Part shown: positions 1 through 57,869 of the stretch, one piece after another
Position numbering within the stretch: position 1 is the first letter of the stretch
Layout of the letters: the number at the start of each line of letters is the position of its first letter
Assembly (NCBI GenBank): GCA_040384865.1
Contig: JAZKIM010000004.1
Location: 16,105-73,973 of the forward strand
DNA: 57,869 nt
Source: Patescibacteria group bacterium
GTDB taxonomy: Bacteria; Patescibacteriota; Minisyncoccia; Phycocordibacterales; CAIZLB01
Direction: 5' to 3'
The notes under the pieces: generated by a model
Seen by the model: the letters and a program-made list of their open reading frames with translations, nothing else
What the model was told of the DNA's origin: nothing
Database searches by the model: none
Made by a program: the position numbers and the translations under genes

Positions 1-579
1 TGATATGTTTTCCACGCAAAGTATTGCCGAATCGACATTCGGGGCTGGAACAAAGGCACCAGCGGGGACATAGTCGACAATTCGAGGTTTACCATAGGCT
101 TTTATGCTCATAGAAAGGATGCTTTCTTTGTGGTTACGAGCTAAAACTCGGATAGCTACTTCTTTTTGTACCAAAACTACGGTCAAAGACGGTTGTATTT
201 TGCCTCCAAGGATGAGAGGAAGGAGTGCCCCGGTTATATAGTAAGGAATGTTGGCAACAATCTTAAAACCCCCTTGTTTTAAGGCGTTTTCTTCTAAAAT
301 AGACTCAAGGTTGAGAGCGTCTCCAGGTATCAGTTTTAAGGATCCGTTGTTAATTTCCACCTTAAAACGCTCAGAAAGGATAGGGATGAGGCGATCATCT
401 TTCTCTATTGCTAGGACTTTTGCCTTTGCGCCTAGTAACTCAGCTGTTAAAACACCCTCTCCCGGACCGATTTCAACCACAATCTCCCCTTCTGAGAGAT
501 GTGCCGCTTCTACAATCTGGCGCAAAGCCTTGGTTGATCGAAGAAAGTTCTGGCCGAGAGATTTTTTGGCGAATATCAT
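1..579 (-). CDS. rsmA: 16S rRNA (adenine-N6,N6)-dimethyltransferase RsmA/KsgA, 3' end cut by window edge
   Basis: Absent from the ORF track because it runs off the window. My minus-strand translation from the ATG at 579-577 gives MIFAKKSLGQNFLRSTKALRQIVEAAHLSEGEIVVEIGPGEGVLTAELL...VANIPYYITG...VLVQKEVA. It has the QNFL motif, a GxGxG SAM loop and an NIPY-type motif. 193 codons stay in frame to position 1. The start lies 3 nt after the pcrA stop. Confidence 0.85.
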   Translation of the reverse strand, partial: MIFAKKSLGQNFLRSTKALRQIVEAAHLSEGEIVVEIGPGEGVLTAELLGAKAKVLAIEKDDRLIPILSERFKVEINNGSLKLIPGDALNLESILEENALKQGGFKIVANIPYYITGALLPLILGGKIQPSLTVVLVQKEVAIRVLARNHKESILSMSIKAYGKPRIVDYVPAGAFVPAPNVDSAILCVENIS

Positions 580-581
580 GT

Positions 582-2651
582 TTAGAAATCTATAAATATT
601 GATTTAATGCCACTCACCCTCTCTTTTTGTTCTATGTGAGCCGGATCAATGTCGGCGATGAATTCAGACGGAAGATTTACTTGTTTGCTACCAAAGATGG
701 TTCGGACGTTTGACCAGGCAAGATGTATCTTTTTTCTAGCGCGTGTAAGTGCTACATAAAAGAGTCGGCGCTCCTCCTCTTGCTCTTCTGGTGAGAGAGA
801 CTCTTCGTTTCCTTTTACATGTGGAAACAATTCCTGTTCAAGACCGGTGATAAAAACATAATCGAATTCGAGACCTTTTGAGGAGTGTACTGTCATCAGT
901 TTTACCGCTGGCTCGTTTTTTTCTAACTTGTCCTGATCACTCGCCAATGCTGCCTCCTCAAGAAGTTTTTCCATGCCATGCGTATGGTCGTGTTCAGTTT
1001 CATTAGGTGTAACTTCCAAGTAACCTTGTCCTCGTGCAACATCACTTCCTTTCTCACTGTTCTCTTCACTTGCCATTGCGTCATATTTTCCAGCGAGTGT
1101 CACAAGCTCCTGTACGTTTTCAAGACGATCATCGTCTGCTTCTTTTCCAAACTTAAGCATCTCCTCTATACCTGACTCTTTAATAATAAATTTGATTGCC
1201 TCTGAAGTTTTTTCTGTTTTTATTTTATGTGCAATTTTTTTTAAAAGATTTTTGAACTCAAATATCTTCATTCTTGTTGCTGCTGGTAAATCAGCTTCCC
1301 TTCCTTCAAGTACTTTTAATAAACTTACCTTGCCGATGCCTCGTGCTGGGGTGTTTATAACACGTTTAATATCAGCCATAGATTCAGGGTTTAGAGCAGC
1401 GCGTGCATATGACAGCACATCTTTTACCTCTTTTCGCTCAAAGAATTTTGTTCCGAGAAGTTGATACGGAAGGCTGCGTGTTAAAAAGGCTTCTTCAAGG
1501 GCTCGTGATTGGAAGTTGGCTCGATAGAGAACGGCGATTTCTTCTGGTGGTACTCCGTCGCGAATTAAATCGCGCACAGTGTTCCCTACAAAACTTGCCT
1601 CATCGCCTTCATCGTACGCCGCGTAAATAGAAATTTTGTCACCTGTAATGTTTCTGGTAAATAAGTTTTTCTTTTTTCTGTAGACATTCTTTGAGATAAT
1701 GTCGTTAGCCACAGCAAGAATGGTTTGAGTCGATCGGTAGTTTTCTTCAAGTAATACAACTTTAGCTTCAGGATAGTCTTCCTCGAAGCGTAAAATGTTT
1801 TTTAGATTTGCCCCTCTCCACCCGTAGATTAGTTGGTCTGGATCACCCACAACCGCGATGTTTCGAGTTGATCCAACAAGCATGCGCGACAGTGTATATT
1901 GCACCTCATTGGTATCTTGATATTCATCAATACTCACGTATCTCCATCGTCGCTGGTAGTGCTCTCGAACCTGTTCATTCGAAGCAAGGAGGGCTGTTGC
2001 TTTGAACAAGAGATCGTCGAAATCAAGAGCTTTGTCTTTCTTCAGAATGCCGTCGTAGTTTTTCCATATTTCAGCAACGATTCCCCCCATATAATCATCG
2101 CCATTCTTAGCTTCGTATTCGAGTTGAGAGACAAAGTTTCCTTTTTCTCGAGAAATAATACTCAGCATTTTTCCCGGCTCAAATTTCTTCGGATCTTGTC
2201 CGGCCAGGGTAATAGCTTCCTTGATGGCGGTACGGGAATCTGATCTGTCGTAGATGGCAAAATGGCGAGGAATTCCTATTAGAGTACCGAAATCTTTAAT
2301 AATAAGAACTCCAAGCGAGTGAAATGTTGAGAGAAACGGGCGCCCTTTCCCAGCATTACCATATAGAGCTTGAGTAGAGATTGGTAAATTAAGACCACGA
2401 TCACTATCTAAGAGTTTCATTACACGCTCTCTCATTTCTTTGGCCGCCTTGTTGGTGAAGGTAATGGCAAGAATTTGCTCAGGATCAACACCTTTTTTTA
2501 TTAAATGCAGGATACGATGGGTGATGGTTTTTGTCTTTCCCGCTCCAGCGCCCGCCAGTATTAAAAGCGGTCCTTCTGTTGTTCGGACCGCTTCTACTTG
2601 TCGCTCATTGAGACCTTTTAGATATCCCGTGCTACTATTTTGCTCGCTCAT
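582..2651 (-). CDS. pcrA: UvrD/PcrA-type ATP-dependent DNA helicase
   Basis: 689 aa. Walker A AGAGAGKTKT, LAITFTNKAAKEM, DEYQDTN (DExx box), VGDPDQLIYGWRGA, YRS, TVHSSKGLEF and VALTRAR motifs arranged as in SF1A helicases. Confidence 0.92.
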   Translation of the reverse strand: MSEQNSSTGYLKGLNERQVEAVRTTEGPLLILAGAGAGKTKTITHRILHLIKKGVDPEQILAITFTNKAAKEMRERVMKLLDSDRGLNLPISTQALYGNAGKGRPFLSTFHSLGVLIIKDFGTLIGIPRHFAIYDRSDSRTAIKEAITLAGQDPKKFEPGKMLSIISREKGNFVSQLEYEAKNGDDYMGGIVAEIWKNYDGILKKDKALDFDDLLFKATALLASNEQVREHYQRRWRYVSIDEYQDTNEVQYTLSRMLVGSTRNIAVVGDPDQLIYGWRGANLKNILRFEEDYPEAKVVLLEENYRSTQTILAVANDIISKNVYRKKKNLFTRNITGDKISIYAAYDEGDEASFVGNTVRDLIRDGVPPEEIAVLYRANFQSRALEEAFLTRSLPYQLLGTKFFERKEVKDVLSYARAALNPESMADIKRVINTPARGIGKVSLLKVLEGREADLPAATRMKIFEFKNLLKKIAHKIKTEKTSEAIKFIIKESGIEEMLKFGKEADDDRLENVQELVTLAGKYDAMASEENSEKGSDVARGQGYLEVTPNETEHDHTHGMEKLLEEAALASDQDKLEKNEPAVKLMTVHSSKGLEFDYVFITGLEQELFPHVKGNEESLSPEEQEEERRLFYVALTRARKKIHLAWSNVRTIFGSKQVNLPSEFIADIDPAHIEQKERVSGIKSIFIDF

Positions 2652-2712
2652 TTTGAATCACTATAGCACATGCCTAAATTCATCAACACCTTGCCTTTAT
2701 TATCGATGTCTT

Positions 2713-3015
2713 TTACTGTGAATCTTTCAAGAGATTAAGTTTTACTTCAGCTAATTTTATTTTTTCATCCGTCAACTTCTCTGCTTTATTTGCCTTTTCG
2801 AGGAGTTCGATGGCGTCATCGAGGTTTTTAATATATTCCTTGTTAATCTCGTGTGATGCTTTTAGATATGCTGAAGAAATTTTTGTATAAATTTCACCAC
2901 GCTCTGCCTCGCTTAGTTGTTGATCGGTAACTTCATCAAGTAGCTTTTTTGCACCAGCAAAATCATTCGCTGCGATGAGTCTCTCAAATTGATCAATGTC
3001 GAGTTCGATTGCCAT
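2713..3015 (-). CDS. hypothetical small acidic helical protein
   Basis: 100-aa ORF packed tightly downstream of the 799-aa gene. Composition is helical and charged. I recognise no motif. Confidence 0.6.
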   Translation of the reverse strand: MAIELDIDQFERLIAANDFAGAKKLLDEVTDQQLSEAERGEIYTKISSAYLKASHEINKEYIKNLDDAIELLEKANKAEKLTDEKIKLAEVKLNLLKDSQ

Positions 3016-3023
3016 AGTATTTA

Positions 3024-5423
3024 TTATATCTGTGCGTTCTCAACTTTACTAATCAGAAGTGAAAGGTGAAGGGCACGTGCTTTGTCTTCAGTAGATCCCT
3101 TTTCAAGAGCATTAAGTTTATCTTTAAGTGTGTTAACAATAAAATCTTTAGTTTCATCTCCATTCTTTGATCCGAGTTTTCCTCTGTTAACGATTTTCTC
3201 TAGGGTCTTTTGAAAATTGGTGTATTGCCCGCTTGTCTTTAGGTTAATCTCACCAACGGCCTTGTCGAGCTCTCTTTTTGCCGTCTCCTCACCTTCTTTG
3301 TCTATTTCTTTCTGAACGTCTGTAGCCTCAGTATCGTTGAGATATGAGAAAGAAAGATTCTCATTGCGGAGGTGGTTTATCTTGGTGAGCATGTCTTGAT
3401 CACTGTCGATTGCTCCTAAACCTTTTGTTTTGTCGGCCAACATCTTATTGATTCTTTCTCGAACCTTTGTTTGCGCTACTGCCTGAATTTCTTTTGCGTA
3501 AGCTGAGTTCTGCAAGATGCTCGATCTTATCCAATTATTGCGATTTTCAATATCATCCTTTTGTTGTTTCAGATCCCCCAACTCTTTGTCTACGTCTTTT
3601 GTTGTTCCTGCGGCTAGGGCAATTCTCTCGCCATCACTGGTGAGTTTTGTTATTTCTTCTTCTAGTTTTGTCTTTGCTGTTGCTTCGCTCCAATATCGTT
3701 CCGTAAGGCGTCGATAGAAATTAAAGAAATTATACTTATTGTCCTTTTTCTCGTTCAAGAACTTAGCAGCACCTTCTTCGGAGATGGCTGTTTCGTATTC
3801 CTGCTTTTGTTTTGTAACGAATTCCTTGATCTGAACTTCCCTTTTCTTGGTCAGCTCGGCAATTTTCTTTTCTTTTTCGACAATTTCTTTCTGGTCTTTT
3901 CGCACCTGTTCAAGCTGTTCGATGATTTCGGCAATAGCCTCTGGGTTTTCTACTCGATTATCAATCAAAAACTTCTCTATTGAATCAAAATCTTTATCTT
4001 CATAATCAATGATTCCCTTAGCATCCTCTTTAAAAAGCTTCTTCAGGTCAACTTTGAAGCTTTCTAGTTTTTTGTATGTTTCAAAAAGTTCCTTTCCAGG
4101 CGAGTCCTCTTTTTCAAGACTGCTTCGCAAGTCTTCGGCACTCATGCCTCTTTTAGCAGCTACTTCCGCTGCATATTCTGCGAAACCGGCTTCATCAAGG
4201 GCTTTTTCAGCAAAACTTTTTTCAGGAGTTGTCATATTTGTTGCTCCTGATTGTACGCTCGGCTGCACGTTGTGTCCAGACTGCGGTGTTGGTGTTTGAG
4301 GTCCTGCCGGGGTTGGTGGGGGTGTTGTGCTCGTTGATGCCGCCGCAGGTGCTTGAGGTGTAACTATCGGGGGTGTTTTTAGAGCCTCGTTCAATATTTT
4401 CCATAGTTTTTCTACATGTAGTTCTTTTACTGCTATGGTTTTTTCAATAAAGGCCCGGTTTGTTGCAGATTTAAGATTCAGCCCCCGACGAAGACCATCT
4501 ATGGTTTCCAGAAGATCTGCAATGTGGTTTTTAATGAGGGCAATGATTTTTCTGTCTCTCCAGCCAGACTTACTTTCGCGAAGACGAGTGTCGAGATTAA
4601 TAGAGGGAAATTGGTTTTTGTATTGAAACGGGCTGTCAGAATCAGCCAATCCTTTTATCTCACCAAGTGCTGTAATAATCTCTTGTCTGACAGCAACCTC
4701 TTTCTCAGTAAGTTTTCTGTCGGCTTCTGACAAATCAGTTCGGGTGAGTTTTTGCTGTAAGTCTGCAACTTCTTGGGTAAATATTGCTATGTCTTCTGTA
4801 AGATGCCCTATGTACTTGGTATTCTCCTTTTTTAGAAATTCGGGTGTTTTGGGTATGTTTGCAGGCGGAGGTGGTGTGATGAGGGGGCTTTTAGGAGGAG
4901 TTTGCTTTTTAGGGGTTGGTGACGGTGTGGGTGTTGCTGCTGGATCCTGAGCCTCAGCTGCTTGTTTAAAAGCTTCCTCTAACGCAGAGTTTTCGCCAAC
5001 GGGATCTACTTTTTTAGGTTTATCTTTGCCCTTTATCTCCTTCTTTGGTTTGTCTTTTTTTCCTCCTTTGTCTGTTTTTGCTTCAGCATCTCTCTCGCGG
5101 ATAGCTTTTTGAATCTCCGGGATCTTTTCTGTTAAAAGTTGAATTCTTTCTTTCAACTCCTCCAGTTTTTTTGGAGTTCTTTCTATAAAATCTAAAGATA
5201 GTCGTAGTGTGTTCTTTGCTAGGTTGTATGCCTCTAGCTCGGTAGGTTCCTCAGGAACACCGCTGGCTACAAATTCCTCGATTTTTGTTAGATATGCTTT
5301 GTTCCGCAACAGATCTCCTGTTAGCTTGTCGAATTCCTTTCGTGCTTGAATTAGCTCGTCTCTTGAACGAATTAGTTCTTGATCAATACTTTCTGTTTCC
5401 GGTAGTGCTTCCGAAGGATCCAT
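3024..5423 (-). CDS. hypothetical large coiled-coil protein with proline/threonine-rich low-complexity linkers
   Basis: 799-aa ORF. Long E/K/L-rich heptad-like stretches are interrupted by PTPSPTPKKQTPPKSPLITPPPPANIPKTP and TPPIVTPQAPAAASTSTTPPPTPAGPQTPTPQ. No signal peptide or TM helix is evident. The antisense ORFs look like shadows. Confidence 0.75.
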   Translation of the reverse strand: MDPSEALPETESIDQELIRSRDELIQARKEFDKLTGDLLRNKAYLTKIEEFVASGVPEEPTELEAYNLAKNTLRLSLDFIERTPKKLEELKERIQLLTEKIPEIQKAIRERDAEAKTDKGGKKDKPKKEIKGKDKPKKVDPVGENSALEEAFKQAAEAQDPAATPTPSPTPKKQTPPKSPLITPPPPANIPKTPEFLKKENTKYIGHLTEDIAIFTQEVADLQQKLTRTDLSEADRKLTEKEVAVRQEIITALGEIKGLADSDSPFQYKNQFPSINLDTRLRESKSGWRDRKIIALIKNHIADLLETIDGLRRGLNLKSATNRAFIEKTIAVKELHVEKLWKILNEALKTPPIVTPQAPAAASTSTTPPPTPAGPQTPTPQSGHNVQPSVQSGATNMTTPEKSFAEKALDEAGFAEYAAEVAAKRGMSAEDLRSSLEKEDSPGKELFETYKKLESFKVDLKKLFKEDAKGIIDYEDKDFDSIEKFLIDNRVENPEAIAEIIEQLEQVRKDQKEIVEKEKKIAELTKKREVQIKEFVTKQKQEYETAISEEGAAKFLNEKKDNKYNFFNFYRRLTERYWSEATAKTKLEEEITKLTSDGERIALAAGTTKDVDKELGDLKQQKDDIENRNNWIRSSILQNSAYAKEIQAVAQTKVRERINKMLADKTKGLGAIDSDQDMLTKINHLRNENLSFSYLNDTEATDVQKEIDKEGEETAKRELDKAVGEINLKTSGQYTNFQKTLEKIVNRGKLGSKNGDETKDFIVNTLKDKLNALEKGSTEDKARALHLSLLISKVENAQI

Positions 5424-5448
5424 AATGCTCTAAGTATATAGCATTTTT

Positions 5449-5748
5449 TTACGCCGACATTGCCTTTCTTACTTTTTCTATTTGGTTGTCTGATTTTTCC
5501 TTTATTAACACATCGAGATTTTTAATTTTTTCTGCAAGAAACTTTTCCATTTTAGTTTCGTTGCCTGACTGTGTCAGTTCCTCAAATACCACTCTGTCTT
5601 CATCGGAAAGGAGCGTTATCACTTCGAGCGTCACTGCCTTGAGAACATTTTCTCCATACTGAGCAATGATTTGATCTTGAACCTCAGCAGGCACACCACC
5701 TAAGTTCATCTTTTCAACTAAATCATTTCTATTCAAAGTTTGATTCAT
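5449..5748 (-). CDS. hypothetical small helical protein
   Basis: 99-aa ORF between the two giant genes on the same strand, with gaps of 15-25 nt. No motif recognised. Confidence 0.65.
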   Translation of the reverse strand: MNQTLNRNDLVEKMNLGGVPAEVQDQIIAQYGENVLKAVTLEVITLLSDEDRVVFEELTQSGNETKMEKFLAEKIKNLDVLIKEKSDNQIEKVRKAMSA

Positions 5749-5763
5749 TGGTTTATTATATTA

Positions 5764-8433
5764 TTATTTTGTTCCCTTAGGAAATCTATTCATTACCCTC
5801 ATTACATATTCGAAAACATCCTCACCTCTTTTTGGCCGGATTCTTTCTTTAGCAATATCTTTGACCCATTCTTTTGCTGACCTAGCGTCTTGTAATGACA
5901 TATTTTTTATTCCCACCATACTCCGCAGCTCTTCTGGGGTCTTTGCTCTAACTATTTCTGACACCTTCATGCTTGAGAGGGCCTTCCATGATTTGTTGTT
6001 GACGTCACCGAAATATTTTTTTATTTCTGTGGCCATGACGGGGTTTACAGTCTCAATATTTTCCCTGTTAAAGGGAATGAAGTTTTCTTTTGTTTGAGGA
6101 AGTTTTCCTTCAGCAAAAAGATTTGTACCATCTTTGGCGAACTGCTCTGGGTCACTTAATTCTTGTACACCATGAACAGGAAGTGGTGCTATTTTATCCA
6201 TAAAACTTTGGCTAGAAATGGATGTTGGGACGGGATGTTTGATTCGTATCGCCTTTTTTGCGGTTGCTACTAACTTGTTGCTTTCTTTTTCGGCGAGTTG
6301 TTGGGTTTTAATCTCCTGCTGGTGAACTTCCCCACTTGTTACCCCGTGCTCGCTTATCGCTAGTCCTTTGTGGGCAGAGGGGTCGTTTTTTATCTCGGAG
6401 ATAATCGTCGTTGTTGCCTTTCGGGCCACTCTTTTCAAGGCCTTTTCAATTTTTACCTCTTTAAGGGTGTCACTCTGTTTGTCATATATAAATGATATTT
6501 TGTCTCGATTTCCTGCAAACTTATTGATCGAGCGGGGGTGGTGTTTTTCATAATTCGCGATGGCGCGCTCACTCACCCCGTTGTGTTTGAGTGAACCCCA
6601 AATTGAGTTACCACGTTTTCCTAATTTGTCGTTAATCAAAATTTCCTTTTTGATTGTTTTTGGAGCTGATGTGGCGTCTGCGGTTTTTATTATTTCCACA
6701 GGCTTTTTGACCTTAATATCTTCTGGTGGCACCGAAGAAATATCCATCTTGGTTAGTTTTGGGGTGGGTGTCTTTTCGACAACCTTTAGTATTTCTGTCG
6801 GTTTTTGAATTTCAACTTTTTCTGTTACAGGGAATGGTTCTGTCTCAATGGTGGTTTCTTCGATTACAGGATTAGTTGGAGGAATTTCTGTATCAAGTTT
6901 TATTGTGGGATTTATGACGGTCTCTGGATCTAAGGTGGTTACAGCGTCAGGTTCATAGGCATTGTTTGTTTGTTCAGGAACTTCTGCTACGGTATCAGTA
7001 GAAGTGAAAAAACTTTTTATACTTTCCGGAACATGAACATTTTTTATGATCTGACCAACTTCCGCACTAACTAGCCTGCCGAGAACTAGAGATGTGATTC
7101 CTGCGCCTACCGCAAATAATTCTTTGTGTTTCACTAATAAATCATCCTCTAGGCCAGCTTCTTTTCTCTTTGCAGCTCTCTTTAACAAATAGGTTTCGGT
7201 CGAAGCTACAATTCCCGCCGCCACTATCCCTCTTTTTACACTTCTGAGCACGAGGGCTGAAGCAAGAAGTTTTGAACCAAAAGCAGCACCGGCAAGGGCA
7301 CCCAGGCCTAAGCCTACTGCTCCTACGCTGCAGGCCATAAATATCTTCTCCTTTTTAGAAAGATTGTTGTACCAAGTGCCAACACTTTTGAGCGCGTTGA
7401 AAGAGCTTTGCCCTGTTTTTTTCATCATCTCCATCGCTTGTGCTGAAAACGACTTGCCTTCCTCCTTCATTTCGTTCAGTACTGTAAGCGCGGCAATCGT
7501 CTTCTCTGGATTTATTGGGACCTCTTCCCCTTTGTTCTTTGTTCCGCCGGGGAACTTATTAGTTTGTGTTGAAGGGTTTTTCTCTTTGATGGTATTTTGT
7601 ACAGGCACAAACTTTCCAATCTCTGCTGCTTCTGTTTTTTTCTCTCGATCCTCCTTTTCTCGACGCTCTTTTTCCTTCAGATGTATTTTGTGTTTTTCCA
7701 AGTCTGTAGAGGTGGATAGTTCAGATAGATCTCCGAACACAAATTCTTCATACTCATGAGTGAGTTCATTTGAAATCATCGTCTCCTGCTTGTTGTATTT
7801 GGAATCTGTGTTTTGATTTTTGCTCAAACCTTCCGTACCTTCGATAATACGGATCTGCATTTCACCAAGGACATCTCTAATAGTTTCTTCATCTCCTCCG
7901 TTTTTAATTACCACATCTCTAATCTTTGCCACTGATTCCTTCCACACAATAGTAGGCCAGTTCCACAACGCTTCAAGGTCTTCTTTGTCTTTTTTTGGCA
8001 GTTGTACTTTTTTGAATAGTCGTCGAATTTTAAAAATTATGTCTGTGCGCTGTCTTTCTTCTTTGAGCCAGTCATGAGCTATTTTTAGAGCTTTTCTGTA
8101 TTTCTGTACAGCCTCCAAGTATTCGATTTCACATCTTTTAACTGTTTGTTCCACCTCTTCTTTTTCACGGCCGATTGTTTTTTTCTGTTCGACGTCTTTC
8201 TTTTTTACCTGCAGCATAGGATCCTTTTTTTCGGTAACAGGTATTCTTCTTGCTCTTTCGGGTTTCTTTTCTGTATAGCTTTCAGTTGGAGGCAAAACAT
8301 CTGTCTCTATTTTTGAGGCGGGCCGCGAATCTTTCTTTCCTATTTCAGAATTTATTACCGGCGGCACGTATTCTTTGACGGTTTTCATTTGTTTGGGTGT
8401 AAAAAAGACAAATTTGAGGAAATATGAGGCCAT
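5764..8433 (-). CDS. hypothetical large membrane protein (charged N-terminal part, central TM cluster, P/T/E-rich C-terminal part)
   Basis: The ORF is open to 8472, where the track start is a GTG. I prefer the ATG at 8433 because AGGGGG sits 4 nt upstream. Hydrophobic segments are IFMACSVGAVGLGLGALAGAAFG, IVAAGIVAS and LFAVGAGITSLVLGRLV. The C-terminal region is rich in P/T/E/I/K. Confidence 0.75.
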   Translation of the reverse strand: MASYFLKFVFFTPKQMKTVKEYVPPVINSEIGKKDSRPASKIETDVLPPTESYTEKKPERARRIPVTEKKDPMLQVKKKDVEQKKTIGREKEEVEQTVKRCEIEYLEAVQKYRKALKIAHDWLKEERQRTDIIFKIRRLFKKVQLPKKDKEDLEALWNWPTIVWKESVAKIRDVVIKNGGDEETIRDVLGEMQIRIIEGTEGLSKNQNTDSKYNKQETMISNELTHEYEEFVFGDLSELSTSTDLEKHKIHLKEKERREKEDREKKTEAAEIGKFVPVQNTIKEKNPSTQTNKFPGGTKNKGEEVPINPEKTIAALTVLNEMKEEGKSFSAQAMEMMKKTGQSSFNALKSVGTWYNNLSKKEKIFMACSVGAVGLGLGALAGAAFGSKLLASALVLRSVKRGIVAAGIVASTETYLLKRAAKRKEAGLEDDLLVKHKELFAVGAGITSLVLGRLVSAEVGQIIKNVHVPESIKSFFTSTDTVAEVPEQTNNAYEPDAVTTLDPETVINPTIKLDTEIPPTNPVIEETTIETEPFPVTEKVEIQKPTEILKVVEKTPTPKLTKMDISSVPPEDIKVKKPVEIIKTADATSAPKTIKKEILINDKLGKRGNSIWGSLKHNGVSERAIANYEKHHPRSINKFAGNRDKISFIYDKQSDTLKEVKIEKALKRVARKATTTIISEIKNDPSAHKGLAISEHGVTSGEVHQQEIKTQQLAEKESNKLVATAKKAIRIKHPVPTSISSQSFMDKIAPLPVHGVQELSDPEQFAKDGTNLFAEGKLPQTKENFIPFNRENIETVNPVMATEIKKYFGDVNNKSWKALSSMKVSEIVRAKTPEELRSMVGIKNMSLQDARSAKEWVKDIAKERIRPKRGEDVFEYVMRVMNRFPKGTK

Positions 8434-8623
8434 TATACCCCCTGTCTGGCAATGTTGACAGTGGATATTCACCTAGTATCATTATGGGTATACCGTTAAG
8501 TCAGATACGAGAACGGCTCAGTTGAGCCACACCTACTCAAGATACAGATTTAGCATTAACTTCAAGTATATTTTAAAGCCCCCTCAAGACTCGCACGGAG
8601 TATTTCTTTTTCCCAACCGTGTG

Positions 8624-9730
8624 ATGAAGCATAAAAAGCGAAAAGCACTAGAAAATGGCTCTATTGCTCACTTTGTGGTGAGAAGCACTGCTGTATTTAT
8701 TGCTATTACAATCATTGGCGGGCCTCTTTTGGCCAATGCTGATGTTTTTTCTTTCATGTCTAAAGCGCTCGGTGATTCATCCGAAGTTTCAACCCAGAAC
8801 GTGGCTATTCCTCAAAATACACAAAAAATGCCTTTGTTACAGGCCCCTACAAATGCTAATCCTCTCCCAAAGAAAGAAACCCAAGATGTTTCAATGGTTG
8901 ATGATGGTACTGCGTTGAGCAATGAAAATGATGCTATTGATGTTCGAGTCACCTCAACGTCAACGGATTCAGGCGAATATCGCCCATCATCTGATCAAAT
9001 TAGCCTTTATACCGTACATAAAGGAGATACACTGCAACAAATTGCTCAAATGTTTGGTGTAACCTCTAATACTATTCTATGGGCGAACGATTTGAAGAAA
9101 GGGCAAGCTATTGTTCCAGGCCAAGTGCTCGTTATTCTTCCCATCTCAGGTATTCGATATGTTGTAAAAAAAGGAGACACTCTAAAAGGTATTGCAAAAG
9201 CTTTCAAGGGAGATGCCGACGATATTTCACGATATAACGGTCTTGATGATTCCTCTCTCGCCGTTGGTGACGAAATCATTATTCCAAACGGTGAATCTTC
9301 TATTCAGGAATCGAAACCTTCTTCTAGTTCTAAGGTTGCAAAAGGTGGTTTCGCGACAGCTATCGGAGGCTCTATAGCTGATCCAAAAGGCTACTTTACC
9401 AGACCTGTTAGTGGAGGTATTCGAACCCAAGGTATTCATGGACACAACGGTGTCGACATTGCTTCTTCGTACGGCACCCCTATACTCGCTGCTGCTTCGG
9501 GTACTGTTGTGATAAGTCGAAGTTCTGGATGGAACGGAGGGTATGGTAATTATGTTGTAATCCAACACTCAAATGGTATGCAAACACTCTATGGTCATAT
9601 GAGTCGGGTGAATGTTTCAGTTGGCGAACAGGTTTCAAAGGGTCAAACTATCGGAGGAATGGGAAATACAGGACAGTCGACAGGTGTTCACCTCCATTTT
9701 GAAGTTCGAGGCGGTAAAAATCCTTTTTAG
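8624..9730 (+). CDS. secreted/membrane-anchored LysM-repeat M23 metallopeptidase
   Basis: Two LysM repeats (YTVHKGDTLQQIAQMFGV..., YVVKKGDTLKGIAKAF...). The M23 core reads HNGVDIA...GNYVVIQHSNGMQTLYGHMS...GNTGQSTGVHLHFEVR. An N-terminal hydrophobic anchor follows the ATG at 8624. The track ORF starts earlier, at 8522. Confidence 0.9.
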   Translation: MKHKKRKALENGSIAHFVVRSTAVFIAITIIGGPLLANADVFSFMSKALGDSSEVSTQNVAIPQNTQKMPLLQAPTNANPLPKKETQDVSMVDDGTALSNENDAIDVRVTSTSTDSGEYRPSSDQISLYTVHKGDTLQQIAQMFGVTSNTILWANDLKKGQAIVPGQVLVILPISGIRYVVKKGDTLKGIAKAFKGDADDISRYNGLDDSSLAVGDEIIIPNGESSIQESKPSSSSKVAKGGFATAIGGSIADPKGYFTRPVSGGIRTQGIHGHNGVDIASSYGTPILAAASGTVVISRSSGWNGGYGNYVVIQHSNGMQTLYGHMSRVNVSVGEQVSKGQTIGGMGNTGQSTGVHLHFEVRGGKNPF

Positions 9731-9751
9731 TCTTTAGAAGAAACAGTAGAA

Positions 9752-10117
9752 CTAGGAGTTCATATCTGCTTTGCAGGTAGAGGCTGAAGGGTTTGCTGTA
9801 AGTCGATCAGTTTCAATCTCTTTGCCGCACGTTTTACAAGTGCCATACGTACCATTTTCTATCCGATCAAGCGCATTGTTTATCTCCAGGAGTTGGGTAT
9901 CGAGACTACTTACAATGGATTGCTCGGCTTCATATTCAGTGATGGCTTCGGCTGTTTCTGTACGGTCTGAAGGCTCATCATCGTTGAGATCTTTTCGGGA
10001 AGCTTCCCACTCTGAGGGGTTGCGAGAACTTTTCACTCCTATTGTTTGTAGTTGGTCTTCAATGGTCTTTTTTTCTTCTTCTAGTTTTCCCTTAAATTTT
10101 ATTACGTCAATATTCAT
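9752..10117 (-). CDS. DksA/TraR-family C4 zinc-finger protein
   Basis: 121 aa. An acidic coiled-coil part is followed by GTYGTCKTCGKEIETDRLTANPSASTCKADM, the CxxC-N17-CxxC-like finger of the DksA/TraR family (last pair imperfect). Confidence 0.75.
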   Translation of the reverse strand: MNIDVIKFKGKLEEEKKTIEDQLQTIGVKSSRNPSEWEASRKDLNDDEPSDRTETAEAITEYEAEQSIVSSLDTQLLEINNALDRIENGTYGTCKTCGKEIETDRLTANPSASTCKADMNS

Positions 10118-10166
10118 ATTTCAATTCTATCAAAACCAGCATGAAGGGCAAATGAAGTATGTCTGT

Positions 10167-11234
10167 CTATCGGGAAATGCGTCCTGTCGTCAATCGGAAT
10201 ATTACTTCGCGCAAGGCCGCTTCGCTTGAAGTGATGACGAGGGTGTTTTGATCGATAAAAGTATAGAGCATTTTTATTTTACCGTTGTCATCAAGAAGAA
10301 CGCGAGTGTCTTTGTTGTTTATCACTTTATCTACAAAGGGTTTACCATTAAATCGATTTGTACTGGCGTCAACCGCCCCTTCTTCTCCTATAATGTTCAA
10401 ACGTCGATTGATCACAATACCTCCAATGTCATCTTCCATATTTGGTTCCCAAGTAAGCATGCCGGCATAGGCGTTATCGTATGAATTTACTCTTAGGATA
10501 ATAAAACTATCGTGGGGAGTTAGTGAATATATACCGAATATAAATCCAGGTTCAAAAGCTCTAATGAGAGAGCTTGGAGCGCGTATTCTAAGGAATGTAA
10601 GCCAGTCTTCTGCTGTTAATGTGTGTATAACTCCAGTACCGTCTGTTCTGATAAACACTATGCGTTTCATTGAACCAAAAGGGAGTTCGATAGCTTTCTC
10701 TGTTTGTATTGTTTTTTCTATATCGACAGCTTCTTTTCCTCGTACATCTATGGTGAAATTCTCTTCGGTTTCGAGAGGCGGTGTTGTTATCGTGGTCGAT
10801 GTTGGCGGTGTTACCTCTGAGTTTTTCGAGATCGCACCCCATAAAAAAAGGCCGCCTCCGAGTACAAGCAGTACAACGATTGCAATTCCGATATAGAACT
10901 TGTTTTTCGGTGACGTTTCGCCAAGTGTTTGGTCGAACGTCCCTTGTCGTTCCTGTCTCTTTTTTTCAGCTAGAGCAATTTTAATTAAAGAAACGTTATC
11001 ACTGTGAACCGCATTGGCTACATCGCTTTGAAACGTGCGAATATTTTGCATGTCGTCCGGAGCTTTTATCCCAGGCTGGCTTTGCAGTGCATCGGAGAGA
11101 TGAATGGTGGGATGACGCTGTTCGTTTCGTATATCCTCATTAACCACACCTATATCAGGGCCGGTGATTTCACCTGAGTCATTGATGTCTCGATCTGCAT
11201 TTGGATATGAAAATTTTTTTGGTTCGCCGTCCAT
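10167..11234 (-). CDS. hypothetical single-pass membrane protein
   Basis: 355-aa ORF with one clear TM helix (FYIGIAIVVLLVLGGGLFLWGAI) followed by a T/P-rich linker. No recognised domain. Confidence 0.75.
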   Translation of the reverse strand: MDGEPKKFSYPNADRDINDSGEITGPDIGVVNEDIRNEQRHPTIHLSDALQSQPGIKAPDDMQNIRTFQSDVANAVHSDNVSLIKIALAEKKRQERQGTFDQTLGETSPKNKFYIGIAIVVLLVLGGGLFLWGAISKNSEVTPPTSTTITTPPLETEENFTIDVRGKEAVDIEKTIQTEKAIELPFGSMKRIVFIRTDGTGVIHTLTAEDWLTFLRIRAPSSLIRAFEPGFIFGIYSLTPHDSFIILRVNSYDNAYAGMLTWEPNMEDDIGGIVINRRLNIIGEEGAVDASTNRFNGKPFVDKVINNKDTRVLLDDNGKIKMLYTFIDQNTLVITSSEAALREVIFRLTTGRISR

Positions 11235-11313
11235 ATGCTTGTATTATCCCGCAAAAGTGAAGAAAAAGAAATGACGTTTTTACAATACTGCAAAAACGTC
11301 ATTTTCTTTTTTC

Positions 11314-11925
11314 TTAACCAATAATGTCTGAGGGGGAAACATCAAATTCCTCTTCGCTCTCTGGGGTTGATTTCTGTCCATTTCCTCGTTGTCCACCACC
11401 TGATGTTCGTCGGGGGGAAAAATTCATAATATATTTTCGAGGATTTTCGCACATATCGATGAATTCGTCGGCAGCCTCGCGAAGTTTTCCTGAAGATGAT
11501 TTGCCAAACGATATCACTTCAACTTGGCATCCTTCATTTGTCTGAAGATATTCTACGAGCGGTACGAAGTCGCCGTCCCCTGTGGCGAGAATAATAGTGT
11601 CGAGCTTCGGTGCTAGTTTTATAGCGTCGACAGCAAGACCAACGTCCCAGTCTGCTTTTTTTGATCCAGAGCTAAAGATCTGTAGGTTTTTTGATTTTGT
11701 TTCAATACCGATTTTTCCGAGAGCTTCGAAAAAATTGTTCTCCTCCCCGCTTTCTGTAGTTATGACGTACGCAATGGCACGAATAAGTGCGCGACCCGCG
11801 AGCGCTTCCTTCATAATGGCGCCGAAATTCACCCGGCCGTGGTAGAGATTCTTGGCGCTATGGTAGAGATTCTGTGTGTCGATAAATATACCGACACGCT
11901 GTTCCTTATGTTTGATTACTGACAT
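11314..11925 (-). CDS. NYN/LabA-like (PIN-like) domain protein
   Basis: VGIFIDTQNLYHSAKNLY...RAIAYV...ADWDVGLAVDA...IILATGDGDFVPLVEYLQ matches the LabA/DUF88 NYN-domain layout. The C-terminal tail is G/R-rich. Confidence 0.85.
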   Translation of the reverse strand: MSVIKHKEQRVGIFIDTQNLYHSAKNLYHGRVNFGAIMKEALAGRALIRAIAYVITTESGEENNFFEALGKIGIETKSKNLQIFSSGSKKADWDVGLAVDAIKLAPKLDTIILATGDGDFVPLVEYLQTNEGCQVEVISFGKSSSGKLREAADEFIDMCENPRKYIMNFSPRRTSGGGQRGNGQKSTPESEEEFDVSPSDIIG

Positions 11926-12029
11926 AAAATTTGTGAAAAACTTATTAAAAATAACTGACTTTTATAAAATACCAATGTTTTCAAAGAATCTAAACCAATA
12001 CGCTCCTCTTGAGTGAGGAGCGACTGGAT

Positions 12030-12305
12030 TTAGGCAGACTTTTTCTTTAACTCGAGTTTTCCGACAAGCTGCTCATATCGAGCCTTGTTGTGCTTCATCA
12101 GGTACTTCAAATGCTTTTGTCGGTCAGCAACGAGCTGAAGAAGGCCACGCCGTGAGTGGTTATCTTTATTGTGCGTTTTGAGGTGCTTTGCGAGCTCCTC
12201 AATTCGCTTAGAGATAATTGAGATCTGAACTTCAGGTGAACCTGTGTCCTTATCGTGAATTTTGACCGCCTTTATCGCCTTTGTCTTCTTCGTCTTTGTT
12301 AACAT
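12030..12305 (-). CDS. rpsO: 30S ribosomal protein S15
   Basis: DTGSPEVQISIISKRIEELAKHLKTHNKDNHSRRGLLQLVADRQKHLKYL is the canonical S15 core. I chose the ATG at 12305; the track start at 12314 is a TTG. Confidence 0.92.
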   Translation of the reverse strand: MLTKTKKTKAIKAVKIHDKDTGSPEVQISIISKRIEELAKHLKTHNKDNHSRRGLLQLVADRQKHLKYLMKHNKARYEQLVGKLELKKKSA

Positions 12306-12415
12306 GATGGGCAAAGAATAGCATTTAAGGCTAAAAATAGCAAGGGGAATAAGGCTTGGCGGAGTTTTTGTAAGTATAGGCTATCGATCCTTAATTCGGT
12401 GTATACTTAGAGTAA

Positions 12416-13312
12416 ATGTCGCACAACCTAACCATTCTCAAGCGTCAATTTCTAGAACATGTCGAGATTGAAAAAGGTCGAAGTCTAAAAACTGTTGAAA
12501 ATTATGACCGGTACCTCACTCTTTTCCTTGGTTATCTCAAAAAAGATGATCCGGCCGATATTACAGCGGACGCTATTCGTGAATATCGACTGTGGCTAAA
12601 TCGCCGAATTAATCAAAAAAGGGCTGACTTTAAGGAAACAATCAAGAAAAAGACTCAAAATTACTACTTAATTGCTCTCCGTTCATTCTTAAAATATCTC
12701 GCTAAACGTGAGATTAAGGCTATACCAGGAGACACTATAGAGCTCGCAAAGGTACCTGAACGCTCTCTTGACCTTATTACCTCCGAAGAGCTTAATCGTC
12801 TGCTTTCTGGACCAAATGATGTTGAAAATGAACAGGTTAGGCTTCGCGACAAAGCTATTTTAGACCTTTTTTTCTCCACCGGCCTTCGAGTATCCGAGCT
12901 TTGCTCCTTACCCCGAGACCTTGATCTCACAAAAGATGAGTTTTCTGTCCGTGGTAAAGGTGAAAAGGTTCGAGTTGTATTCTTGTCATTAGAGGCAAAA
13001 GATGCCTTAAAGGCCTATTTGAAGAAGCGCGGAGACATAGACAATGATCGTCTTTTTAATCTCACTCCCCGCTCTATCCAACGTCTTGTAAAACATTACG
13101 CCATAAAAGCTGGTATTTCTAAAAAAGTTACCCCACATGTCATTCGTCACAGTTTTGCCACAGATTTGCTCCAAAATGGGGCAGATCTACGATCAGTTCA
13201 AATGCTTCTTGGTCATGCAAACATCACTACAACCCAAATATATACCCATTTGACGGATAAGCATTTGCACGACGTGCACAAAAACTTTCATAGTAAAAAG
13301 AAAAGCAGCTAG
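12416..13312 (+). CDS. xerC: tyrosine site-specific recombinase, XerC/XerD family
   Basis: 298 aa. An N-terminal SAM-like domain is followed by a catalytic domain with TGLRVSEL, HVIRHSFATDLLQNGADLRSVQMLLGHANITTTQIYTH (R..HxxR..Y signature). Choosing XerC over XerD is not resolvable by eye. Confidence 0.85.
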   Translation: MSHNLTILKRQFLEHVEIEKGRSLKTVENYDRYLTLFLGYLKKDDPADITADAIREYRLWLNRRINQKRADFKETIKKKTQNYYLIALRSFLKYLAKREIKAIPGDTIELAKVPERSLDLITSEELNRLLSGPNDVENEQVRLRDKAILDLFFSTGLRVSELCSLPRDLDLTKDEFSVRGKGEKVRVVFLSLEAKDALKAYLKKRGDIDNDRLFNLTPRSIQRLVKHYAIKAGISKKVTPHVIRHSFATDLLQNGADLRSVQMLLGHANITTTQIYTHLTDKHLHDVHKNFHSKKKSS

Positions 13313-13372
13313 GTCTTTTAGGTGTTAAATAGAAAGAATGTAATTACCCTTCGCTCTTGATATACTTCCCTT

Positions 13373-14149
13373 ATGAAAATTATATGTTGGAACGTCAACG
13401 GTATACGCGCCTGGAGTAAAAAAGGAAGCTTCGACTGGGTGCTTTCACAAAAGCCAGATATTTTCTGTTTGCAGGAAACAAAAGCTCATCCAGAGCAGTT
13501 GACTGCCGATATCCTTTCTCCTAAAGGTTATGTATCTTACTTTGACCATGCACGTACGCGTAAGGGATATAGTGGTGTTGCGGTTTATACAAAAACTGCA
13601 CCAAACAAAATTGATTATGCACTTGGTGTTTCAGAGTTGGATCAAGAAGGCCGATTTTTAGCTCTCTATTTTGATACCTTTGTTCTCATTAACTGTTACT
13701 TCCCTAATGGCGGTGGTGCACCCGAACGACTTGCGTATAAGCTTGCCTACTACGAAGCCTTTTTAAAATATGCTGAAAAATGTAGAAAGAAGGGTTTTGA
13801 AATTGTTTTTTGTGGCGACGTAAACGTTGCTCATAATGAAATTGATATTGCTCGACCAAAGGAAAACATGAATCATGTAGGCTTTCTTCCTGTTGAACGA
13901 GCTTGGGTGGACAGGGTTATTTCTAAAGGATATGTGGATGTATTCCGCCATTTTAATCCAGACCGCGCGGCAGCTTATACGTGGTGGGATATGAAATCAT
14001 ACGCAAGAGATAGAAATATTGGATGGAGAATTGACTATTTTTTTATCTCGCCAGTGTTGTTACCAAAAGTTATTGATATCAAAATCCACGCGGATATTTT
14101 TGGTTCGGATCACTGCCCTATTGAATTGGTGATAGATTTAAAAAAGTAG
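13373..14149 (+). CDS. xth: exodeoxyribonuclease III (AP endonuclease)
   Basis: MKIICWNVNGIRA...FCLQETK...YSGVAVY...NCYFPNGG...GDVNVAHNEIDI...WRIDYFF...GSDHCPI: all ExoIII/EEP motifs are present. Confidence 0.93.
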   Translation: MKIICWNVNGIRAWSKKGSFDWVLSQKPDIFCLQETKAHPEQLTADILSPKGYVSYFDHARTRKGYSGVAVYTKTAPNKIDYALGVSELDQEGRFLALYFDTFVLINCYFPNGGGAPERLAYKLAYYEAFLKYAEKCRKKGFEIVFCGDVNVAHNEIDIARPKENMNHVGFLPVERAWVDRVISKGYVDVFRHFNPDRAAAYTWWDMKSYARDRNIGWRIDYFFISPVLLPKVIDIKIHADIFGSDHCPIELVIDLKK

Positions 14150-14605
14150 ATATATAGGACATATCAAGTTATCCACATGCTGGTTTACTTTGTCCTTTAC
14201 ATGTCTTTTATTGTGCGTAGAATAATAAACAGGCAAGCGTCCGATACATGGAGCGAGGTTCTTTCACAAGTCAGTTAATAGACAAGTAAAGGTCAATTTA
14301 ATCGAAGGTTTGTTTGATGGAAGTTAAGAAACGATTCTCGTTTTTTAATTAGGGCCGCTTTCGCGGCACCACAAATCTTGGGAGTTCGTTCCCACACCTC
14401 TTTCTCGCACATTCTTCGATGGTAGCCTTTATTAGTCCCGGTTTTAGCCACCTATACGCCATTTATCTATTTGTTTCTTGGACACGGATCTTAGTGAGGA
14501 GATTGTTTTTCTTCTTTAAGATCCGTGGCCAAGGGGCTGCGTTGGGTGGCTTTTTGTTACTCGAATTGGTATGTAAAATAAAAAACGCCCATTATTAGGC
14601 GTTTT

Positions 14606-16078
14606 TTATTTTACATTATGCTTTTGTTTGATTAGTTGGATTTCAGTCTCTTCTTGTTCGTCTTTTGCCTGTTTCCCTGCCTCTGACTTTTTTTTCAATT
14701 CAGTATCTGATAGCTTGTTTAAGTCTAAGGCTAACTCCTTTAGATTGCCCTCAGTATTTAGCTTTGGATCTTCCAGCACCTCCTCGAGCAAGGCGTGTAA
14801 TATATACCCGATTCTAGGCCCCGGTTCCACGTGTAACGTTTCCATAAGCGTCTTTCCGTCCACCTTAAGCATGCCGACAGACACAGGGTCTCTCATTGCT
14901 TCTTCAAGCATTGCTTTGTATTTTCTAAGTCGGTACGGGTTTTCTTTTGGTCTACCTGTCCCAATTCGATCGCAAATGCGTAGGTTCATGAGATCCCATA
15001 TGTTTTCCCTTCCAACGTTTACAATCATACGTCGCACCGCTGAAAGGCTAATTTGTTCAGTATCAGAGAAGAACATATGCCAACGTACAAGCTTCGCTAC
15101 TAATTCTATTGTTTTTTTTGGATATTTTAAGTTTTCCAGTATCTTTTTGGTCATTTTTGCCCCCACTACCTCATGTCCGTAAAAGGTTACATCTCCTTTT
15201 TCAGGTGAAAAACGGCTTGTTTTTGGTTTTCCGATGTCGTGTAGAAGTGCTGAAAGCCTAATTTCCAAAGCCCACCCCTTATCGGCTGCATGCTGAAGGC
15301 TACGTACAAGATGCTCAAATACGTCGTATGCATGAGCTTGGTTTTGTTTCATATGTAACCCCTCTTCGAGTTCTGGGATGATAAATGGCAGAATACCCAT
15401 TCTTTGGGCCATTACTATGGCAACCATAGGAGACTTAGACATCATTAGTTTGTTGAATTCGTCCCTGATCCGTTCCTTTGCCACTTTTGACAACATGTTT
15501 TTGTGGATCAAAATAGCTTTTTCCGTATCGGTGTTAATTGTGAAACCTAATTCCGCAGCCAATCTTATAGCTCTCATTATTCGGAGCCCATCTTCACTGA
15601 ATCTCTCTCCTGCATCCCCTACTGCCCGTATGATTCCAGCAACTATGTCTTCTTGTCCTTTATATGGATCAATTATTTGTCCGTTAGACGGGTCGTAGGC
15701 AATAGCATTGATAGTAAAGTCTCTTCTCTTAAGGTCATCAAGAATATTCTTGCTAAAGGTCACCTGGTCGGGATGGCGGCCATCTGAATATATACTCTCT
15801 AGTCGGTAAGGTGTCACTTCGATAATTTCTTCCGTCTCCCCCACCACAACACCGACTGTCCCAAAGGAGTTTTCATAAAAAGTCTTATCAAACAGAGGAA
15901 TGATTTGTTCAGGAGTAGCATTGGTTGTGACGTCCCAATCTTTGGGGGTTTTACTTCGAAAGATATCCCTTACACAGCCCCCTACTAAAAAAGCCTCAAA
16001 ACCAGCCTTTTTGAGTGTTTCTGTTGTGCGGAGAACTTCCGGAGGAATGATCATTGTTTGAAATTGCCCTTTATTCAT
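14606..16078 (-). CDS. cca: CCA-adding tRNA nucleotidyltransferase with HD domain
   Basis: FLVGGCVRD...DWDV...RDFTINA, the class II nucleotidyltransferase head. It is followed by an HD domain (LLHDIGKP...HEVVG). Confidence 0.9.
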   Translation of the reverse strand: MNKGQFQTMIIPPEVLRTTETLKKAGFEAFLVGGCVRDIFRSKTPKDWDVTTNATPEQIIPLFDKTFYENSFGTVGVVVGETEEIIEVTPYRLESIYSDGRHPDQVTFSKNILDDLKRRDFTINAIAYDPSNGQIIDPYKGQEDIVAGIIRAVGDAGERFSEDGLRIMRAIRLAAELGFTINTDTEKAILIHKNMLSKVAKERIRDEFNKLMMSKSPMVAIVMAQRMGILPFIIPELEEGLHMKQNQAHAYDVFEHLVRSLQHAADKGWALEIRLSALLHDIGKPKTSRFSPEKGDVTFYGHEVVGAKMTKKILENLKYPKKTIELVAKLVRWHMFFSDTEQISLSAVRRMIVNVGRENIWDLMNLRICDRIGTGRPKENPYRLRKYKAMLEEAMRDPVSVGMLKVDGKTLMETLHVEPGPRIGYILHALLEEVLEDPKLNTEGNLKELALDLNKLSDTELKKKSEAGKQAKDEQEETEIQLIKQKHNVK

Positions 16079-16136
16079 GGGCTCATTCTAGTATATGTTT
16101 TGATTTTTAGCCATTTTAATGTATGATTCCTTCACT

Positions 16137-16208
16137 GCACCTATGGTGAAATGGATATCACAACGGTCTTCGGAACCGTTATTCTAGGTTCGAATCCTGG
16201 TAGGTGCA
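16137..16208 (+). tRNA. tRNA-Arg (anticodon UCG)
   Basis: Folded by hand. Acceptor gcaccta/taggtgc, D arm gtga-aatggata-tcac, anticodon arm acggt-cTTCGga-accgt, T arm ctagg-ttcgaat-cctgg, discriminator a. Confidence 0.85.
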
Positions 16209-16325
16209 CAATGTTGCAATAGGTAGTTGCTTGGCCATTTGTTCTTTAGTTTCCCGTGCAATTAGGAATTAAAGTTTTGCGGCAGATGTGTTATAGTGTT
16301 TGGCAAGCGAAATATATAGCCGAAT

Positions 16326-16396
16326 GCGGGTATGGTTTAGTGGTAGAATGCGTCCTTGCCAAGGACGAGACGAGAGTTCGATTCTCTCTACCCGCA
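16326..16396 (+). tRNA. tRNA-Gly (anticodon GCC)
   Basis: Acceptor gcgggta/tacccgc, anticodon arm cgtcc-ttGCCaa-ggacg, T arm gagag-ttcgatt-ctctc. Confidence 0.9.
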
Positions 16397-16444
16397 CAAA
16401 TAGAAAAACGCATGTCTTTTTAAAGGCGCGCGTTTTTCTATTTG
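16397..16444 (+). terminator. long hairpin directly after tRNA-Gly(GCC)
   Basis: caaatagaaaaacgc (16397-16411) pairs perfectly with gcgtttttctatttg (16430-16444). That is a 15-bp stem with a U-rich 3' arm. Confidence 0.6.
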
Positions 16445-16566
16445 TTCAGGGAGTATTTAATTAAAGGTAAAAATATTTTTTGACTCAATATAACTATATT
16501 TGTTGATAAATATAGGTTGGCGAGTCCCTCCGTCTCTAAATTGTAGAAATATCTTTTGCACCAACC

Positions 16567-16575
16567 TGTGGATAA
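16567..16575 (-). promoter_or_regulatory. perfect DnaA-box consensus (TGTGGATAA = TTATCCACA on the other strand)
   Basis: Exact 9-mer in the AT-rich spacer. One-mismatch copy tgttgataa at 16501-16509. Another exact TTATCCACA at 14169-14177. Function untested. Confidence 0.3.
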
Positions 16576-16596
16576 CTCGGTGGATATGTGCATAAA

Positions 16597-16614
16597 AGAC
16601 AGAAATTTCTGTCT
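16597..16614. repeat. perfect 18-bp palindrome AGACAGAAATTTCTGTCT
   Basis: Read directly. It lies 22 nt from the DnaA-box-like site, inside a non-coding AT-rich spacer. Confidence 0.8.
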
Positions 16615-17138
16615 AATATAGAAATGATGAAAATTAGTAAAAAAATCAAAAAATGGCTCAGTAGGAACCTGTAAAGTAAAAGACGGTGACAAAACAAGGT
16701 CTTATATTGCATAATTATATGTTTCACGTGCTACATGACATGTTTTATCATTTTAGGTGAATGAAATGTTCCACGATTAACGTTTAAAATAAGAATGGCT
16801 TAAATTAAGGACATCTTAATAATTGGGTTAAGATGTTTCCAGTATGTTTGTGTTATTTATGAAACATGATTAATGGAATTGAGGTTATGTATCGTTAGGA
16901 TGAATTTGCCGCTGTAAAAACATAAGGGACATTGAAGGGAAATGTGTTAATAGATAGGAGATTTCGCGCTATGTAAAAGGACAAGGTGTTATTTAGATGG
17001 TAATAGGAGCGGGGGATTGGTCCTTGTTTCTTCACATCTATTGAAAAATATGTCTGAAAATTATTAATATAGGGCATATTAATTGAGCACGTAGCAATTG
17101 TGTGTTAAGCTACGGCTCTAGATTTTAGGTCTGGTCAT

Positions 17139-17211
17139 CGGGGTGTGGTGTAACGGCTAACATGCTTCACTTGGGCTGAAGTGACTCCGGGTTCGAATCC
17201 CGGCACCCCGA
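17139..17211 (+). tRNA. tRNA-Pro (anticodon UGG)
   Basis: Acceptor cggggtg/caccccg (the C1:G72 pair typical of bacterial tRNA-Pro), anticodon arm cttca-ctTGGgc-tgaag, T arm ccggg-ttcgaat-cccgg. Confidence 0.9.
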
Positions 17212-17335
17212 CAATTAACGGCTAGGACGAGTAGGGTAGCTATCTCGAGCGCTCGAGGTACTTCAAAAGTAGGGGAGAACTTGTTTATTTATGGGTAATA
17301 ATCTCTAGGTTTCTTATATTGGACATTTTTTGTAA

Positions 17336-17367
17336 AGAAAAACGCATCAGCCGAAGCTAATGCGTTT
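17336..17367 (-). terminator. rho-independent terminator of the GC-rich cassette gene
   Basis: The minus-strand RNA reads aaacgcat-t-agc-uucg-gcu-g-augcguuu followed by UUUUC UUU. It lies 57 nt downstream of the stop at 17424. Confidence 0.7.
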
Positions 17368-17423
17368 GTTGAAAGTTTTAAGAGGATTGAACTCTACGGT
17401 TACTTCACCGAGTGGGTTTACCA

Positions 17424-17933
17424 CTATTTACGAAACAGGTGCCAGTTTCCTGGCGACTTGTTGGACGACGAGTTTACGATCGAGTAAACCCTGTCCAAAT
17501 CAAATCGCAACCAGGTAACCAAACCGTAAGGCTTGATCCTTTCCGTGGAGAAGAGCTGGACCATCGTAATGAGGCCATCTGCACCAAAACAGTGCTGATC
17601 GGATCCCAGCTGCTCTGGCAAATCCGCATGCTGTTCTGCACACGAAACCAGTTCCCGCACGTTGGTCGTTTTCAGACCGCTCATCTCGGCATAGCGTTCA
17701 GGATCTTTGTAGTCCTGACTGCCACGGACGAGGACGAACTGCACCTGCTCCACTCCTTCTTCCCGTTGAGCGTAACTATGCTCGATATTGGAGAGCTGGA
17801 GCGGGCAAGAGGTCGGCATCTTGTCCGGGAACTTCTGCACGATCTCGCGCCAGTTCCTGCTGTGGTCGACGGTTGCCGAGAGTTCGATGATCTGGCGGTT
17901 TTTCTGCAAGTAGGCGTGATCGATTGTGTTCAT
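17424..17933 (-). CDS. hypothetical protein encoded in a GC-rich foreign cassette; possibly the frameshifted body of a macro-like domain gene
   Basis: The minus-strand ORF has normal amino-acid composition. The overlapping plus-strand 190-aa ORF is R/L-rich shadow. It has its own consensus promoter and terminator. The ATG is at 17933 (the track TTG start is at 17954). A TGA closes this frame just upstream, while a GTG-initiated N-terminal piece (18054 downward) sits in another frame. Confidence 0.55.
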   Translation of the reverse strand: MNTIDHAYLQKNRQIIELSATVDHSRNWREIVQKFPDKMPTSCPLQLSNIEHSYAQREEGVEQVQFVLVRGSQDYKDPERYAEMSGLKTTNVRELVSCAEQHADLPEQLGSDQHCFGADGLITMVQLFSTERIKPYGLVTWLRFDLDRVYSIVNSSSNKSPGNWHLFRK

Positions 17934-18082
17934 AAGGTGATTGGTTTTTCCCAAGTTTTCTCACACGCAACCCGACAGGGTTAGCTATAAATGTGGTGAT
18001 TATCAAGGGAGGGGAGGCTTCGAAGATTTCCTCCACCCCTTTGACGATCTCCACTGATTTGATGAACTTAACTTCTGAGATA

Positions 18083-18111
18083 ATTATAGCAATAAATATT
18101 CAACTTGTCAA
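18083..18111 (-). promoter_or_regulatory. consensus sigma70-type promoter reading leftward into the GC-rich cassette
   Basis: The minus strand reads TTGACA (18111-18106), then a 17-nt spacer, then TATAAT (18088-18083). Both hexamers match the consensus exactly. Confidence 0.7.
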
Positions 18112-18200
18112 TATACTAATCAATAAAATTGATATATTAGCATTAATATAGCTATATAAATAAGGATATAATAGAAAATATATTATATTCGTCAAAAATA

Positions 18201-18229
18201 TTGACAATATAAAAAGATATCGATATACT
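18201..18229 (+). promoter_or_regulatory. near-consensus promoter for the TrmB-family gene; predicts a leaderless mRNA
   Basis: TTGACA (18201-18206), 17-nt spacer, TATACT (18224-18229). The ATG at 18236 sits 7 nt after the -10 element, with no room for an SD sequence. Confidence 0.65.
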
Positions 18230-18235
18230 TACAAA

Positions 18236-18973
18236 ATGCAAGAAATCATCGAGAATTTGAAGTCTATAGGACTCGAAGACAAAGAAGCTAAGATATATGT
18301 AGCGTTACTCAAATTTGGGGAGGCAACAGTCGGAGATATTGCTGACGAGGCCGGGATTAAGCGCCCTACTACCTATGTTATTCTCGATGAATTGCGCAAG
18401 AAAGGCCTGGTGCTGAAGATTCCCCACGCCAAAAAGCAGGTCTTTCAAGCCAAGACTCCTGACGAGTTCTTCGAGCAGACTGTGGCTAATGTAAATCAAT
18501 TCGAGAAGATATTGCCAAAGCTTCGCTCCATGAATCCGTCCAAGAAAACCATTAAGACACTTTACTTCGAAGGAATCAATGGAATTAAAGAAGCTATGTA
18601 TTATCGAATTGAAGATCTCAAGAATTCGGTAGATGAAGGTTTCTGGGCAAAACATGTGGAAGTATCAAATAAAGTAGTAGAGGTACAAGACGAATGGATT
18701 AAGGCTTTTCAAAAATATAATATATCGATAGGTGGTGTAACTCCCGACCATGAATCAACTAGAATGTATGTTGAAAGGTATAAGGGTATTTACAAAGATT
18801 TCCTTTTCGCTCCTCTCGAGGATTATTCAGCAGATATCTCAATCGAAGTGACAAAGGAATTTGTGCGAATTATCGATGCCCATGATCTCAAGGCGATTAT
18901 CATCGAGAATCCCCGCGTTGTGTACGCACTGGGACAGATTTTCAAGTTAGCGAAAGAGAAGTATAAAAAATAA
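18236..18973 (+). CDS. TrmB-family winged-helix transcriptional regulator
   Basis: The N-terminus LEDKEAKIYVALLKFGEATVGDIADEAGIKRPTTYVILDELRKKGLV is the TrmB-type wHTH. The C-terminal domain of about 150 aa fits that family. Confidence 0.85.
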   Translation: MQEIIENLKSIGLEDKEAKIYVALLKFGEATVGDIADEAGIKRPTTYVILDELRKKGLVLKIPHAKKQVFQAKTPDEFFEQTVANVNQFEKILPKLRSMNPSKKTIKTLYFEGINGIKEAMYYRIEDLKNSVDEGFWAKHVEVSNKVVEVQDEWIKAFQKYNISIGGVTPDHESTRMYVERYKGIYKDFLFAPLEDYSADISIEVTKEFVRIIDAHDLKAIIIENPRVVYALGQIFKLAKEKYKK

Positions 18974-18978
18974 GATAA

Positions 18979-19746
18979 TTAGAGGTTTGTTAAAGACAAA
19001 TACTTTTCTTTTAATGTAATTTTACTTTTAAAACATAGTAGTAGTTCTCTTTTTTCTACACCTGATCCGTCTCTTAAAATAAATTTTGCGTAATTTCGTA
19101 TATTAATATCAACCACGGAAATCTTATCTTCATTGAGTAGTAGCTTCTGAAAATTCTTGAATCTTGCTACCTCTGTTTTAATTTTTTCTTTGATACCAAT
19201 TTCATCGAGATTAATACTGTCTAACAGCATCTCAAATTGTTTTATCAGCTCTTTCTCCTCGATGTAGCCACATTTACACTCCTTATCTTTAGATTTTGTA
19301 CATCCATAGTAGACGTAGCGTTGAGAGCTACCATTTTTGAGTTTCTTCCATTTCTCACAGGCTGATATACCAGACTGGCACAGTCCGCAGGCCATAAGTC
19401 TCGTAAAGGCAAATTCTTGATTTTCAACCCTGAGAATATTACTTTTTACTTGATCCTTGGCTAGGTCAAATAATTCTTTGGTGATAATCGGACTATGCTT
19501 GCCTGTATACCAGTTACCACTTGTGGTAGGGTACTCAAATATTCCGTAGTAGAAATGGTTTTCCAAAATTCTAAATATATTACCTAAGCTTAAATATTTT
19601 CCGTTTCTAGTTTTAAAATTTAAATCAAACCTAAGCCAATGATAGACTTTTCTACCTGACCATTTCTCGTAAGCAACTTTTTTGTAATCAGGAAGTTTTA
19701 CTTCTATTTCCATACTTAATTGATGACAAAACAACAAACCTTGCAT
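18979..19746 (-). pseudogene. large serine recombinase, C-terminal fragment only (recombinase domain, zinc ribbon and coiled coil; catalytic resolvase domain missing)
   Basis: ...YLSLGNIFRILENHFYYGIFEYP...GKHSPIITKELFDLAKDQV...LMACGLCQSGISA...YVYYGCTKSKDKECKCGYIEEKELIKQFE... matches the Recombinase plus Zn-ribbon parts. No S-R catalytic N-domain exists in any frame upstream, and that DNA is occupied by the opposite-strand ORF6N gene. Confidence 0.7.
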
Positions 19747-19851
19747 GGCTATGCAAGACTATCAATTTGTAGTATTGTCGCGTGGGGAATTCTTAGAAAA
19801 TTTAATATTTCTTGAGCGTATCTTCATGTCGGGTACAGTAAGATACTGTAG

Positions 19852-20373
19852 ATGAAAGAAGCCACAATTACAGAAATTCCTCTCAACATTGAACTTATAA
19901 AAGAGAAGATATATATCATCCGAGGGCAGAAGGTGATGTTCGACAGAGATCTCGCTATTCTGTATCAAGTCCCCACCAAACAACTCAATCGCGCGGTCAG
20001 GAGAAATCTCGATAGATTTCCAAACGATTTTATGTTTGAGCTCACAAAAGGTGAAATGGATAACTTGAAGTGCCAAATTGGCACTTCAAGTTATGGCGGC
20101 GCCCGAAAGCCGTCTTTGGCCTTTACGGAGCAAGGCATAGCGATGCTTTCCACTGTTTTGAACAGCAAGAGGGCTATACATGTAAATATTGAAATCATCA
20201 GGATATTCACCAAGCTTCGACAGATGATCGACGCTTACAAGGAACTGCGCGAAAAGGTGGAGGAAATGGAAAAGAATAGCGAGACAAATTTCAAGGAGAT
20301 ATTCAGGGTACTCAGGGCAATATTGGCAGAGGATGAGAAACCTAAAAGCAAGATAGGTTTCAGGCCTGAATAG
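19852..20373 (+). CDS. ORF6N-domain protein (phage/ICE-associated DNA-binding family)
   Basis: IRGQKVMFDRDLAILYQVPTKQLNRAVRRNLDRFPNDFMFELTKGE...GGARKPSLAFTEQGIAMLSTVLNSKRAI is the typical ORF6N core. Confidence 0.85.
   Translation: MKEATITEIPLNIELIKEKIYIIRGQKVMFDRDLAILYQVPTKQLNRAVRRNLDRFPNDFMFELTKGEMDNLKCQIGTSSYGGARKPSLAFTEQGIAMLSTVLNSKRAIHVNIEIIRIFTKLRQMIDAYKELREKVEEMEKNSETNFKEIFRVLRAILAEDEKPKSKIGFRPE
20062..20092. repeat. 31-nt palindrome (15-bp perfect arms around one central base) inside the ORF6N coding sequence
   Basis: aacttgaagtgccaa-a-ttggcacttcaagtt, read directly. Confidence 0.85.
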
Positions 20374-20601
20374 GCATGATTTTAGTAAAAAGTGACAGTC
20401 AACTGTAACTTTAACCTGCAATATGTATCACTTTTTGCCTCAAATGAGACACTGTCAAATATGCTGTTTCCGTGTCTTATTTGCTAGTGCCCGAGATGCT
20501 TCGGTGTGCTATATTGGAAATATTAATAACAGACCTTACTGGTCAAGCTTTAAGAAGAGCTCTGGCTTGAACACTCGACTAGTTTCATAATCTATTTTTT
20601 C

Positions 20602-20925
20602 ATGGAAATGGCCAAGTTTAGAAAGAAAAAAGAGGACTTTGTGTGTGAACATTGCTCTTTTGAAGTGAAAGGGAACGGGTATACAAACCATTGTCCAATA
20701 TGCCTATGGAGTAAGCACGTCGACATAAACCCTGGAGACAGAAAGGCTGAATGTCAGGGGATGATGAAACCTGTCGGCGTGGAGGGAACTACGAATAAAT
20801 ATGTAGTTGTAAATCGTTGCGAGGTTTGTGGATACGAAAAAAGAAACAAAAGTGCTGAAAACGATAACATAGAGGCACTTTTGGTTGTTATTGCTGAAAA
20901 AATAGCGAAGCAGAGCCGTCAATAA
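20602..20925 (+). CDS. RNHCP-domain zinc-ribbon protein
   Basis: FVCEHCSFEVKGNGYTNHCPICLWSKHVD...CEVCGYEK contains the eponymous (R)NHCP motif and paired CxxC. Confidence 0.8.
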   Translation: MEMAKFRKKKEDFVCEHCSFEVKGNGYTNHCPICLWSKHVDINPGDRKAECQGMMKPVGVEGTTNKYVVVNRCEVCGYEKRNKSAENDNIEALLVVIAEKIAKQSRQ

Positions 20926-22111
20926 GGCGTTGTACGAGAACTGGCTGTGTTAATTCAAATTGATTAAAGAGGTTGTCGATGTCTTGGTCTAAGAATGAGG
21001 AGAGGCTATACCCTGTATCTTTTTGTATTACATTACTTATGTGATGGATGGTGAGAGCGCGGACATGCTTCATGAGCGGGCTATTTCCGCTTACCGTTAT
21101 AGTAATTAGTCCAGCGAGAGCGTCTGAATTGTTTAGGAGGGCGCCCCCAGAGGACCCGTGCTGTGCTTGAAGACTATCACTGGTTTCTAATAAATCTGGC
21201 AGCGGGGCGTATGAAAAACTAAAAGAATCACTAATTCGAAGTTTCTCGGTCTGAACAGTGAGAAGGGAATTGATACCGCTTGTGCCGAGTATGTCGGCGG
21301 GATAGGAAGCAATTGATATTTGATCGTTGATTGTCGGAGCTGAGGACGCAAGAGAGAGATAGTCAAATATCTTTCCTGCTGAGGCTCCTGTTAATTTATC
21401 TACAATCTGTAGTATGGCGATGTCCCCCTCGCCAGTCTCACTGAAATTTGTTTGAGAGATATTTTTGTAGTTTGTAAATATCCAGTCTTTTGAAATATAT
21501 AATGTTTTTACACCATACGTTTTGTTTATCGGTGAACCTGTGCGAATTGAACACGACATGTTGCTGGATATAGGATTGTTTTGTAAAAGAGGGAATTGAC
21601 CAACGTGCGCATTGGTGAGAACAATACCCTGCGGGTCAACAACAATTCCACTTCCTGTTATTACTTTCACATTTTTTCCGTTTTGGATGGAACAGTATAT
21701 ATTGACCACTGAGTTCTTTATCTTCTGTTCATGAGTAATGCTCGATAAAGTAGGGATGGTTACAGGAGAAATATTCTTTTGCGGTAGAGCTATTGGGGTT
21801 GTTGTGGAAACATCTAGTGAGTACTGAAATATCTTTTTAAAGTTTATATTAATACTTTTTACCGGAGCGATAGTTACTTTTTCTGGATAGTTTAGGTAGA
21901 TGGAGATTGTTTTTGAGATGGGCAGAATATCAGAAATTTGCGTAGGAAGCGGTATTGATGTTGATCCAGTAACTGAAGGGGTAATTGCTTGTGGCACCTC
22001 TGTGACGGGAAGTGAAACGGGCGGCAGAATAATAGAACTAGGGCTGAGGAGGCTGGTAATGCTTACAAATATGCTTACAAGGCCTCTGCCTAAGATATAG
22101 TATAGTTCCAT
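20888..22111 (-). CDS. membrane-anchored trypsin-like (S1, HtrA/DegP-like without evident PDZ) serine protease
   Basis: N-terminal hydrophobic anchor. GSGIVVDPQGIVLTNAHV (His), GDIAILQI (Asp) and HGSSGGALLN (Ser) form the catalytic triad context. It overlaps the convergent RNHCP gene by 38 nt. Confidence 0.8.
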   Translation of the reverse strand: MELYYILGRGLVSIFVSITSLLSPSSIILPPVSLPVTEVPQAITPSVTGSTSIPLPTQISDILPISKTISIYLNYPEKVTIAPVKSININFKKIFQYSLDVSTTTPIALPQKNISPVTIPTLSSITHEQKIKNSVVNIYCSIQNGKNVKVITGSGIVVDPQGIVLTNAHVGQFPLLQNNPISSNMSCSIRTGSPINKTYGVKTLYISKDWIFTNYKNISQTNFSETGEGDIAILQIVDKLTGASAGKIFDYLSLASSAPTINDQISIASYPADILGTSGINSLLTVQTEKLRISDSFSFSYAPLPDLLETSDSLQAQHGSSGGALLNNSDALAGLITITVSGNSPLMKHVRALTIHHISNVIQKDTGYSLSSFLDQDIDNLFNQFELTQPVLVQRLIDGSASLFFQQ

Positions 22112-22181
22112 GGCGGGAGTATAGCAGATTTATGAGAGGTCTGTTATAGTGTTGAAAGTCTTTGGATAAAAGCGAAACATT

Positions 22182-22252
22182 GCGGGATTAGTTTAATGGT
22201 AGAACTACAGTTTTCCAAACTGTTGGCGGGAGTTCGATTCTCCCATCCCGCA
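22182..22252 (+). tRNA. tRNA-Gly (anticodon UCC)
   Basis: Acceptor gcgggat/atcccgc, anticodon arm acagt-ttTCCaa-actgt, T arm gggag-ttcgatt-ctccc. Confidence 0.85.
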
Positions 22253-22265
22253 CTAAATTATTTTT

Positions 22266-22562
22266 ATGGTTAATGTAAATTGGGAATATAAACACCAGCC
22301 GGAAGTTTTTGAAAATGAAGAAGAAAAGATATTGTTTGCATATAACAATATTATGGACAGGTGTGAGGACCTCGAAAGAATTATTTTTGATACAAAAAAG
22401 GAAATTGATCGTGTTGAAACTGAACTCTCTATTAATTCTAATGATAAGACCTTGCTTAGAGATATAGAAAATTTGAAGAGGACACGAGATTCTTTAGTTG
22501 CGGAGAAAAAGGTATTACTTGAAGAGTCTAAGCGTCTTATTGCACAAATGAAATATGAGTAG
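22266..22562 (+). CDS. hypothetical coiled-coil protein
   Basis: 98-aa ORF followed by a strong hairpin terminator. No motif recognised. Confidence 0.55.
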   Translation: MVNVNWEYKHQPEVFENEEEKILFAYNNIMDRCEDLERIIFDTKKEIDRVETELSINSNDKTLLRDIENLKRTRDSLVAEKKVLLEESKRLIAQMKYE

Positions 22563-22589
22563 CTTAATTATTGTTTTACTTTAAAAACA

Positions 22590-22627
22590 AAACACCCGCT
22601 CATGTCTTATGACAGAGCGGGTGTTTT
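22590..22627. terminator. bidirectional hairpin terminator between convergent genes
   Basis: aaacacccgctc (22590-22601) pairs with gagcgggtgttt (22616-22627). A/T runs lie on both sides. Confidence 0.75.
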
Positions 22628-22687
22628 GTAAGTGGAATCAAATGTGTGTGATGAAAATATTTTCAATACACGTTTGATGATTGAAAT

Positions 22688-22960
22688 TTATCTGACTGCG
22701 TCCTTGAGTGCTTTAGCTGCTCGGAATTTCGGAACTCGCATTGCGGCAACCTTTATAGATTCGCCTGTTCGCGGGTTACGAGCTGTTCGAGCTGCTCGCT
22801 GCTTCGCTGAGAAGATACCAAGTCCGGCAATAGATACCTCTTCACCCTTCTTGAGCGTAGAAATAATCGAGTCAATGACGGTGTCAACGACTTGTTCTGC
22901 CTGAACTTTTGTTGTGCCGAGAATCTCGTGCACTTTCTCAACAATACCTGCTTTGTTCAT
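22688..22960 (-). CDS. hup: HU-family DNA-binding protein
   Basis: MNKAGIVEKV...GEEVSIAGLGIFSAKQRAARTARNPRTGESIKVAAMRVPKFRAAKALKDAV is a canonical HU/IHF fold sequence. Confidence 0.93.
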   Translation of the reverse strand: MNKAGIVEKVHEILGTTKVQAEQVVDTVIDSIISTLKKGEEVSIAGLGIFSAKQRAARTARNPRTGESIKVAAMRVPKFRAAKALKDAVR

Positions 22961-23078
22961 GTTAGTAGATTATGAATTTTTTTGGTAAAGGATTCGACCA
23001 CCGTTTTCCTTAATAATCATTATATAACAAGCCATATTTTGGGGCAACAACTATACATAAACAGACTTCTATGTTTAG

Positions 23079-24611
23079 TTATCGGGCGAACTCCACTGCC
23101 CGAAGCTCTCGGACAACGTTTACTTTTATTTCCCCAGGATATCTGAGGTCTTCCTGGATACGATTAGCTATATTTCTAGCCATGTTTTTTGCTTCAAGGT
23201 CGGTTATCTTGTCTGGAAAGACGAAAACTCGCACCTCTCGGCCGGCCTGGAGGGCGTATGATTTTTCAACACCGGGGAAGGAGTTGGCAATTTGCTCGAG
23301 CTCGGCAAGACGTTTGAGATAGTTTTCAATACTATCTTTTCGAGCGCCCGGACGGCCACCTGAAATAGCATCTGCCGTTTGAACAATGCGAGATTCGAGT
23401 GTTTCATAGGGATATTCCTCATGATGAGCTTGCATCGCTTTGATGATTTCTTGGCTTGCTCCGAATTTCTCGAGGATTCTACGACCAATTTCGACATGGG
23501 TACCTGCAACTTCGTGGTCTACAGCCTTGCCTATATCGTGGAGAAGAGCGCCTGCCTTGGCAACGCCAACGTTTGCGCCGAGCTCAGAGGCAATCATTCC
23601 GGCAATGTGAGCACATTCAATTGAGTGTTGAAGGACATTTTGTCCGTAGCTAGTTCGATAATGAAGACGTCCGAGGATTGCAACTATTCTCGGGTCGAGT
23701 TGCAATACGCCGGTTTCATAGACGGCTTGTTCCCCTTTTTCTTTAATTACTTTATTAACTTCTTCTTTAGCCCGCTCTACCTCCTTTTCAATTTTTGCGG
23801 GTTGAATGCGGCCATCGGCGATGAGGGCCTCGAGTGCCATTCGAGCAATCTGTCGGCGAATCGGATCAAAGCAAGAAATGGTGATTGCTCCTGGTGTGTC
23901 ATCAACAACAACCTCAACACCAGTTTCTCGCTCAAATGCTTTAATATTCCTTCCTTCCTTTCCAATGATCTTTCCTTTTACTTCGTCTGATGTGATGGCA
24001 ACATGTGTTGTAAATAGGTCTGCGGATACAGAACTAGCAAGACGCTGAATTGTTGTTGTTAGAATTTCTTTTGCTCGACCCTCTAGTTTTTCTTCAGTAA
24101 ATGTTTCCAGTTTATGCATCCGTTCTATGAAATCTTTTTCATCATTCTGCTCTATCTTCTTTACCAATTCTTCTTTTGCCTGTTCGCGTGAAAGCGTAGC
24201 GATACGCTCGAGTTCTTTCTGTAACGTTTCAGCAGACGCATCAATCTTATCTTTTATTATTTTAATTTCAGCAATACGTGTTTTAACATCCTCGACGTCT
24301 TTGTCAATTTCAGCTTGTCTCTTATCGAGAAAATCTTCTTTTTTGATAACACGTTCTTCTGCTTTCTTGATTGTTTCTTCGCGCACCTTCATTTCTTCAC
24401 GGGCGGATTTTAAAGTTTCAGCGGCTTTTTCTTCTGCATCGAGTGTGATGAGTTTAGATTTTTCATTTGCGTTGACCATCATTTCCTTAATATTCAGCTC
24501 AATAGAGCCTTTTTTTCCAAGGGCCACAAGAATACGGAGAAGATATCCGAACGCGAGTCCAACGCTCCCCATGAACGCTGCGATGAGGAGGACAGTTTGT
24601 AATGGAATCAT
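23079..24611 (-). CDS. rny: ribonuclease Y
   Basis: N-terminal TM helix, long coiled coil, KH domain (GKIIGKEGRNIKAFERETGVEVVVDD) and HD domain (LLHDIGKAVDHE). Confidence 0.93.
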   Translation of the reverse strand: MIPLQTVLLIAAFMGSVGLAFGYLLRILVALGKKGSIELNIKEMMVNANEKSKLITLDAEEKAAETLKSAREEMKVREETIKKAEERVIKKEDFLDKRQAEIDKDVEDVKTRIAEIKIIKDKIDASAETLQKELERIATLSREQAKEELVKKIEQNDEKDFIERMHKLETFTEEKLEGRAKEILTTTIQRLASSVSADLFTTHVAITSDEVKGKIIGKEGRNIKAFERETGVEVVVDDTPGAITISCFDPIRRQIARMALEALIADGRIQPAKIEKEVERAKEEVNKVIKEKGEQAVYETGVLQLDPRIVAILGRLHYRTSYGQNVLQHSIECAHIAGMIASELGANVGVAKAGALLHDIGKAVDHEVAGTHVEIGRRILEKFGASQEIIKAMQAHHEEYPYETLESRIVQTADAISGGRPGARKDSIENYLKRLAELEQIANSFPGVEKSYALQAGREVRVFVFPDKITDLEAKNMARNIANRIQEDLRYPGEIKVNVVRELRAVEFAR

Positions 24612-24620
24612 GTTGTTTTG

Positions 24621-25190
24621 TTAGAGTACTTTGTCGATGATGCCGTACTTCTTTGCCTCTTCAGATCCCATGTAGAAGTCTCGGTCAATATCTTTTTCGA
24701 CTTTTGCAAGAGGCTGCCCTGTATTTTGTGACATTATCTTCGCAAGATTTGCTTTGAGTTTAAGAATATTTTTTGCGCGAATTTCAATATCAGTTGCCTG
24801 GCCTTCAGCGCCCCCAAGAGGTTGATGGATCATGATTTCAGAGTTTGGAAGAGAGAATCGTTTTCCCTTTGTACCAGCGGAGAGAAGCCAGGCACCGCCT
24901 GAAGCAGCGAGGCCGACACAAATTGTCGACACATCGTTTTTGATGTGTTTGATGGTGTCCATCATAGCAAGGGTAGCTGTCGCTGACCCTCCTGGTGAAT
25001 TAATGTACAAGTGAATATCTTTCTTTGGATTCTCGGATTCAAGAAAGAGAAGTTGTGCGATTACGATGTTTGCGACATTGTCGTCGATCGGGCCACCGAG
25101 GAAAATGATATTGTCTCGGAGGAGGCGAGAGTAGATGTCGTATGCTCGCTCGCCAAACTGTGATTTTTCAATTACTGTTGGTATAAGCAT
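24621..25190 (-). CDS. clpP: ATP-dependent Clp protease proteolytic subunit
   Basis: [24 protein letters not shown]...[10 protein letters not shown]...MIHQPLGG...GQATDIEI is canonical ClpP. Confidence 0.95.
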
Positions 25191-25290
25191 GGGAATTATG
25201 TTAAGTTTTTAGGTATTGTCTCAGATGGTCGGAAAAGGTCTGAATTTCAGCGATTTCACTATATAACACTTTTCTTCATTAATCTAGTTT

Positions 25291-26013
25291 ATGAGACTTC
25301 ATCGTTTTTATGTGCCGGAAGAGATTGGTAGTCAAGAGGTTATCAAGATCAAGGACGCCAAGCTGATGCACCAGTGGCGGGATGTTTTTCGGTATACCAC
25401 AGGTGCCCAGGTTATCCTTTTTGATGGTAGCGGGGCGGAATTTTGGGGGATTATTGAAAGAATTAATCCGGATTTCGCGGAAATTCGGATCGTGGATGTA
25501 AAAAAAGAAGAAAAGGGGTATGAGGAGGGGAATTCTAAGGCTAGTCCGGGGGTTTGGATAGCCGCGGCGATGATAAAAAATGACAATTTTGATTGGATTT
25601 TGCAGAAAGTGACTGAGTTAGGGGTTGAGGGCGTTTTACCTATGATTGCGGAAAGAACAGTAAAAAAGAACTTAAACATGGAGCGTTCGTTGAGAATTGT
25701 TCAAGAAGCAGCCGAGCAGAGCGGTCGTTTAGATATTCCTGTAGTGAAAGAGCCTCGGGGTTTGGTCGAAATACTTGAAAATTTTGATGGGAGGGTGATT
25801 GTTTGCCAGGGCGGTGAAGGTTCGAAGCCTTTTAATAAGAAAATGCTGTCGACAAAAGGCAACACTTTGTTTTTGATTGGTCCAGAGGGGGGCTGGTCTC
25901 CAAAGGAGTTAGAGTTTTTTGATAAACATAAGTATGTGAAGGTGTCGGTAGGGAAGAATGTGCTTAGAGCGGAGACAGCGGCGGTTGCCGTTGTGTCGCT
26001 GGCTCTACTCTAA
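25291..26013 (+). CDS. rsmE: 16S rRNA (uracil1498-N3)-methyltransferase RsmE
   Basis: MRLHRFYV start, PUA-like N-domain and SPOUT C-domain with LIGPEGGWSPKELEF...VSVGKNVLRAETAAV. Confidence 0.88.
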   Translation: MRLHRFYVPEEIGSQEVIKIKDAKLMHQWRDVFRYTTGAQVILFDGSGAEFWGIIERINPDFAEIRIVDVKKEEKGYEEGNSKASPGVWIAAAMIKNDNFDWILQKVTELGVEGVLPMIAERTVKKNLNMERSLRIVQEAAEQSGRLDIPVVKEPRGLVEILENFDGRVIVCQGGEGSKPFNKKMLSTKGNTLFLIGPEGGWSPKELEFFDKHKYVKVSVGKNVLRAETAAVAVVSLALL

Positions 26014-26020
26014 AATATAG

Positions 26021-26051
26021 AAAAACACCCGCACGAGGTGCGAGTGTTTTT
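26021..26051. terminator. hairpin terminator (aaaaacacccgcac / gtgcgagtgttttt)
   Basis: 10-bp stem with one mismatch, gagg loop, flanked by an A-run and a T-run. It lies between convergent genes. Confidence 0.7.
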
Positions 26052-26071
26052 GTGACCAATGTGAGTAGAGA

Positions 26072-26284
26072 TTACTTTCTCGGTTCACGTTCGACGAGGT
26101 TGCCTGTACTATCAATGTGAAGTTTCGTCAGGGCACCCTCGAGGTTTTTAAGCTCGTGGTCGAGCGCAGCTTCGAAGCTTGGGTGCTTTCCTTCTTCGAC
26201 CTCTTGTTTGAGGTCTTCGTAGCACCCTTTGATGAATTGAAGGGCGCCCTTAACTGCTTTTTGGTTGAATCCGCATGGTGGCAT
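26072..26284 (-). CDS. hypothetical small protein
   Basis: 70-aa ORF with an ATG start and no obvious SD. It is locally GC-richer than its surroundings (29/60 and 32/60 G+C on two hand-counted lines). Confidence 0.45.
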   Translation of the reverse strand: MPPCGFNQKAVKGALQFIKGCYEDLKQEVEEGKHPSFEAALDHELKNLEGALTKLHIDSTGNLVEREPRK

Positions 26285-26454
26285 ATATAGGGTATCTTTT
26301 TTGTTTAGGTTTGGTGGATCTAGATCCGTATATATAATCGTCTAAAGATAAGATATTTGTAATATAAAGTTTACAGAATCATGTGAATATTTAAAAGCCT
26401 TTTATTAAGGCCGTATTATATAGCTAGTCTGTTGTCCTAATGGCTACAACAAAT

Positions 26455-27222
26455 TTACTCTGCTAGGTTCCAAAAACTTTCAAACATGATTCGATATGAG
26501 TCTGCCAGAACATCGCTCTCGATCCATACTGCCAGTCCGTCGTAAAAGGAGACAATCAAAACGACATTGTTAAAAACGTCGATATTTACCTTGAGAGGAA
26601 ATTTTTCTAAAAATCTTGTTTCTCTGGAATATTCCTTGTCTAACTTTGAACTTTCTCTTGCTATGGATGAATGGTGGGCAAGCATTCTGCTTGTAGATTT
26701 ATTATTTACAAAAACTCTATTCCATTTTTTCCAATAAGATTCAGGAAAAAATTTGTACAGATCGTCGACTGATCCGACAAAAGATAATACTTCTGTATTT
26801 TTTGCATACTCGAGTTCTTTGTCATATGCATTCTTGATTTTTTCCATCCCTTCAAAATAGTTTAGGTTTATTTTACTTTTCTTTGAGCGCGGAATGTTTT
26901 CAAGGGTAGAAAGATTCGCCGATATTCTTTCTAGAACTTGTTGAGCTTTGTCAACGTTACTTTTTCCAATTTTTATAAGTTTGGTTGGAGATGCCGCTAA
27001 GAACTTTTTTCTTCGTTTTCTGGTTGCCTCAATAAGACCAAATTCTAAAAGTTTTTCCGTATCGTCATATATCTGTTGCCTGTTGACCCCCGTGGATTTT
27101 GAGAGTTCGAGAATTGATTGAATTCCATATTTGAGCAGATTCAGATATATGAGAGCTTGGTTCTTTGTAAGACCAAGATCGAACAAAGGCTCAAACTCTT
27201 TGCTGGTAAATTGGTGGGGCAT
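26455..27222 (-). CDS. TrmB-family winged-helix transcriptional regulator (second copy)
   Basis: LTKNQALIYLNLLKYGIQSILELSKSTGVNRQQIYDDTEKLLEFGLI wHTH. Size and layout match the gene at 18236-18973. Confidence 0.8.
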   Translation of the reverse strand: MPHQFTSKEFEPLFDLGLTKNQALIYLNLLKYGIQSILELSKSTGVNRQQIYDDTEKLLEFGLIEATRKRRKKFLAASPTKLIKIGKSNVDKAQQVLERISANLSTLENIPRSKKSKINLNYFEGMEKIKNAYDKELEYAKNTEVLSFVGSVDDLYKFFPESYWKKWNRVFVNNKSTSRMLAHHSSIARESSKLDKEYSRETRFLEKFPLKVNIDVFNNVVLIVSFYDGLAVWIESDVLADSYRIMFESFWNLAE

Positions 27223-27334
27223 ATAGTTTAGAGCTAAATTATATCAGAGATGTTGTTGATAGGAAGACAATATAAAAGACTTTTCCCGTGGTCTCTGCCG
27301 CAGGGTGATTGATTTGAACACTAAAAAGTGTTTC

Positions 27335-28384
27335 CTACTTTTCTCCCTCAAGCATCTCCCATGCTTTCTCGTTGAGAATCATCGTCTCAACATAGATGGT
27401 TGCACGAGTTTTGTCTGCATCCTTGTACATCTTTAATATTTGCTCTACTTCTTTGTTTACTTCTCCTACAGGGGCTTCGAGTTTTTCATTAATAGCGATC
27501 TGGTTAAGGATGAGCTGAGTCTTTGCTCGTTTCTCAGCGTCAGCGGTCCATTCTTCTTTTAATTGCTCGATAGTTTTGTTGACATGGCGAAGATAGCTTT
27601 CAATGTCGAGACCCGTTTGTGCAACGTTTGACCCAAGTTCGCTGATCATTTTGTTGAGTTCAGATTCAACGAGCATTTTTGGCATTTTAATATCTGATTT
27701 TTCGATGATTACTTCCATGGTCTTCAACCGTTTGATATCACGACTCTTGTGTTCCTTTTCGGCTTTAATACTCTCTGTGATTTTCTTTTTGAACGCGTCT
27801 ATGTTTTCAAACGAACCAAACTTTTTGATGAATTCTTCGTTTACTTCTGGAAGTTCGAGGTTGCCGTGGTCGTGAGAGTGATCACTCGGGTTAGCAATGT
27901 GATAGTCATTATGAGCAATTTGTTTTCGAAGTCCGTCGATTGTTTCTTCAACTTCTTTTTCAGCAACTTCAACTTCTTCTTTTACCGACATAATTTCCTT
28001 AGCAACTTTTTTGTAATCAGGAAGTTTTACTTCAGGCATGACAGCAGTTTTAATTTTGAAACCAAAAGGTTCACCAGGAGCAACTTTAGTGATTGTTACA
28101 GCCGGGGATCCGAGGGGGGAAATCTTTGCATCGGTAATGATATCGCCATAATGTTTTTCCAGAGCAAGTCGCCCTGCTTCTTCGAGGATAGACACTTCAC
28201 CGAATCGATCTACTACGATCTTTTCAGGCACGTGACCAGGGCGGAAGCCGTCGATTTTAACTCCAGCTGAAATATTTTTGATAGCTTCTTCACGGAAGCC
28301 CTTGACGATATCAGATGGAATTTCTCCTTCGATTTCGAATTCACTTTCAGGAAGGGCACCTTTTTTAATGATTGAGAATGACAT
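27335..28384 (-). CDS. tig: trigger factor lacking the PPIase domain
   Basis: The N-domain carries the ribosome-binding signature DGFRPGHVPEKIV. After the linker (VEVAEKEVEETIDGLRKQIA) the sequence goes almost straight into the C-terminal arm (LPEVNEEFIKKFG...). It is 349 aa, against about 430 aa for canonical TF. Confidence 0.8.
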   Translation of the reverse strand: MSFSIIKKGALPESEFEIEGEIPSDIVKGFREEAIKNISAGVKIDGFRPGHVPEKIVVDRFGEVSILEEAGRLALEKHYGDIITDAKISPLGSPAVTITKVAPGEPFGFKIKTAVMPEVKLPDYKKVAKEIMSVKEEVEVAEKEVEETIDGLRKQIAHNDYHIANPSDHSHDHGNLELPEVNEEFIKKFGSFENIDAFKKKITESIKAEKEHKSRDIKRLKTMEVIIEKSDIKMPKMLVESELNKMISELGSNVAQTGLDIESYLRHVNKTIEQLKEEWTADAEKRAKTQLILNQIAINEKLEAPVGEVNKEVEQILKMYKDADKTRATIYVETMILNEKAWEMLEGEK

Positions 28385-28386
28385 AA

Positions 28387-28911
28387 TTATTTATTGAACT
28401 TATCTTTGTATGCTTTAATCGAAGTGTCGAATGCTGCTCGAGCTGCTGTGGCATCACCGTATCCGTGAGTTTCAACTACTTTGTTCTGAAGTTTCTTGTA
28501 CGTAAGAAAAAAGTGATCGATCTCTTTAAGCGTGTGAGGATTCACATCTTTAAGGTCTTTGATGTTGTCCCATCGAGGGTCTTCTTCTGGAACCGCAATG
28601 ACTTTGGCGTCTCCGTCACCACCATCAATCATATTGAGGATGGCTACTGGCCGAACTCGAACCATGATACCTGGAACAAGAGGGTATGTCGTGAGAACGA
28701 CCACGTCTAGAGGATCACCATCCTCCCAAAGGGTTTGAGGGACGAATCCGTAGTCAAAGGGATAGTCTTGGGAAGTATGGAGAACACGATCAAGGGCAAT
28801 AAGACCGGTTTTTTTGTCGATCTCATACTTATTTTTTGATCCTTTATTAATCTCGATGATGGTGTTGATGCTTTCCGCCGTGCCTGGTTCAATATCGTGC
28901 CAAAGGTTCAT
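28387..28911 (-). CDS. ppa: inorganic pyrophosphatase (family I)
   Basis: EINKGSKNKYEIDKKTG...LDRVL...YPFDYGFVPQT..DGDPLDVVVL...DGGDGDAKVIAV. ATG at 28911; the track TTG start is at 28923. Confidence 0.93.
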   Translation of the reverse strand: MNLWHDIEPGTAESINTIIEINKGSKNKYEIDKKTGLIALDRVLHTSQDYPFDYGFVPQTLWEDGDPLDVVVLTTYPLVPGIMVRVRPVAILNMIDGGDGDAKVIAVPEEDPRWDNIKDLKDVNPHTLKEIDHFFLTYKKLQNKVVETHGYGDATAARAAFDTSIKAYKDKFNK

Positions 28912-29046
28912 GTGTATAGTCAATTAATGAATAGGCCTCTATAGTGGCAAAAAATTCAGCTATTGGCAATGATATACCGTCGGTAGAGTTTATATTTGAT
29001 GCTATTATATTAATGAAAGCATTCATTAATATTAAACAGCCAATTG

Positions 29047-30204
29047 ATGTCGATTCTGATTAAAATAATAGCAGCACTTACTGGCATTATATTACTATTC
29101 TGTGTCGGTTATATCTCCCTACACCCCGCATCGTTTTTTGGACGACCTGAAGGCGCGATGTTAACTGAAGAGGGGATGGGGGGTGTTGCTGTTAATTACA
29201 CAAAGGATAGAACTTACACACCACCTCTCTCAGATATGGCCACCACTTCTGTTACAACTACTATCCCTTTTTCTCCTGCCACCACTGCCCCTAAGTCTAC
29301 TTCAGGCGTTTCTTCTAGCTCTAAAACTCCCACTCCTAAGACGGCTTCGTCAACTCCTTCTACCGTTCCTATTTCTCCATCTGTCAGTATTGAAAATGGA
29401 TTAAAGGTATATAAGGACATTGTCTATGCCACACGCTCAGGATTTGATCAAAAATATACGTCACTCGATGTATATACTAATGCAACTATTTCAAGCACCG
29501 CTAAAAAACCTGTGATCTTTATGATTCATGGTGGCGGATGGCGAAGAGGAGATAAGTCGAATGAATCTGTTATTAGTCCAAAAGCTGCCTATTTTATATC
29601 AAAAGGATATATCTTTGTCAGTATTAACTATCGCTTGACTGAAGATTCGCGAGTTAAATATCCACAAAATATTGAAGATGTGGCAGCGGCCGTAGCTTGG
29701 GTTAATAAAAATATAGGGACATATCTGGGAGATGGAAACAGGGTGTATGTCATGGGGCACTCAGCTGGAGGCCATCTCGCGGCGCTCATATCAACAGATC
29801 ATAGTTTCCTTCAAGCACAGGGAGTTAGTCCTAATATTATTAAAGGAGCTATCATACTCGACTCAGGTCTTCTCGATCTAACAAATGCTGTCGGAACAAA
29901 TGTGGAGCAGTTGATAACAATGTACACAAATAATGATCCTCAGGTGAATAGTAAAGCAAGTCCTATAAACTATCTTTCCTCAGGAAAGTACATTCCACCA
30001 ATGTTGCTGCTTTATGCTACAAGCAACGGAGAAGGCAGGTCGGATATAATGTCGAAGTTGGTGGCTGATAAACTTACAGAAAATGGCTATATAGCAAGGG
30101 CTGTAGGTATACCAGGAAAAGATCATGAACACATGAATGCTGATGTGGGTGTGACAGGTGACCCTCTCACTAAAGCAATCGATGTCGCACTTTCTAAGTT
30201 ATGA
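29047..30204 (+). CDS. membrane-anchored alpha/beta-hydrolase (esterase/lipase, HGGG type)
   Basis: N-terminal TM helix, S/T/P-rich linker, then MIHGGGWRRGD (oxyanion HGGG) and GHSAGGHLA (nucleophile elbow GxSxG). The gene ends in TGA. Confidence 0.85.
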   Translation: MSILIKIIAALTGIILLFCVGYISLHPASFFGRPEGAMLTEEGMGGVAVNYTKDRTYTPPLSDMATTSVTTTIPFSPATTAPKSTSGVSSSSKTPTPKTASSTPSTVPISPSVSIENGLKVYKDIVYATRSGFDQKYTSLDVYTNATISSTAKKPVIFMIHGGGWRRGDKSNESVISPKAAYFISKGYIFVSINYRLTEDSRVKYPQNIEDVAAAVAWVNKNIGTYLGDGNRVYVMGHSAGGHLAALISTDHSFLQAQGVSPNIIKGAIILDSGLLDLTNAVGTNVEQLITMYTNNDPQVNSKASPINYLSSGKYIPPMLLLYATSNGEGRSDIMSKLVADKLTENGYIARAVGIPGKDHEHMNADVGVTGDPLTKAIDVALSKL

Positions 30205-30281
30205 GAGAAATAACGGATTTAAAAAGAAAAAGCATGAATTGTACAATTCATGCTTTTTCTTTTTAATTGCACCCGCTGCGC

Positions 30282-31550
30282 TTATGCAACAACTTCATCT
30301 GTGGATGTATCGCTAGTCGCGTCTTCAACGGCCGCAGCTAACTTTGAAGTATCTGCTGTTTCAAGAGTTTCGATTTTTTCTTCAGGTTTCATGTCTTTGT
30401 TTATTTCATCAACTTCGCCTGAGTCTGCAATAACTGCACCCTTCACAGACTGAATGTCGATTCTCCATCCAGTAAGCTTTGCAGCAAGTCGAACGTTCTG
30501 TCCCCCCTTACCTATGGCAAGTGACTGCTGGTCTTCAGCAACTTCTACAATTGCAGTCTTTTCAGACTCACTCATCTTTACATTGAGAACTTTTGCAGGA
30601 GAGAGTGCGTCTTCGATGAATTTTGCAGGATCCTCAGACCATTCGATAATATCTATTTTTTCACCCCCAAGTTCACTTGTGACGGTATTCACTCGAACCC
30701 CACGCTGACCAACCATTGATCCGACTGGATCAATATGTGAATCTACAGAGAAGACTGCGATCTTAGATCGAGCACCAGCTTCACGGGCAATCGCCTTTAC
30801 TTCGACAGCGCCTGAAACGATTTCAGGAACCTCAATCTTGAAAAGTTCAGCGAGGAACTTTGGGTGTGAACGTGAGAGACGAAGGAAAATGCCTCGAGGG
30901 GTTTCTTCTACTCGCATGAGATACATACGAAGTCGTTCACCTTGTCGATAGTGTTCACCAGGAATCTGTTCTTCATACGGAAGCATTCCGGTTGCTCGGC
31001 CCATGTCGATGAATACGTTACCTCGCTCTTGACGCTGTACTGTTCCTGAGATTATTTCCCCCTCTCGTTTCCCGAATTCACCAAGAACAGAAACCTTTTC
31101 AGCTTCTCGAATCTTCTGAATGATGACTTGCTTAGCTGTTTGAGCAGCGATTCGTCCGTAATCTTCTTTTTCTTCGAGAGGAAATACCATTTCTTCTGCA
31201 ACTTGAACATCTTTCTTGATCTTTCGAGCGTTGTCGATCAGGATGTGTCGTTCTTCATTGAAGAATATCTTCTCATCACCTGCAGGTTCAGCACCTTCAG
31301 TTGGGGTTGGAAGTTCACTTTCGTCAAAAACCACCTGATCAGGGTCAACTACAATTTTTACTTGGTAAAAATCAGCTTTTCCTGTGTTTATGTCGAATTT
31401 AGCTCGGATAAACTGGTCTCGACGTCCCCATTCTTTCTTATATGCTGTAGCTAGAGCCATTTCAATGGCTTCGAGAATCTTTTCACGAGGAATACCCCGC
31501 TCCTCTTCGAGCTGGTCTAAAACTGAGTGTATTACTTTGAGATCTATCAT
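30282..31550 (-). CDS. nusA: transcription termination/antitermination factor NusA
   Basis: N-terminal domain, S1 (GEIISGTVQRQERGNVFIDMG), two KH domains (GARSKIAV...DPVGSMVGQRGVRV; SLAIGKGGQNVRLAAKLTGWRIDI) and an acidic tail. Confidence 0.93.
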   Translation of the reverse strand: MIDLKVIHSVLDQLEEERGIPREKILEAIEMALATAYKKEWGRRDQFIRAKFDINTGKADFYQVKIVVDPDQVVFDESELPTPTEGAEPAGDEKIFFNEERHILIDNARKIKKDVQVAEEMVFPLEEKEDYGRIAAQTAKQVIIQKIREAEKVSVLGEFGKREGEIISGTVQRQERGNVFIDMGRATGMLPYEEQIPGEHYRQGERLRMYLMRVEETPRGIFLRLSRSHPKFLAELFKIEVPEIVSGAVEVKAIAREAGARSKIAVFSVDSHIDPVGSMVGQRGVRVNTVTSELGGEKIDIIEWSEDPAKFIEDALSPAKVLNVKMSESEKTAIVEVAEDQQSLAIGKGGQNVRLAAKLTGWRIDIQSVKGAVIADSGEVDEINKDMKPEEKIETLETADTSKLAAAVEDATSDTSTDEVVA

Positions 31551-31860
31551 ATATTTAGTTGTTATTTAATTGTATCTATCTATATTTTAAGCCGTTTATG
31601 GCAAAAAATTAAGCCCGCCGGGAGGCGAACTTCTGATGGATACATTGTATCTTTTTATGGTGAAATGTCAATTTTTTGATTTGAAATTACCTTAATCTTT
31701 TTGGTTTTCTGACGGGAGATTTTGATTTAAACTGACAGAAATAATATTCCTCAAGTTTTTTAAAAGGTCCCTTATTATATTCTGAGTTAATGATATTTAT
31801 TGTGCTGATTGAATTTAAATAACAATTTACACATAATTTGTATTATTCAAACGTTTATTT

Positions 31861-31869
31861 TGCTATAAT
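31861..31869 (+). promoter_or_regulatory. extended -10 promoter element (TGcTATAAT) upstream of pilB
   Basis: tgctataat lies 23 nt before the ATG at 31892. The -35 is weak. No SD is visible in the short leader. Confidence 0.45.
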
Positions 31870-31891
31870 TTAACTACAAACTGTTCCCTAC

Positions 31892-33667
31892 ATGTTCATC
31901 GACCCTGTTCAAATGAAAAAGTTGATTTCCGACTCGGGATTAGTAACCCCCGCGGATATTACTGATGCGGAAAAATCAATGAAGGCCGCCGAGGTGGAAA
32001 GTAAAAAGGTGAACATGGGTGAGGCTCTCATGGCTGCCGGAAAGATCACTGAAGATGATTATCGGCGAATGCAGGCGTATTTGATGGCTATTCCGTTCGT
32101 TGATTTGAAAACTCAAAAACTTAGCTTCGACGTACTCTCTTTAATTCCAGAACCAATTGCTCGTAGTCATAATATTGTAGCGATTAAAAAGAAAGACGAT
32201 ACGCTCGAAGTGGCAATGCTCGACTCTGATGATCTTTCCGCTATTGATTTCATCAAGAAAAAAACCGGTCTGAAGATTTTGCCTCGCATGACGAATACGG
32301 AGTCAATGAAGGCTGCTCTAATTCAATATCAAAAAAGTCTTAAGGCGGATTTCGGCGACATTATTCAGCAGGAAGCTGCGACATTGAAAATGGTGGCGCA
32401 AGATGGTGTCTCTACGGGAGATGATGCATCAGCTGATGATCTCAAGAAGATCGCCGAGGATTTGCCGGTGATAAGAATTGTCGACACTCTTTTGAAACAC
32501 GCCGCTCTTCAGGGTGCGTCTGATATTCATATTGAACAAACTGAAACTGAAGTGGTGGTGCGGTATCGAATTGATGGATTGCTTCGAGACGCCATGATAT
32601 TGCCGAAGAGTGCTGGATCTAGTATCACTGCTCGAATTAAGGTGCTTTCAAGTTTGAAGCTCGATGAAAAACGGTTACCGCAAGATGGTCGTTTCCGTAT
32701 TGAACTTAACGACGAAAAAATCTCATTCCGAGTTTCAATATTGCCAACATATTATGGAGAGAAGACTGTAATGCGACTTTTGCGAGAGACTGTTTCAGGA
32801 TTTTCTCTTGAAGGACTTGGTTTTCATGGTCTAGCCCTCGACACTATTCACGAGGGGACAAATATGTCAGAGGGTATGGTCCTTACTACAGGGCCAACAG
32901 GCTCTGGTAAAACAACAACGCTTTACACCGTGCTTGATCTTTTGAACAAGCCAGATGTGAATATTTCAACAGTTGAAGATCCTGTGGAGTATCAAATGAA
33001 GAGGATTAATCAGACTCAAGTGAGGCCTGAAATTGGATTTACTTTTGCCAATGGTCTCCGCTCTCTTCTCCGACAAGATCCTGACGTTATCATGGTGGGT
33101 GAAATTCGAGACAATGAAACTGCATCGCTCGCCATCAATGCGGCGCTTACTGGTCACCTCGTACTTTCAACTCTTCACACCAACTCTGCGGCCGGCGCCA
33201 TCCCGCGCCTTATCGATATGAAATGTGAACCTTTTCTTCTCGTATCAACACTTAAAGTGATTGTGGCACAACGATTGGTTCGACGACTTTCCAAGTCGAA
33301 GCAATCATATTTCCTTACAAAAGAAGAACTCGCCTTGATCAATAAAAAAATTGATATGGACAGGGTGCTCAAAGCTCTTCGAGATGAAAAAATAATTGAC
33401 GAAAAATTAGAATGGAAAGATATTCCGTTCTATAAACCAAAAGGAGATGCTGAATCGGACGATGGATACCATGGTCGTATTGGTATTCATGAGGTCCTCC
33501 GTATGAGTCCTACTATCAAGGATTTGATAATTAAGGGAAATACCTCAGACGATATTCAGGAGCAGGCACGAAAAGAGGGGATGCTTACGATGATTGAAGA
33601 TGGGATTTTTCAGGCAGTGCAAGGGCTAACTAGTATCGAAGAAATACTTCGAGTGGTTTCAGAATAG
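31892..33667 (+). CDS. pilB: type IV pilus / type II secretion assembly ATPase (PilB/GspE family)
   Basis: N-terminal T2SSE_N-like domain, Walker A GPTGSGKTTT, Asp box, Walker B IMVGEIRD and His box TGHLVLSTLHTN. Confidence 0.92.
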   Translation: MFIDPVQMKKLISDSGLVTPADITDAEKSMKAAEVESKKVNMGEALMAAGKITEDDYRRMQAYLMAIPFVDLKTQKLSFDVLSLIPEPIARSHNIVAIKKKDDTLEVAMLDSDDLSAIDFIKKKTGLKILPRMTNTESMKAALIQYQKSLKADFGDIIQQEAATLKMVAQDGVSTGDDASADDLKKIAEDLPVIRIVDTLLKHAALQGASDIHIEQTETEVVVRYRIDGLLRDAMILPKSAGSSITARIKVLSSLKLDEKRLPQDGRFRIELNDEKISFRVSILPTYYGEKTVMRLLRETVSGFSLEGLGFHGLALDTIHEGTNMSEGMVLTTGPTGSGKTTTLYTVLDLLNKPDVNISTVEDPVEYQMKRINQTQVRPEIGFTFANGLRSLLRQDPDVIMVGEIRDNETASLAINAALTGHLVLSTLHTNSAAGAIPRLIDMKCEPFLLVSTLKVIVAQRLVRRLSKSKQSYFLTKEELALINKKIDMDRVLKALRDEKIIDEKLEWKDIPFYKPKGDAESDDGYHGRIGIHEVLRMSPTIKDLIIKGNTSDDIQEQARKEGMLTMIEDGIFQAVQGLTSIEEILRVVSE

Positions 33668-33686
33668 GTCAGAATGTAAAATACTA

Positions 33687-34901
33687 ATGAAATTTTCATA
33701 TACAGCAAAAAAAGCATCAGGTGAGGAATATAAATCGATTATTGAGGCTGCCGACAAAAGCGACTTTTTTCATGAACTCCGAAAGATGGGTGACACACCT
33801 ATCGCCTTTAGTGAGGCAAAGGAATCTCGAGGTTTCAATATTGAAATCAATCTTGATTTCTTGAAACGGGTGAAACCTATGGATAAAATTATTTTTGCTC
33901 GAAATATCAGCGGCATGCTCGATGCTGGTTTGTCATTATCCCGAGCACTCAGTGTTATCGAAAGGCAGACGAAAAACAAAAAGTTGAAAGAAATATATAA
34001 GAATATCAACGCTGGTATTAGTGGAGGAAAGACATTTCATGAATCGCTCGCCACGGAGCCAAAAGTGTTTTCAACTTTGTTTATATCGATGGTAAAAGCA
34101 GGTGAAGAGGGGGGAACACTGGCCGAGTCTTTGAAGCATCTTGCTTCCCAAATGGAAAAAACCTATCAAATTCAGAAGAAGGTGAAGGGAGCAATGATTT
34201 ATCCTGGAGTTATTCTCGCGGTCATGGTTCTTATCGGAGTATTGATGATGGTGGTGGTAGTTCCCAATTTGGCAAAAACATTCAAGGAATTAAAAACACC
34301 TTTGCCAACAAGTACAAAGATTGTGATAGGGCTGTCCGACTTTGCGTCAAATCATTATATTTTACTTATTCTGATTATCGCGGCGCTTGGTGCCGCCTTC
34401 TATTACGGCATTCGTACAAGGATTGGAAAAAAGATATTGGATTTTACCTCAATTCGAATTCCTATCATCGGCACTATTATTAAAGAATCAAACTCAGCTC
34501 AAACTACTCGTACTCTTTCGTCACTACTATCGTCAGGGGTTGATTTGGTGACCGCTGTACATATTACGGGGGAAGTAATGCAGAATTTTTATTATAAGGA
34601 AGTACTCATGCGAACGGAAAAGATCGTAGAAATAGGCTCACCCCTTTCTACAATATTCGTTCAGGAAGAAAAATTATATCCAATATTTGTCGGCGAGATG
34701 ATGAGTGTTGGAGAGGAAACAGGGAAGCTCTCCTCTATGCTTATGGGCGTCGCAAGTTTCTATGAAAATGAAGTGGAGCAAAAGACAAAAGATATGTCGA
34801 CTATTGTTGAGCCATTTCTAATGGTAATGATTGGTGCTGGTGTCGGTTTCTTTGCCATATCAATGATCACCCCGATGTATTCGGTGATGAATAATATATA
34901 A
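33687..34901 (+). CDS. pilC: type IV pilus platform protein (PilC/GspF family)
   Basis: Two GspF repeats (ARNISGMLDAGLSLSRAL...; TRTLSSLLSSGVDLVTAV...) and three TM segments. Confidence 0.9.
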   Translation: MKFSYTAKKASGEEYKSIIEAADKSDFFHELRKMGDTPIAFSEAKESRGFNIEINLDFLKRVKPMDKIIFARNISGMLDAGLSLSRALSVIERQTKNKKLKEIYKNINAGISGGKTFHESLATEPKVFSTLFISMVKAGEEGGTLAESLKHLASQMEKTYQIQKKVKGAMIYPGVILAVMVLIGVLMMVVVVPNLAKTFKELKTPLPTSTKIVIGLSDFASNHYILLILIIAALGAAFYYGIRTRIGKKILDFTSIRIPIIGTIIKESNSAQTTRTLSSLLSSGVDLVTAVHITGEVMQNFYYKEVLMRTEKIVEIGSPLSTIFVQEEKLYPIFVGEMMSVGEETGKLSSMLMGVASFYENEVEQKTKDMSTIVEPFLMVMIGAGVGFFAISMITPMYSVMNNI

Positions 34902-34902
34902 T

Positions 34903-35373
34903 ATGAAGCAGCAGTTCTTAAAAAAAAGAGGGTTCAGTCTGATCGAGCTGGTTATTATTATTGGTATGACAGCGATTATCGGCACCATGACACTGTTTGC
35001 ATTTAGAGGATTTTCAGATTATCAAATTCTTGATAAACAAACCGATACCATCCAGTCATATATTGATAAGGCGAGGGTGGAGGCGATGAATTCAAAAAGT
35101 TTTTCAAATTTTGGCATTCGTTTTGCAACCTCGACGATCACGTTGTTTCAAGGGTCAACGTATGCGGCATCAACGTCTAATTTTTCTTATAACTTTCCAT
35201 CGAGTGTGCAAATTTCATCAATCCTGCTTACTGGAGGAGTAACAGACATTTATTTTAAAAATGTCACAGGTGAACCGAATGCCACAGGCACCATTACTCT
35301 CCGTCTTGCTAGTACACCCAGTAGTACAAAATCCATAATAATTTATGGAACAGGACTTTCAGAAGTTCGCTAA
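34903..35373 (+). CDS. prepilin-type N-terminal cleavage/methylation domain protein (pseudopilin/minor pilin)
   Basis: KKRG/FSLIELVIIIGMTAIIG, a class III signal peptide with Glu at +5. Confidence 0.85.
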   Translation: MKQQFLKKRGFSLIELVIIIGMTAIIGTMTLFAFRGFSDYQILDKQTDTIQSYIDKARVEAMNSKSFSNFGIRFATSTITLFQGSTYAASTSNFSYNFPSSVQISSILLTGGVTDIYFKNVTGEPNATGTITLRLASTPSSTKSIIIYGTGLSEVR

Positions 35374-35379
35374 ATATAT

Positions 35380-35880
35380 ATGCATATAAAAAGTTCACGA
35401 CATAAAAATCAAAGAGGAATGAGTTTAGTTGAGGTGATTATCGCTGCCGCCATCATTGGCAGCTCGGTGGTATTCATTATGGGTGTTTACAGTGGTCTTT
35501 CGAAGCTGTCGTTTCGGAATACAGCTCGTATCCAGTCAGCCATGCTCGCTGAAGAGGGAGTTGTGGCTGTAAAGACGATGAGGGATGCCGGTTGGAGCTC
35601 TCAGATTGCCTCGTTGACGATGGAAACACCTTATAGATTATATTGGACAGGGTCGGCGTGGAGAGCAACTACATCACCCGCTATAATAGACAATCAATTT
35701 GATCGTACCTTCGTGCTTTCTTCTGTTTCTCGCGACAATACGAGTGCTGATATTGTGACGAGTGGCGGCACGGTTGATGTAAATTCAAGAAAGGTCACGG
35801 TTAATGTTGCTTATCAGGATAATGGCGCTACAACGACAAAGTCTTTAGAGTCATACATATTTAATATATTCAATAATTGA
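35380..35880 (+). CDS. prepilin-type N-terminal domain protein (minor pilin)
   Basis: NQRG/MSLVEVIIAAAIIG, with Glu at +5. Confidence 0.8.
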   Translation: MHIKSSRHKNQRGMSLVEVIIAAAIIGSSVVFIMGVYSGLSKLSFRNTARIQSAMLAEEGVVAVKTMRDAGWSSQIASLTMETPYRLYWTGSAWRATTSPAIIDNQFDRTFVLSSVSRDNTSADIVTSGGTVDVNSRKVTVNVAYQDNGATTTKSLESYIFNIFNN

Positions 35881-35885
35881 TTTAT

Positions 35886-36434
35886 ATGAAAACTCTTTTT
35901 AATAAAAAGGTTAGCGGTAAAAGTAATGTACGAAGGACAAAAGGTTTTTCTCTTGTCGAGGTATTGATTTATCTTTTTCTATTAACGATATTACTTGGAA
36001 CTATAATAAACTCTACTTTGCTTCTTGCTAGAAGCTATCGAAGTGTGAAGGCTGTTCGGTCAATTGAAAGTTCAGCTATTTCTTCAATGGACGGGATGCT
36101 AAGAGAAGTAAGGAACGCAGCGAGTATTAATATTGGCTCAAGTAACTTAAATATAAACCCAGGGATATTGGCCCTCAACACTACAAATGCCTCTGGAAGC
36201 TTACAAACACTTCGATTCTATCTCTCAGGCGGCAAGGTTATGATGGATCGCGACGGGATAAACGTCGGGCAGTTAACTTTCTCAGATTCGAATGTTACAG
36301 GACTGGTATTTCGTTCTATAGTAGCTACTACATCAGAAGCTATCAAAATAGAGATGCTTATTGAAAGCGGCACATCTACTGCATTTATCTCAAGAAATTT
36401 CTATGGGACAGCGATTTTAAGAAGTTCATATTAA
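35886..36434 (+). CDS. prepilin-type N-terminal domain protein (minor pilin)
   Basis: RRTKG/FSLVEVLIYLFLLTILL. ATG at 35886; the track start at 35877 is a TTG overlapping the previous stop. Confidence 0.8.
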   Translation: MKTLFNKKVSGKSNVRRTKGFSLVEVLIYLFLLTILLGTIINSTLLLARSYRSVKAVRSIESSAISSMDGMLREVRNAASINIGSSNLNINPGILALNTTNASGSLQTLRFYLSGGKVMMDRDGINVGQLTFSDSNVTGLVFRSIVATTSEAIKIEMLIESGTSTAFISRNFYGTAILRSSY

Positions 36435-36444
36435 TAATTTATAT

Positions 36445-38217
36445 ATGAAAACAAAACTGACAAAACAAGGTGGACAAGCGATGATAGTTGCCGTTATTTT
36501 CTTTCTCGGCATTTCATTGGTTTTTATGGCTGCAGTAGCAACGCCAGTTGCTAATCAAATTCGTGGAGCTTCTGGATTTATACAGTCAAAACAGGGATAT
36601 GTTTTAGCAGAGTCTTCGGTTGAGGATATTGTTTATCGTTTGAATACCGGGAAGACAGTAGGTTCTTCTGTGGACGGGTCTTTTAATGGGGTGGAAGCTT
36701 TGACTACTATCACTAATATTTCTTCGACAGTCAAAAGGATTCTAACGATTGTAACTGCGGGTGATTATATAAGAAAAATGCAGGCTGATGTATCCTTAGG
36801 AACTGGTATCGCTTTCAACTACGGGCTTCAGGCTGGAAATGGCGGGGTATTTATGAGCGGAAACTCTACCATAAATGGAAATATTTATTCTAATGGAGAT
36901 ATAGACGCTGCAAACGCTACGATTACAGGCACTGCAGTGGCTGCCGACAGTGCCGCTTTGGTTGCTGATCAATCAAATGATACACCTACTGTTCCTTTAA
37001 ATTCCATCACTTTCCGAAATGTTTCTGCAGCACAGGATTTTGCTCAGAGTTTTCAGGTATCAACTAGCTCACCGATAAATAAGGTTCAGTTTTATATAAA
37101 AAAAGTAGGAACACCATCGAACGCTTCTGTTCGTCTGGTTGCAGATAATGGTGGTTCCCCTAGTACTACAGGAATCTCTATCGGGTCGGTTTCATTGCTT
37201 TCTAGCCAGGTAAGTACTAATTATGGATGGGTGGAGGTGGTGTTTCCAGAAAATCCTTCCCTCATACCCGATACCACCTATTGGCTCGTTTTGGATAACA
37301 GCACTCAAAGTTCCTCTGAGTATTATGTAATTGGTGGTAATGCTGGATATGGTTTAGGCGAAGCAAAGACTGGTGCATATTCGGGTGTCTGGGTAGCAAA
37401 TAGTTATGATGGATATTTCAGATTGTATCTCGGAGGAATTACTTCAATGATCGGAGGAGGGTCGTCCGCTGGGTCATTAACGATTGGCCAAGGAGGTGTT
37501 GGGGATGCTTGGGCTTCAACAATAAGCGGCGTTAGTGTTGCCGGAAACCTATATTGCACTACAGGAACAGATAATAACAAAGCTTGTAATACCTCTCATG
37601 GATCCCCGTCGCCGCAACCTCTTCCTTTTTCAGAGGCAAATTTTCAGGATTGGAAAAATGAAGCTGCGTCTGGGGGTGTGATATCTGGAGATTACAGTGT
37701 GGGTTCAGGAGGAGCAACACTTGGCCCAAAGAAGATCACCGGAGATCTTACAATAAACGGTGGCGGCACACTTACACTAACCGGAACTATTTGGGTTCAA
37801 GGAACAGTTACTGTAAATGGTGGAGGAAGAATGATTTTACCATCAAATTTTGCAGATAATAGCGGGACAGTTATTTCAGATAGTATTGTGAGTATTTCAG
37901 GAGGAGGTTCTGCAGGTTCAGGCTCTGCAGGCAGCTATTTATTCATAGTTTCAACAAGTAAGTGTCCAGATGACGTTGGCTGTTCGGGAAGTAGTGCCGT
38001 AAACATCAGCGGTGGCGCTGGTGCTATTGCTGTAAATGCCCAATCAGGAGGTGTTGATTTAGGAGGAGGTGCTCAAATAAAGGCGGCTGTGGGCAATATT
38101 GTAACAATATCTGGAGGCAGTGTCGTCACTTATGACTCAGGGCTCGCTAGCCCAAGTTTTCAGAATGGTCCGTCGGGAAGCTATCTTCTTTCTAACTGGA
38201 TAGAGCTTACCAATTAG
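36445..38217 (+). CDS. large pilus-associated protein: PilX-like N-terminal helix, central beta-sandwich-like module, G/S/N-rich beta-helix-like repeats
   Basis: The N-terminus KQGGQAMIVAVIFFLGISLVFMAAV is hydrophobic and pilin-like but lacks Glu+5. The C-terminal half is rich in GGG/SGG/NGG-spaced short beta-strand repeats (ITGDLTINGGGTLTLTGTIWVQGTVTVNGGGRMIL...). It is the last gene of the pil operon and is followed by a terminator. Confidence 0.75.
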   Translation: MKTKLTKQGGQAMIVAVIFFLGISLVFMAAVATPVANQIRGASGFIQSKQGYVLAESSVEDIVYRLNTGKTVGSSVDGSFNGVEALTTITNISSTVKRILTIVTAGDYIRKMQADVSLGTGIAFNYGLQAGNGGVFMSGNSTINGNIYSNGDIDAANATITGTAVAADSAALVADQSNDTPTVPLNSITFRNVSAAQDFAQSFQVSTSSPINKVQFYIKKVGTPSNASVRLVADNGGSPSTTGISIGSVSLLSSQVSTNYGWVEVVFPENPSLIPDTTYWLVLDNSTQSSSEYYVIGGNAGYGLGEAKTGAYSGVWVANSYDGYFRLYLGGITSMIGGGSSAGSLTIGQGGVGDAWASTISGVSVAGNLYCTTGTDNNKACNTSHGSPSPQPLPFSEANFQDWKNEAASGGVISGDYSVGSGGATLGPKKITGDLTINGGGTLTLTGTIWVQGTVTVNGGGRMILPSNFADNSGTVISDSIVSISGGGSAGSGSAGSYLFIVSTSKCPDDVGCSGSSAVNISGGAGAIAVNAQSGGVDLGGGAQIKAAVGNIVTISGGSVVTYDSGLASPSFQNGPSGSYLLSNWIELTN

Positions 38218-38225
38218 TTTTGGAC

Positions 38226-38256
38226 AAAAATTCCCGCCCGCCCGGCGGGTTTTTTT
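38226..38256 (+). terminator. rho-independent terminator of the pil operon
   Basis: aaaaa ttcccgcc-cgccc-ggcggg ttttttt. Confidence 0.8.
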
Positions 38257-38278
38257 GTTATAATACCCGGCATACTCT

Positions 38279-39202
38279 ATGAAGAAAAATAAACGACCCT
38301 TAATTATTGGCAACTGGAAGACGAATCCTGCAAGTTTTGATAGAGCCAAAGAAAGGTTTAGAGCTATCAAACAGTCAGCGGCGGAACATTCAAGCATTGA
38401 TGTTGTCATTTGTCCTCCCTTTCCATATATTTCAGCATTGTCAGGTCTTATAAACACAAAGAATATCTTAGTCGGGGCTCAGGATCTTTCTGTCTACAGT
38501 GAAGGATCAAAAACTGGTGAGGTCAGTGCTCATATGATTGAATCATCAGGCGCTTCCGCTGTTATCATTGGTCATTCAGAGAGGAGGGCTATGGGTGAAA
38601 CGGATACTGTTGTTGCTGCAAAGATGGGCCAAGCGCTGAAGACAGGTATGCAAGTCATTCTTTGTGTCGGTGAAACAGATCGAGACAATGATGGTAAATA
38701 TCTTGGAGTGATAAAGAACCAATTGAAGGAAGCTCTCACCACAATCGAACGTCCACAGTTCAAGCAAATCATAGTTGCATATGAACCAGTGTGGGCAATT
38801 GGCAGAAAAGATAATGTAGCAATTACTTCGCACGATCTTCATCAGATGGTTATTTATATAAAAAAGCTTTTTACGGAATGGTGGAGCGATACGATCGCTT
38901 CAATTGTTCCGATATTGTATGGTGGTTCAGTTACTGCCGAGAACGCACAAGACATTATGTGGAACGGAATGGTAGATGGATTGTTGGTTGGTCGTGCTAG
39001 TTGGGAAGTAGAAACTTTCGGACCGTTACTCGGAGCTGTCGATTCGCGACAAAAATCAACAATAAAGCTGACGACAAAGAAACCCCGAGAGGATGCACGA
39101 AAGGAGGCACAGCTGAAGGCAAAGAAGATTTTAAAGAAGACTGTTGTAAAAAAGGTAATAAAGAAAAAAACAAAGCGAGCTTCAAAGAAAGGTAAGCGAT
39201 AG
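38279..39202 (+). CDS. tpiA: triosephosphate isomerase with a ~55-aa lysine-rich C-terminal extension
   Basis: PLIIGNWKTN, IIGHSERR, VAYEPVWAIG and YGGSV motifs. After about residue 250 the sequence becomes ...KSTIKLTTKKPREDARKEAQLKAKKILKKTVVKKVIKKKTKRASKKGKR. Confidence 0.9.
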   Translation: MKKNKRPLIIGNWKTNPASFDRAKERFRAIKQSAAEHSSIDVVICPPFPYISALSGLINTKNILVGAQDLSVYSEGSKTGEVSAHMIESSGASAVIIGHSERRAMGETDTVVAAKMGQALKTGMQVILCVGETDRDNDGKYLGVIKNQLKEALTTIERPQFKQIIVAYEPVWAIGRKDNVAITSHDLHQMVIYIKKLFTEWWSDTIASIVPILYGGSVTAENAQDIMWNGMVDGLLVGRASWEVETFGPLLGAVDSRQKSTIKLTTKKPREDARKEAQLKAKKILKKTVVKKVIKKKTKRASKKGKR

Positions 39203-39210
39203 AAATACAT

Positions 39211-40356
39211 ATGAATATTAAATCAATCAAAGAGATGGGGGATATAAAAGGAAAAAAGGTAATTGTTCGATTCGATTTTAATGTACCAATTCAGGACGGA
39301 AAAGTGGTTGATGATTTACGCATCAAAAAAAGCTTGCAAACATTGAGTTTCCTGAGAAATGCTGGAGCAAAAACAATCATCATTTCACACATCGAGGCAA
39401 AAGACGGTTCCACCATCACGCTTGAGCCTGTCGCTGATTATCTTAAAATACTTGCACCTTTAAATTTTGTTAAAGATTTTCTCAACAAAGATATTGCCTC
39501 TGTAGCTGTCGATGCGATGAATAATGGTGACGTGGTTTTGTTTGAAAATCTTCGCCTTAGTAAGGGAGAAAAGAAAAATGATCTCGACTTCTCTGCATAT
39601 CTTGCCAGCTTTGGTGATATGTATGTCAATGACGCATTTTCGGTGTCCCATCGAGAACATGCCTCTGTCGTTGGAGTTCCAAAGCTTTTACCACATTACG
39701 CCGGCTTTAATTTGATTGAAGAAATAGAAAATTTGAATTCTGTTGCTAACCCAGAACGGCCTTTTTTGTTTATTCTTGGCGGTGCGAAGTTTGAAACAAA
39801 AATGCCACTTATTCAGAAATTTATTGATAAGGCAGATTCTATTTTTGTTGGTGGTGCGTTGATGAATAACTTTTTTAAGGAGCAAGGACTTAATGTCGGT
39901 AAGTCTCTCGTATCGGAAGGAACTTTTAATCTTGTTGAGTTGTCAAAAAGTCCGAAAGTGATTTTACCAATTGACGTGGTGGTAAAAACAGTCGATGGTA
40001 GTAGTCATGTTAAGTTTGTTCAGGAGGTTTCTGATACTGATTGGATTGTCGATGTCGGCCCTGCATCTGTAGAAAAGTTAGCTCCAGTCATTTTCGGTGC
40101 AAAATTAATTTTATGGAACGGACCGATGGGAAATTATGAAGAAGGATTCAAGGGCCAAACTTTGGGTATTGCAAAGTTAATTGTGGATTCAGGTGTGAAC
40201 GCTGTTCTTGGAGGGGGAGACACCACGGCTGCTGTTGCAAGTCTAGGCCTTGATGGTGATTCAGATCGAAATACTATTTTTGTTTCTACAGGTGGTGGCG
40301 CAATGTTGGAGTATCTCTTGAACGAGACGTTGCCGGGGATTGATGCGTTGAAGTAA
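39211..40356 (+). CDS. pgk: phosphoglycerate kinase
   Basis: VRFDFNVP...DDLRIKKSL...ISHIE...ENLRL...NDAFSVSHREHAS...GGAKFETK...GGGDT...STGGGAMLEYL. Confidence 0.93.
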   Translation: MNIKSIKEMGDIKGKKVIVRFDFNVPIQDGKVVDDLRIKKSLQTLSFLRNAGAKTIIISHIEAKDGSTITLEPVADYLKILAPLNFVKDFLNKDIASVAVDAMNNGDVVLFENLRLSKGEKKNDLDFSAYLASFGDMYVNDAFSVSHREHASVVGVPKLLPHYAGFNLIEEIENLNSVANPERPFLFILGGAKFETKMPLIQKFIDKADSIFVGGALMNNFFKEQGLNVGKSLVSEGTFNLVELSKSPKVILPIDVVVKTVDGSSHVKFVQEVSDTDWIVDVGPASVEKLAPVIFGAKLILWNGPMGNYEEGFKGQTLGIAKLIVDSGVNAVLGGGDTTAAVASLGLDGDSDRNTIFVSTGGGAMLEYLLNETLPGIDALK

Positions 40357-40416
40357 TTCGATATAAAAGAAGAACCATTCGAAAATTAAAGAGTAGATTG
40401 AGAGGCCGTCTTTGGC

Positions 40417-40847
40417 TTATTCTAGTGCCTTCTTTATTTTTCCTTGTACTACCTCAATTTCTCCCTCTTTATATGGCTTATGTCCCCAATGTTTATATCC
40501 ATCTTCGTTGTAACGAGGGATGACATGAAAGTGTGCGTGAGGTACTTCCTGGCCGGCTGCTGATTCGTTGTTCATGGCGATATTGATACGTCGGCGTCCA
40601 CACCGTTCTTTATAGCAAGAGCCATTTTTTGGGCGGTTATGATCATTCGACAGAGGGTTTCACTGGGTGTGCCATAAATGTTTTCGAAATGGTCTTTTGG
40701 AATAACAAGCGTGTGGCCGTGATTGTTTGGGCTGATATCTAAAAAAGCCACAGTTTCATCATCCTCATAAACCTTGAAGGCTGGGATTTTACCTGCAACA
40801 ATACCGCAAAATATGCAATTTTCGTCGATTTGGTGCTCTGTTTTCAT
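40417..40847 (-). pseudogene. HIT-family (histidine triad) hydrolase interrupted by a 1-nt frameshift
   Basis: The N-terminal frame (the track ORF 40572-40847) ends ...[14 protein letters not shown]. The next frame continues [39 protein letters not shown]...ALE*, which contains the HxHxHxx triad. Total span is 431 nt, one nt short of 144 codons. The shift lies at about 40587-40591 (gccgac-g-tatcaat). Confidence 0.8.
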
Positions 40848-40884
40848 ATAAATTATATCTTTGATTGTATGCTAAAATCATCGA

Positions 40885-42609
40885 ATGGCAAATTACTCCG
40901 TTCGACCCTGGGAGGGTGACAGTCTTCTCGATCACCTCCTGTTTCATCGGGGAATTACTGACCCGACGGAGCGAGAGGCTTTTCTTTCTCCTGATTATGA
41001 AAAGGGAATTCATGACCCGATGATGTTTGCGGATATTAAGCCTGCTATTAAGCGAATCCGTAAGGCGATTAAGGATGGCGAACGAATAGCAATTTTTAGT
41101 GATTTTGATGCAGATGGTCTTCCGGGCGCTACTATTCTCCACGATTTCTTTAAGAAGATTTCATATTTAAATTTTGAAAACTATATTCCACATCGCCACC
41201 TTGAAGGATTTGGTTTGAACAATGAGGCTATTGATAAGATGCATGATCGTGGTACGAATCTCATCATTACCATAGATTGCGGTATCACTGACGTTGAGAA
41301 AGTTGATTACGCAAACTCACTCGGTATTGATGTAATTATTACTGATCACCATCTGCCGGGTGTCCAATTGCCGAAGGCGCTTGCTGTTATCGATCCAAAA
41401 CGAGAAGACTGCAAGTATGCGGAAAAGATGCTGTGTGGTTCGGGTGTAATATTTAAAGTGATTCAAGCCTTGTTGATCGATGACCGTTCTCGGTCAGAAA
41501 AAGATCAGATGTTTAGCGCTGCAAAAATTGGTTGGGAAAAATGGCTCTTGGATATGGTTGGTCTTGCAACTCTTTCAGATATGGTGCCACTTCGTGGCGA
41601 GAATCGGGTGTTTGCACATTTTGGTCTTCGTGTTTTACGAAAGAGTCCACGTCTCGGTATCATGAAGCTTTTACATTCACTTGGTGTGAAGCAGGAGACT
41701 TTAGTCGAAGATGATATTGGTTTTTTAATCACTCCACGCATTAATGCTGCGTCTCGAATGGCTGATCCAGTGGACGCATTTAAGATGCTGACAGCCGCTA
41801 CAGACGAAGAGGCAGATATTGCAGTGCGACATTTGAATAAACTGAATGATGAAAGAAAAGGCACGGTGGCAGCTATGATAAAGGAAATAAAAAAGAAGGT
41901 TGAAGAGCGTAGTCTCCAAGATCGGCCTGTGCTTGCTCTCGGCAACCCTAATTGGAAGCCTGCTTTACTTGGCCTTGCGGCTACTTCACTTGTAAGAGAC
42001 TATGGCCGTCCTGTGTTTTTATGGGGAAGAGATGAGAATGGAGTGCTCAAAGGGTCGTGTCGTTCTGATGGCGCGGCGGATATTGTTGAGCTCATGCGCT
42101 CGCTCGACCCAAAGATATTCATTGATAAAGGTGGGCATAAAATGGCCGGCGGCTTTTCTTTGTCAAATGAGTATGTTCATTTATTTGCCGATGCACTTTG
42201 CGAGAGTTATGCTGCTGTTGCGGCACAGCAGAAGGCTAATATTGAGGCGGGAATTATTATTGAAACATTTGTTGATGCCGTGCTTGATCCTCAAGATATT
42301 ACCTGGGAGACATATTCTCATATTGAAAAGCTCGCTCCTTTTGGTGAGGCAAACCCAAAACCTCTTTTTATGATCAAACAGGCCCCTCTTACTGGCATCA
42401 AAATGTTTGGTAAAACAGGAAATCATCTGGAAGTGAATTTTAGCGGCGCTCGTGGTAAGAAGGTTTCTGCCATACAGTTCTTTTGCGAGCCAACGGAAAA
42501 GTTGAATGCTTTGAAGGCAGGTGACGCTGTCAGTTTAGTAGTTACTATGGAAAAATCTGTATTTAGAAATTTCCCGGAGCTTCGATTAAGGATTGTTGAT
42601 ATACTGTAA
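40885..42609 (+). CDS. recJ: single-stranded-DNA-specific exonuclease RecJ
   Basis: DHH motifs IAIFSDFDADGLPG, TIDCGI and IITDHH. DHHA1 motif GGHKMAGGFS. Confidence 0.92.
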   Translation: MANYSVRPWEGDSLLDHLLFHRGITDPTEREAFLSPDYEKGIHDPMMFADIKPAIKRIRKAIKDGERIAIFSDFDADGLPGATILHDFFKKISYLNFENYIPHRHLEGFGLNNEAIDKMHDRGTNLIITIDCGITDVEKVDYANSLGIDVIITDHHLPGVQLPKALAVIDPKREDCKYAEKMLCGSGVIFKVIQALLIDDRSRSEKDQMFSAAKIGWEKWLLDMVGLATLSDMVPLRGENRVFAHFGLRVLRKSPRLGIMKLLHSLGVKQETLVEDDIGFLITPRINAASRMADPVDAFKMLTAATDEEADIAVRHLNKLNDERKGTVAAMIKEIKKKVEERSLQDRPVLALGNPNWKPALLGLAATSLVRDYGRPVFLWGRDENGVLKGSCRSDGAADIVELMRSLDPKIFIDKGGHKMAGGFSLSNEYVHLFADALCESYAAVAAQQKANIEAGIIIETFVDAVLDPQDITWETYSHIEKLAPFGEANPKPLFMIKQAPLTGIKMFGKTGNHLEVNFSGARGKKVSAIQFFCEPTEKLNALKAGDAVSLVVTMEKSVFRNFPELRLRIVDIL

Positions 42610-42620
42610 TCCAACTATTT

Positions 42621-43391
42621 ATGAATAGACAATCATCAAAAAAACTAAACAGCGAATTAAAACAAGTCATACTTTTTACTGACGGCTCATCTAGAGGTAA
42701 TCCGGGCCCTGGTGGATGGGGATCTGTGATGGTTTATCCCGATTCCCATGGAATTTTGAAGGTTGATGAATTGGGAGGTCGGGAGAAGGTCACTACCAAT
42801 AACCGCATGGAGATAAGTGCGGTTGCTTTTGGTCTTATGCACATTGATGGTTTTTATGAAAACTTGGGTGAAGTTTTATTTATTATCTACACAGATTCAA
42901 GTTATGTTCTTAATGGAGCTACTAAATGGATTCATGGTTGGAAAAGGAACAATTGGATATCGAGTACAAAAGAGCCAGTAAAGAATCAAGATCTTTGGGA
43001 GGAGTTATCTTTGGCTATTGAAGGTAAGAATATAGAATGGCGGTTGGTTCCGGGTCATGCCGGGGTTCCTGGCAATGAACGATGTGATGTTATTGCTACC
43101 TCTTTTGCTGATAGTAGCCCCGTTGATCTATATAAGGGTCCCATCTCGAAATATTTATTGAAAGATATATTGGATGTTTTGGATACCAATCACGCCGATA
43201 TTCCCCGAAATCCAAATAAAAAGTCTTCCTCAAAAGCATATTCATATATAAGTATGGTGGACGGGGATGTACAAACACACGCCACTTGGGTTGAGTGTGA
43301 AGCACGAGTAAAAGGTAAAAGTGGTGCAAGATTCAAGAAGTCGAGTTCTCCCCAAGATGAAGCAGAAATCATTAGACAATTTTCTGTATAG
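42621..43391 (+). CDS. rnhA: ribonuclease HI with a C-terminal hybrid-binding (viroplasmin-like) domain
   Basis: RNase H core: LFTDGSSRGNPGPGGWG...TNNRMEISA...IYTDSSYV...PGHAGVPGNERCDVIA. The C-terminus YSYISMVDGDVQTHATWVECEARVKGKSGARFKKSSSPQDEAEIIRQF fits the fY.V..G...G...tW.EC...V.g...ArFKKF....EA pattern of the HBD. Confidence 0.85.
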   Translation: MNRQSSKKLNSELKQVILFTDGSSRGNPGPGGWGSVMVYPDSHGILKVDELGGREKVTTNNRMEISAVAFGLMHIDGFYENLGEVLFIIYTDSSYVLNGATKWIHGWKRNNWISSTKEPVKNQDLWEELSLAIEGKNIEWRLVPGHAGVPGNERCDVIATSFADSSPVDLYKGPISKYLLKDILDVLDTNHADIPRNPNKKSSSKAYSYISMVDGDVQTHATWVECEARVKGKSGARFKKSSSPQDEAEIIRQFSV

Positions 43392-43556
43392 GTTTACTAT
43401 TTAAGTGAACAACACTCAGTAAAGACGCGTTCGATATTGCACACACAAGTCGAATTTCTATTTTAAAAACAGGTTAGAAATTCTCTCAAAAATTTCTGTA
43501 AAGTTTCTAGTAATCTTTAAGATTTTTTGATGGCCAATTAAGGCCTGGTTAGTAGG

Positions 43557-44969
43557 ATGGTAAGAGTGAAAAAGATTGAGATAGCGATCATTGTGATTGT
43601 GGTGATCGTCTGTTTTTTCAGATTTTTCACAAAGGTACGTGAAGATTTATTTCTTGTGCCTTGGAACGACAAGAAGGTTTCAGTTGAAGGGTTGGTAATT
43701 GAAGAGCCGGAAGATCGAGCGAATGGAACTCGCGTACTATTAAGAGTTTCAAAAATTTCTTTAGCAAGCAGTACGAGCTTTGCAAACAATGATTCATTTG
43801 TCTTGTCGACGGTCCGCACCTCACTCGATCTCAAATATGGGGATGTGGTAGTGATAAGTGGAACACTTGAAAAGCCTGAAGTAATCGTCGGCGAAGACGG
43901 TCGTTCTTTTGATTACCCTCATTACTTAGGGAAGAGCGGAATCTATTATTTGCTCAAAGGGATTGATATATCACGCACATCACAACATCAGGGAAATCGA
44001 ATAAAAGAATTTCTTCTCGACGTGAAGAAATCTTTCGTCGATAGCATCAATTCAGCACTCCCGGAGCCGCACTCGCTTTTGGCGAGCGGTTTGGTGGTGG
44101 CCGGAAAAGGAGCATTAAGTGACGATCTTCAAGAACAATTCAAGCGAGTTGGTTTGATTCACATCGTCGTACTTTCTGGATCGAATGTAACTATCATTGC
44201 AGAGGCGATTATTAAAACACTCTCATTTCTGCCGAGATTTGTCGGAGCTGTAGGAGGTATATTTGGAATCATTGCTTTCACTGTAATAGCTGGAGCAAGT
44301 GCGACTATTGTACGATCAGCCGTGATGTCTATCATTGCAGTCATTGGAAATGTTTTTGGTCGGCAAGGAGATGCGCTCCGCGCACTCATCATTGCCGCGT
44401 GCGGCATGTCTCTTTTGAATCCAGATATTGTCCTTTACGATCCGTCCTTTCAGTTGAGTTTTACCGGAACCCTTGGATTAATCTTGCTGGGTAATATCAC
44501 AGATAAATGGTTTTGCTGGATTCCTGATTGGGGAGGTTTGCGTACAATCATTTCAGCTTCGGTCGCAAGTCAGATTAGTATCACCCCGATGATACTTCAC
44601 ATGTCTGGTATGTATTCATTTGTCTCACTTGTCGTCAACATTCTAGTACTACCCCTTCTTCCTCTCACTATGCTCGTGGTGTTTCTAACTGGGTGCATGA
44701 GTTTCATTGCGCAAATATTATCAATTCCATTCTCGATTGTTTCATACAGCTTGCTTCAGTATGAGCTTTGGATTGTTGACTTGTTTTCTGGTTGGAATTT
44801 TGCAGCCGTTACCATTCCTACGTTGACCTGGCTCGCTGTCTTTGAAATCTATGGCGCGTATGTCCTCATATTTATTGTCTATCGAATATACAAAAAGTCT
44901 CATCCAATTAAGGACGAGACTCTTGTGAAACAACTTCAGCAGCTCGGTAAGAATTCGGAGAGGGGTTAG
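43557..44969 (+). CDS. comEC: ComEC/Rec2 DNA-uptake channel, N-terminal part (OB/DUF4131-like plus polytopic competence domain)
   Basis: 470 aa. An N-terminal TM helix and soluble OB-like segment are followed by many TM helices, with LASGLVVAGKGALS...VGLIHIVVLSGSNV... typical of the Competence domain. Confidence 0.8.
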   Translation: MVRVKKIEIAIIVIVVIVCFFRFFTKVREDLFLVPWNDKKVSVEGLVIEEPEDRANGTRVLLRVSKISLASSTSFANNDSFVLSTVRTSLDLKYGDVVVISGTLEKPEVIVGEDGRSFDYPHYLGKSGIYYLLKGIDISRTSQHQGNRIKEFLLDVKKSFVDSINSALPEPHSLLASGLVVAGKGALSDDLQEQFKRVGLIHIVVLSGSNVTIIAEAIIKTLSFLPRFVGAVGGIFGIIAFTVIAGASATIVRSAVMSIIAVIGNVFGRQGDALRALIIAACGMSLLNPDIVLYDPSFQLSFTGTLGLILLGNITDKWFCWIPDWGGLRTIISASVASQISITPMILHMSGMYSFVSLVVNILVLPLLPLTMLVVFLTGCMSFIAQILSIPFSIVSYSLLQYELWIVDLFSGWNFAAVTIPTLTWLAVFEIYGAYVLIFIVYRIYKKSHPIKDETLVKQLQQLGKNSERG

Positions 44970-45559
44970 GAGAGATATGATGCGAAACGCTCCTCAAGTT
45001 TCTTTCCGTTGATGTTCTTGAAAAATGCATCCACATACTTTTTCTTTTCGGACGGAACATAATCAAGCATGTATGAATGCTCCCACATGTCGAGAGCGAT
45101 TACGACCTTGAGGCCAGTGAGATGCCCGAGGTGTTGTTCATCCACCCAAGCATTTAAAAGTCTTTTTGTGGTTTCGTCATAGTACATGATTGCCCAGCCG
45201 ATACCTCGAGTCATTGCGATGGCTTTGAATCGAGTGATTGCAGCATCGAGATTGCCCCATTCAGCCGCAATTGCCGCGCTTAGTTTTCCATCAGAAAAAA
45301 TATCGGACGCACCACCTTCAAATTGTTCGAAATAGTATTCGTGGTTTCGCATGCCGTCGAATTCAAAACCAAATCGTCGCTGTAATTCGCCAAGAACGTA
45401 AGCGTTTTTTTCAGAGTCAGCAGAATATTCTGCGATTTTGTCGACGATGAGATTGGCGTGCTTAACGTAGCCAGCATAGAGCTTGAGGTGTTCTTCTATA
45501 GATTTCGACGAGATACCATCGAGCGTTCCGATATCGAACTTTCTTTCGGTGAATGACAT
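44966..45559 (-). CDS. Fe/Mn superoxide dismutase family protein (divergent N-terminus)
   Basis: All four metal-ligand contexts are retained: IEEH, GMRNHEYYF and LDMWEHSYMLDY (D..WEH). It lacks the usual HHxKHH string. Confidence 0.75.
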   Translation of the reverse strand: MSFTERKFDIGTLDGISSKSIEEHLKLYAGYVKHANLIVDKIAEYSADSEKNAYVLGELQRRFGFEFDGMRNHEYYFEQFEGGASDIFSDGKLSAAIAAEWGNLDAAITRFKAIAMTRGIGWAIMYYDETTKRLLNAWVDEQHLGHLTGLKVVIALDMWEHSYMLDYVPSEKKKYVDAFFKNINGKKLEERFASYLS

Positions 45560-46549
45560 ATGATTACAAAATTAATTTTTTCCAATAATGATTCTGAAAC
45601 TCCGCTACATCACTTGTTTCGACAAGTATGGGGAGTGATAACGGGTCTAGTATATCACGCGCTCGCGCCGCTCGTTTGTATCATTTTATCCACGACAGTT
45701 TTGATGTTTGAAGTATATACATTTGCATATGAAGAGAAGATGAATGATATTGGTGGCTGGTCGGCAAAACCACTGGTAGTTTCGTTTTTGGATATTGATC
45801 AGGGAGACGCAACTCTCATTCGGGCACCAGGCGGTCAAACAATTCTTATTGATGCTGGACAATCAAATAGTCCTATCCTTTCAGAGATCGGAGCGTCATT
45901 GCCTTTTTATAAACATCATATCGACATGATTATAGCTACGCACCCTGATGCCGATCATATCGGTGGACTTCCAAAAGTTGTAGAGAGATACAGTCCTGAA
46001 GTTTTATTGGAGTCAGGAGTACATGCCAATACTTACATTGATCAATCACTGCAAAATATTGTTTCAGAGAAAAAGATACAAGTGCTTCGTGCAAGAAAGG
46101 GAATGACAATTAAATTTGGTGCCAAAGATTTAAAACACATTCAACTGACATTACAGATCTTATTCCCTGATCGAAACGTTGATGACTGGATATCAAAAAC
46201 AAATGACGCATCAATTGTTGCACGATTAAGTTTCGGTAGAACATCATTCATACTTACTGGTGATTCGCCGATTGATATTGAACAGCATTTGGCGGTAACC
46301 GGCGCACTTGGCCATGTAGATATATTAAAGGTTGGACACCATGGTTCGCGCACCTCTACTTCTGAAGAATTTGTTAAAGCACTTACTCCTTCGTTTGCGG
46401 TTATCTCCGTCGGAAAGAAAAACAGATATGGCCATCCTCATCAGGAGGTGCTTCGTGTGTTGGAGAAAAACAAGGTGAAGGTTTTGAGGACTGATGAACA
46501 AGGAAGAATTACGATTGAGAGTGATGGAGAAAAAATTATAGTAGATTAG
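45560..46549 (+). CDS. ComEC C-terminal-type metallo-beta-lactamase domain protein with N-terminal TM anchor
   Basis: FLDIDQGDATLIRAPGGQTILIDAG, ATHPDADHIGGL, LTGDS and VGHHGSRTS are the MBL motifs, as in the nuclease domain of ComEC. Confidence 0.85.
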   Translation: MITKLIFSNNDSETPLHHLFRQVWGVITGLVYHALAPLVCIILSTTVLMFEVYTFAYEEKMNDIGGWSAKPLVVSFLDIDQGDATLIRAPGGQTILIDAGQSNSPILSEIGASLPFYKHHIDMIIATHPDADHIGGLPKVVERYSPEVLLESGVHANTYIDQSLQNIVSEKKIQVLRARKGMTIKFGAKDLKHIQLTLQILFPDRNVDDWISKTNDASIVARLSFGRTSFILTGDSPIDIEQHLAVTGALGHVDILKVGHHGSRTSTSEEFVKALTPSFAVISVGKKNRYGHPHQEVLRVLEKNKVKVLRTDEQGRITIESDGEKIIVD

Positions 46550-46567
46550 TTGTTAATCGTTTTTTAA

Positions 46568-46597
46568 ACACCATGACCTTTTGGAGGTTCATGGTGT
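46568..46597. terminator. bidirectional hairpin between convergent genes
   Basis: acaccatga (46568-46576) pairs with tcatggtgt (46589-46597). Confidence 0.65.
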
Positions 46598-46618
46598 AAT
46601 CTTTTCTGAATTTAAGAT

Positions 46619-46861
46619 TTAGATAATCCCAGCTTTCTTTAAAGTGGCGAAAGCCCCGTTCTTCTGGATAGTTTTAATAGCTTTAGTTGAAATTGTGAGA
46701 GTGATGGTTTTTTTTAATTCAGGAATATACACCTTCTTTTTCTGAAGGTTTGGATACTTTCGAACCATACCTGTAGGGTTGAACTGAGTAGCACGAGTAC
46801 GGTTTGAGTAACCGCCTCCTCGGAGTGAACCTTTCTTAGTGATTGCGCATACTTTTGCCAT
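46619..46861 (-). CDS. rpmB: 50S ribosomal protein L28
   Basis: MAKVCAITKKGSLRGGGYSNRTRATQFNPTGMVRKYPNLQKKKVY...TLTISTKAIKTIQKNG follows the L28 pattern (CxxTGK..., SH/N..., PNLQ). ATG at 46861. Confidence 0.85.
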   Translation of the reverse strand: MAKVCAITKKGSLRGGGYSNRTRATQFNPTGMVRKYPNLQKKKVYIPELKKTITLTISTKAIKTIQKNGAFATLKKAGII

Positions 46862-46925
46862 GTGTTCCAACATGCTATCATATTGTTTACGAAACGCAAC
46901 TCTAAATTAATTTCCAACCAACCCA

Positions 46926-47534
46926 ATGACTGTTATTTTTTCAATCGCAATATTGGTCATTTCCATCGTTGTTCATGAGGTATCCCATGGTATAGCGGCT
47001 CTTTGGCAGGGTGATCCTACTTCTAAATATGCGGGCCGTCTCACTCTGAACCCTCTTAAACATATTGATCCAATAGGTTCTGTTCTTATTCCTGTTATTT
47101 GTGCCTTGCTTCCGGGGGGTATTATGTTTGGTTGGGCAAAGCCGGTGCCTATAAATCCATATAACTTTAGAAACCCTCGATTAGGAGAGGCTATTGTTTC
47201 TTTTGCCGGTCCGCTCTCAAATATTACCATTGCCCTTATTTTTGGGCTTATCTTACGCTTTTATATAGGGGTTTTGCCAGAGGCAACTACCGCCATTTTG
47301 GCAATCACTGTTATAACCAATCTCGTTCTAGCTATTTTCAATCTTGTTCCGGTACCACCCCTCGATGGTTCTAAGATCCTTCTATCCATCCTTCCCGATA
47401 GTATGGCTAATATAAAGGCTGTATTTGATCAGTACGGTATGTTTTTGGCTATTTTCTTCATATTCTTTCTCTGGCAGTACTTCACACCGCTCATATATAT
47501 AGCATTCGGTGCGATCACAGGTCTCTCTTTTTAG
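46926..47534 (+). CDS. M50 (site-2 protease family) membrane zinc metalloprotease
   Basis: HEVSHG (HExxH) lies in the first TM helix. NLVPVPPLDGSKIL is the second metal-ligand motif. The protein is polytopic. Confidence 0.85.
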   Translation: MTVIFSIAILVISIVVHEVSHGIAALWQGDPTSKYAGRLTLNPLKHIDPIGSVLIPVICALLPGGIMFGWAKPVPINPYNFRNPRLGEAIVSFAGPLSNITIALIFGLILRFYIGVLPEATTAILAITVITNLVLAIFNLVPVPPLDGSKILLSILPDSMANIKAVFDQYGMFLAIFFIFFLWQYFTPLIYIAFGAITGLSF

Positions 47535-47537
47535 TAT

Positions 47538-47566
47538 TTGCAATATATAGATATATATAGTAATCT
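47538..47566 (+). promoter_or_regulatory. candidate promoter of rpsL-rpsG
   Basis: TTGCAA, 17-nt spacer, TAATCT. It lies 45 nt upstream of the rpsL ATG. Confidence 0.5.
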
Positions 47567-47610
47567 AGCCCTACTGTATTTTTGTTTTCAAAAAGGCAGA
47601 AAAATAAGAA

Positions 47611-48027
47611 ATGCCAACATTAAATCAACTCATCAAGAAGAATCGTTCTAAAACGAAGCGAAAGAGTAAGGCCATTGCCCTCACTCGTGGTTTTAACGTT
47701 CTAAAGAACCGACCTATATTTTACAACTCTCCTTTTAAGCGAGGTGTATGTTCAAAGGTAACAACCAAAACTCCTCGAAAGCCTAACTCGGCTATTCGAA
47801 AGATTGCTCGAGTTCGACTTACAAACGGAATGGAGGTTACTGCGTACATTCCGGGTGAAGGTCACAATCTTCAGGAGCATTCAGTGGTACTCCTCCGAGG
47901 TGGACGAGTGAAAGATGTAGGTATTCGATATACTATTGTTCGAGGTAAGCTCGATACGGCTGGTGTCGAAAAGCGACGAAAGCAGCGATCAGCATATGGT
48001 ACAAAGCGACCGAAGGCTGCAAAGTAG
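47611..48027 (+). CDS. rpsL: 30S ribosomal protein S12
   Basis: [10 protein letters not shown]...[49 protein letters not shown] is canonical. Confidence 0.97.
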
Positions 48028-48118
48028 ACTCATACTATAGAGTAAGTATTTCGTGAAGCGACGAGATAACTGAAGAAAATCTATAGAAAAATTATTACCG
48101 AATTAATTAAATAAAGAA

Positions 48119-48589
48119 ATGCGACGAAAAGTAAAAAATCGAAATATTGTAACAGCAGAGTCTAAATACAACTCTGATGTTTTGGCTAAGTTCATAAACT
48201 ATTGTATGTACGACGGAAAGAAGGAAACGGCGCGACGAGTAGTATACGGAGCACTTGAAACTATCAAGGAAAAATCAAAAACAGAAAATCCAATTGAAAT
48301 TTTCGATACAGCTATGAAGAACGCCGGTCCTGCTGTTGAAGTTCGATCACGACGAGTCGGTGGGGCTAACTACCAGGTGCCTCGAGAGGTTCGACCAGAA
48401 CGACGCTCATACCTCGCTATGCGATGGATTATCGATGCAGCTCGAGCTAAGAAGGGAAAGGCTATGCATATTAAGCTTGCTGACGAATTGATTGCAGCTG
48501 CAAACAACGAAGGTGAAGCTATCAAGAAGCGAGATAACACTCACAAGATGGCTGAAGCTAACAAGGCTTTTGCTCACTTTGCTTGGTAA
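48119..48589 (+). CDS. rpsG: 30S ribosomal protein S7
   Basis: ...DGKKETARRVVYGALE...AMKNAGPAVEVRSRRVGGANYQVPREVRPERR...A. Confidence 0.97.
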   Translation: MRRKVKNRNIVTAESKYNSDVLAKFINYCMYDGKKETARRVVYGALETIKEKSKTENPIEIFDTAMKNAGPAVEVRSRRVGGANYQVPREVRPERRSYLAMRWIIDAARAKKGKAMHIKLADELIAAANNEGEAIKKRDNTHKMAEANKAFAHFAW

Positions 48590-48600
48590 TTTAAGTTACA

Positions 48601-48640
48601 CGTAACAAAAAAGAGCTCCGAGAGGGGCTTTTTTGTTACG
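48601..48640 (+). terminator. terminator after rpsG
   Basis: The outer 13-bp stem pairs cgtaacaaaaaag with cttttttgttacg. The inner stem agcucc-GAGA-ggggcu is followed by UUUUUU. Confidence 0.75.
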
Positions 48641-48677
48641 GCCTATCAAGAAATATTCCTTATGCACTTGGTAATTC

Positions 48678-48702
48678 AAAAAGGCCCTACGGAGGGCCCT
48701 TT
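48678..48702 (-). terminator. terminator of the antisense 57-aa gene
   Basis: The minus-strand RNA reads aaagggccc-uccgu-agggccuuuuu, with the U-run on the minus-strand side only. It lies 18 nt below the stop at 48720. Confidence 0.65.
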
Positions 48703-48719
48703 GAAGATTACCGATTGGC

Positions 48720-48893
48720 TTATTCACCTCGATCCCTTCGAATTTGTGCGACAATTTGTCGCATTTTCCAGCGACTCCTTTCAGATATTTCCCTAGCTTC
48801 GGCAACGCTAGATCGCATCTCGATGATGATTGCCCGCAGTTTCTCTTCTTGTTCCTTTGTCGGGGGACTGCCGATATAAACTTTAGCTGACAT
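48720..48893 (-). CDS. small hypothetical protein (57 aa) encoded antisense between rpsG and fusA; not in the supplied ORF track
   Basis: My translation is MSAKVYIGSPPTKEQEEKLRAIIIEMRSSVAEAREISERSRWKMRQIVAQIRRDRGE*. A strong SD (gaAGGAGGtaacATG) precedes it and its own terminator follows. The listed 69-aa ORF 48596-48805 is in another frame and runs through both hairpins. Confidence 0.65.
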   Translation of the reverse strand: MSAKVYIGSPPTKEQEEKLRAIIIEMRSSVAEAREISERSRWKMRQIVAQIRRDRGE

Positions 48894-49077
48894 GTTACCT
48901 CCTTCTGCTTATAACACTAACACACAATGATTTGCCTTAAAAATGCTAAATAAAGGCATTGCCAATGCCCTTATTTAATGCTATTTTACCCATACGACTT
49001 TTAGTCTCTCTTTTAGCCTATAGTCGGTGCATTATTAACTCGCGGCGTTTGCCGCATATTTATTCAATAAATTATTT

Positions 49078-51222
49078 ATGAATCGAGATTATCCATTAGA
49101 GAAAGTAAGAAACTTCGGTATCATTGCCCACATTGATGCTGGTAAGACAACTACGTCTGAACGTATTCTTTACTACACCGGTATGTCACACAAGATTGGT
49201 GAAGTGCACGAAGGAGAGGCGACGACCGATTGGATGGAACAGGAAAAGGAGCGAGGTATTACAATTACCGCCGCTGCCATCACATGTTTCTGGAGTCCTA
49301 CCTACATGGGTACAGACAAATCTCAAATGCACCGATTCAATATCATCGACACTCCAGGCCACGTGGACTTCACGGTAGAAGTGGAGCGATCTCTTAAAGT
49401 TCTTGACGGAGGTGTTGTGGTATTCGACGGTGTTGCTGGTGTAGAACCACAGTCAGAAACAGTATGGAGGCAGGCTGACAAGTATAATGTTCCTCGAGTC
49501 TGCTTTATTAATAAGCTTGATCGAACAGGAGCATCTTTCGAACGATCATACGCATCTATTCTTAGTCGATTGAACAAAAATGCTGTTCGAATGCAGCTTC
49601 CTATTGGTTTCGAGGGTGATTTCGAAGCTGTTGTAGATCTACTTACGATGAAGGCATACTATTTCGAGGGTGATATGGGTAGCACTGTGGTTGAAAAAGA
49701 AATTCCAGCAGACTTGGTTGCAGATGCTACAAAGTATCGAGCTGAATTGGTTGAAAAAATTGTCGAGTTCGAAGATTCAATGATGAACGCGTATCTTGAA
49801 GGAAAGACAGATTTTGCAATCTCAGAACTTAAAGCCGCTCTTCGAAAGGGTGTTATTGCCGGAAAGATTTTTCCAGTATTTACTGGTTCTGCCTTGAAGA
49901 ACAAGGGTACTCAGCTTATTCTCGATGCTGTTGTCGACTATCTTCCGTCTCCACTCGATGTTCCTCCAGTAAAAGGTATTGATCCAAACACGAACGAAGA
50001 GATTGTTCGACATGCTTCTGACGAAGAGCCATTTGCTGCGCTTGCATTCAAACTTCAGACAGACCCGTTTGTCGGACAACTCACTTTCTTCCGTGTGTAC
50101 TCAGGTACTATTGAAGCAGGCTCATATATATATAACTCAACGACGGGAAACAAAGAAAGACTTGGTCGAATTGTGCGACTTCAGGCGAACAAGCGGGAAG
50201 AGGTGAAGAAAGTATACTCTGGTGAAATTGCCGCTGCGGTGGGTCTCAAAGAAGCAAAAACATCTCATACTTTTTGTGATGAAAACAAGCCAATTGTTCT
50301 TGATCCAATTAAGTTTGCGGAACCAGTAGTATCACTTCGAATTGAACCGAAGACAAAAGCAGATCAGGAAAAGATGGGAGGCGCGCTTAAGAAGCTTGGC
50401 GATGAAGATCCAACATTCCGAATTTCATCAAATCCTGAAACAGGTGAAACTATCATTTCGGGTATGGGTGAACTCCATCTTGAGATTATGGTTGATCGAA
50501 TGAAGCGCGAGTTCGCTGTTGAAGCAAACGTTGGAAAGCCACAGGTGGCATATCGAGAAACAATTCTCGGCGAAGCAGAGGAAGAATATAAATATATTAA
50601 GCAGTCCGGAGGTAAGGGTCAGTATGGTCATGTGCGACTGAAGCTTAAGAAACTTGAGCCATGGGAAGAAGGAAAGAAGATCCCGAAGAATGTACACCGA
50701 GACGAAACATTTGAATTCATCGATTCTATCAAAGGAGGTGTTATTCCGATTGAGTTCATCCCTGCTGTAGAAAAGGGCGTGCGAGAAGCAATGGAACGAG
50801 GTATCGTTGCGGGCTTTCCAATGGTGGGCATCTCTTGTGAACTTCTTTTCGGTTCATATCATGATGTTGACTCATCTGAAATCGCCTATAAAATTGCTGC
50901 ATCTCAGGCTTTCCAGGCAGGTGCCAAGCGAGCCCGACCGGTTATTCTTGAACCTATCATGAAAGTGGAATGTGTTATGCCGGAACAGTTCATGGGTGAT
51001 GTTACTGGCTCTCTTTCATCTAAGCGAGGACAGATTGAAGGTATGGAAGATAGAGGTTTGAACAAGGTGATCAAGGCGACTGTACCTTTGTCAGAAATGT
51101 TTGGTTACACAACTGATATTCGATCTATGACACAGGGTCGAGGTTCTATGACAATGGAATTTGATCACTATGACGTGGTACCACCAAATGTAGAGAAGAC
51201 TATTGCAGAGTCTAGAAAATAA
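49078..51222 (+). CDS. fusA: elongation factor G
   Basis: [33 protein letters not shown], and domains II-V through ...[10 protein letters not shown]. Confidence 0.97.
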
Positions 51223-51234
51223 ATAAAAATATTT

Positions 51235-51282
51235 CTTAGAAAAAACACTCATACCAAGAGCGGTAGGGGTGTTTTTTCTAAG
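51235..51282 (+). terminator. terminator after fusA
   Basis: Perfect 14-bp stem pairing cttagaaaaaacac with gtgttttttctaag. Confidence 0.75.
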
Positions 51283-51338
51283 CACACTCCTGATCTATTT
51301 GCGAAAGATTCCACTCGCGTGGTAGGCTTCGGTAAGCT

Positions 51339-51533
51339 ATGCTCACACTCATTCTGCATGCGGATCTCTTGAGATCGGCTAATCAAACGGAAAGGCTTTA
51401 CAGAGTGATAGAGGGTTTGGATGAAACATTCCTTTTGACCTCTGATCTTGCTGCTCTTAAGAAAAAAGGGCAACCATTTCAGATAATCAAAAGTGAAAAG
51501 TATTATCGCAAGCATCTCCATCAGGCCTTGTAA
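51339..51533 (+). CDS. hypothetical small protein in the GC-rich insert
   Basis: 64-aa ORF with an ATG start, followed 7 nt later by a GC hairpin plus T-run. There is no SD, and a longer antisense ORF competes with it (51249-51521). Confidence 0.35.
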   Translation: MLTLILHADLLRSANQTERLYRVIEGLDETFLLTSDLAALKKKGQPFQIIKSEKYYRKHLHQAL

Positions 51534-51539
51534 GTATTT

Positions 51540-51571
51540 CAGCGCGCCCGTTAAGGCGCGCTGTACTTTTT
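51540..51571 (+). terminator. GC-rich hairpin terminator
   Basis: cagcgcgcc-cgttaa-ggcgcgctg followed by tacttttta. Confidence 0.65.
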
Positions 51572-51587
51572 ATAAAAAATGGATATT

Positions 51588-51628
51588 AAAAACACCCTGC
51601 GCGGTTCAATTCCGCGCAGGGTGTTTTT
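51588..51628 (-). terminator. 17-bp perfect hairpin with a T-loop-like 7-nt loop; terminator of the 180-aa gene
   Basis: aaaaacaccctgcgcgg-TTCAATT-ccgcgcagggtgttttt. It lies 12 nt from the stop at 51640. Confidence 0.75.
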
Positions 51629-51639
51629 GATGAATGTTG

Positions 51640-52182
51640 TTAGAGGAGCGTTTTGGCGATACCTGCCCATCCGTTTTCTACGCGGTGGACGGCTTGATGG
51701 CAGCGTCTTGTTTTCGACGGCTGCTTGGTGGACATGATGTACAAAGTTCCGACCACAGGGAGTTTGTCGGCGATATCTTCCCGCGTAAGGAGAGCGTGTG
51801 TTACGCCAATGCGGTGAAGGTCAGCGCTGATCGTTCCGACCCTATAAAATCGAAGGTCCGCCGGTTTCATCCCGCTTAAACGCAAGATGTCAGATGTTTC
51901 AACCCATCGACGATCGTACGGTTCTTTTCCTTTGGCTCCGATGAGTAGCACTCGATTGAAGCACCGGTTTGCGACGATTTGACGAAGGAAACAAAATGCT
52001 CCGCTAGTGGCGCGCCGACCTTTCGAACGGGGATTGTACACGGCGGAATGATGGCTCATTTCACTCGGGGAAATGATGGGGCCATCAAGGAAGACGGCAA
52101 GGATTTTCGGTATTTTCATAACTTTTCTAAGGGGTTCTTTTTGGTTGGGGTGGTTGTTTTTGGTCTGATAGAAAATATACAT
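51640..52182 (-). CDS. hypothetical protein in the GC-rich insert (weak, unverified resemblance to HAD/NT5C-like layout)
   Basis: 180-aa ORF, with an alternative ATG at 52119 (MKIPKILAVFLDGPII...). It uses CGC/CGG/CGT/AGG Arg codons, unlike the host genes. A strong terminator follows. The plus-strand ORFs here look like shadows. Confidence 0.6.
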   Translation of the reverse strand: MYIFYQTKNNHPNQKEPLRKVMKIPKILAVFLDGPIISPSEMSHHSAVYNPRSKGRRATSGAFCFLRQIVANRCFNRVLLIGAKGKEPYDRRWVETSDILRLSGMKPADLRFYRVGTISADLHRIGVTHALLTREDIADKLPVVGTLYIMSTKQPSKTRRCHQAVHRVENGWAGIAKTLL

Positions 52183-52234
52183 TAAAATCCTTAAAATAAA
52201 AGTCTCGTAGTTTTTGTTATATACTTGGATGAAT

Positions 52235-52996
52235 ATGAAGATAGTTATTATTGGCGGAACTGGGGGAATGGGGAAATCTCTTATGAGGTTTTTTCATTCC
52301 AAAAAGATTACTACCAAGGCAATCGGCCGAGCCACACTTACACCAGCTATTCATTTGCGATCTGCTGATATCGTTGTCATCTCCGTTCCAAGCAGAGCGT
52401 TATCCTACGCGGTTAATCTTTTGTCTGGAATAGATTTATCAAAGAAACTCATCGTAAGTCTTGGATCAATCATGACTCATGATCAAGGGGTTCTTAAGGG
52501 CCTCTCGGCGCCAGTTTTGCATCTCCATCAGTTGTTTGGTCCGCAAGTATATCCTTTTACACATCAGCGAATGATAGTTTCCGGTGCTACCAAACAGCCC
52601 TTTTCAAGATTTCTTCTTTCCTTGTTCAAAAAGGACAACGTCTCCATTCAGGTATTAAAGCTCTCTGAGCATGATAAGTTGATGGCTTCAGTTCAAGCTC
52701 TTTCTCAGTTTTCGACCATATCTTTAGGCAAAACCCTATCGGAATCAGGCAATTCGATGAAAAAACTTAAAAATGGAGCCTCTGTTACTTTTAACATGAG
52801 TATGGAGGTGATATGTAGAATTATGGCTCAAAAGGCTGATTTGTGGGCTTTTTTGCAGTTTGAGAACCCTTTTGCTTTAAAGGTTATGGAGAAACACTTA
52901 AAAAATGTTCAGTTAATGATAAATATGGCTAAGAATAAGGATTATAAAAAATTTGAGCAATTTTTTAATAAAACAGCAAAATTTTGGATTAATTAA
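52235..52996 (+). CDS. prephenate/arogenate dehydrogenase family protein
   Basis: Rossmann N-terminus MKIVIIGGTGGMGKSL, LHQLFGP (the HPMFGP-type motif with His retained) and SEHDKLMASVQALSQF (the EHD...A....L.H-type motif). ATG at 52235; the track TTG start is at 52214. Confidence 0.75.
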   Translation: MKIVIIGGTGGMGKSLMRFFHSKKITTKAIGRATLTPAIHLRSADIVVISVPSRALSYAVNLLSGIDLSKKLIVSLGSIMTHDQGVLKGLSAPVLHLHQLFGPQVYPFTHQRMIVSGATKQPFSRFLLSLFKKDNVSIQVLKLSEHDKLMASVQALSQFSTISLGKTLSESGNSMKKLKNGASVTFNMSMEVICRIMAQKADLWAFLQFENPFALKVMEKHLKNVQLMINMAKNKDYKKFEQFFNKTAKFWIN

Positions 52997-53014
52997 TATT
53001 AAACGCTTAATTAT

Positions 53015-53296
53015 ATGAATGAATTAGAATTTTTACGAGAAAGAATTAATCAAATAGATTCTGGTTTAATCGACCTACTGTCCGATAGGTTGTGGATTAT
53101 TAAAGAAGTGGCTGAATATAAGGCTAAAAACAACCTTCCGATATATCAACCAGAGCGAGAAGTTGAAGTTTTCAGTAGGTTACGAGCCTTGTCAGATCAA
53201 AAGGGCCTTGATTATGCATATATAGAGCCTCTTTTTAAATTGATCATTAAAAATTCAAGAGAGATTCAGGAAGGGAAGATAAAAAACATAGTCTAG
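53015..53296 (+). CDS. chorismate mutase (AroQ type II)
   Basis: LEFLRERINQIDSGLIDLLSDRLWIIKEVAEYKAKNNLPIYQPEREVEV...LFKLIIKNSREIQ, the AroQ helical-bundle signature. Confidence 0.85.
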   Translation: MNELEFLRERINQIDSGLIDLLSDRLWIIKEVAEYKAKNNLPIYQPEREVEVFSRLRALSDQKGLDYAYIEPLFKLIIKNSREIQEGKIKNIV

Positions 53297-53330
53297 TTAT
53301 GCTTCTATAAAGGTCAATCTCGAATTTTAG

Positions 53331-53358
53331 TTGACATTGCTAGATGATTTGCTAATAT
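53331..53358 (+). promoter_or_regulatory. candidate promoter for tuf
   Basis: TTGACA, 16-nt spacer, TAATAT. It lies about 240 nt upstream of the tuf ATG. Confidence 0.55.
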
Positions 53359-53600
53359 CACCAGTACGCGTTTTCGCGTTTTTTTGTCAGGCATCTTGGC
53401 TCTCGTTTGGAAATATATTGAGGCACATACATAGTAGACAGCGTGAGTTTTCTACTAACATCAAAGCCACTCTCTTTCACAACACCGAGGACAAAGCACT
53501 GTCGACAAAATTTTATCAAAAATAATTAAATTACGGCTTATTTGCTAGCTATAAGGCAATCTCGCGCTCTTATAGGTGGTAACTAATCCGCTCCAAATAT

Positions 53601-54800
53601 ATGGCAGAAGCAGCTGTTTTCGATCGATCAAAGCCTCACGTTAACGTGGGCACCATCGGTCACGTAGACCACGGAAAGACTACCCTTACCGCGGCTATTC
53701 TTAATGTTCTTCACCGAGCAGGTATGGAAGCGACTATCAAGGCTGTTGGTGATATTGACAAGGCTCCAGAAGAAAAGGCTCGAGGAATTACAATTTCACT
53801 TTCACATAGCGAGTATGCAACGGCGACTCGTCACTATGCTCACATTGATGCCCCAGGTCACGCGGACTACATCAAGAACATGATCACTGGTGCAGCTCAG
53901 ATGGACGGCGCTATCCTCGTGGTAGCGGCGACTGACGGAGCTATGCCACAGACACGAGAACACGTTCTCTTGGCTAAGCAGGTAGGTGTGCCGAAGATGG
54001 TTGTTTTCCTTAACAAGTGCGATATGGTTGACGATGCAGACATGCTCGACCTCGTTGAAGCTGAAATTCGAGAACTTCTTACGAAGAACGGTTTCGATGG
54101 CGACAATGCTCCAGTTATCCGAGGTTCAGCACTTAAGGCCCTTGAAGCTACGGGTGTAGAAGATGAGTGGTCAAAGAAGATCCTTGAACTCGCTACTGCT
54201 CTTGATACATATATCCCAGTTCCAGTTCGAGAAACTGACAAGCCATTCCTCATGCCAATTGAAGACATTTTCTCAATTGAAGGACGAGGTACTGTAGTAA
54301 CAGGCCGAATCGAACGAGGTATTGTAAAGGTTGGTGAAGAAGTTGAAATCGTAGGTCTTAAGGATACCGCGAAGACAACAGTTACAGGTATTGAAATGTT
54401 CAATAAGCAGCTCAATGAAGGTATGGCTGGTGACAACGCTGGTATCCTCCTTCGAGGTTTGAAGAAAGAAGATCTTACACGAGGTCAGGTCATCGCTAAG
54501 ACAGGTACTGTAAAGGGTCACACAGATTTTGAAGCAGAAGTGTACATTCTTAAGAAGGAAGAAGGTGGACGACACACTCCATTCTTTACAGGTTACAAGC
54601 CACAGTTCTATGTTCGAACAACGGACGTAACTGGTGAAGTAACCCTTAACGAAGGTGTTGAAATGGTTATGCCTGGAGACACTGTTACATTCAAGGTAAA
54701 GCTTGTTGCCCCTATTGCTCTTGAAGACAAATTCCGATTTGCTATTCGAGAAGGTGGAAAGACAGTAGGTGCTGGTGTAGTAACTAAGATCGTTGCTTAA
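53601..54800 (+). CDS. tuf: elongation factor Tu
   Basis: [31 protein letters not shown]. The full-length 399 aa is canonical. Confidence 0.98.
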
Positions 54801-54819
54801 CCTTAAATAAATCTGCTTT

Positions 54820-55203
54820 ATGGCAACTACTAAAAAAACAGAGGGCGCTCCGAAAAAGAAAGCTTCTACAAAAGCAAAAGATGGTAACGATGAGGCTTCT
54901 TCAAAACTTCGGATCCGAGTTCGCGCATATGAATCAAAAATTCTTGATGCTTCTGTAAAGCAGATCATGGACACAGCACTTCGCTTTGATGCAAAGATTC
55001 TTGGTCCGATTCCACTTCCAACTGAGATCAAGAAATATACAGTTAATCGTTCGTCTTTCGTCTACAAAAATGCGCGAGAACAATTTGAGATGAGAGTCCA
55101 CAAACGATTGCTCGATATTATTAATCCAGGTGCTAAGGTGATCGAATCACTTACAAACCTCAGTCTTCCATCAGGCGTCAATATTGACGTGAAAATGATG
55201 TAA
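54820..55203 (+). CDS. rpsJ: 30S ribosomal protein S10 with a ~25-aa lysine-rich N-terminal extension
   Basis: Core: LRIRVRAYESKILDASVKQIMDTALRFDAKILGPIPLPTEIKKYTVNRSSFVYKNAREQFEMRVHKRLLDI. It is preceded by MATTKKTEGAPKKKASTKAKDGNDEASSK. Confidence 0.95.
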   Translation: MATTKKTEGAPKKKASTKAKDGNDEASSKLRIRVRAYESKILDASVKQIMDTALRFDAKILGPIPLPTEIKKYTVNRSSFVYKNAREQFEMRVHKRLLDIINPGAKVIESLTNLSLPSGVNIDVKMM

Positions 55204-55270
55204 ATCATTTTCAAATAAATTATCCTCTTCGATTATTCTTCACTAAACTTATCTCTATTATTCTACGGCC

Positions 55271-55870
55271 ATGAAATTCATCCTCGGTACAAAACAGAAT
55301 ATGACGCAACTCTTCGACGACGAGGGTAAGGTTCATCCTGTCACGGTGTTAAAGACAGCTCCTATTGTTGTTACACAAGTTAAGACTAAGGATAAAGATG
55401 GCTATGAAGCTATTCAGGTTGGTTATGGCGAAAAAAGTGCCAAGCGAATCAAGAAGCCTCAGAAGGGTCACTACAAAGATCTTGGAAACTTCCAGTATCT
55501 TAAGGAAGTGGAGGGAGTTTCAACTCCTGCGGTGGGTGAAAAGATAGAAAGCACACTTGAAGCGGGTGATACTGTTACCGTCTCTGCGATATCAAAAGGA
55601 AAGGGTTTCCAGGGTGTTGTAAAGCGTCACGGTTTCAAAGGAGGTCCTCGATCTCACGGTCAGAAACATTCAGAGCGTGAAGCCGGTTCTATCGGTACAG
55701 CCGGACAGCAGCGTGTATTCAAGGGTATGAGAATGGCTGGACGTATGGGGGGAGACAGAGTAACCGTCAAAAATCTAGTGGTCGTAGCTTTTGACAGAGA
55801 AACAGGTGAACTCTTCGTGCGAGGAGCTATCCCCGGTCGACGCGGTACATTGGTAGAAGTCCGTGGCTAA
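55271..55870 (+). CDS. rplC: 50S ribosomal protein L3
   Basis: ...GKGFQGVVKRHGFKGGPRSHGQKHSEREAGSIG...QRVFKGMRMAGRMG. Confidence 0.97.
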   Translation: MKFILGTKQNMTQLFDDEGKVHPVTVLKTAPIVVTQVKTKDKDGYEAIQVGYGEKSAKRIKKPQKGHYKDLGNFQYLKEVEGVSTPAVGEKIESTLEAGDTVTVSAISKGKGFQGVVKRHGFKGGPRSHGQKHSEREAGSIGTAGQQRVFKGMRMAGRMGGDRVTVKNLVVVAFDRETGELFVRGAIPGRRGTLVEVRG

Positions 55871-55893
55871 TCTTCTTATCTAATCCAACTAAC

Positions 55894-56640
55894 ATGGCAA
55901 CAACAAAGAAAACAACTGAAAAGAAGGTAGTGACAAAGAAAGAAAAAGTAGCTAAGGCTCCAAAGGCTGTTGACGTACTCGAAGCTAAGATATATGCAAT
56001 CGACGGTAAATCTTCCGGCACAGTTTCACTTCCACCTGAGATTTTTGGACTCAACTGGAATGCTGACCTTGTGCACCAAGTGGTCACTTCAATGCGAACA
56101 GATGCTCGAACTCCTGTTGCTCACGCAAAGGATCGAGGAGATATTCGTGGTGGAGGAAAGAAGCCTTGGAAGCAGAAGGGAACAGGCCGCGCTCGACACG
56201 GATCATCACGATCTCCGATCTGGGTTGGTGGAGGTGTGGCTCACGGACCGACAAACGAGACTAATTTCACTCGAAAGATTAACAAAAAGGCGAAGGTTAA
56301 AGCAGTCTTTACAATCCTTTCTCGAAAATTTCGAGATGGCGAAGTGATCTTTGTTAAAGACCTCGCTCTTGCTAACCCAAAGACAGTTGATGCAAAGGCG
56401 GCGCTTACTAAGATTGCTTCTGGATCAGGTATTGAAATGCTCGCGCAGAGACGAAACAATGCCGCATTTATTCTTTCCCCAAAGATTGAGACAAATGCAA
56501 AGAGAGGCTTTCAGAACATGAGTAATCTTGAGGTGAATGAATTGAGGAATATTAACCCTCTTGCACTTCTTCAGTACAAGTATGTCGTCATTGCCTCTCC
56601 TGAAGAATCAATTGAAATGCTTAAGGCAAAGATGAATTAA
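55894..56640 (+). CDS. rplD: 50S ribosomal protein L4 with a lysine-rich N-terminal extension
   Basis: ...RGGGKKPWKQKGTGRARHGSSRSPIWVGGGVAHGP... The N-terminus is MATTKKTTEKKVVTKKEKVAKAPKA. Confidence 0.96.
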   Translation: MATTKKTTEKKVVTKKEKVAKAPKAVDVLEAKIYAIDGKSSGTVSLPPEIFGLNWNADLVHQVVTSMRTDARTPVAHAKDRGDIRGGGKKPWKQKGTGRARHGSSRSPIWVGGGVAHGPTNETNFTRKINKKAKVKAVFTILSRKFRDGEVIFVKDLALANPKTVDAKAALTKIASGSGIEMLAQRRNNAAFILSPKIETNAKRGFQNMSNLEVNELRNINPLALLQYKYVVIASPEESIEMLKAKMN

Positions 56641-56646
56641 ACCACC

Positions 56647-56940
56647 ATGACTATTTCAACACAAAAACACAGTAATCAAGTACTCAAGAAGCCTCGTATT
56701 ACCGAGAAGGCTACTCTTGTTACTGACAAGAACCAATACGTATTCGTTGTTACCTCTGATGCTACAAAAGCTTCTGTTGCTAAGGCAGTCGAGCAGGTGT
56801 ATAAGGTAAAGCCAACAGCGGTCAACATTGTCCGAATTCCAGCAAAGAAAGTTATCATTCGAGGCCGACGTGGTATGAAGTCTTCTATGAAGAAAGCTTA
56901 TGTCTACCTTAAGAAAGGGGACAAGATAGATCTCGCGTAA
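56647..56940 (+). CDS. rplW: 50S ribosomal protein L23
   Basis: VLKKPRITEKAT......YVFVV...ATKASVAKAVEQVYKVKPTAVNIV....KK. Confidence 0.95.
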   Translation: MTISTQKHSNQVLKKPRITEKATLVTDKNQYVFVVTSDATKASVAKAVEQVYKVKPTAVNIVRIPAKKVIIRGRRGMKSSMKKAYVYLKKGDKIDLA

Positions 56941-56972
56941 TCAAACATCCACCATTTTTTTCCATCAATTTT

Positions 56973-57815
56973 ATGAAACGATATAAACCAACAAGCAAAT
57001 CACGACGAAATATGGTCACCATCTCTTACCGAGGTGTGATTACGACGAATGAACCTCACAAGGCTCTTACTCACGGTTTCCAGCGATCAGTGGGACGTAA
57101 CAATACAGGACGAATCACTACTCGACACAAGGGTTCTGGTAACAAGCGAATGTACCGAGAAATTGATTTTGTATATAACAAGAAGGATATTCCAGCAAAG
57201 ATTGTTAGTGTTGAATATGATCCTAATCGAACAGCTTTCATTTCTCTTGTGAATTATGCTGATGGCGAAAAAAGATATGTTGTTCTCCCCAAGTCGTTGA
57301 AGGTTGGCGACGTTTTCACTGTTGGTGAAAAAGCAGAAATCAAGCCTGGTAATCGGCTCCCTCTTCGAAATATCCCTGTAGGTACATTTATTTACAATGT
57401 TGAAGTTAAACCTCAGGGTGGCGCAAAGCTTGTCCGATCGGCAGGTAATTACGCTGAAGTACTTGGTCAGGACGAAGGCTTTACCCAGATCAAGATGCCT
57501 TCTACAGAAGTGCGAAAGATCAAAGATACTGCTTGGGCATCTATAGGTGAAGTTTCAAACGATGAGAACCGACTCCAAGCATACGGTAAGGCCGGACGAA
57601 GCCGATGGAAGGGTATTCGACCAACTGTTCGAGGTACAGCGCAAAACCCAGTGGACCATCCTCATGGAGGTGGAGAAGGCCGACAAGGACGAGGACGACG
57701 ACGTGCTATTTCCGTATATGGAAAGCCGACAGGAAAGGGCCAGAAGTCTCGAACACCAAAGAAGTACTCAAACAAGCTCATTGTCTCACGACGACGAGTT
57801 GGAAAAGCACGTTAA
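56973..57815 (+). CDS. rplB: 50S ribosomal protein L2
   Basis: ...GRNNTGRITTRHKGSGNKRMYR...GTAQNPVDHPHGGGEGR... Confidence 0.97.
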   Translation: MKRYKPTSKSRRNMVTISYRGVITTNEPHKALTHGFQRSVGRNNTGRITTRHKGSGNKRMYREIDFVYNKKDIPAKIVSVEYDPNRTAFISLVNYADGEKRYVVLPKSLKVGDVFTVGEKAEIKPGNRLPLRNIPVGTFIYNVEVKPQGGAKLVRSAGNYAEVLGQDEGFTQIKMPSTEVRKIKDTAWASIGEVSNDENRLQAYGKAGRSRWKGIRPTVRGTAQNPVDHPHGGGEGRQGRGRRRAISVYGKPTGKGQKSRTPKKYSNKLIVSRRRVGKAR

Positions 57816-57842
57816 AAATACCGGTTTGCCCCTGGTCTTTGA

Positions 57843-57869
57843 AAGGCGCCTAATGGCGATTTCCAGAGA
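57843..57869 (+). CDS. possible 5' end of rpsS (S19), truncated by window end
   Basis: An ATG lies 27 nt after the rplB stop with gaAAGG upstream, at the position where S19 is expected in the S10 operon. Only MAISR(E/D) is visible, and it does not show the usual RSLKKGPF start. Confidence 0.3.

Follow-up and report, generated by a model that had tools for sequence, protein, structure and literature searches.

A probable eroded serine-recombinase islet carrying a foreign GC-rich gene at the 3′ end of tRNA-Pro in a Patescibacteria genome

The window analysed here is a 57,869-nucleotide stretch of a Patescibacteria contig. On the 3′ side of its tRNA-Pro(UGG) gene lie a GC-rich open reading frame (the cargo gene), a divergent TrmB-family regulator, the remnant of a large serine recombinase (LSR), an ORF6N-domain gene and an RNHCP gene (Table 1). 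In a preliminary description, these five items were read as parts of one eroded islet ending at position 20400. All five are present; the RNHCP gene, however, directly follows tRNA-Pro in the closest relative (locus L001) and in at least nine others and is therefore conserved backbone outside the islet, which ends at about 20585. Profile searches on each ORF bore out the TrmB, ORF6N, recombinase and zinc-ribbon assignments.

Table 1. Features of the islet and its flanks (window positions)
Feature	Position	Strand	Remarks
tRNA-Pro(UGG)	17139-17212	+	Integration target
Junction motif, element side, GCTAGGACGAGTAGGGTAG	17221-17239	+	Common to the intact L085 element (8669-8687)
Palindrome CTCGAGCGCTCGAG	17244-17257		Follows GCTAGGACGAGTAGGGTAG
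Cargo intrinsic terminator	17340-17367	-	12-bp stem, then T-run; conserved with L216 101-201 and L215 2893-2956
RNA motif starting at cargo stop codon (UAG 17426-17424)	17369-17429	-	Conserved pseudoknot
GC-rich cargo gene	17424-17933	-	169-aa near-orphan protein; GC3 0.69
Structured 5′ leader of cargo mRNA	17934-18076	-	Long imperfect hairpin; -46.3 kcal/mol, z = -3.1
Cargo promoter, TTGACA-17-TATAAT	18083-18111	-	Sigma-70, 12/12; extended -10 (TG); conserved in TrmB orthologue loci
Palindrome (C/T)GTCA-N7-TGACA	18190-18206		Conserved; overlaps TrmB -35 box
TrmB promoter, TTGACA-17-TATACT	18201-18229	+	11/12; promoter and putative operator region 18190-18229
TrmB-family winged-helix regulator, 245 aa	18236-18973	+	PF01978, 57.8 bits (cut-off 25.6)
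LSR remnant	18979-19713 (listed ORF to 19746)	-	PF07508 and PF13408, no PF00239
Native recombinase leader with palindrome TTGCATAGCCATGCAA	19719-19760	-	89% identical to block directly upstream of L085 recombinase
Secondary insertion carrying ORF6N	19802-20381 (~580 bp)	+	Splits recombinase upstream region
ORF6N gene	19852-20373 (CDS)	+	PF10543, 112 bits
Recombinase-upstream block	20383-20553	-	Collinear with L085 5760-5893
tRNA-Pro 3′-end copy, degenerate; putative far attachment-site remnant	20554-20585	+	Collinear with L085 repeat 5734-5760
RNHCP gene	20602-20925	+	PF12647, 99.5 bits

An insertion of about 3.4 kb at the 3′ end of tRNA-Pro occupies the DNA from position 17213 to about 20585. 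Homology with L001 (cca 82% identical at the amino acid level, RNase Y 95%) ends exactly at position 17212, and the RNHCP gene of L001 lies 38 bp past tRNA-Pro, which represents an empty site. The backbone order of RNase Y, HU, tRNA-Gly, protease, RNHCP, tRNA-Pro, tRNA-Gly, tRNA-Arg and cca is kept in dozens of relatives. Among 30 of them, the gap between tRNA-Pro and RNHCP is at most 126 bp in 10, L001 included, and reaches 3.8 kb in others; judging from this variability, the site is an insertion hotspot. It is occupied by other, unrelated inserts in L004, L013, L014, L039, L043, L048 and L052. Presence/absence polymorphism at the tRNA 3′ end, a mark of tRNA-targeted elements, was thus found. 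The earlier proposal of an eroded integrated element had been made to depend on a comparison with syntenic loci; it gains support from the empty alleles of L001 and other relatives, from the disabled recombinase and from an intact homologue at tRNA-Pro in locus L085.

In the recombinase remnant, the recombinase domain (36.9 bits) and the zinc ribbon (26.9 bits) both scored over their cut-offs, and no match to PF00239, the catalytic domain with the nucleophilic serine, was found. The native start codon is the ATG at 19713-19711. The protein aligns to the intact L085 protein from residue 204 onward, so that it consists of Met-Glu-Ile followed by residues ~204-437 (recombinase domain, zinc ribbon and C-terminal part), and its C-terminal part, a candidate coiled-coil region, can be aligned over its whole length with that of intact relatives. 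Both the leader and ATGGAAATA are kept, after which ~195 codons (~585 bp) are absent in frame, and with them the catalytic domain and its serine. The gene had been called decapitated; the catalytic part is indeed missing, though by an internal in-frame deletion that retained the gene's own leader and start rather than by 5′ truncation. An intact resolvase domain encoded elsewhere in frame would have spoken against the earlier proposal; tblastn detected no resolvase domain elsewhere in the window. The window copy, being without the catalytic domain, is not a functional member of the LSR family.

This family comprises 5895 homologues, mostly of ~438-440 aa with PF00239, PF07508 and PF13408; the recombinase is also weakly similar to CcrB and XisF in NCBIfam and matches the integrase family PHROG 95. 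In 114 family loci, 34 of which come from IMG/VR viral contigs, the nearest tRNA genes within 5 kb comprised 44 that lie downstream of the recombinase on the other strand and 2 that lie upstream, with none downstream on its own strand; the recombinase gene is oriented toward the tRNA 3′ end for 44 of these 46 tRNAs. Across the family, cargo is placed between recombinase and tRNA. The intact L085 recombinase, 73% identical to the window copy, is at tRNA-Pro too, in the order partial tRNA copy, LSR (438 aa), 156-aa orphan, TrmB and tRNA-Pro. The closest LSR relatives (71-75% identical: L082-L084, L087-L094) do not adjoin tRNA-Pro.

The two junctions were compared with those of L085. From the first base after the tRNA onward, 20 of 27 positions are identical, a likeness with p ~0.1 taken alone; the motif near this junction is possibly a recombinase half-site. 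At the far end, L085 has a direct repeat of the tRNA 3′ end with a 10/10 core CCCGACAAAT (p = 0.005). No such repeat had previously been found by eye in the window; a degenerate copy at the far end is recognisable only through homology with L085, and taken alone it lacks significance, its score being equalled in 211 of 1000 shuffles. The block between this copy and the ORF6N insertion is identical to L085 at 66 of 88 positions (score 58, with no shuffle above 28). For most other family members, no tRNA-end direct repeats were found in the upstream region; their absence is expected for serine recombinases.

The recombinase upstream segment that the ORF6N insertion splits is contiguous in L085, and the insertion is flanked by imperfect direct repeats of 8-9 bp, TTAGAAAAT at 19793-19801 and TTAGTAAAAAG at 20382-20392. 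The encoded protein matches the PADLOC candidate PDC-S05 (PDLC04856, E = 2e-56; coverage 6-174 of 177), as well as PHROG anti-repressor families; in PF10543, the full-length PDC-S05 models and the PHROG matches it resembles phage anti-repressor-like proteins of the ORF6N/KilA-N type. In E. coli, one PDC-S05 representative cut the plating of phages T7 and T5 ~1000-fold (bioRxiv 10.1101/2024.09.26.614923). That representative is described with a RhuM domain, whereas RhuM was not detected in the window protein.

The alien base composition ascribed earlier to the cassette was confirmed by sliding GC: positions 17401-18000 have a GC content of 0.518 vs a window mean of 0.413 (z = 3.3), the highest of any 600-nt window in the 57.9 kb. 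Long ORFs overlap on both strands of this segment (190 and 176 aa), structure is present in the leader and the 3′ motif that flank it, and RNAs often account for GC-rich islands in AT-rich genomes; the segment could be regarded as a structured non-coding RNA whose ORFs are by-products of high GC. This reading is scarcely credible, being largely refuted by the comparison with L081, the only locus with a homologue of the minus-strand ORF (77% identical): substitutions by codon position number 27/18/57, an excess at third positions, the indels, of 3 and 12 nt, preserve the reading frame, and stops interrupt the antisense ORF. Moreover, GC3 is far over GC2 (GC1/2/3 of 0.54/0.36/0.69, with GC3 of 0.36-0.43 in native genes), and there was no Rfam match at E<=1. 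On these comparisons, the minus-strand ORF is the gene of the two, evidently protein-coding and under purifying selection. No family was detectable for its protein, and structure prediction reached a pLDDT of only 40. The 5′ leader is not common to L216, L215 or L081.

The TrmB gene belongs to a Patescibacteria-specific family. Residues 80-245 of its product had no Pfam match, including to the C-terminal sugar-binding domain of archaeal TrmB/TrmBL1, and NCBIfam equivalogs scored 24-38 bits vs cut-offs of 500-650. The description of the cassette as promoter-equipped holds, with a 12/12 promoter facing the GC-rich ORF and an 11/12 promoter facing TrmB. Because only 6 nt separate the -10 box of the latter from the ATG, the TrmB mRNA is probably leaderless. 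The conserved palindrome is a putative operator, and TrmB would repress both itself and its neighbour via this palindrome over the promoters.

The motif at the cargo stop codon is composed of a hairpin P1, a hairpin P2 whose loop pairs downstream to form the pseudoknot, and an inserted hairpin P3. In its alignment, 97.9% of cells are paired and 7 pairs have changed on both sides (0/500 shuffles); no Rfam match was found for it. The cassette is a mosaic. Positions 18083-18973 match L216 (75%), with shorter matches inside to L215 (18168-18972), L217 (18184-18972) and L010 (18191-18651 and 18833-18909); at the other end, 17328-17428 match L216 (87%) and 17366-17429 match L215 (92%). The cargo ORF itself matches L081 only, not L216 or L215. 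In orthologous TrmB frames elsewhere, the slot is filled by unrelated ORFs, likewise GC-rich and often arranged as a run of several; hence, it was concluded that the cargo ORF is an exchangeable cassette. Type III hammerhead ribozymes lie between the ORFs of these arrays (Hammerhead_3 matches of 50 bits in L010, 47.5 and 43.4 in L215 and 36.5 in L216); in the window, no match to a type III hammerhead (core CUGAnGA ... GAAA, three stems) was found. The intact ORFs, the consensus promoters, the terminator, the purifying selection on the cargo and the conservation of the TrmB frame elsewhere all favour a function for the retained part, as suggested earlier. The single swappable cargo gene and its regulator look intact, unlike the recombinase with its missing catalytic half.

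Taken together, the islet is probably (at about 0.8) an integrated element of a Patescibacteria-wide, LSR-driven family of small islands and proviruses. Elements of this family occupy tRNA 3′ ends, with the recombinase gene tRNA-distal and read toward the tRNA. The cargo would be a self-contained frame of TrmB, a divergent single GC-rich ORF, the pseudoknot at its stop and a terminator. As for the order of events, we infer that the ORF6N (PDC-S05-like) segment of ~580 bp was inserted later, into the recombinase upstream region. With the catalytic domain deleted and the far attachment repeat apparently decayed, the element can presumably no longer move by itself.

Alternatively, the region could be ancestral and have been lost where tRNA-Pro adjoins RNHCP. 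A related arrangement does occur in the distant relative L085, but empty sites are spread through the clade, the closest relative included, and the cargo GC3 is foreign; furthermore, the recombinase is 73% identical between window and L085 as against 56% for cca and 62% for RNase Y, which indicates transfer rather than vertical descent and makes this explanation very improbable. It is also conceivable, though rather doubtful, that the recombinase element, the TrmB frame and the ORF6N segment are three or more independent arrivals at the tRNA-Pro hotspot. Elsewhere on chromosomes (L010, L215, L217), the TrmB frame occurs with no recombinase, and it may have arrived separately, not as recombinase cargo; relatives bear unrelated inserts at tRNA-Pro, and ORF6N has its own flanking repeats. 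However, L085 also has TrmB and an orphan between recombinase and tRNA-Pro, the position that cargo takes family-wide. The order of events is all that separates independent arrivals from a single element, and for ORF6N the two readings overlap. Another proposal concerns the remnant itself, which, instead of decaying as a pseudogene, might have been kept as a DNA-binding protein that blocks related elements at tRNA-Pro or regulates the islet. The reading frame was preserved across the deletion, as were the native leader, the start codon and the upstream palindrome; the zinc-ribbon cysteines are present, and 244 codons run without stop or frameshift at 73-75% identity to intact relatives; other contig-internal copies without the catalytic domain have breakpoints at residues 206 (L167) and 177 (L168). 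Nevertheless, an in-frame deletion arises by chance in one case out of three, and the other short copies differ in breakpoint and context, several being merely cut by contig ends, so that such a role is unlikely.

The islet resembles tRNA-linked genomic islands and prophage remnants, classically those with P4-type tyrosine integrases, in its insertion at a tRNA 3′ end, partial far tRNA copy, foreign composition, disabled recombinase and empty sites in relatives, the far tRNA copy being only a probable one; it differs in its large serine recombinase, its size of only 3.4 kb and its Patescibacteria (CPR) host. Its intact relatives share the layout of resolvase, recombinase domain and zinc ribbon with the recombinases of phiC31/Bxb1 prophages, SCCmec CcrB and Anabaena XisF, but the Patescibacteria family is short (~440 aa) and consistently convergent with the tRNA gene. 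Prophage hammerheads flank variable genes of changing identity adjoining an integrase, and the genome context depicted for Agrobacterium tumefaciens also includes a regulator gene labelled 'marR' (Perreault et al. 2011, PMC3088659). The TrmB frames of L010, L215 and L216 show the same pattern as these clustered hammerheads; the window differs in its single cassette without a hammerhead, ending in the stop-codon motif and terminator. In the available excerpts of that paper, a conserved TrmB frame and a stop-codon pseudoknot were not found described with prophage hammerheads. By analogy only, the frame is also comparable to an integron: a conserved divergent gene with its promoter borders a slot or array of unrelated, compositionally foreign ORFs, and one cassette occurs in two different frames (window and L081). 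In contrast to integrons, the boundaries consist of a stop-codon RNA motif and ribozymes, and the divergent gene encodes a TrmB regulator; no tyrosine-recombinase domain such as that of IntI was found among the islet ORFs scanned, and no attC site was recognised. The window cassette carries its own promoter and terminator.

A decayed island beside a tRNA gene is an ordinary finding. The tRNA 3′-end niche is usually ascribed to tyrosine integrases, and the short serine recombinases consistently tied to it in Patescibacteria make up a very large family. The recombinase, which lost exactly its catalytic domain, in frame and with its own expression signals kept, offers a natural candidate for a derivative that only binds DNA. 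The foreign cassette combines a conserved TrmB frame with a slot that elsewhere holds unrelated GC-rich orphans with hammerheads between them, and with a previously undescribed stop-codon pseudoknot. A speculative and on balance improbable extension is that TrmB, bidirectional promoter and stop-codon pseudoknot with terminator form a gene capture and expression platform specific to Patescibacteria. GC-rich ORFs of foreign origin would then be swapped in and out almost ORF-precisely, hammerheads would split the transcript of larger arrays into single-gene mRNAs, and the stop-codon motif would, we infer, mark the cassette boundary, an RNA-processing signal or a recombination site. If true, this would be a functional integron analogue without the integron integrase, and would give bacterial hammerheads a defined role. 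The locus offers a compact system for two questions, namely, the purpose of bacterial hammerheads and the uptake and control of foreign genes in symbionts with reduced genomes.

The contig from which the stretch was taken is of Patescibacteria (Paceibacterota-like) origin and has a GC content of 41%. For synteny comparison, 80 loci around homologues of cca were collected, across which the order RNase Y, HU, tRNA-Gly(UCC), protease, RNHCP, tRNA-Pro, tRNA-Gly(GCC), tRNA-Arg and cca was found to recur. In the closest relative, L001 (amino acid identity of 82% for cca and 95% for RNase Y), 38 bp separate tRNA-Pro from the start of RNHCP, and the nucleotide homology with the window stops exactly at position 17212. 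This spacing is at most 126 bp in 10 of 30 relatives, while in others unrelated DNA, as much as 3.8 kb of it, is inserted at the same place; hence, the tRNA-Pro site is a hotspot and RNHCP is part of the backbone. The preliminary description had counted RNHCP among the genes of an eroded integrated element, from which it has to be removed, as it directly follows tRNA-Pro in the empty-site relatives. The element itself is borne out by the empty sites found on alignment to syntenic relatives: the islet is genuinely integrative and immobilised, and this reading explains it well (see the table for its gene order). Very GC-rich, ORF-bearing segments also adjoin tRNA-Pro in L014 (GC 0.59-0.64) and L052 (0.51-0.55); neither gave a Pfam match or contains a TrmB gene.

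Coordinates of features in the window and in related loci (L numbers)
Feature	Sequence	Position	Strand	Remark
AT-rich non-coding gap, 700 bp	window	16440-17138		tRNA-Gly(GCC) to tRNA-Pro
DnaA-box-like sites	window	16501-16509, 16567-16575, 16587-16595		second perfect, TTATCCACA
tRNA-Pro(UGG)	window	17139-17212		start of islet gene order
GC-rich segment, long ORFs on both strands	window	between tRNA-Pro and TrmB		
Cargo gene	window	17424-17933	-	169 aa
TrmB	window	18236-18973	+	
Recombinase-domain and zinc-ribbon ORF	window	18979-19746	-	
ORF6N	window	19852-20373	+	
RNHCP	window	20602-20925	+	
TrmB-family paralogue	window	~27225	-	
Second GC-rich outlier	window	51249-52182		
180-aa ORF	window	51640-52182	-	
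UPF0102 gene	L004, L013, L014, L016, L039, L040, L043, L048, L052, L085			between tRNA-Gly and tRNA-Pro
GC-rich segment	L014	6138-7026		
GC-rich segment	L052	3519-5774		
Type III hammerhead core	L001	1267-1290		
Type III hammerhead core	L006	931-954		
~90-nt long-hairpin leader	L216	~440-560, 1169-1290		
~90-nt long-hairpin leader	L010	5352-5470		
tRNA-like sequence	L168	5840-5925	-	

On the other side of tRNA-Pro, most relatives have a UPF0102 (YraN-like) gene, of which tblastn detected no trace in the window (16398-17138); the same ORF-free spacer is present in L001. The spacer contains three DnaA-box-like sites within 95 nt; its block CTGTGGATAACT.GGTGGATATGTG.ATAAAAGACA is shared with L001 and, as a diverged version, with L064. 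From ~16 kb on, the GC skew of the window turns positive. The spacer may serve as a replication origin or as a site regulated by DnaA.

The recombinase of the islet has 5895 homologues, most of which are 438-440 aa long and combine resolvase, recombinase and zinc-ribbon domains; where a source is named, it is Paceibacterota or a related group. For 114 loci of this family (80 from metagenomes and 34 from IMG/VR viral contigs), a tRNA was sought within 5 kb: the closest one is downstream and on the other strand in 44 loci, upstream in two and downstream on the same strand in none, a bias seen although more upstream than downstream sequence was scanned. The tRNAs concerned vary (Ser, Gln, Arg, Glu, Asp, Trp, Asn), and the window remnant fits the pattern, reading toward tRNA-Pro at a distance of 1767 bp. 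In L168, a tRNA-like sequence, by eye probably tRNA-Ser, abuts residue ~177 of a recombinase without its N-terminal half, as if a rearrangement had placed a tRNA right next to the recombinase ORF. Three independent assemblies (L169, L170, L171) break at the same mid-gene point of one recombinase, at position 1 of each, which points to a repeat or to active rearrangement there.

An intact counterpart of the islet was found at this site in L085 (JGI sample 3300009514), with the order cca, tRNA-Arg, tRNA-Gly, UPF0102, a partial tRNA copy (5734-5760) and a recombinase of 438 aa, followed by a 156-aa orphan (-), TrmB (+), tRNA-Pro (-) and RNHCP; in its tRNA-end repeat, a core of 10 bp, CCCGACAAAT, is perfect. 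The two recombinases are 73% identical, as against 56% for cca and 62% for RNase Y; the elements therefore seem to have reached the same target independently, and not by vertical descent.

Window 19755-19719 is 89% identical to the 37 nt that directly precede the start codon in L085, and the recombinase start ATGGAAATA is conserved at 19713-19705. In a gapped alignment to L085, ~195 codons are absent in frame, leaving a product of Met-Glu-Ile-Glu, a short linker and residues ~204-437, and this product matches a database protein of 244 aa (P0003). The recombinase had earlier been called decapitated; instead, it keeps its own leader and start and has suffered an in-frame internal deletion. Nowhere else in the window was any vestige of the catalytic domain detected, and in particular no intact resolvase domain. 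Other short members of the family break at other positions or end with their contigs. P0096, a short homologue starting with 'MEI', was rejected as the same deleted form because the DNA upstream of it is an unrelated gene, indicating a different truncation; P0022 is merely cut by contig ends.

On the near side of the islet, 20 of the first 27 nt past the tRNA are identical to L085. A repeat of the tRNA-Pro 3' end, not visible by eye at first, was placed on the far side by collinearity with L085 as a degenerate copy at 20554-20585, which is not significant on its own; direct alignment of this boundary to the tRNA end and spacer of L001 was not significant either. In a search of 38 other loci for tRNA-end direct repeats upstream of the recombinase, short perfect ones were found only in L085 and L153. 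After the tRNA-Pro discriminator, CAA stands in place of CCA; it was rejected as a mark of crossover, since it is the common state of the clade, empty sites included.

The block upstream of the recombinase is contiguous in L085 (5725-5963) and split in the window into 19719-19801 and 20383-20601, the latter being identical to the L085 block at 66 of 88 positions (score of 58; shuffles reached at most 28). The ~580 bp between the halves carry ORF6N, with imperfect 8-9-bp direct repeats at both flanks; judging from this alignment, the ORF6N segment is apparently a later insertion. Its protein matches PADLOC PDC-S05 over the full length (E=2e-56) and also PHROG anti-repressor families. For another representative of PDC-S05, protection of E. 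coli against T7 and T5 has been reported (bioRxiv 10.1101/2024.09.26.614923), and by analogy phage protection may be considered as a lead for the ORF6N of the window.

The alien composition claimed for the cassette was confirmed by sliding GC, the segment having the highest 600-nt GC of the 57.9 kb (0.518, z=3.3). The gene is its minus-strand ORF, which has two divergent, near-perfect sigma-70 promoters and a terminator on the minus strand at its flanks. Among 5.8 billion proteins, its sole homologue lies on a 1.3-kb contig, L081 (77% identical); coding on this strand is indicated by substitutions of 27/18/57 by codon position, by in-frame indels and by the antisense frame being broken in L081. 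Its GC3 of 0.69, against 0.36-0.43 in native genes, is a foreign mutational signature and not an amino-acid effect. No match was obtained for the GC-rich region in a plasmid database (BLAST) or for the protein in IMG/VR viral contigs. The protein and a two-sequence profile gave noise only against PDB sequences; among 1.84 billion representative proteins, the profile found only itself, a match to a eukaryotic sushi-repeat protein being spurious. AlphaFold2 on the two-sequence alignment was unusable (pLDDT 40), and this cargo and those of relatives had no match in Pfam, NCBIfam, PHROGs or PADLOC. By hhalign, the window cargo is unrelated to those of L085 and L010. A second GC-rich outlier (0.51, z=3.1), between EF-G and a prephenate-dehydrogenase-like gene, contains a 180-aa ORF (GC3 0.54, no Pfam match) that may be another foreign gene.

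The TrmB of the islet belongs to a family of ~245-aa proteins with at least 158 members; all source-named matches are from Patescibacteria lineages, and none was found in viral contigs. BLASTN of window 17100-19100 revealed a mosaic: 18083-18973, from the cargo promoter through TrmB, matches L216 at 75%, with shorter matches inside it in L215, L217 and L010 (from ~18170-18190 on, 69-72%), and the 3' motif and terminator match L216 (17328-17428, 87%), with 17366-17429 matching L215 at 92%. Between these, the cargo ORF matches L081 only and the cargo leader had no BLASTN match. In L216, L215 and L010 the same slot holds unrelated, mostly GC-rich ORFs (0.43-0.57 against 0.39-0.41 for the locus), up to four in a row. 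In 18 of 19 TrmB-family loci the GC content of the TrmB gene is exceeded by that of its divergent neighbour, and almost all these neighbours are mutually unrelated. An intergenic palindrome, TGTCA-N7-TGACA, lies over the TrmB -35 box and is conserved, as is the cargo promoter. A second TrmB-family member of the window, a distant paralogue with 25% identity to the TrmB of L085, is accompanied by a divergent ORF of 90 aa.

Type III hammerhead ribozymes lie between the cassettes of L010, L215 and L216 (Rfam RF00008 scores of 50, 47.5, 43.4 and 36.5 bits), with catalytic cores visible by eye. A strict core pattern gave seven matches in six of 218 sequences (217 loci and the window, 2.4 Mb); the one in L057, at the start of cca, is probably spurious, and the five loci with convincing hammerheads (L010, L215, L216, L001 and L006) each also have a TrmB-family gene. 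The window has none by Rfam or core pattern, though L001 does; Rfam searches of the window at gathering threshold and of the islet at E<=1 gave tRNAs and noise only. In the window, L081, L010, L215 and L216, the motif TAGTGGTAAAyCCACTCGG... begins at the stop codon of a cassette ORF or a few bases later. It is followed by a hammerhead in its internal form and by a terminator in its terminal form, to which the window copy belongs. Modelled as a two-hairpin pseudoknot, 97.9% of cells pair, with seven pairs changed on both sides (0 of 500 shuffles), in a test on only six hand-aligned copies, three of them close, with the alignment fitted to the structure. The motif has no Rfam match, and an exact-pattern scan of IMG/VR found no copy. 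A conserved long-hairpin leader of ~90 nt, GUUGAGUuUGGAAG...CUUCCAAcc.CACUCAAC, also without an Rfam match, precedes successive cassette ORFs after each hammerhead in L216 and L010; the window leader differs from it in sequence, yet is strongly structured (z=-3.1) and folds into a long hairpin too.

In 2011, clustered hammerheads flanking variable genes near integrase genes in prophages were reported, their purpose being left open and one of the examples in that paper having a marR regulator gene drawn in the same context (PMC3088659). The hammerhead arrays of the relatives fit this prophage description. Full-text searches of the literature for hammerheads in CPR and for serine recombinases in Patescibacteria returned nothing, and neither the conserved TrmB frame nor the stop-codon motif nor the Patescibacteria setting was found described. 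The cargo of the islet belongs to a recurrent, poorly understood cassette system, and it is this membership that raises the interest of the islet.

Follow-up and report, generated by a model that had tools for sequence, protein, structure and literature searches.

A short GC-rich gene, with a perfect promoter at one end and an intrinsic terminator at the other, lies near a tRNA gene in the AT-rich genome of a Parcubacteria (CPR) bacterium. Did it arrive whole as a recently acquired foreign cassette, as the initial annotation of this DNA proposed, or is it the exchangeable part of something resident? The locus was analysed within a 57,869-nt stretch of contig (57.9 kb, hereafter the window) and compared with related loci on some ten metagenomic contigs, of which several are short. 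With a probability of about 0.6, we favour the reading that the block forms the exchangeable cargo of a modular Parcubacteria accessory unit, in which a conserved frame would hold swappable cargo. The features concerned are collected in Table 1.

Table 1. Features of the cargo locus and its surroundings, in window coordinates
Feature	Position	Strand	Remarks
tRNA-Pro(UGG)	17139..17212	+	ARAGORN, Rfam; chromosomal landmark beside the 2.5-kb unit
Left imperfect direct repeat	17236..17269	+	~34 nt, GTAGCTATCTCGAGCGCTCGAGGTACTTCAAAAG; att-like boundary
Intrinsic terminator of the cargo transcript	17333..17367	-	12-bp stem, T-run; loop given as UUCG and GNRA-like
Conserved 3' RNA motif	17371..17426	-	two predicted hairpins (H1, H2) and a pseudoknot
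Cargo gene	17424..17933	-	169 aa; 19.5 kDa, pI 6.1; GC 0.53, GC3 0.69
Long imperfect RNA hairpin (predicted)	17449..17515	-	3' end of the CDS; RNAalifold consensus with L001
5' leader	17934..18082	-	~145 nt, lineage-specific; hairpins 18054-17993 and 17990-17961
Cargo promoter (predicted)	18083..18111	-	TTGACA-N17-(TG)n-TATAAT; in the conserved frame
Candidate TrmB operator	18189..18207	.	palindrome TTGTCAATATTTTTGAC(G/A)A; overlaps the -35 of the TrmB promoter
TrmB-family winged-helix regulator	18236..18973	+	245 aa; divergent from the cargo gene
5'-truncated large serine recombinase	18979..19746	-	PF07508 (Recombinase) and PF13408 (Zn-ribbon)
Right imperfect direct repeat	19769..19801	+	GTAGTATTGTCGCGTGGGGAATTCTTAGAAAAT

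The cargo gene and its product

The foreign-looking composition of the block holds up. Its 510-nt open reading frame has a GC content of 0.531 against a window mean of 0.413, and the most GC-rich 510-nt sliding window of the whole 57.9 kb (GC 0.537) begins at 17389-17408. Third positions are more extreme still: the gene reaches a GC3 of 0.69, while the 46 other ORFs of at least 120 aa in the window average 0.376 (sd 0.051, maximum 0.54), which corresponds to z = 6.1. Ten of the 11 arginine codons are of the four kinds originally listed for the gene (CGC 3, AGG 3, CGG 2, CGT 2), the last being CGA. The accompanying claim that host genes use almost only CGA goes too far: it is true of translation genes such as EF-G, EF-Tu and ribosomal proteins, but most other ORFs mix CGA, AGA, CGT and CGC.

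Comparison with a homologue at locus L001 establishes that 17424-17933 is a real protein-coding gene under purifying selection, since substitutions between the two are distributed 27/18/57 over the codon positions and dN/dS is 0.17 (dN 0.14, dS 0.82). Nucleotide conservation with this sole homologue starts precisely at ATG 17933, so the product is 169 aa long, neither 176 aa (from TTG 17954) nor longer, and the 170-176 aa first given for it need correction. A 190-aa antisense ORF is not preserved in L001. A conserved small antisense ORF (17360-17518, plus strand) is accounted for by nucleotide conservation of the 3' motif described below, and read-through of the cargo stop was rejected, as UAG is followed by UGG and then UAA, for a gain of only two residues.

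The protein is predicted to be soluble and cytoplasmic, with no transmembrane segment. It had been described as carrying no motif that could be named with confidence, and searches for a family, fold or motif agree. Among ~15 billion proteins (5.8 billion clusters and 1.84 billion representatives, with phmmer run over the representatives), the single homologue is P0002 of L001, encoded on a separate contig from an independent ENA assembly. Profile searches of Pfam, NCBIfam, PHROG, PADLOC and the PDB gave no match; the PDB search returned nothing below E = 0.026, and the match at that value falls in a non-conserved N-terminal extension of P0002. Two phmmer matches to giant repeat proteins (a Sushi protein and an HYR/SprB protein) are spurious and repeat-inflated, a caspase-like QHCFG and other motif guesses are unsupported, and an AlphaFold2 model from the two-sequence alignment was unusable (pLDDT 38.8, pTM 0.32). 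The locus adds a protein family of two known members to the small catalogue of CPR-specific elements.

Frame and payload across related loci

In BLASTN comparisons, the window matches L008 only at 18083-18973 and 17328-17428, and L007 only at 18168-18972 and 17366-17429, with TrmB identities to the window copy of 82% and 75%, respectively. The intervening leader and coding sequence (17429-18082) have unrelated sequence in their place in both, and in L008 and L007 the cargo is bounded, as in the window, by the -10 box on one side and the stop-codon position on the other; gene content thus varies between otherwise homologous loci. The breakpoint with L008, at 18083, is the edge of the cargo promoter. 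The match to L001 covers only 17394-17933, that is, the CDS and 30 nt of the 3' motif, and L001 has a promoter, leader, terminator and regulator of its own, all different from those of the window.

This pattern does not support the proposal of a single foreign cassette made up of promoter, gene and terminator. The coding block is indeed a compositional outlier, and its one gene has a strong promoter and a terminator to itself, but the promoter, 3'UTR and terminator are conserved with L008 and L007, and the sole homologue shares the CDS and 30 nt of the motif alone. Because it is shared with L008 and L007, while L001 shares the CDS without it, the predicted strong promoter is part of a resident TrmB-linked expression frame.

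All compared TrmB-orthologue loci that reach far enough upstream carry divergent small genes without Pfam matches. When cargo proteins are compared with one another by blastp (E <= 1), only the pair from the window and L001 is significant, and two further pairs are weak (E ~0.05), each within a single locus. A likeness of TVDHSRNWREIVQKFPDKMPTSC to TVDYGKSISELVGNRFPNSHVSC in L008 (BLASTP E = 0.02, hhalign probability 1%) was treated as unrelated, and a C-terminal likeness of the cargo protein to L005 paralogues (VFVKPRKQ) is unsupported. Wherever the TrmB gene is complete, the cargo is higher than TrmB in both GC and GC3; the TrmB gene of L001 is partial, and there the difference is small. Since high GC marks the payload slot in one locus after another, and in this gene comes with a conserved predicted RNA structure, a GC-rich ORFan in an AT-rich genome is not simply readable as a recent import.

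High GC3 has been kept through a dS of 0.8 in AT-rich hosts, for which the model proposed below offers no explanation.

On its promoter side, the frame contains a TrmB gene (Pfam PF01978, E = 1e-15, 57.8 bits against a cut-off of 25.6) with 158 homologues at E <= 1e-10, the best 81-82% identical and those with names from Parcubacteria or Patescibacteria. Both features of a TrmB-regulated divergent operon are present, a winged-helix domain and a conserved operator-like palindrome. The window contains a single copy of the palindrome, which TrmB may be expected to bind, and the intergenic alignment of six TrmB-orthologue loci shows no variation in its core (TGTCAATAT-3 nt-TGA). The cargo promoter was correctly described as a perfect TTGACA-N17-TATAAT at 18111-18083: it scores 12/12 against the consensus, has a TG extension and is the sole perfect match in the window, with 0 of 100 shuffles giving any. 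Because the palindrome, ~80 nt away, is conserved in six loci, this promoter is probably gated rather than constitutively strong. The cargo leader (fold z = -3.1) has no BLASTN match in any compared locus, including L001, L007 and L008, and no Rfam match at E <= 10.

On the 3' side, the conserved motif has a first predicted hairpin, H1 (AGUGG-UAAAC-CCACU), whose 5' strand includes the stop codon UAG (17426-17424) and whose loop holds an in-frame UAA, and a second, H2 (CGGU-GAAGUA-ACCG), followed by a variable hairpin; AAAACUUUC, 3' of the variable hairpin, would pair with the H2 loop to form a pseudoknot. Covariance model R1 finds eight copies in six loci, in which the stop codon lies inside the first stem or just before it. 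H1 is 97.5% paired with three compensatory pairs, and the pseudoknot covaries (GAAG/CUUU against GAGAG/CUCUC). No Rfam 15 family matches the motif, and nothing relevant to leader, CDS or motif appears at E <= 10 in 16400-18300; in the window, tRNAs alone reach the gathering score. The motif is therefore a candidate structured RNA, unmatched in Rfam, to be added to CPR-specific elements. The stem-loop and U-run terminator placed at 17367-17336 was recovered as well, at 17367-17340, and is homologous to that of L008, with compensatory stem changes (GCAUUAGC/GCUGAUGC against GCACCUGC/GCUGGUGC).

Rfam places Hammerhead_3 ribozymes between cargo genes in L005, L007, L008 and L012, and downstream of the first cargo gene at the second TrmB locus of L010 (35-49 bits, E = 7e-8 to 6e-4). 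At the first TrmB locus of L010, a hammerhead between two cargo genes was recognised by eye, and L007 has two by Rfam, or three including one found by regular expression. A strict regular expression, which demands that the CUGANGA and GAAA cores be intact and that there be an NUH cleavage site and a stem I of 7 bp with covariation, was passed by five distinct hammerheads (seven with the identical copies of L012, L013 and L014). No hammerhead was found at the window locus, either by Rfam at E <= 10 in 16400-18300 or by regular expression over the whole window. The window slot, with zero ribozymes, may lack them because it holds one cargo gene; its tie to the ribozyme arrays therefore rests on shared flanks and TrmB orthology.

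These observations suggest the following arrangement. The frame would consist of the TrmB gene, a back-to-back promoter region with its palindrome, a consensus sigma-70 promoter that faces away from TrmB and, on the 3' side, the pseudoknotted motif followed by a terminator. The slot from the -10 box to the stop codon would receive one or several small GC-enriched genes, wholly different between closely related loci. TrmB would bind the palindrome and the TTGAC repeats at 18095-18125 and so silence a very strong cargo promoter until it receives a signal, and in multi-gene slots the type III hammerheads between genes presumably cut the transcript into single-gene RNAs. The cargo RNA would be unusually structured and end in the 3' motif, which terminating ribosomes would have to unwind. 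Cargo exchange may occur by recombination whose arms are the 3' motif and, at the other end, the conserved promoter/TrmB side. All that is said here of TrmB binding, promoter activity, ribozyme cleavage and RNA structure is predicted from sequence. For the cargo protein, our best guess is an accessory function tied to genetic conflict (phage, mobile element or host interaction), by analogy with the same suspicion for other hammerhead-flanked gene sets.

A further-reaching proposal, which we regard as speculative and rather unlikely, is that the TrmB-linked modules are an undescribed CPR cassette system in which a processed, highly structured RNA is both what is exchanged and what functions. 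RNAs of one gene each would be set free by the hammerheads and would end in a conserved pseudoknot that embeds the stop codon; the motif would couple translation termination to the fate of the RNA, be it stability, circularisation or recognition by a partner protein, and would double as a recombination anchor for cargo swapping. If so, GC-richness would be selected for RNA structure rather than being the trace of a donor genome.

Acquisition, recombination and RNA as alternative explanations

It appears unlikely that promoter, gene and terminator came together from a GC-richer donor as a lone ORFan cassette belonging to no larger system. The GC3 outlier (z = 6), the homologue on an unrelated contig, the absence of the gene from the closest relative and the recombinase remnant and repeats nearby would all suit such an origin. 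However, the promoter, 3'UTR and terminator are AT-rich and conserved with loci carrying other cargo, and L001 shares the CDS but neither promoter nor terminator. Nor did a donor lineage emerge from any searched collection, whether by degenerate DNA patterns in genome, viral or metagenome contigs, by protein patterns in genome and viral contigs, or by tblastn against phages and plasmids.

The cargo does sit in a stretch lacking from the closest relative, L003, which fits the earlier view of acquired DNA. This 2.5-kb unit comprises the cargo gene, TrmB and the recombinase gene. In L003, tRNA-Pro is followed directly by ORF6N, and window positions 17213-17258 and 19769-19845 match one overlapping empty-site stretch (9045-9001 and 9022-8944); the tRNA-Arg/Gly/Pro cluster is syntenic in L003, L005 and L012. 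The 255-aa recombinase ORF, which starts 23 nt from the right repeat, is without the N-terminal catalytic resolvase domain and has no homologue in any other compared locus. As in hammerhead-punctuated variable gene arrays, the cargo has a recombinase (here a serine recombinase remnant within 1 kb) and a wHTH regulator (TrmB) close by; like a tRNA island, the unit has flanking direct repeats, here imperfect, and a relative whose site is empty, but no intact integrase. Because the unit has a decayed serine recombinase and lies between imperfect direct repeats beside tRNA-Pro, it is probably an integrated element that is now immobile. That it was acquired recently is doubtful: the flanking repeats are ~60-70% alike (judged by eye), the recombinase is truncated, and the homologues are separated by a dS of 0.8, yet both have high GC3. 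TrmB-cargo modules in relatives occupy other positions of the same conserved neighbourhood, without a recombinase. Imperfect repeats and an empty L003 site could also arise by deletion in the L003 lineage.

Site-specific recombination of cargo in the manner of integrons, with the 3' hairpin motif as a site recognised as folded DNA, is distinctly unlikely. It would account for the presence of the motif, stop codon included, at the 3' end of every cargo checked, for homology breakpoints exactly at the motif's 5' edge, and for further copies 3' of internal cargo genes in L008 and L010. However, internal cargo genes of L007 have no such motif, and the 5' breakpoint falls inside the promoter instead of at another copy of the motif. 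No integron integrase or other intact recombinase adjoins the arrays (Pfam finds no recombinase in the related loci), and the attC R''/R' cores, RYYYAAC...GTTRRRY, are absent from the 3' motif sequences. Pseudoknot covariation, moreover, fits a role at the RNA level better. The L008 leader contains the reverse arrangement of attC-like cores, GTTGAGT...ACTCAAC.

A structured RNA could also be the main product, with the ORF incidental or the RNA serving a second role, which would explain both GC and folding. The CDS of the window cargo folds with z values of -4.0 and -5.3 (-3.4 in L001), against ~0 for TrmB genes, and the 3' motif is conserved. In the hairpin at 17449-17515, all stem changes relative to L001 are pair-preserving and the remaining ones fall in loop and bulge, coincident with a local dip in synonymous change (the last 44 codons have a dS of 0.29, the rest of the gene 0.9-1.6). 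Third-position bias and dN/dS over the whole ORF nevertheless show selection on protein, no Rfam family matches, and several other cargo genes are not unusually structured (L008_c1, L011_c1 and L012_c1 have z near 0), so RNA structure is not universal among cargo. We consider this alternative very unlikely. ORF6N, an unrelated neighbour, has a folding z of -6.6. A non-coding RNA had been suspected at first because the GC-rich block adjoins tRNAs; known ones (GOLLD, ROOL, OLE, RNase P etc.) were rejected, as Rfam gives no match and the substitution pattern is that of a CDS.

Finally, sharp composition steps at both ends of 17429-18082 might suggest that the assembly is chimeric and that DNA from a GC-richer organism was wrongly built into a Parcubacteria contig, but this is highly improbable: the independent assembly of L001 has the gene in AT-rich flanks with its own terminator, the steps coincide with the -10 box and stop codon, where the independent L007 and L008 also switch cargo, and the 3' motif runs unbroken from the CDS.

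Comparison with known systems

Read as a conserved frame with swappable cargo, the locus resembles several known systems in part. With small tRNA-adjoining integrative islands it shares flanking direct repeats, a terminal recombinase gene, accessory cargo and the existence of a relative in which the site is unoccupied. It differs in that the unit is only 2.5 kb, its serine-type recombinase has no catalytic domain, and the equivalent TrmB-cargo modules of relatives lie elsewhere in the neighbourhood without any recombinase.

The 3' motif is comparable to drum, DUF3800-I, skipping-rope and FuFi-1 (Weinberg et al. 2017, PMC5737381), which are likewise compact, highly conserved structured motifs right upstream of an intrinsic terminator, outside the 5'UTR and tied to a gene neighbourhood. 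It matches none of their Rfam models, overlaps the stop codon and alternatively has a hammerhead after it.

Integron cassettes have in common with the locus a fixed promoter, exchangeable and mostly unknown small genes, and a hairpin-forming element near the stop codon. Here, in contrast, IntI, attI and attC cores are missing and the sole recombinase is a truncated serine type; the cargo has its own leader, and ribozymes, not attC sites, separate cargo genes. The regulator is TrmB, whereas integrons have a LexA-controlled IntI.

The clustering of bacterial hammerhead and twister ribozymes round variable, mostly unannotated genes near integrases has been known for more than a decade (PMC3088659, PMC6765202). 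A full-text literature search for hammerhead with Parcubacteria or 'candidate phyla radiation' found no paper. Perreault et al. (2011, PMC3088659) describe multiple hammerheads on either side of individual genes or small groups of genes, near integrases or prophages, where the identity of the genes is not constant; an example from Agrobacterium tumefaciens comprises ardA, marR and an integrase. The likeness is to the relatives L005, L007, L008, L010 and L012: small non-constant genes on one RNA, separated by hammerheads, with a winged-helix regulator (there of MarR type) and a recombinase adjoining. The window copy differs in having one gene, no ribozyme and a Parcubacteria (CPR) host. The orthologous dedicated TrmB, the promoter frame and the shared 3' pseudoknot motif are found here and not in the accessible passages of the papers. 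The locus family offers a compact, comparable version of ribozyme gene arrays, with one regulator, one promoter frame and one 3' motif, and connects such arrays with a regulator of their own and with an RNA element that Rfam does not contain. With payloads that change between close relatives, it makes the question of why ribozymes cluster round such genes experimentally approachable.

A single-gene payload of deviant composition

The window derives from a Parcubacteria (Patescibacteria) chromosome, with gene content typical for this group and a CCA-adding enzyme whose best named matches are in Candidatus Parcubacteria and Paceibacterota. The interval flagged in the initial annotation (17336-18111) holds one minus-strand ORF with a GC content of 0.531 against 0.413 for the window; in a sliding-window scan, the top-GC 510-nt stretch of all 57.9 kb covers it. 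Its GC3 is 0.69, compared with 0.376 ± 0.051 in 46 other ORFs (z = 6.1). The bracketing signals were also correctly recognized: TTGACA-N17-TATAAT is the sole perfect match in the window, with none arising in 100 shuffles, and the terminator has a 12-bp stem. The observation of a GC-rich, bracketed block is thereby confirmed. The description of arginine codon usage holds for the cassette but is overstated for the host, where use of CGA alone is restricted to translation genes.

The ORF is protein-coding. Relative to its homologue P0002 on L001, a 1.3-kb ENA contig, substitutions at codon positions 1/2/3 number 27/18/57, with dN 0.14, dS 0.82 and dN/dS 0.17. Nucleotide similarity begins exactly at ATG 17933, so the product has 169 aa rather than the proposed 170-176. 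It is an ORFan: P0002 is the only homologue among 5.8 billion protein clusters, and scanning the full set of 1.84 billion representatives with HMMER contributed just two spurious matches to repeat proteins. Searches of Pfam, NCBIfam, PHROGs, PADLOC and PDB sequences gave no match, and genome, viral, metagenome, phage and plasmid collections yielded no related DNA. The protein is hydrophilic (pI 6.1) with no transmembrane segments; AlphaFold2 with the two-sequence alignment gave no usable model (pLDDT 38.8).

Overlapping the cargo gene in antisense is a 190-aa ORF that stays open in the window but is broken by stops in L001. It is therefore a by-product of the GC-rich sequence that could mislead gene callers. 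A HicA-like toxin fragment, called by eye, lies convergent with the cargo gene in L001. Elsewhere in the window, a 180-aa ORF between EF-G and a 260-aa gene is a second composition outlier (GC 0.506, GC3 0.54), accompanied by a strong, bidirectional-looking terminator hairpin; it has no Pfam match, no TrmB gene nearby and unremarkable RNA folding (z = -0.1).

Coordinates of features in the window and in related loci
Feature	Sequence	Position	Strand
Cargo ORF	window	17424-17933	minus
Payload (leader and CDS)	window	17429-18082	
Cargo hairpin	window	17449-17515	
Antisense ORF	window	17412-17984	plus
Promoter	window	18111-18083	
Terminator	window	17367-17340	
Palindrome	window	18189-18207	
TrmB-family gene	window	18236-18973	
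BLASTN matches to L008	window	18083-18973; 17328-17428	
BLASTN matches to L007	window	18168-18972; 17366-17429	
BLASTN match to L001	window	17394-17933	
Matches to one overlapping L003 stretch	window	17213-17258; 19769-19845	
Repeat of about 34 nt	window	17236-17269; 19769-19801	
AT-rich gap	window	16398-17138	
ORF6N-domain gene	window	19852-20373	plus
ORF6N palindrome, 17 nt, perfect	window	20060-20094	
ORF6N inverted repeat	window	19950-19972 / 20262-20284	
TrmB-family paralogue	window	26455-27222	minus
180-aa ORF	window	51640-52182	minus
Its terminator hairpin	window	about 51588-51628	
HicA-like fragment	L001	1169-1327	minus
Region with hammerhead and genes with recognizable domains	L010	4187-7112	minus
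5′ leader	L008	1283-1175; 575-480	minus
5′ leader	L012	about 4990-4730	minus

A conserved frame around exchangeable genes

BLASTN comparison of window 17213-19850 with the fetched loci separates the gene from its surroundings. L008, whose TrmB is 82% identical, matches from the -10 box through TrmB and again from the last sense codon through the terminator, and L007 (TrmB 75% identical) matches in two blocks. L001, with a TrmB about 36% identical in the HTH only, matches the CDS plus 30 nt. These boundaries therefore define leader and CDS as a replaceable payload in a conserved expression frame. Promoter and terminator are parts of that frame and not of the foreign block. The initial interpretation is partly supported; its single foreign cassette of promoter, gene and terminator is not.

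The divergent neighbour encodes a TrmB-family regulator with many orthologues. All fetched loci reaching far enough upstream, namely L005, L007, L008, L010, L011 and L012, have between one and four small genes without a Pfam match that are divergent from TrmB. At blastp E ≤ 1, cargo genes of different loci lack significant mutual similarity except for the window/L001 pair; two weak pairs (E ~0.05) each lie inside a single locus. Wherever TrmB is complete, the cargo surpasses it in GC and GC3; in L001, where TrmB is partial, the margin is small.

In L003, the closest relative (CCA enzyme 81% identical), tRNA-Arg, tRNA-Gly and tRNA-Pro are followed directly by ORF6N. Two window segments match one overlapping L003 stretch, and hence about 34 nt are present twice around a 2.5-kb insert containing the cargo gene, TrmB and a serine recombinase without catalytic domain. 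Other relatives carry equivalent modules elsewhere in the same conserved neighbourhood, at trigger factor/RsmE or HU/tRNA-Gly, and these lack the recombinase. A second TrmB-family paralogue in the window (PF01978, E = 7e-12) occupies the trigger factor/RsmE position that holds the module in L007 and L011; around it, cargo genes and the palindrome of 18189-18207 are absent.

Between tRNA-Gly(GCC) and tRNA-Pro, about 740 nt of AT-rich sequence (33% GC) contain no convincing ORF. This gap may be a decayed gene or regulatory spacer, because its equivalent in L005 holds a UPF0102 gene. Phd/YefM-like and RelB/YafQ-like pairs occur near the modules of L007 and L009, and the module neighbourhoods of L001, L007 and L009 look rich in accessory genes.

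RNA structure and ribozymes

The cargo CDS folds much more stably than dinucleotide shuffles (z = -4.0 with a tool, -5.3 with our own script), as does its L001 homologue (z = -3.4); TrmB genes lie near 0. A long hairpin is kept in L001 through pair-preserving stem changes, the remaining changes falling in the loop and a bulge, and dS drops to 0.29 in the coinciding last 44 codons (Fisher p = 0.004). RNA structure is not universal among cargo genes and is therefore taken as a partial explanation of the high GC. Among all sequences tested, RNA of the ORF6N-domain gene is the most structured (z = -6.6 against dinucleotide shuffles); the gene contains a palindrome and an inverted repeat.

A 3′ motif at the cargo stop codon is common to the window, L001, L005, L007, L008 (two copies) and L010 (two copies), and has no match in Rfam 15. 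A covariance model from six copies recovered two more (E = 1e-9 and 9e-5). Hairpin H1 (AGUGG-UAAAC-CCACU in the window) is 97.5% paired, with compensatory changes in three of five pairs. Hairpin H2 has 4-8 bp, and its loop pairs with a downstream AAAACUYUC, covarying as GAAG/CUUU in three copies and GAGAG/CUCUC in four. In all copies the stop codon lies in, or just ahead of, the 5′ strand of H1. What comes after the motif is a terminator at the last cargo gene and a hammerhead at internal ones.

Related loci were scanned for hammerheads with Rfam and with a strict regex demanding CUGANGA and GAAA cores, an NUH cleavage site, a covarying 7-bp stem I and a 4-bp stem II. Rfam places Hammerhead_3 between the two cargo genes of both L008 and L005, twice in L007 (the regex adding a third), in L012 (at 49.1 bits, exceeding the gathering score) and once downstream of the first cargo gene at the second TrmB locus of L010; at the first L010 locus, a hammerhead between the two cargo genes was recognized by eye. 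Five different hammerheads pass the regex (seven if the identical copies in L012, L013 and L014 are each counted), and the window has none.

Downstream of the L010 hammerhead that follows the first small cargo gene lie genes with NAPRTase_N, weak SLOG-like and methyltransferase domains, which may hint at a connection of some payloads to NAD or nucleotide metabolism. Upstream of cargo genes in L008 (twice) and L012 there is a conserved, structured 5′ leader (about 80 nt, GUUGAGUYUGGAAG...ACUCAAC, fold z = -4.5). This leader matches nothing in Rfam and is missing from the window.

Proposed operation and known modules

The palindrome core is invariant in six loci, and TrmB may bind it to gate the consensus promoter. 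Hammerheads would cut multi-cargo transcripts, while the 3′ motif probably works at the RNA level and would be unwound by terminating ribosomes. Recombination between conserved arms could swap the cargo, and the payloads may serve an accessory, conflict-type role.

Our full-text literature search returned no paper pairing hammerhead with Parcubacteria, or 'hammerhead ribozyme' with 'candidate phyla radiation'. Perreault et al. 2011 (PMC3088659) describe single genes or short gene blocks of non-constant identity that lie near integrases and have several hammerheads around them; one such case contains ardA, marR and an integrase. The arrays described there match the related loci in arrangement. 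The purpose of such arrangements is still open (PMC6765202). The feature in the window is a single-payload, ribozyme-less form of this ribozyme-associated variable gene module in a CPR genome. It comes with a dedicated regulator and an RNA motif that matches nothing in Rfam.

Follow-up and report, generated by a model that had tools for sequence, protein, structure and literature searches.

Bacteria of the CPR/Patescibacteria are oxygen-sensitive scavengers of nucleotides. They cannot make nucleotides themselves and are believed to subsist on DNA that they take up, which gives ComEC a central place in their biology. The window examined here (the whole stretch of DNA that was analysed, 57,869 nt) raises the question of why two halves of ComEC are encoded on either side of a superoxide dismutase gene that lies on the opposite strand and leaves no spacer at either end. 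The three open reading frames were found where an earlier note on this DNA had placed them:

43557-44969, plus strand: comEC-N, 470 aa, with PF03772 and DUF4131 matches.
44966-45559, minus strand: Fe/Mn-family superoxide dismutase gene (sod), 197 aa, with Pfam and NCBIfam matches.
45560-46549, plus strand: TM11-anchored ComEC-type metallo-beta-lactamase (MBL) nuclease gene, 329 aa from ATG 45560.

The two junctions are as the earlier note described them. The stop codons of comEC-N (TAG) and sod (TAA) overlap in the sequence TTAG (44966-44969), the start codons of sod and the MBL gene abut back to back as CAT-ATG (45557-45562), and an in-frame TGA at 45554-45556 closes the MBL frame on its upstream side. 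Both junctions are covered by independent contigs of a DNA run with 0 differences and 0 joints. An alternative genetic code was considered and rejected: although TGA ends only 2 of 46 genes, table 11 gives conserved proteins their full length, and TGA is therefore not a sense codon here. The genes of the other divergent pairs in the window lie 31, 49 and 52 nt apart. Among the relatives, the ends of comEC-N and sod overlap in 23 loci and the nearest candidate MBL start is often just 2-21 nt from the sod start. The zero spacers at sod are the extreme of a general tendency and no outlier.

The plus-strand genes had been taken for the two halves of ComEC, and alignment to solved ComEC structures supports this. 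The comEC-N product has one N-terminal TM helix, an OB fold (DUF4131, PF13567, 9.7e-13) and the competence channel domain up to TM10 (PF03772, E 1.2e-38, profile positions 1-266 of 270), and its residues 92-443 align to 143-489 of 30bt_A with an E of 2.9e-24. The MBL protein matches Lactamase_B at 1.3e-12 and positions 443-663 of the ComEC family TIGR00361 at 1.7e-41. Its residues 71-325 match 534-790 of 30bt_A, with E values of 2.4e-36 against 9ic4 and 2.4e-34 against 30bt, and 9ic4 is also the best fold match (Foldseek, TM 0.83) of its AF2 model (pLDDT 86). Residues H128, D130, D132, H133, D235, H260, H261 and H292, which include the motifs THPDADH and GHHGS, are invariant in 19 sequences; the protein is a predicted ComEC-type nuclease domain with intact metal-binding motifs.

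The full-length DCL architecture on one polypeptide is not found at the locus, where the halves are separate open reading frames, and with 56 and 142 bits both fall short of the 190-bit equivalog threshold of TIGR00361. No fused MBL domain occurs in the best 120 ComEC-N homologues (421-541 aa), and the best 120 MBL homologues are all stand-alone proteins of 236-321 aa with no fused ComEC among them. Cryo-EM of ComEC places a cytoplasmic helix between TM10 and TM11, with TM11 peripheral and the nuclease domain periplasmic (PMC13539106). By alignment, the break in ComEC is at this cytoplasmic TM10-TM11 loop of the solved protein, with TM11 carried by the nuclease half, and when the facing ends were aligned to full-length ComEC, a check that the earlier note had proposed, nothing was missing between the halves. 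[quoted passage not shown] Judged by homology, both would retain the topology that they have in fused ComEC, and the two presumably associate non-covalently.

Full-length ComEC/Rec2 proteins (Neomoorella carbonis 30bt, B. subtilis) share all three domains with the locus and align to it along their length. The metal-binding residues of the nuclease are invariant in both, and the OB fold and nuclease lie outside in both (the topology at the locus being predicted). Unlike full-length ComEC/Rec2, the locus encodes two polypeptides split in the TM10-TM11 cytoplasmic loop, its ComEC-N has one TM helix before the OB fold where the full-length protein has three, and the genes of the halves are parted by an opposite-strand gene. 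Unfused ComEC with DUF4131 and Competence and without Lactamase_B (the 'DC-profile') is described as the CPR norm, found in nearly all CPR genomes (Meheust et al. 2019, PMC6744442), and the passages searched treat the MBL domain of CPR ComEC as absent or lost (Meheust et al. 2019, PMC6744442; Pimentel & Zhang 2018, PMC6299819). The ComEC-N of the locus likewise has DUF4131 and Competence without Lactamase_B, whereas the part missing from the 'DC-profile' is encoded next door as a TM11-anchored protein, and the machine is split rather than truncated. No description of a split ComEC, an MBL partner gene or a nested sod in CPR was found in the open-access literature. The predicted nuclease is not lost from CPR ComEC: most of the relatives sampled encode it next to the channel gene, as a TM11-anchored protein in its own right, and the functional reading of "truncated" CPR ComEC changes accordingly. 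A ComEC that occurs naturally in two pieces, with the break at a mobile helix on the periphery, could also aid biochemical reconstitution.

The absence of a spacer between sod and the MBL gene depends on where the MBL protein starts, and its membrane anchor bears on this:

45659-45730, plus strand: MBL transmembrane anchor, equivalent to ComEC TM11, at MBL codons 34-57 by hydropathy (model helix 36-63).

A start at M49 (45704), as in the database gene call P0001 (281 aa), would leave a divergent intergenic region of 144 nt, put the sod promoter in non-coding DNA and give a soluble cytoplasmic MBL protein. Exact-sequence look-ups of P0001 and of the sod of the window matched no recorded contig. 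M49 falls inside the hydrophobic helix aa 34-52, so that this start would cut a TM helix which is kept in 16 of 18 aligned homologues. The hydrophobicity of the helix is conserved among these although its sequence varies, and the frame is open in all of them. Additionally, the homologous ComEC domain is periplasmic (PMC13539106), and the MBL protein would therefore need an anchor or a signal. We consider the M49 start very improbable; the conserved helix makes an internal start at M49 or M60 unlikely. The motif F-[KR]-Q...ITGLVYHA is conserved between the window protein and its closest relative, which argues for a start upstream of codon 19, and ATG 45560 is then the sole in-frame start left; we infer that translation begins there. 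TTG 45614 or GTG 45635 may serve instead, and either would still overlap the sod promoter region. A GGTGA 7 nt upstream of ATG 45560 was dropped as Shine-Dalgarno support, since such words are too rare in the window: just 6 of its 47 genes have one of at least 4 nt, which is less than the 0.21 expected at random.

The gene between the two halves encodes a protein whose best PDB match and closest solved relative is the Fe-SOD of Aquifex pyrophilus (1coj, E 1.8e-24). Residues 12-194 align to 15-199 of 1coj, a full-length alignment in which the four metal ligands, the DxWEH motif and the active-site tyrosine (GYV) are shared. Sod_Fe_C is matched at 3.9e-20, whereas the N-terminal hairpin domain is divergent from that of Fe/Mn superoxide dismutases and stays under the Pfam threshold (Sod_Fe_N, 20.9 bits against a cut-off of 27), and HLKL-YAGYV replaces the usual His-His after the first ligand. 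Among 121 family members H24, D157 and H161 are invariant and H73 is present in 99%. The two domains and the four metal ligands (His, His, Asp, His) identify the predicted product as an Fe/Mn superoxide dismutase. The transcription signals assigned to sod are the following:

45657-45649, minus strand: predicted sod promoter, extended -10 TGATATACT, inside MBL codons 30-33 (LVYH).
45638-45661: 24-nt block identical in the window and the closest relative (L004), covering the sod -10 and start-site region.
44921-44892, minus strand: predicted sod intrinsic terminator with a 10-bp stem, a 6-nt loop and TTTT, inside comEC-N codons 446-455.

The extended -10 motif is found upstream of sod in 45 of 75 loci, where 0.9 would be expected, and it also precedes other genes of the window. 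The 24-nt block is the longest exact match with L004 across the 3-kb locus. The start site predicted near 45642 would give a 5' UTR of ~83 nt antisense to MBL codons 1-28. A sigma-70 -35/-10 consensus scan proposed a site at 45712-45683 on the minus strand, which was rejected; the conserved element is the extended -10 at 45657-45649. The terminator hairpin has an energy of -16.3 kcal/mol and an equivalent at the same offset in L004, and it was detected in only 10 of the 42 loci scanned. The cytoplasmic tail of ComEC-N in which it lies (aa ~446-470) is variable and without conservation in the comparison with relatives. Where sod directly follows L28 and there is no MBL gene (L019, L032), it retains its own promoter. 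With its predicted promoter and terminator, sod is a putative self-contained transcription unit.

The earlier note had held that the promoters of sod and of the MBL gene must lie inside each other's coding sequence, since there is no spacer to hold such signals, unless the MBL part is expressed from transcripts antisense to sod. The former applies to sod, whose extended -10 falls in MBL codons 30-33, a clear case of a predicted promoter conserved within the coding sequence of a neighbour; for the MBL gene, no promoter was recognised in the window. The sod promoter would sit among the 5' codons of the nuclease gene and the sod terminator within the 3' tail of comEC-N. The zero spacers would come from lineage-specific extensions of the reading frames at both ends of sod: the comEC-N tail would read through the sod terminator as far as the sod stop, and the nuclease N-terminus would read back over the sod 5' UTR to the sod start.

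The same gene order and orientation occur in 60 of 73 informative species-level loci from Parcubacteria/Paceibacteria-type genomes, usually with tiny or negative spacers, and the strictly canonical arrangement in 46 of 80 loci; the loci were sampled by similarity to sod, and the counts are those of this sample rather than of all CPR lineages. In 10 loci the MBL gene is missing from this neighbourhood. The three genes belong to a conserved block of eight, recJ-rnhA-comEC-N> <sod MBL> <L28 M50> S12. The arrangement is found throughout the tree, on both sides of its midpoint root, with MBL identity down to about 30% among the loci that share it. In a local look, two ComEC halves parted by exactly one gene without spacers suggest that a sod cassette was inserted, recently and precisely, into a comEC that had been fused until then; a precise gene-sized insertion into comEC was one of the two readings in the earlier note. 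The breadth of the arrangement, in the 60 loci and over the whole tree, contradicts such an event in this genome, as do the best 120 homologues of either half, among which no fused ComEC occurs, and the lineage in which sod lies elsewhere and the split persists as two open reading frames (L015, L053). A cassette insertion should show repeats or a target duplication at its flanks and be missing from close relatives, and neither mark was seen; sod is at the same place in relatives, and the search for inverted or direct repeats around it returned just short, chance-level ones, so an invertible or mobile element was likewise rejected. A recent insertion is thus extremely improbable. Relatives with ordinary intergenic spacers, which would have spoken against the tight layout, were not seen either; theirs are similarly tiny. 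We conclude, with a probability of about 0.8, that the arrangement is ancestral to a large sampled Parcubacteria/Paceibacteria-type clade and is packed to the limit here, with a split ComEC flanking an autonomous sod unit.

One view of how the MBL gene is transcribed is that each of the three genes forms a transcription unit of its own within a conserved syntenic block, that the MBL promoter is non-consensus and lies inside the sod coding sequence or 5' UTR, and that the position of sod has no regulatory meaning. Conservation extends beyond the three genes to the whole block from recJ to S12, and genes that overlap or stand close together are common throughout the window and its relatives. The promoter that sod keeps in L019 and L032 agrees with this view, and many relatives have a -10-like element for the nuclease gene. 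A loose extended -10 is found near the MBL start in 37 of 65 related loci (57%, against 19% by chance), back-to-back -10 boxes are present in a 14-18 nt spacer in some clades, and the nuclease gene appears from these motifs to have its own promoter in many species. On the other side, the window genome offers no candidate promoter for the nuclease gene, and overlapping and convergent transcription this dense gives antisense overlap regardless of any regulatory use. We give this view somewhat less than an even chance.

The lack of a recognised MBL promoter may instead point to a noncontiguous operon, an arrangement for which the concept and examples have been described (PMC11034616, PMC11633097). 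In the window genome and its nearest relatives, comEC-N and the MBL gene would be co-transcribed antisense through the whole of sod, probably from the promoter of rnhA:

42597-42605, plus strand: extended -10 TGATATACT, 16 nt before the rnhA start.

The DNA-uptake and sod transcripts would then be fully complementary and would repress each other by collision or duplex degradation. The layout of noncontiguous operons and excludons, co-directional genes separated by an opposite-strand gene, is present at the locus, and the flanking genes encode the two halves of one machine. In the window, the 200 nt before the MBL start contain neither an extended -10 nor a hexamer with at least 5 of 6 matches on the plus strand, an extended -10 near the MBL start is also absent in the nearest relatives (L004-L008), and comEC-N has no strict motif of its own in any of the 66 loci scanned. 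The strict extended -10 motif is present at the start of most other transcription units of the window, and going upstream from comEC-N and MBL the first plus-strand promoter that can be recognised is the one before rnhA. The sod terminator should not stop plus-strand transcription, because its T-tract is on the minus strand only, and the plus-strand terminator-like matches of this region are weak, their number of 6 not exceeding chance (3.0 +/- 1.9). Read-through from rnhA and comEC-N across antisense sod is thus a possible source of the MBL transcript. Against this stand the -10 elements near the MBL start in the 37 related loci and in the clades with back-to-back boxes. A missing consensus match is no proof of a missing promoter, and the authors of the concept state that noncontiguous operons cannot be predicted computationally and need a transcriptome (PMC11034616). 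Searches of sequencing runs for the window locus, and of RNA runs for the window sod and two related loci, yielded DNA runs or nothing. Co-transcription is a tentative reading, less likely than not; it is compatible with the ancestral arrangement and adds a regulatory layer to it.

A stronger form, in which a noncontiguous operon is conserved class-wide, is unlikely. Both ComEC halves would come from one mRNA fully antisense to the sod mRNA, uptake and superoxide defence would be mutually exclusive, and the TM10-TM11 split would have been kept since it accommodates the switch. Known noncontiguous operons and excludons (S. aureus menE-menC...ytkD; B. subtilis yhxD-as-comK-yhzC) resemble the locus in that co-directional genes with linked functions are interrupted by an opposite-strand gene with the potential for fully overlapping transcripts, and the B. 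subtilis example also pits a stress response against competence. These systems are defined by co-transcription and mutual repression, which would be candidate properties of the locus; in many of its relatives, unlike in these systems, the downstream gene appears to be served by a promoter of its own. The locus is a real, ancient and compact arrangement, and antisense coupling of oxidative-stress defence and DNA uptake is a possible, candidate function of it.

Downstream of the MBL gene, in the 69-nt spacer to the convergent rpmB (L28), lies a further hairpin:

46568-46597: hairpin in the MBL/rpmB (L28) convergent spacer, RNAfold -17.9 kcal/mol, followed by a T-rich stretch.

This hairpin, absent from the output of the consensus terminator scan, is the probable end of the MBL transcript.

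The ComEC region of the window is composed of three genes on alternating strands. The genes and the signals predicted around them are as follows.

43557-44969, plus strand: comEC-N, the channel half of ComEC, with DUF4131 and Competence domains
44966-45559, minus strand: sod, a gene of the Fe/Mn-SOD family
45560-46549, plus strand: MBL-fold gene (metallo-beta-lactamase, the nuclease half), matching the ComEC equivalog model over positions 443-663, its C-terminal third, at 1.7e-41
45657-45649, minus strand: predicted extended -10 of sod, 89 nt upstream of the sod ATG; read in reverse complement it gives MBL codons 30-33 (LVYH)
44921-44892, minus strand: predicted terminator of sod, a 10-bp hairpin with T-tract, -16.3 kcal/mol, inside comEC-N codons 446-455
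42597, plus strand: nearest recognisable plus-strand promoter, before rnhA

The layout is exactly that of the earlier note, and both the TTAG in which two stops overlap and the CAT that abuts ATG can be read in the sequence. Contigs of an independent DNA run span both junctions with zero differences. In the source DNA run, contig depth rises about 3-fold (8 to 25) and contigs break at 45176-45286, within the most conserved part of sod, which is probably a stretch common to related co-occurring populations. The window has a G+C content of 41%, its 46 listed ORFs cover ~81%, and it carries a core typical of small-genome bacteria (recJ, rnhA, rpmB, M50 protease, rpsL, rpsG, fusA). Stop codons are TAA in 30 genes, TAG in 14 and TGA in 2 of the 46; the scarcity of TGA looks like usage bias and not recoding, as translation with table 11 gives conserved proteins at full length.

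The plus-strand genes were proposed to be the halves of one ComEC, and alignment of both to the solved protein upholds this, with nothing missing at the junction. Cryo-EM of ComEC determined that it has 11 TM helices, with a short cytoplasmic helix between TM10 and a peripheral, mobile TM11, and a nuclease domain that sits in the periplasm on a flexible linker (PMC13539106). ComEC-N residues 92-443 align with residues 143-489 of full-length Neomoorella carbonis ComEC (30bt_A; E 2.9e-24), and MBL residues 71-325 align with 534-790 of the same chain (E 2.4e-34) and with the isolated nuclease domain (9ic4; E 2.4e-36). The 44 residues between the aligned parts correspond to the cytoplasmic TM10-TM11 loop and TM11. 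ComEC-N ends in a hydrophobic helix (aa 423-444) and a basic tail. At the start of the MBL protein, a short segment leads into a hydrophobic helix (aa 34-52). The alignments and helix positions thus place the break in the TM10-TM11 loop and leave TM11 with the nuclease as its anchor. An AlphaFold model of the MBL protein (pLDDT 86) has helices at 15-31 and 36-63 ahead of the MBL fold and resembles the ComEC nuclease domain most closely among known structures (TM 0.83). The metal-binding residues do not vary across 19 aligned MBL sequences. Among relatives, the ComEC-N proteins with the shortest tails (P0242, P0244) stop six residues past TM10 and the MBL protein with the shortest N-terminus (P0009) starts ~7 residues ahead of the helix, which together approximates the fused linker length. 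The best 120 ComEC-N homologues (421-541 aa) all lack an MBL domain, and the best 120 MBL homologues (236-321 aa) all stand alone.

Pimentel and Zhang (PMC6299819) inferred repeated gains and losses of the ComEC MBL domain. The main interest of the locus is that the CPR (Patescibacteria) nuclease has been split off, not lost. No description of a separate TM-anchored partner gene or of a nested sod was found in the open-access literature; the arrangement brings together elements of known kinds, namely a split ComEC, an ordinary Fe/Mn SOD and what may be a noncontiguous operon.

The start of the MBL gene is likely 45560, judging from conservation. The database call (P0001, 281 aa) starts at M49 (45704), which bisects the conserved anchor helix and removes half of it. 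This helix is kept in 16 of 18 MBL homologues with varying sequence and constant hydrophobicity, the pattern that a TM segment should show if it is translated. Upstream of it, F-[KR]-Q...ITGLVYHA is common to the window and its closest relative, with Lys conservatively replaced by Arg, an exchange that takes several nucleotide substitutions, and where the window has TTG 45614 the relative lacks a start codon; together these leave ATG 45560 as the sole in-frame start upstream. Shine-Dalgarno support for this ATG was dropped because the genome hardly uses such sites (6 of 47 window genes versus a 21% random background). The N-termini of P0007 and P0015, two other homologues, also look cut by gene calling.

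The earlier note suggested a gene-sized insertion of sod into comEC; as a recent event this is rejected because the same order occurs in most of the 80 related loci and throughout their tree. Loci found by look-up of MBL homologues keep the gene order of the window, and in them sod and MBL are 2, 29 and 18 nt apart; one of these loci is in the Parcubacteria genome GCA_001003005.1, public since the first CPR surveys. Relatives were collected by a SOD-protein scan with one genome per species (80 loci kept; records titled Parcubacteria, Paceibacterota, Nomura-, Taylor-, Zambryski-, Kaiserbacteria and "Patescibacteria group"). On the strength of these titles the window is taken to belong to a CPR genome of Parcubacteria/Paceibacteria type. 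A tblastn search with eight window proteins located the block recJ-rnhA-comEC-N> <sod MBL> <L28 M50> S12 in nearly all of them. Most of the 80 species share the order and orientation of these eight genes (recJ-rnhA-comEC-N-sod-MBL-rpmB-M50 protease-rpsL, 40885-48027), and recJ, rnhA and comEC could form an operon for DNA uptake and processing. Both neighbours lie within 400 nt of sod in 46 loci, 14 more keep the order with something inserted, 7 are cut by contig ends, and 10 have no MBL gene nearby (L017, L019, L032, L034, L035, L057, L058, L060, L063, L083). The sod gene of L019 and L032 comes right after a co-directional rpmB and retains its own extended -10. In L015 and L053, MBL directly follows comEC-N and sod is convergent after MBL; the halves remain two overlapping ORFs in different frames, so the split is independent of sod lying between. 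In a rough neighbour-joining tree of sod and comEC-N (midpoint root, no outgroup), the canonical order is found to either side of the root and is represented in all major branches. L015 and L053 group together as a single nested pair, and loci that lack MBL are dispersed over the tree. The placement of sod between the ComEC halves is an old, conserved arrangement.

The sod gene is predicted to be an autonomous transcription unit with signals embedded in its neighbours' coding sequence. That a promoter would lie within coding sequence was borne out for sod, where the predicted -10 falls inside the MBL gene. Of 75 loci, 45 have an extended -10 (TGnTATAAT / TGATATACT) in the 130 nt that precede the sod start, versus ~0.9 expected from a background frequency of 0.097 per kb. 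The strict motif occurs 10 times in the window, 7-8 of them 6-31 nt ahead of a gene start, which marks it as a promoter signature of this organism with leaders short or absent. TGnTATAMT precedes many window genes by only 6-31 nt (e.g. 13358, 22126, 27246, 31861, 38256, 42597), and such proximity implies leaderless or very short-leader mRNAs. Around the sod -10, 24 nt (45638-45661) are identical in the window and its closest relative, the longest exact match of the 3-kb locus in a stretch otherwise 53-61% identical; the peptide motif beside the anchor is therefore at least partly a shadow of the opposite-strand promoter. The relative has an equivalent terminator hairpin at the same offset. The ComEC-N tail past TM10 varies in length and sequence and is missing in some close homologues, so its overlap with the sod stop is an ORF extension of the window's lineage. 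The SOD looks functional from its four metal ligands, which vary little or not at all among 121 family members; its closest solved relative is the Aquifex Fe-SOD. Patescibacteria are known to carry SOD genes commonly, and more often in oxic groundwater (PMC8672522).

The zero spacers lie at one extreme of a gradual range. In 23 related loci the ORFs of comEC-N and sod overlap, by up to 143 nt; in the others they lie mostly within ~160 nt. The distance from the sod start to the nearest candidate MBL start is often 2-21 nt. Other divergent pairs in the window have spacers of 31 (51640-52182/52214-52996), 49 and 52 nt (rpmB/M50 protease, 46873-46926); the rpmB/M50 spacer region of relatives has extended -10-like motifs in 96-100% of loci.

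For expression of the MBL gene, plain independent transcription is given a probability of about 0.45. A less probable reading is that in the window's lineage one transcript reads from rnhA through comEC-N and antisense sod into MBL as a noncontiguous operon. Within 200 nt upstream of 45560, the plus strand has no extended -10 and no hexamer with at least 5/6 matches, and the nearest recognisable promoter on it is that at 42597; the T-tract of the sod terminator is confined to the minus strand, and plus-strand terminator-like matches in between are weak and at chance level. Against such read-through, a loose (relaxed) extended -10 lies near the MBL start in 37 of 65 related loci, and in some clades a spacer of 14-18 nt contains two -10 boxes set back to back, which would give two leaderless mRNAs. 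In one such clade (L029, L039, L045, L054, L081; sod start at 4992-5001), the sod and MBL start codons lie around a near-palindrome such as CATGCTATAATATTAGCATG with one -10 box per strand, which suggests a minimal bidirectional promoter. Such a transcript would match the noncontiguous operons defined in S. aureus (PMC11034616) and the stress-driven antisense of comK in B. subtilis (PMC11633097), though that class is defined by transcript data. Past the MBL stop lies a hairpin at which the transcript could terminate. That oxidative stress and DNA uptake are coupled, as raised in the earlier note, is a hypothesis.

Additionally, the RNase H protein of the block (256 aa, 42621-43391) weakly matches, at aa 222-243, the hybrid-binding domain of RNase H1 (Cauli_VI, E 0.0034). 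This domain is usually N-terminal; here the match is C-terminal.
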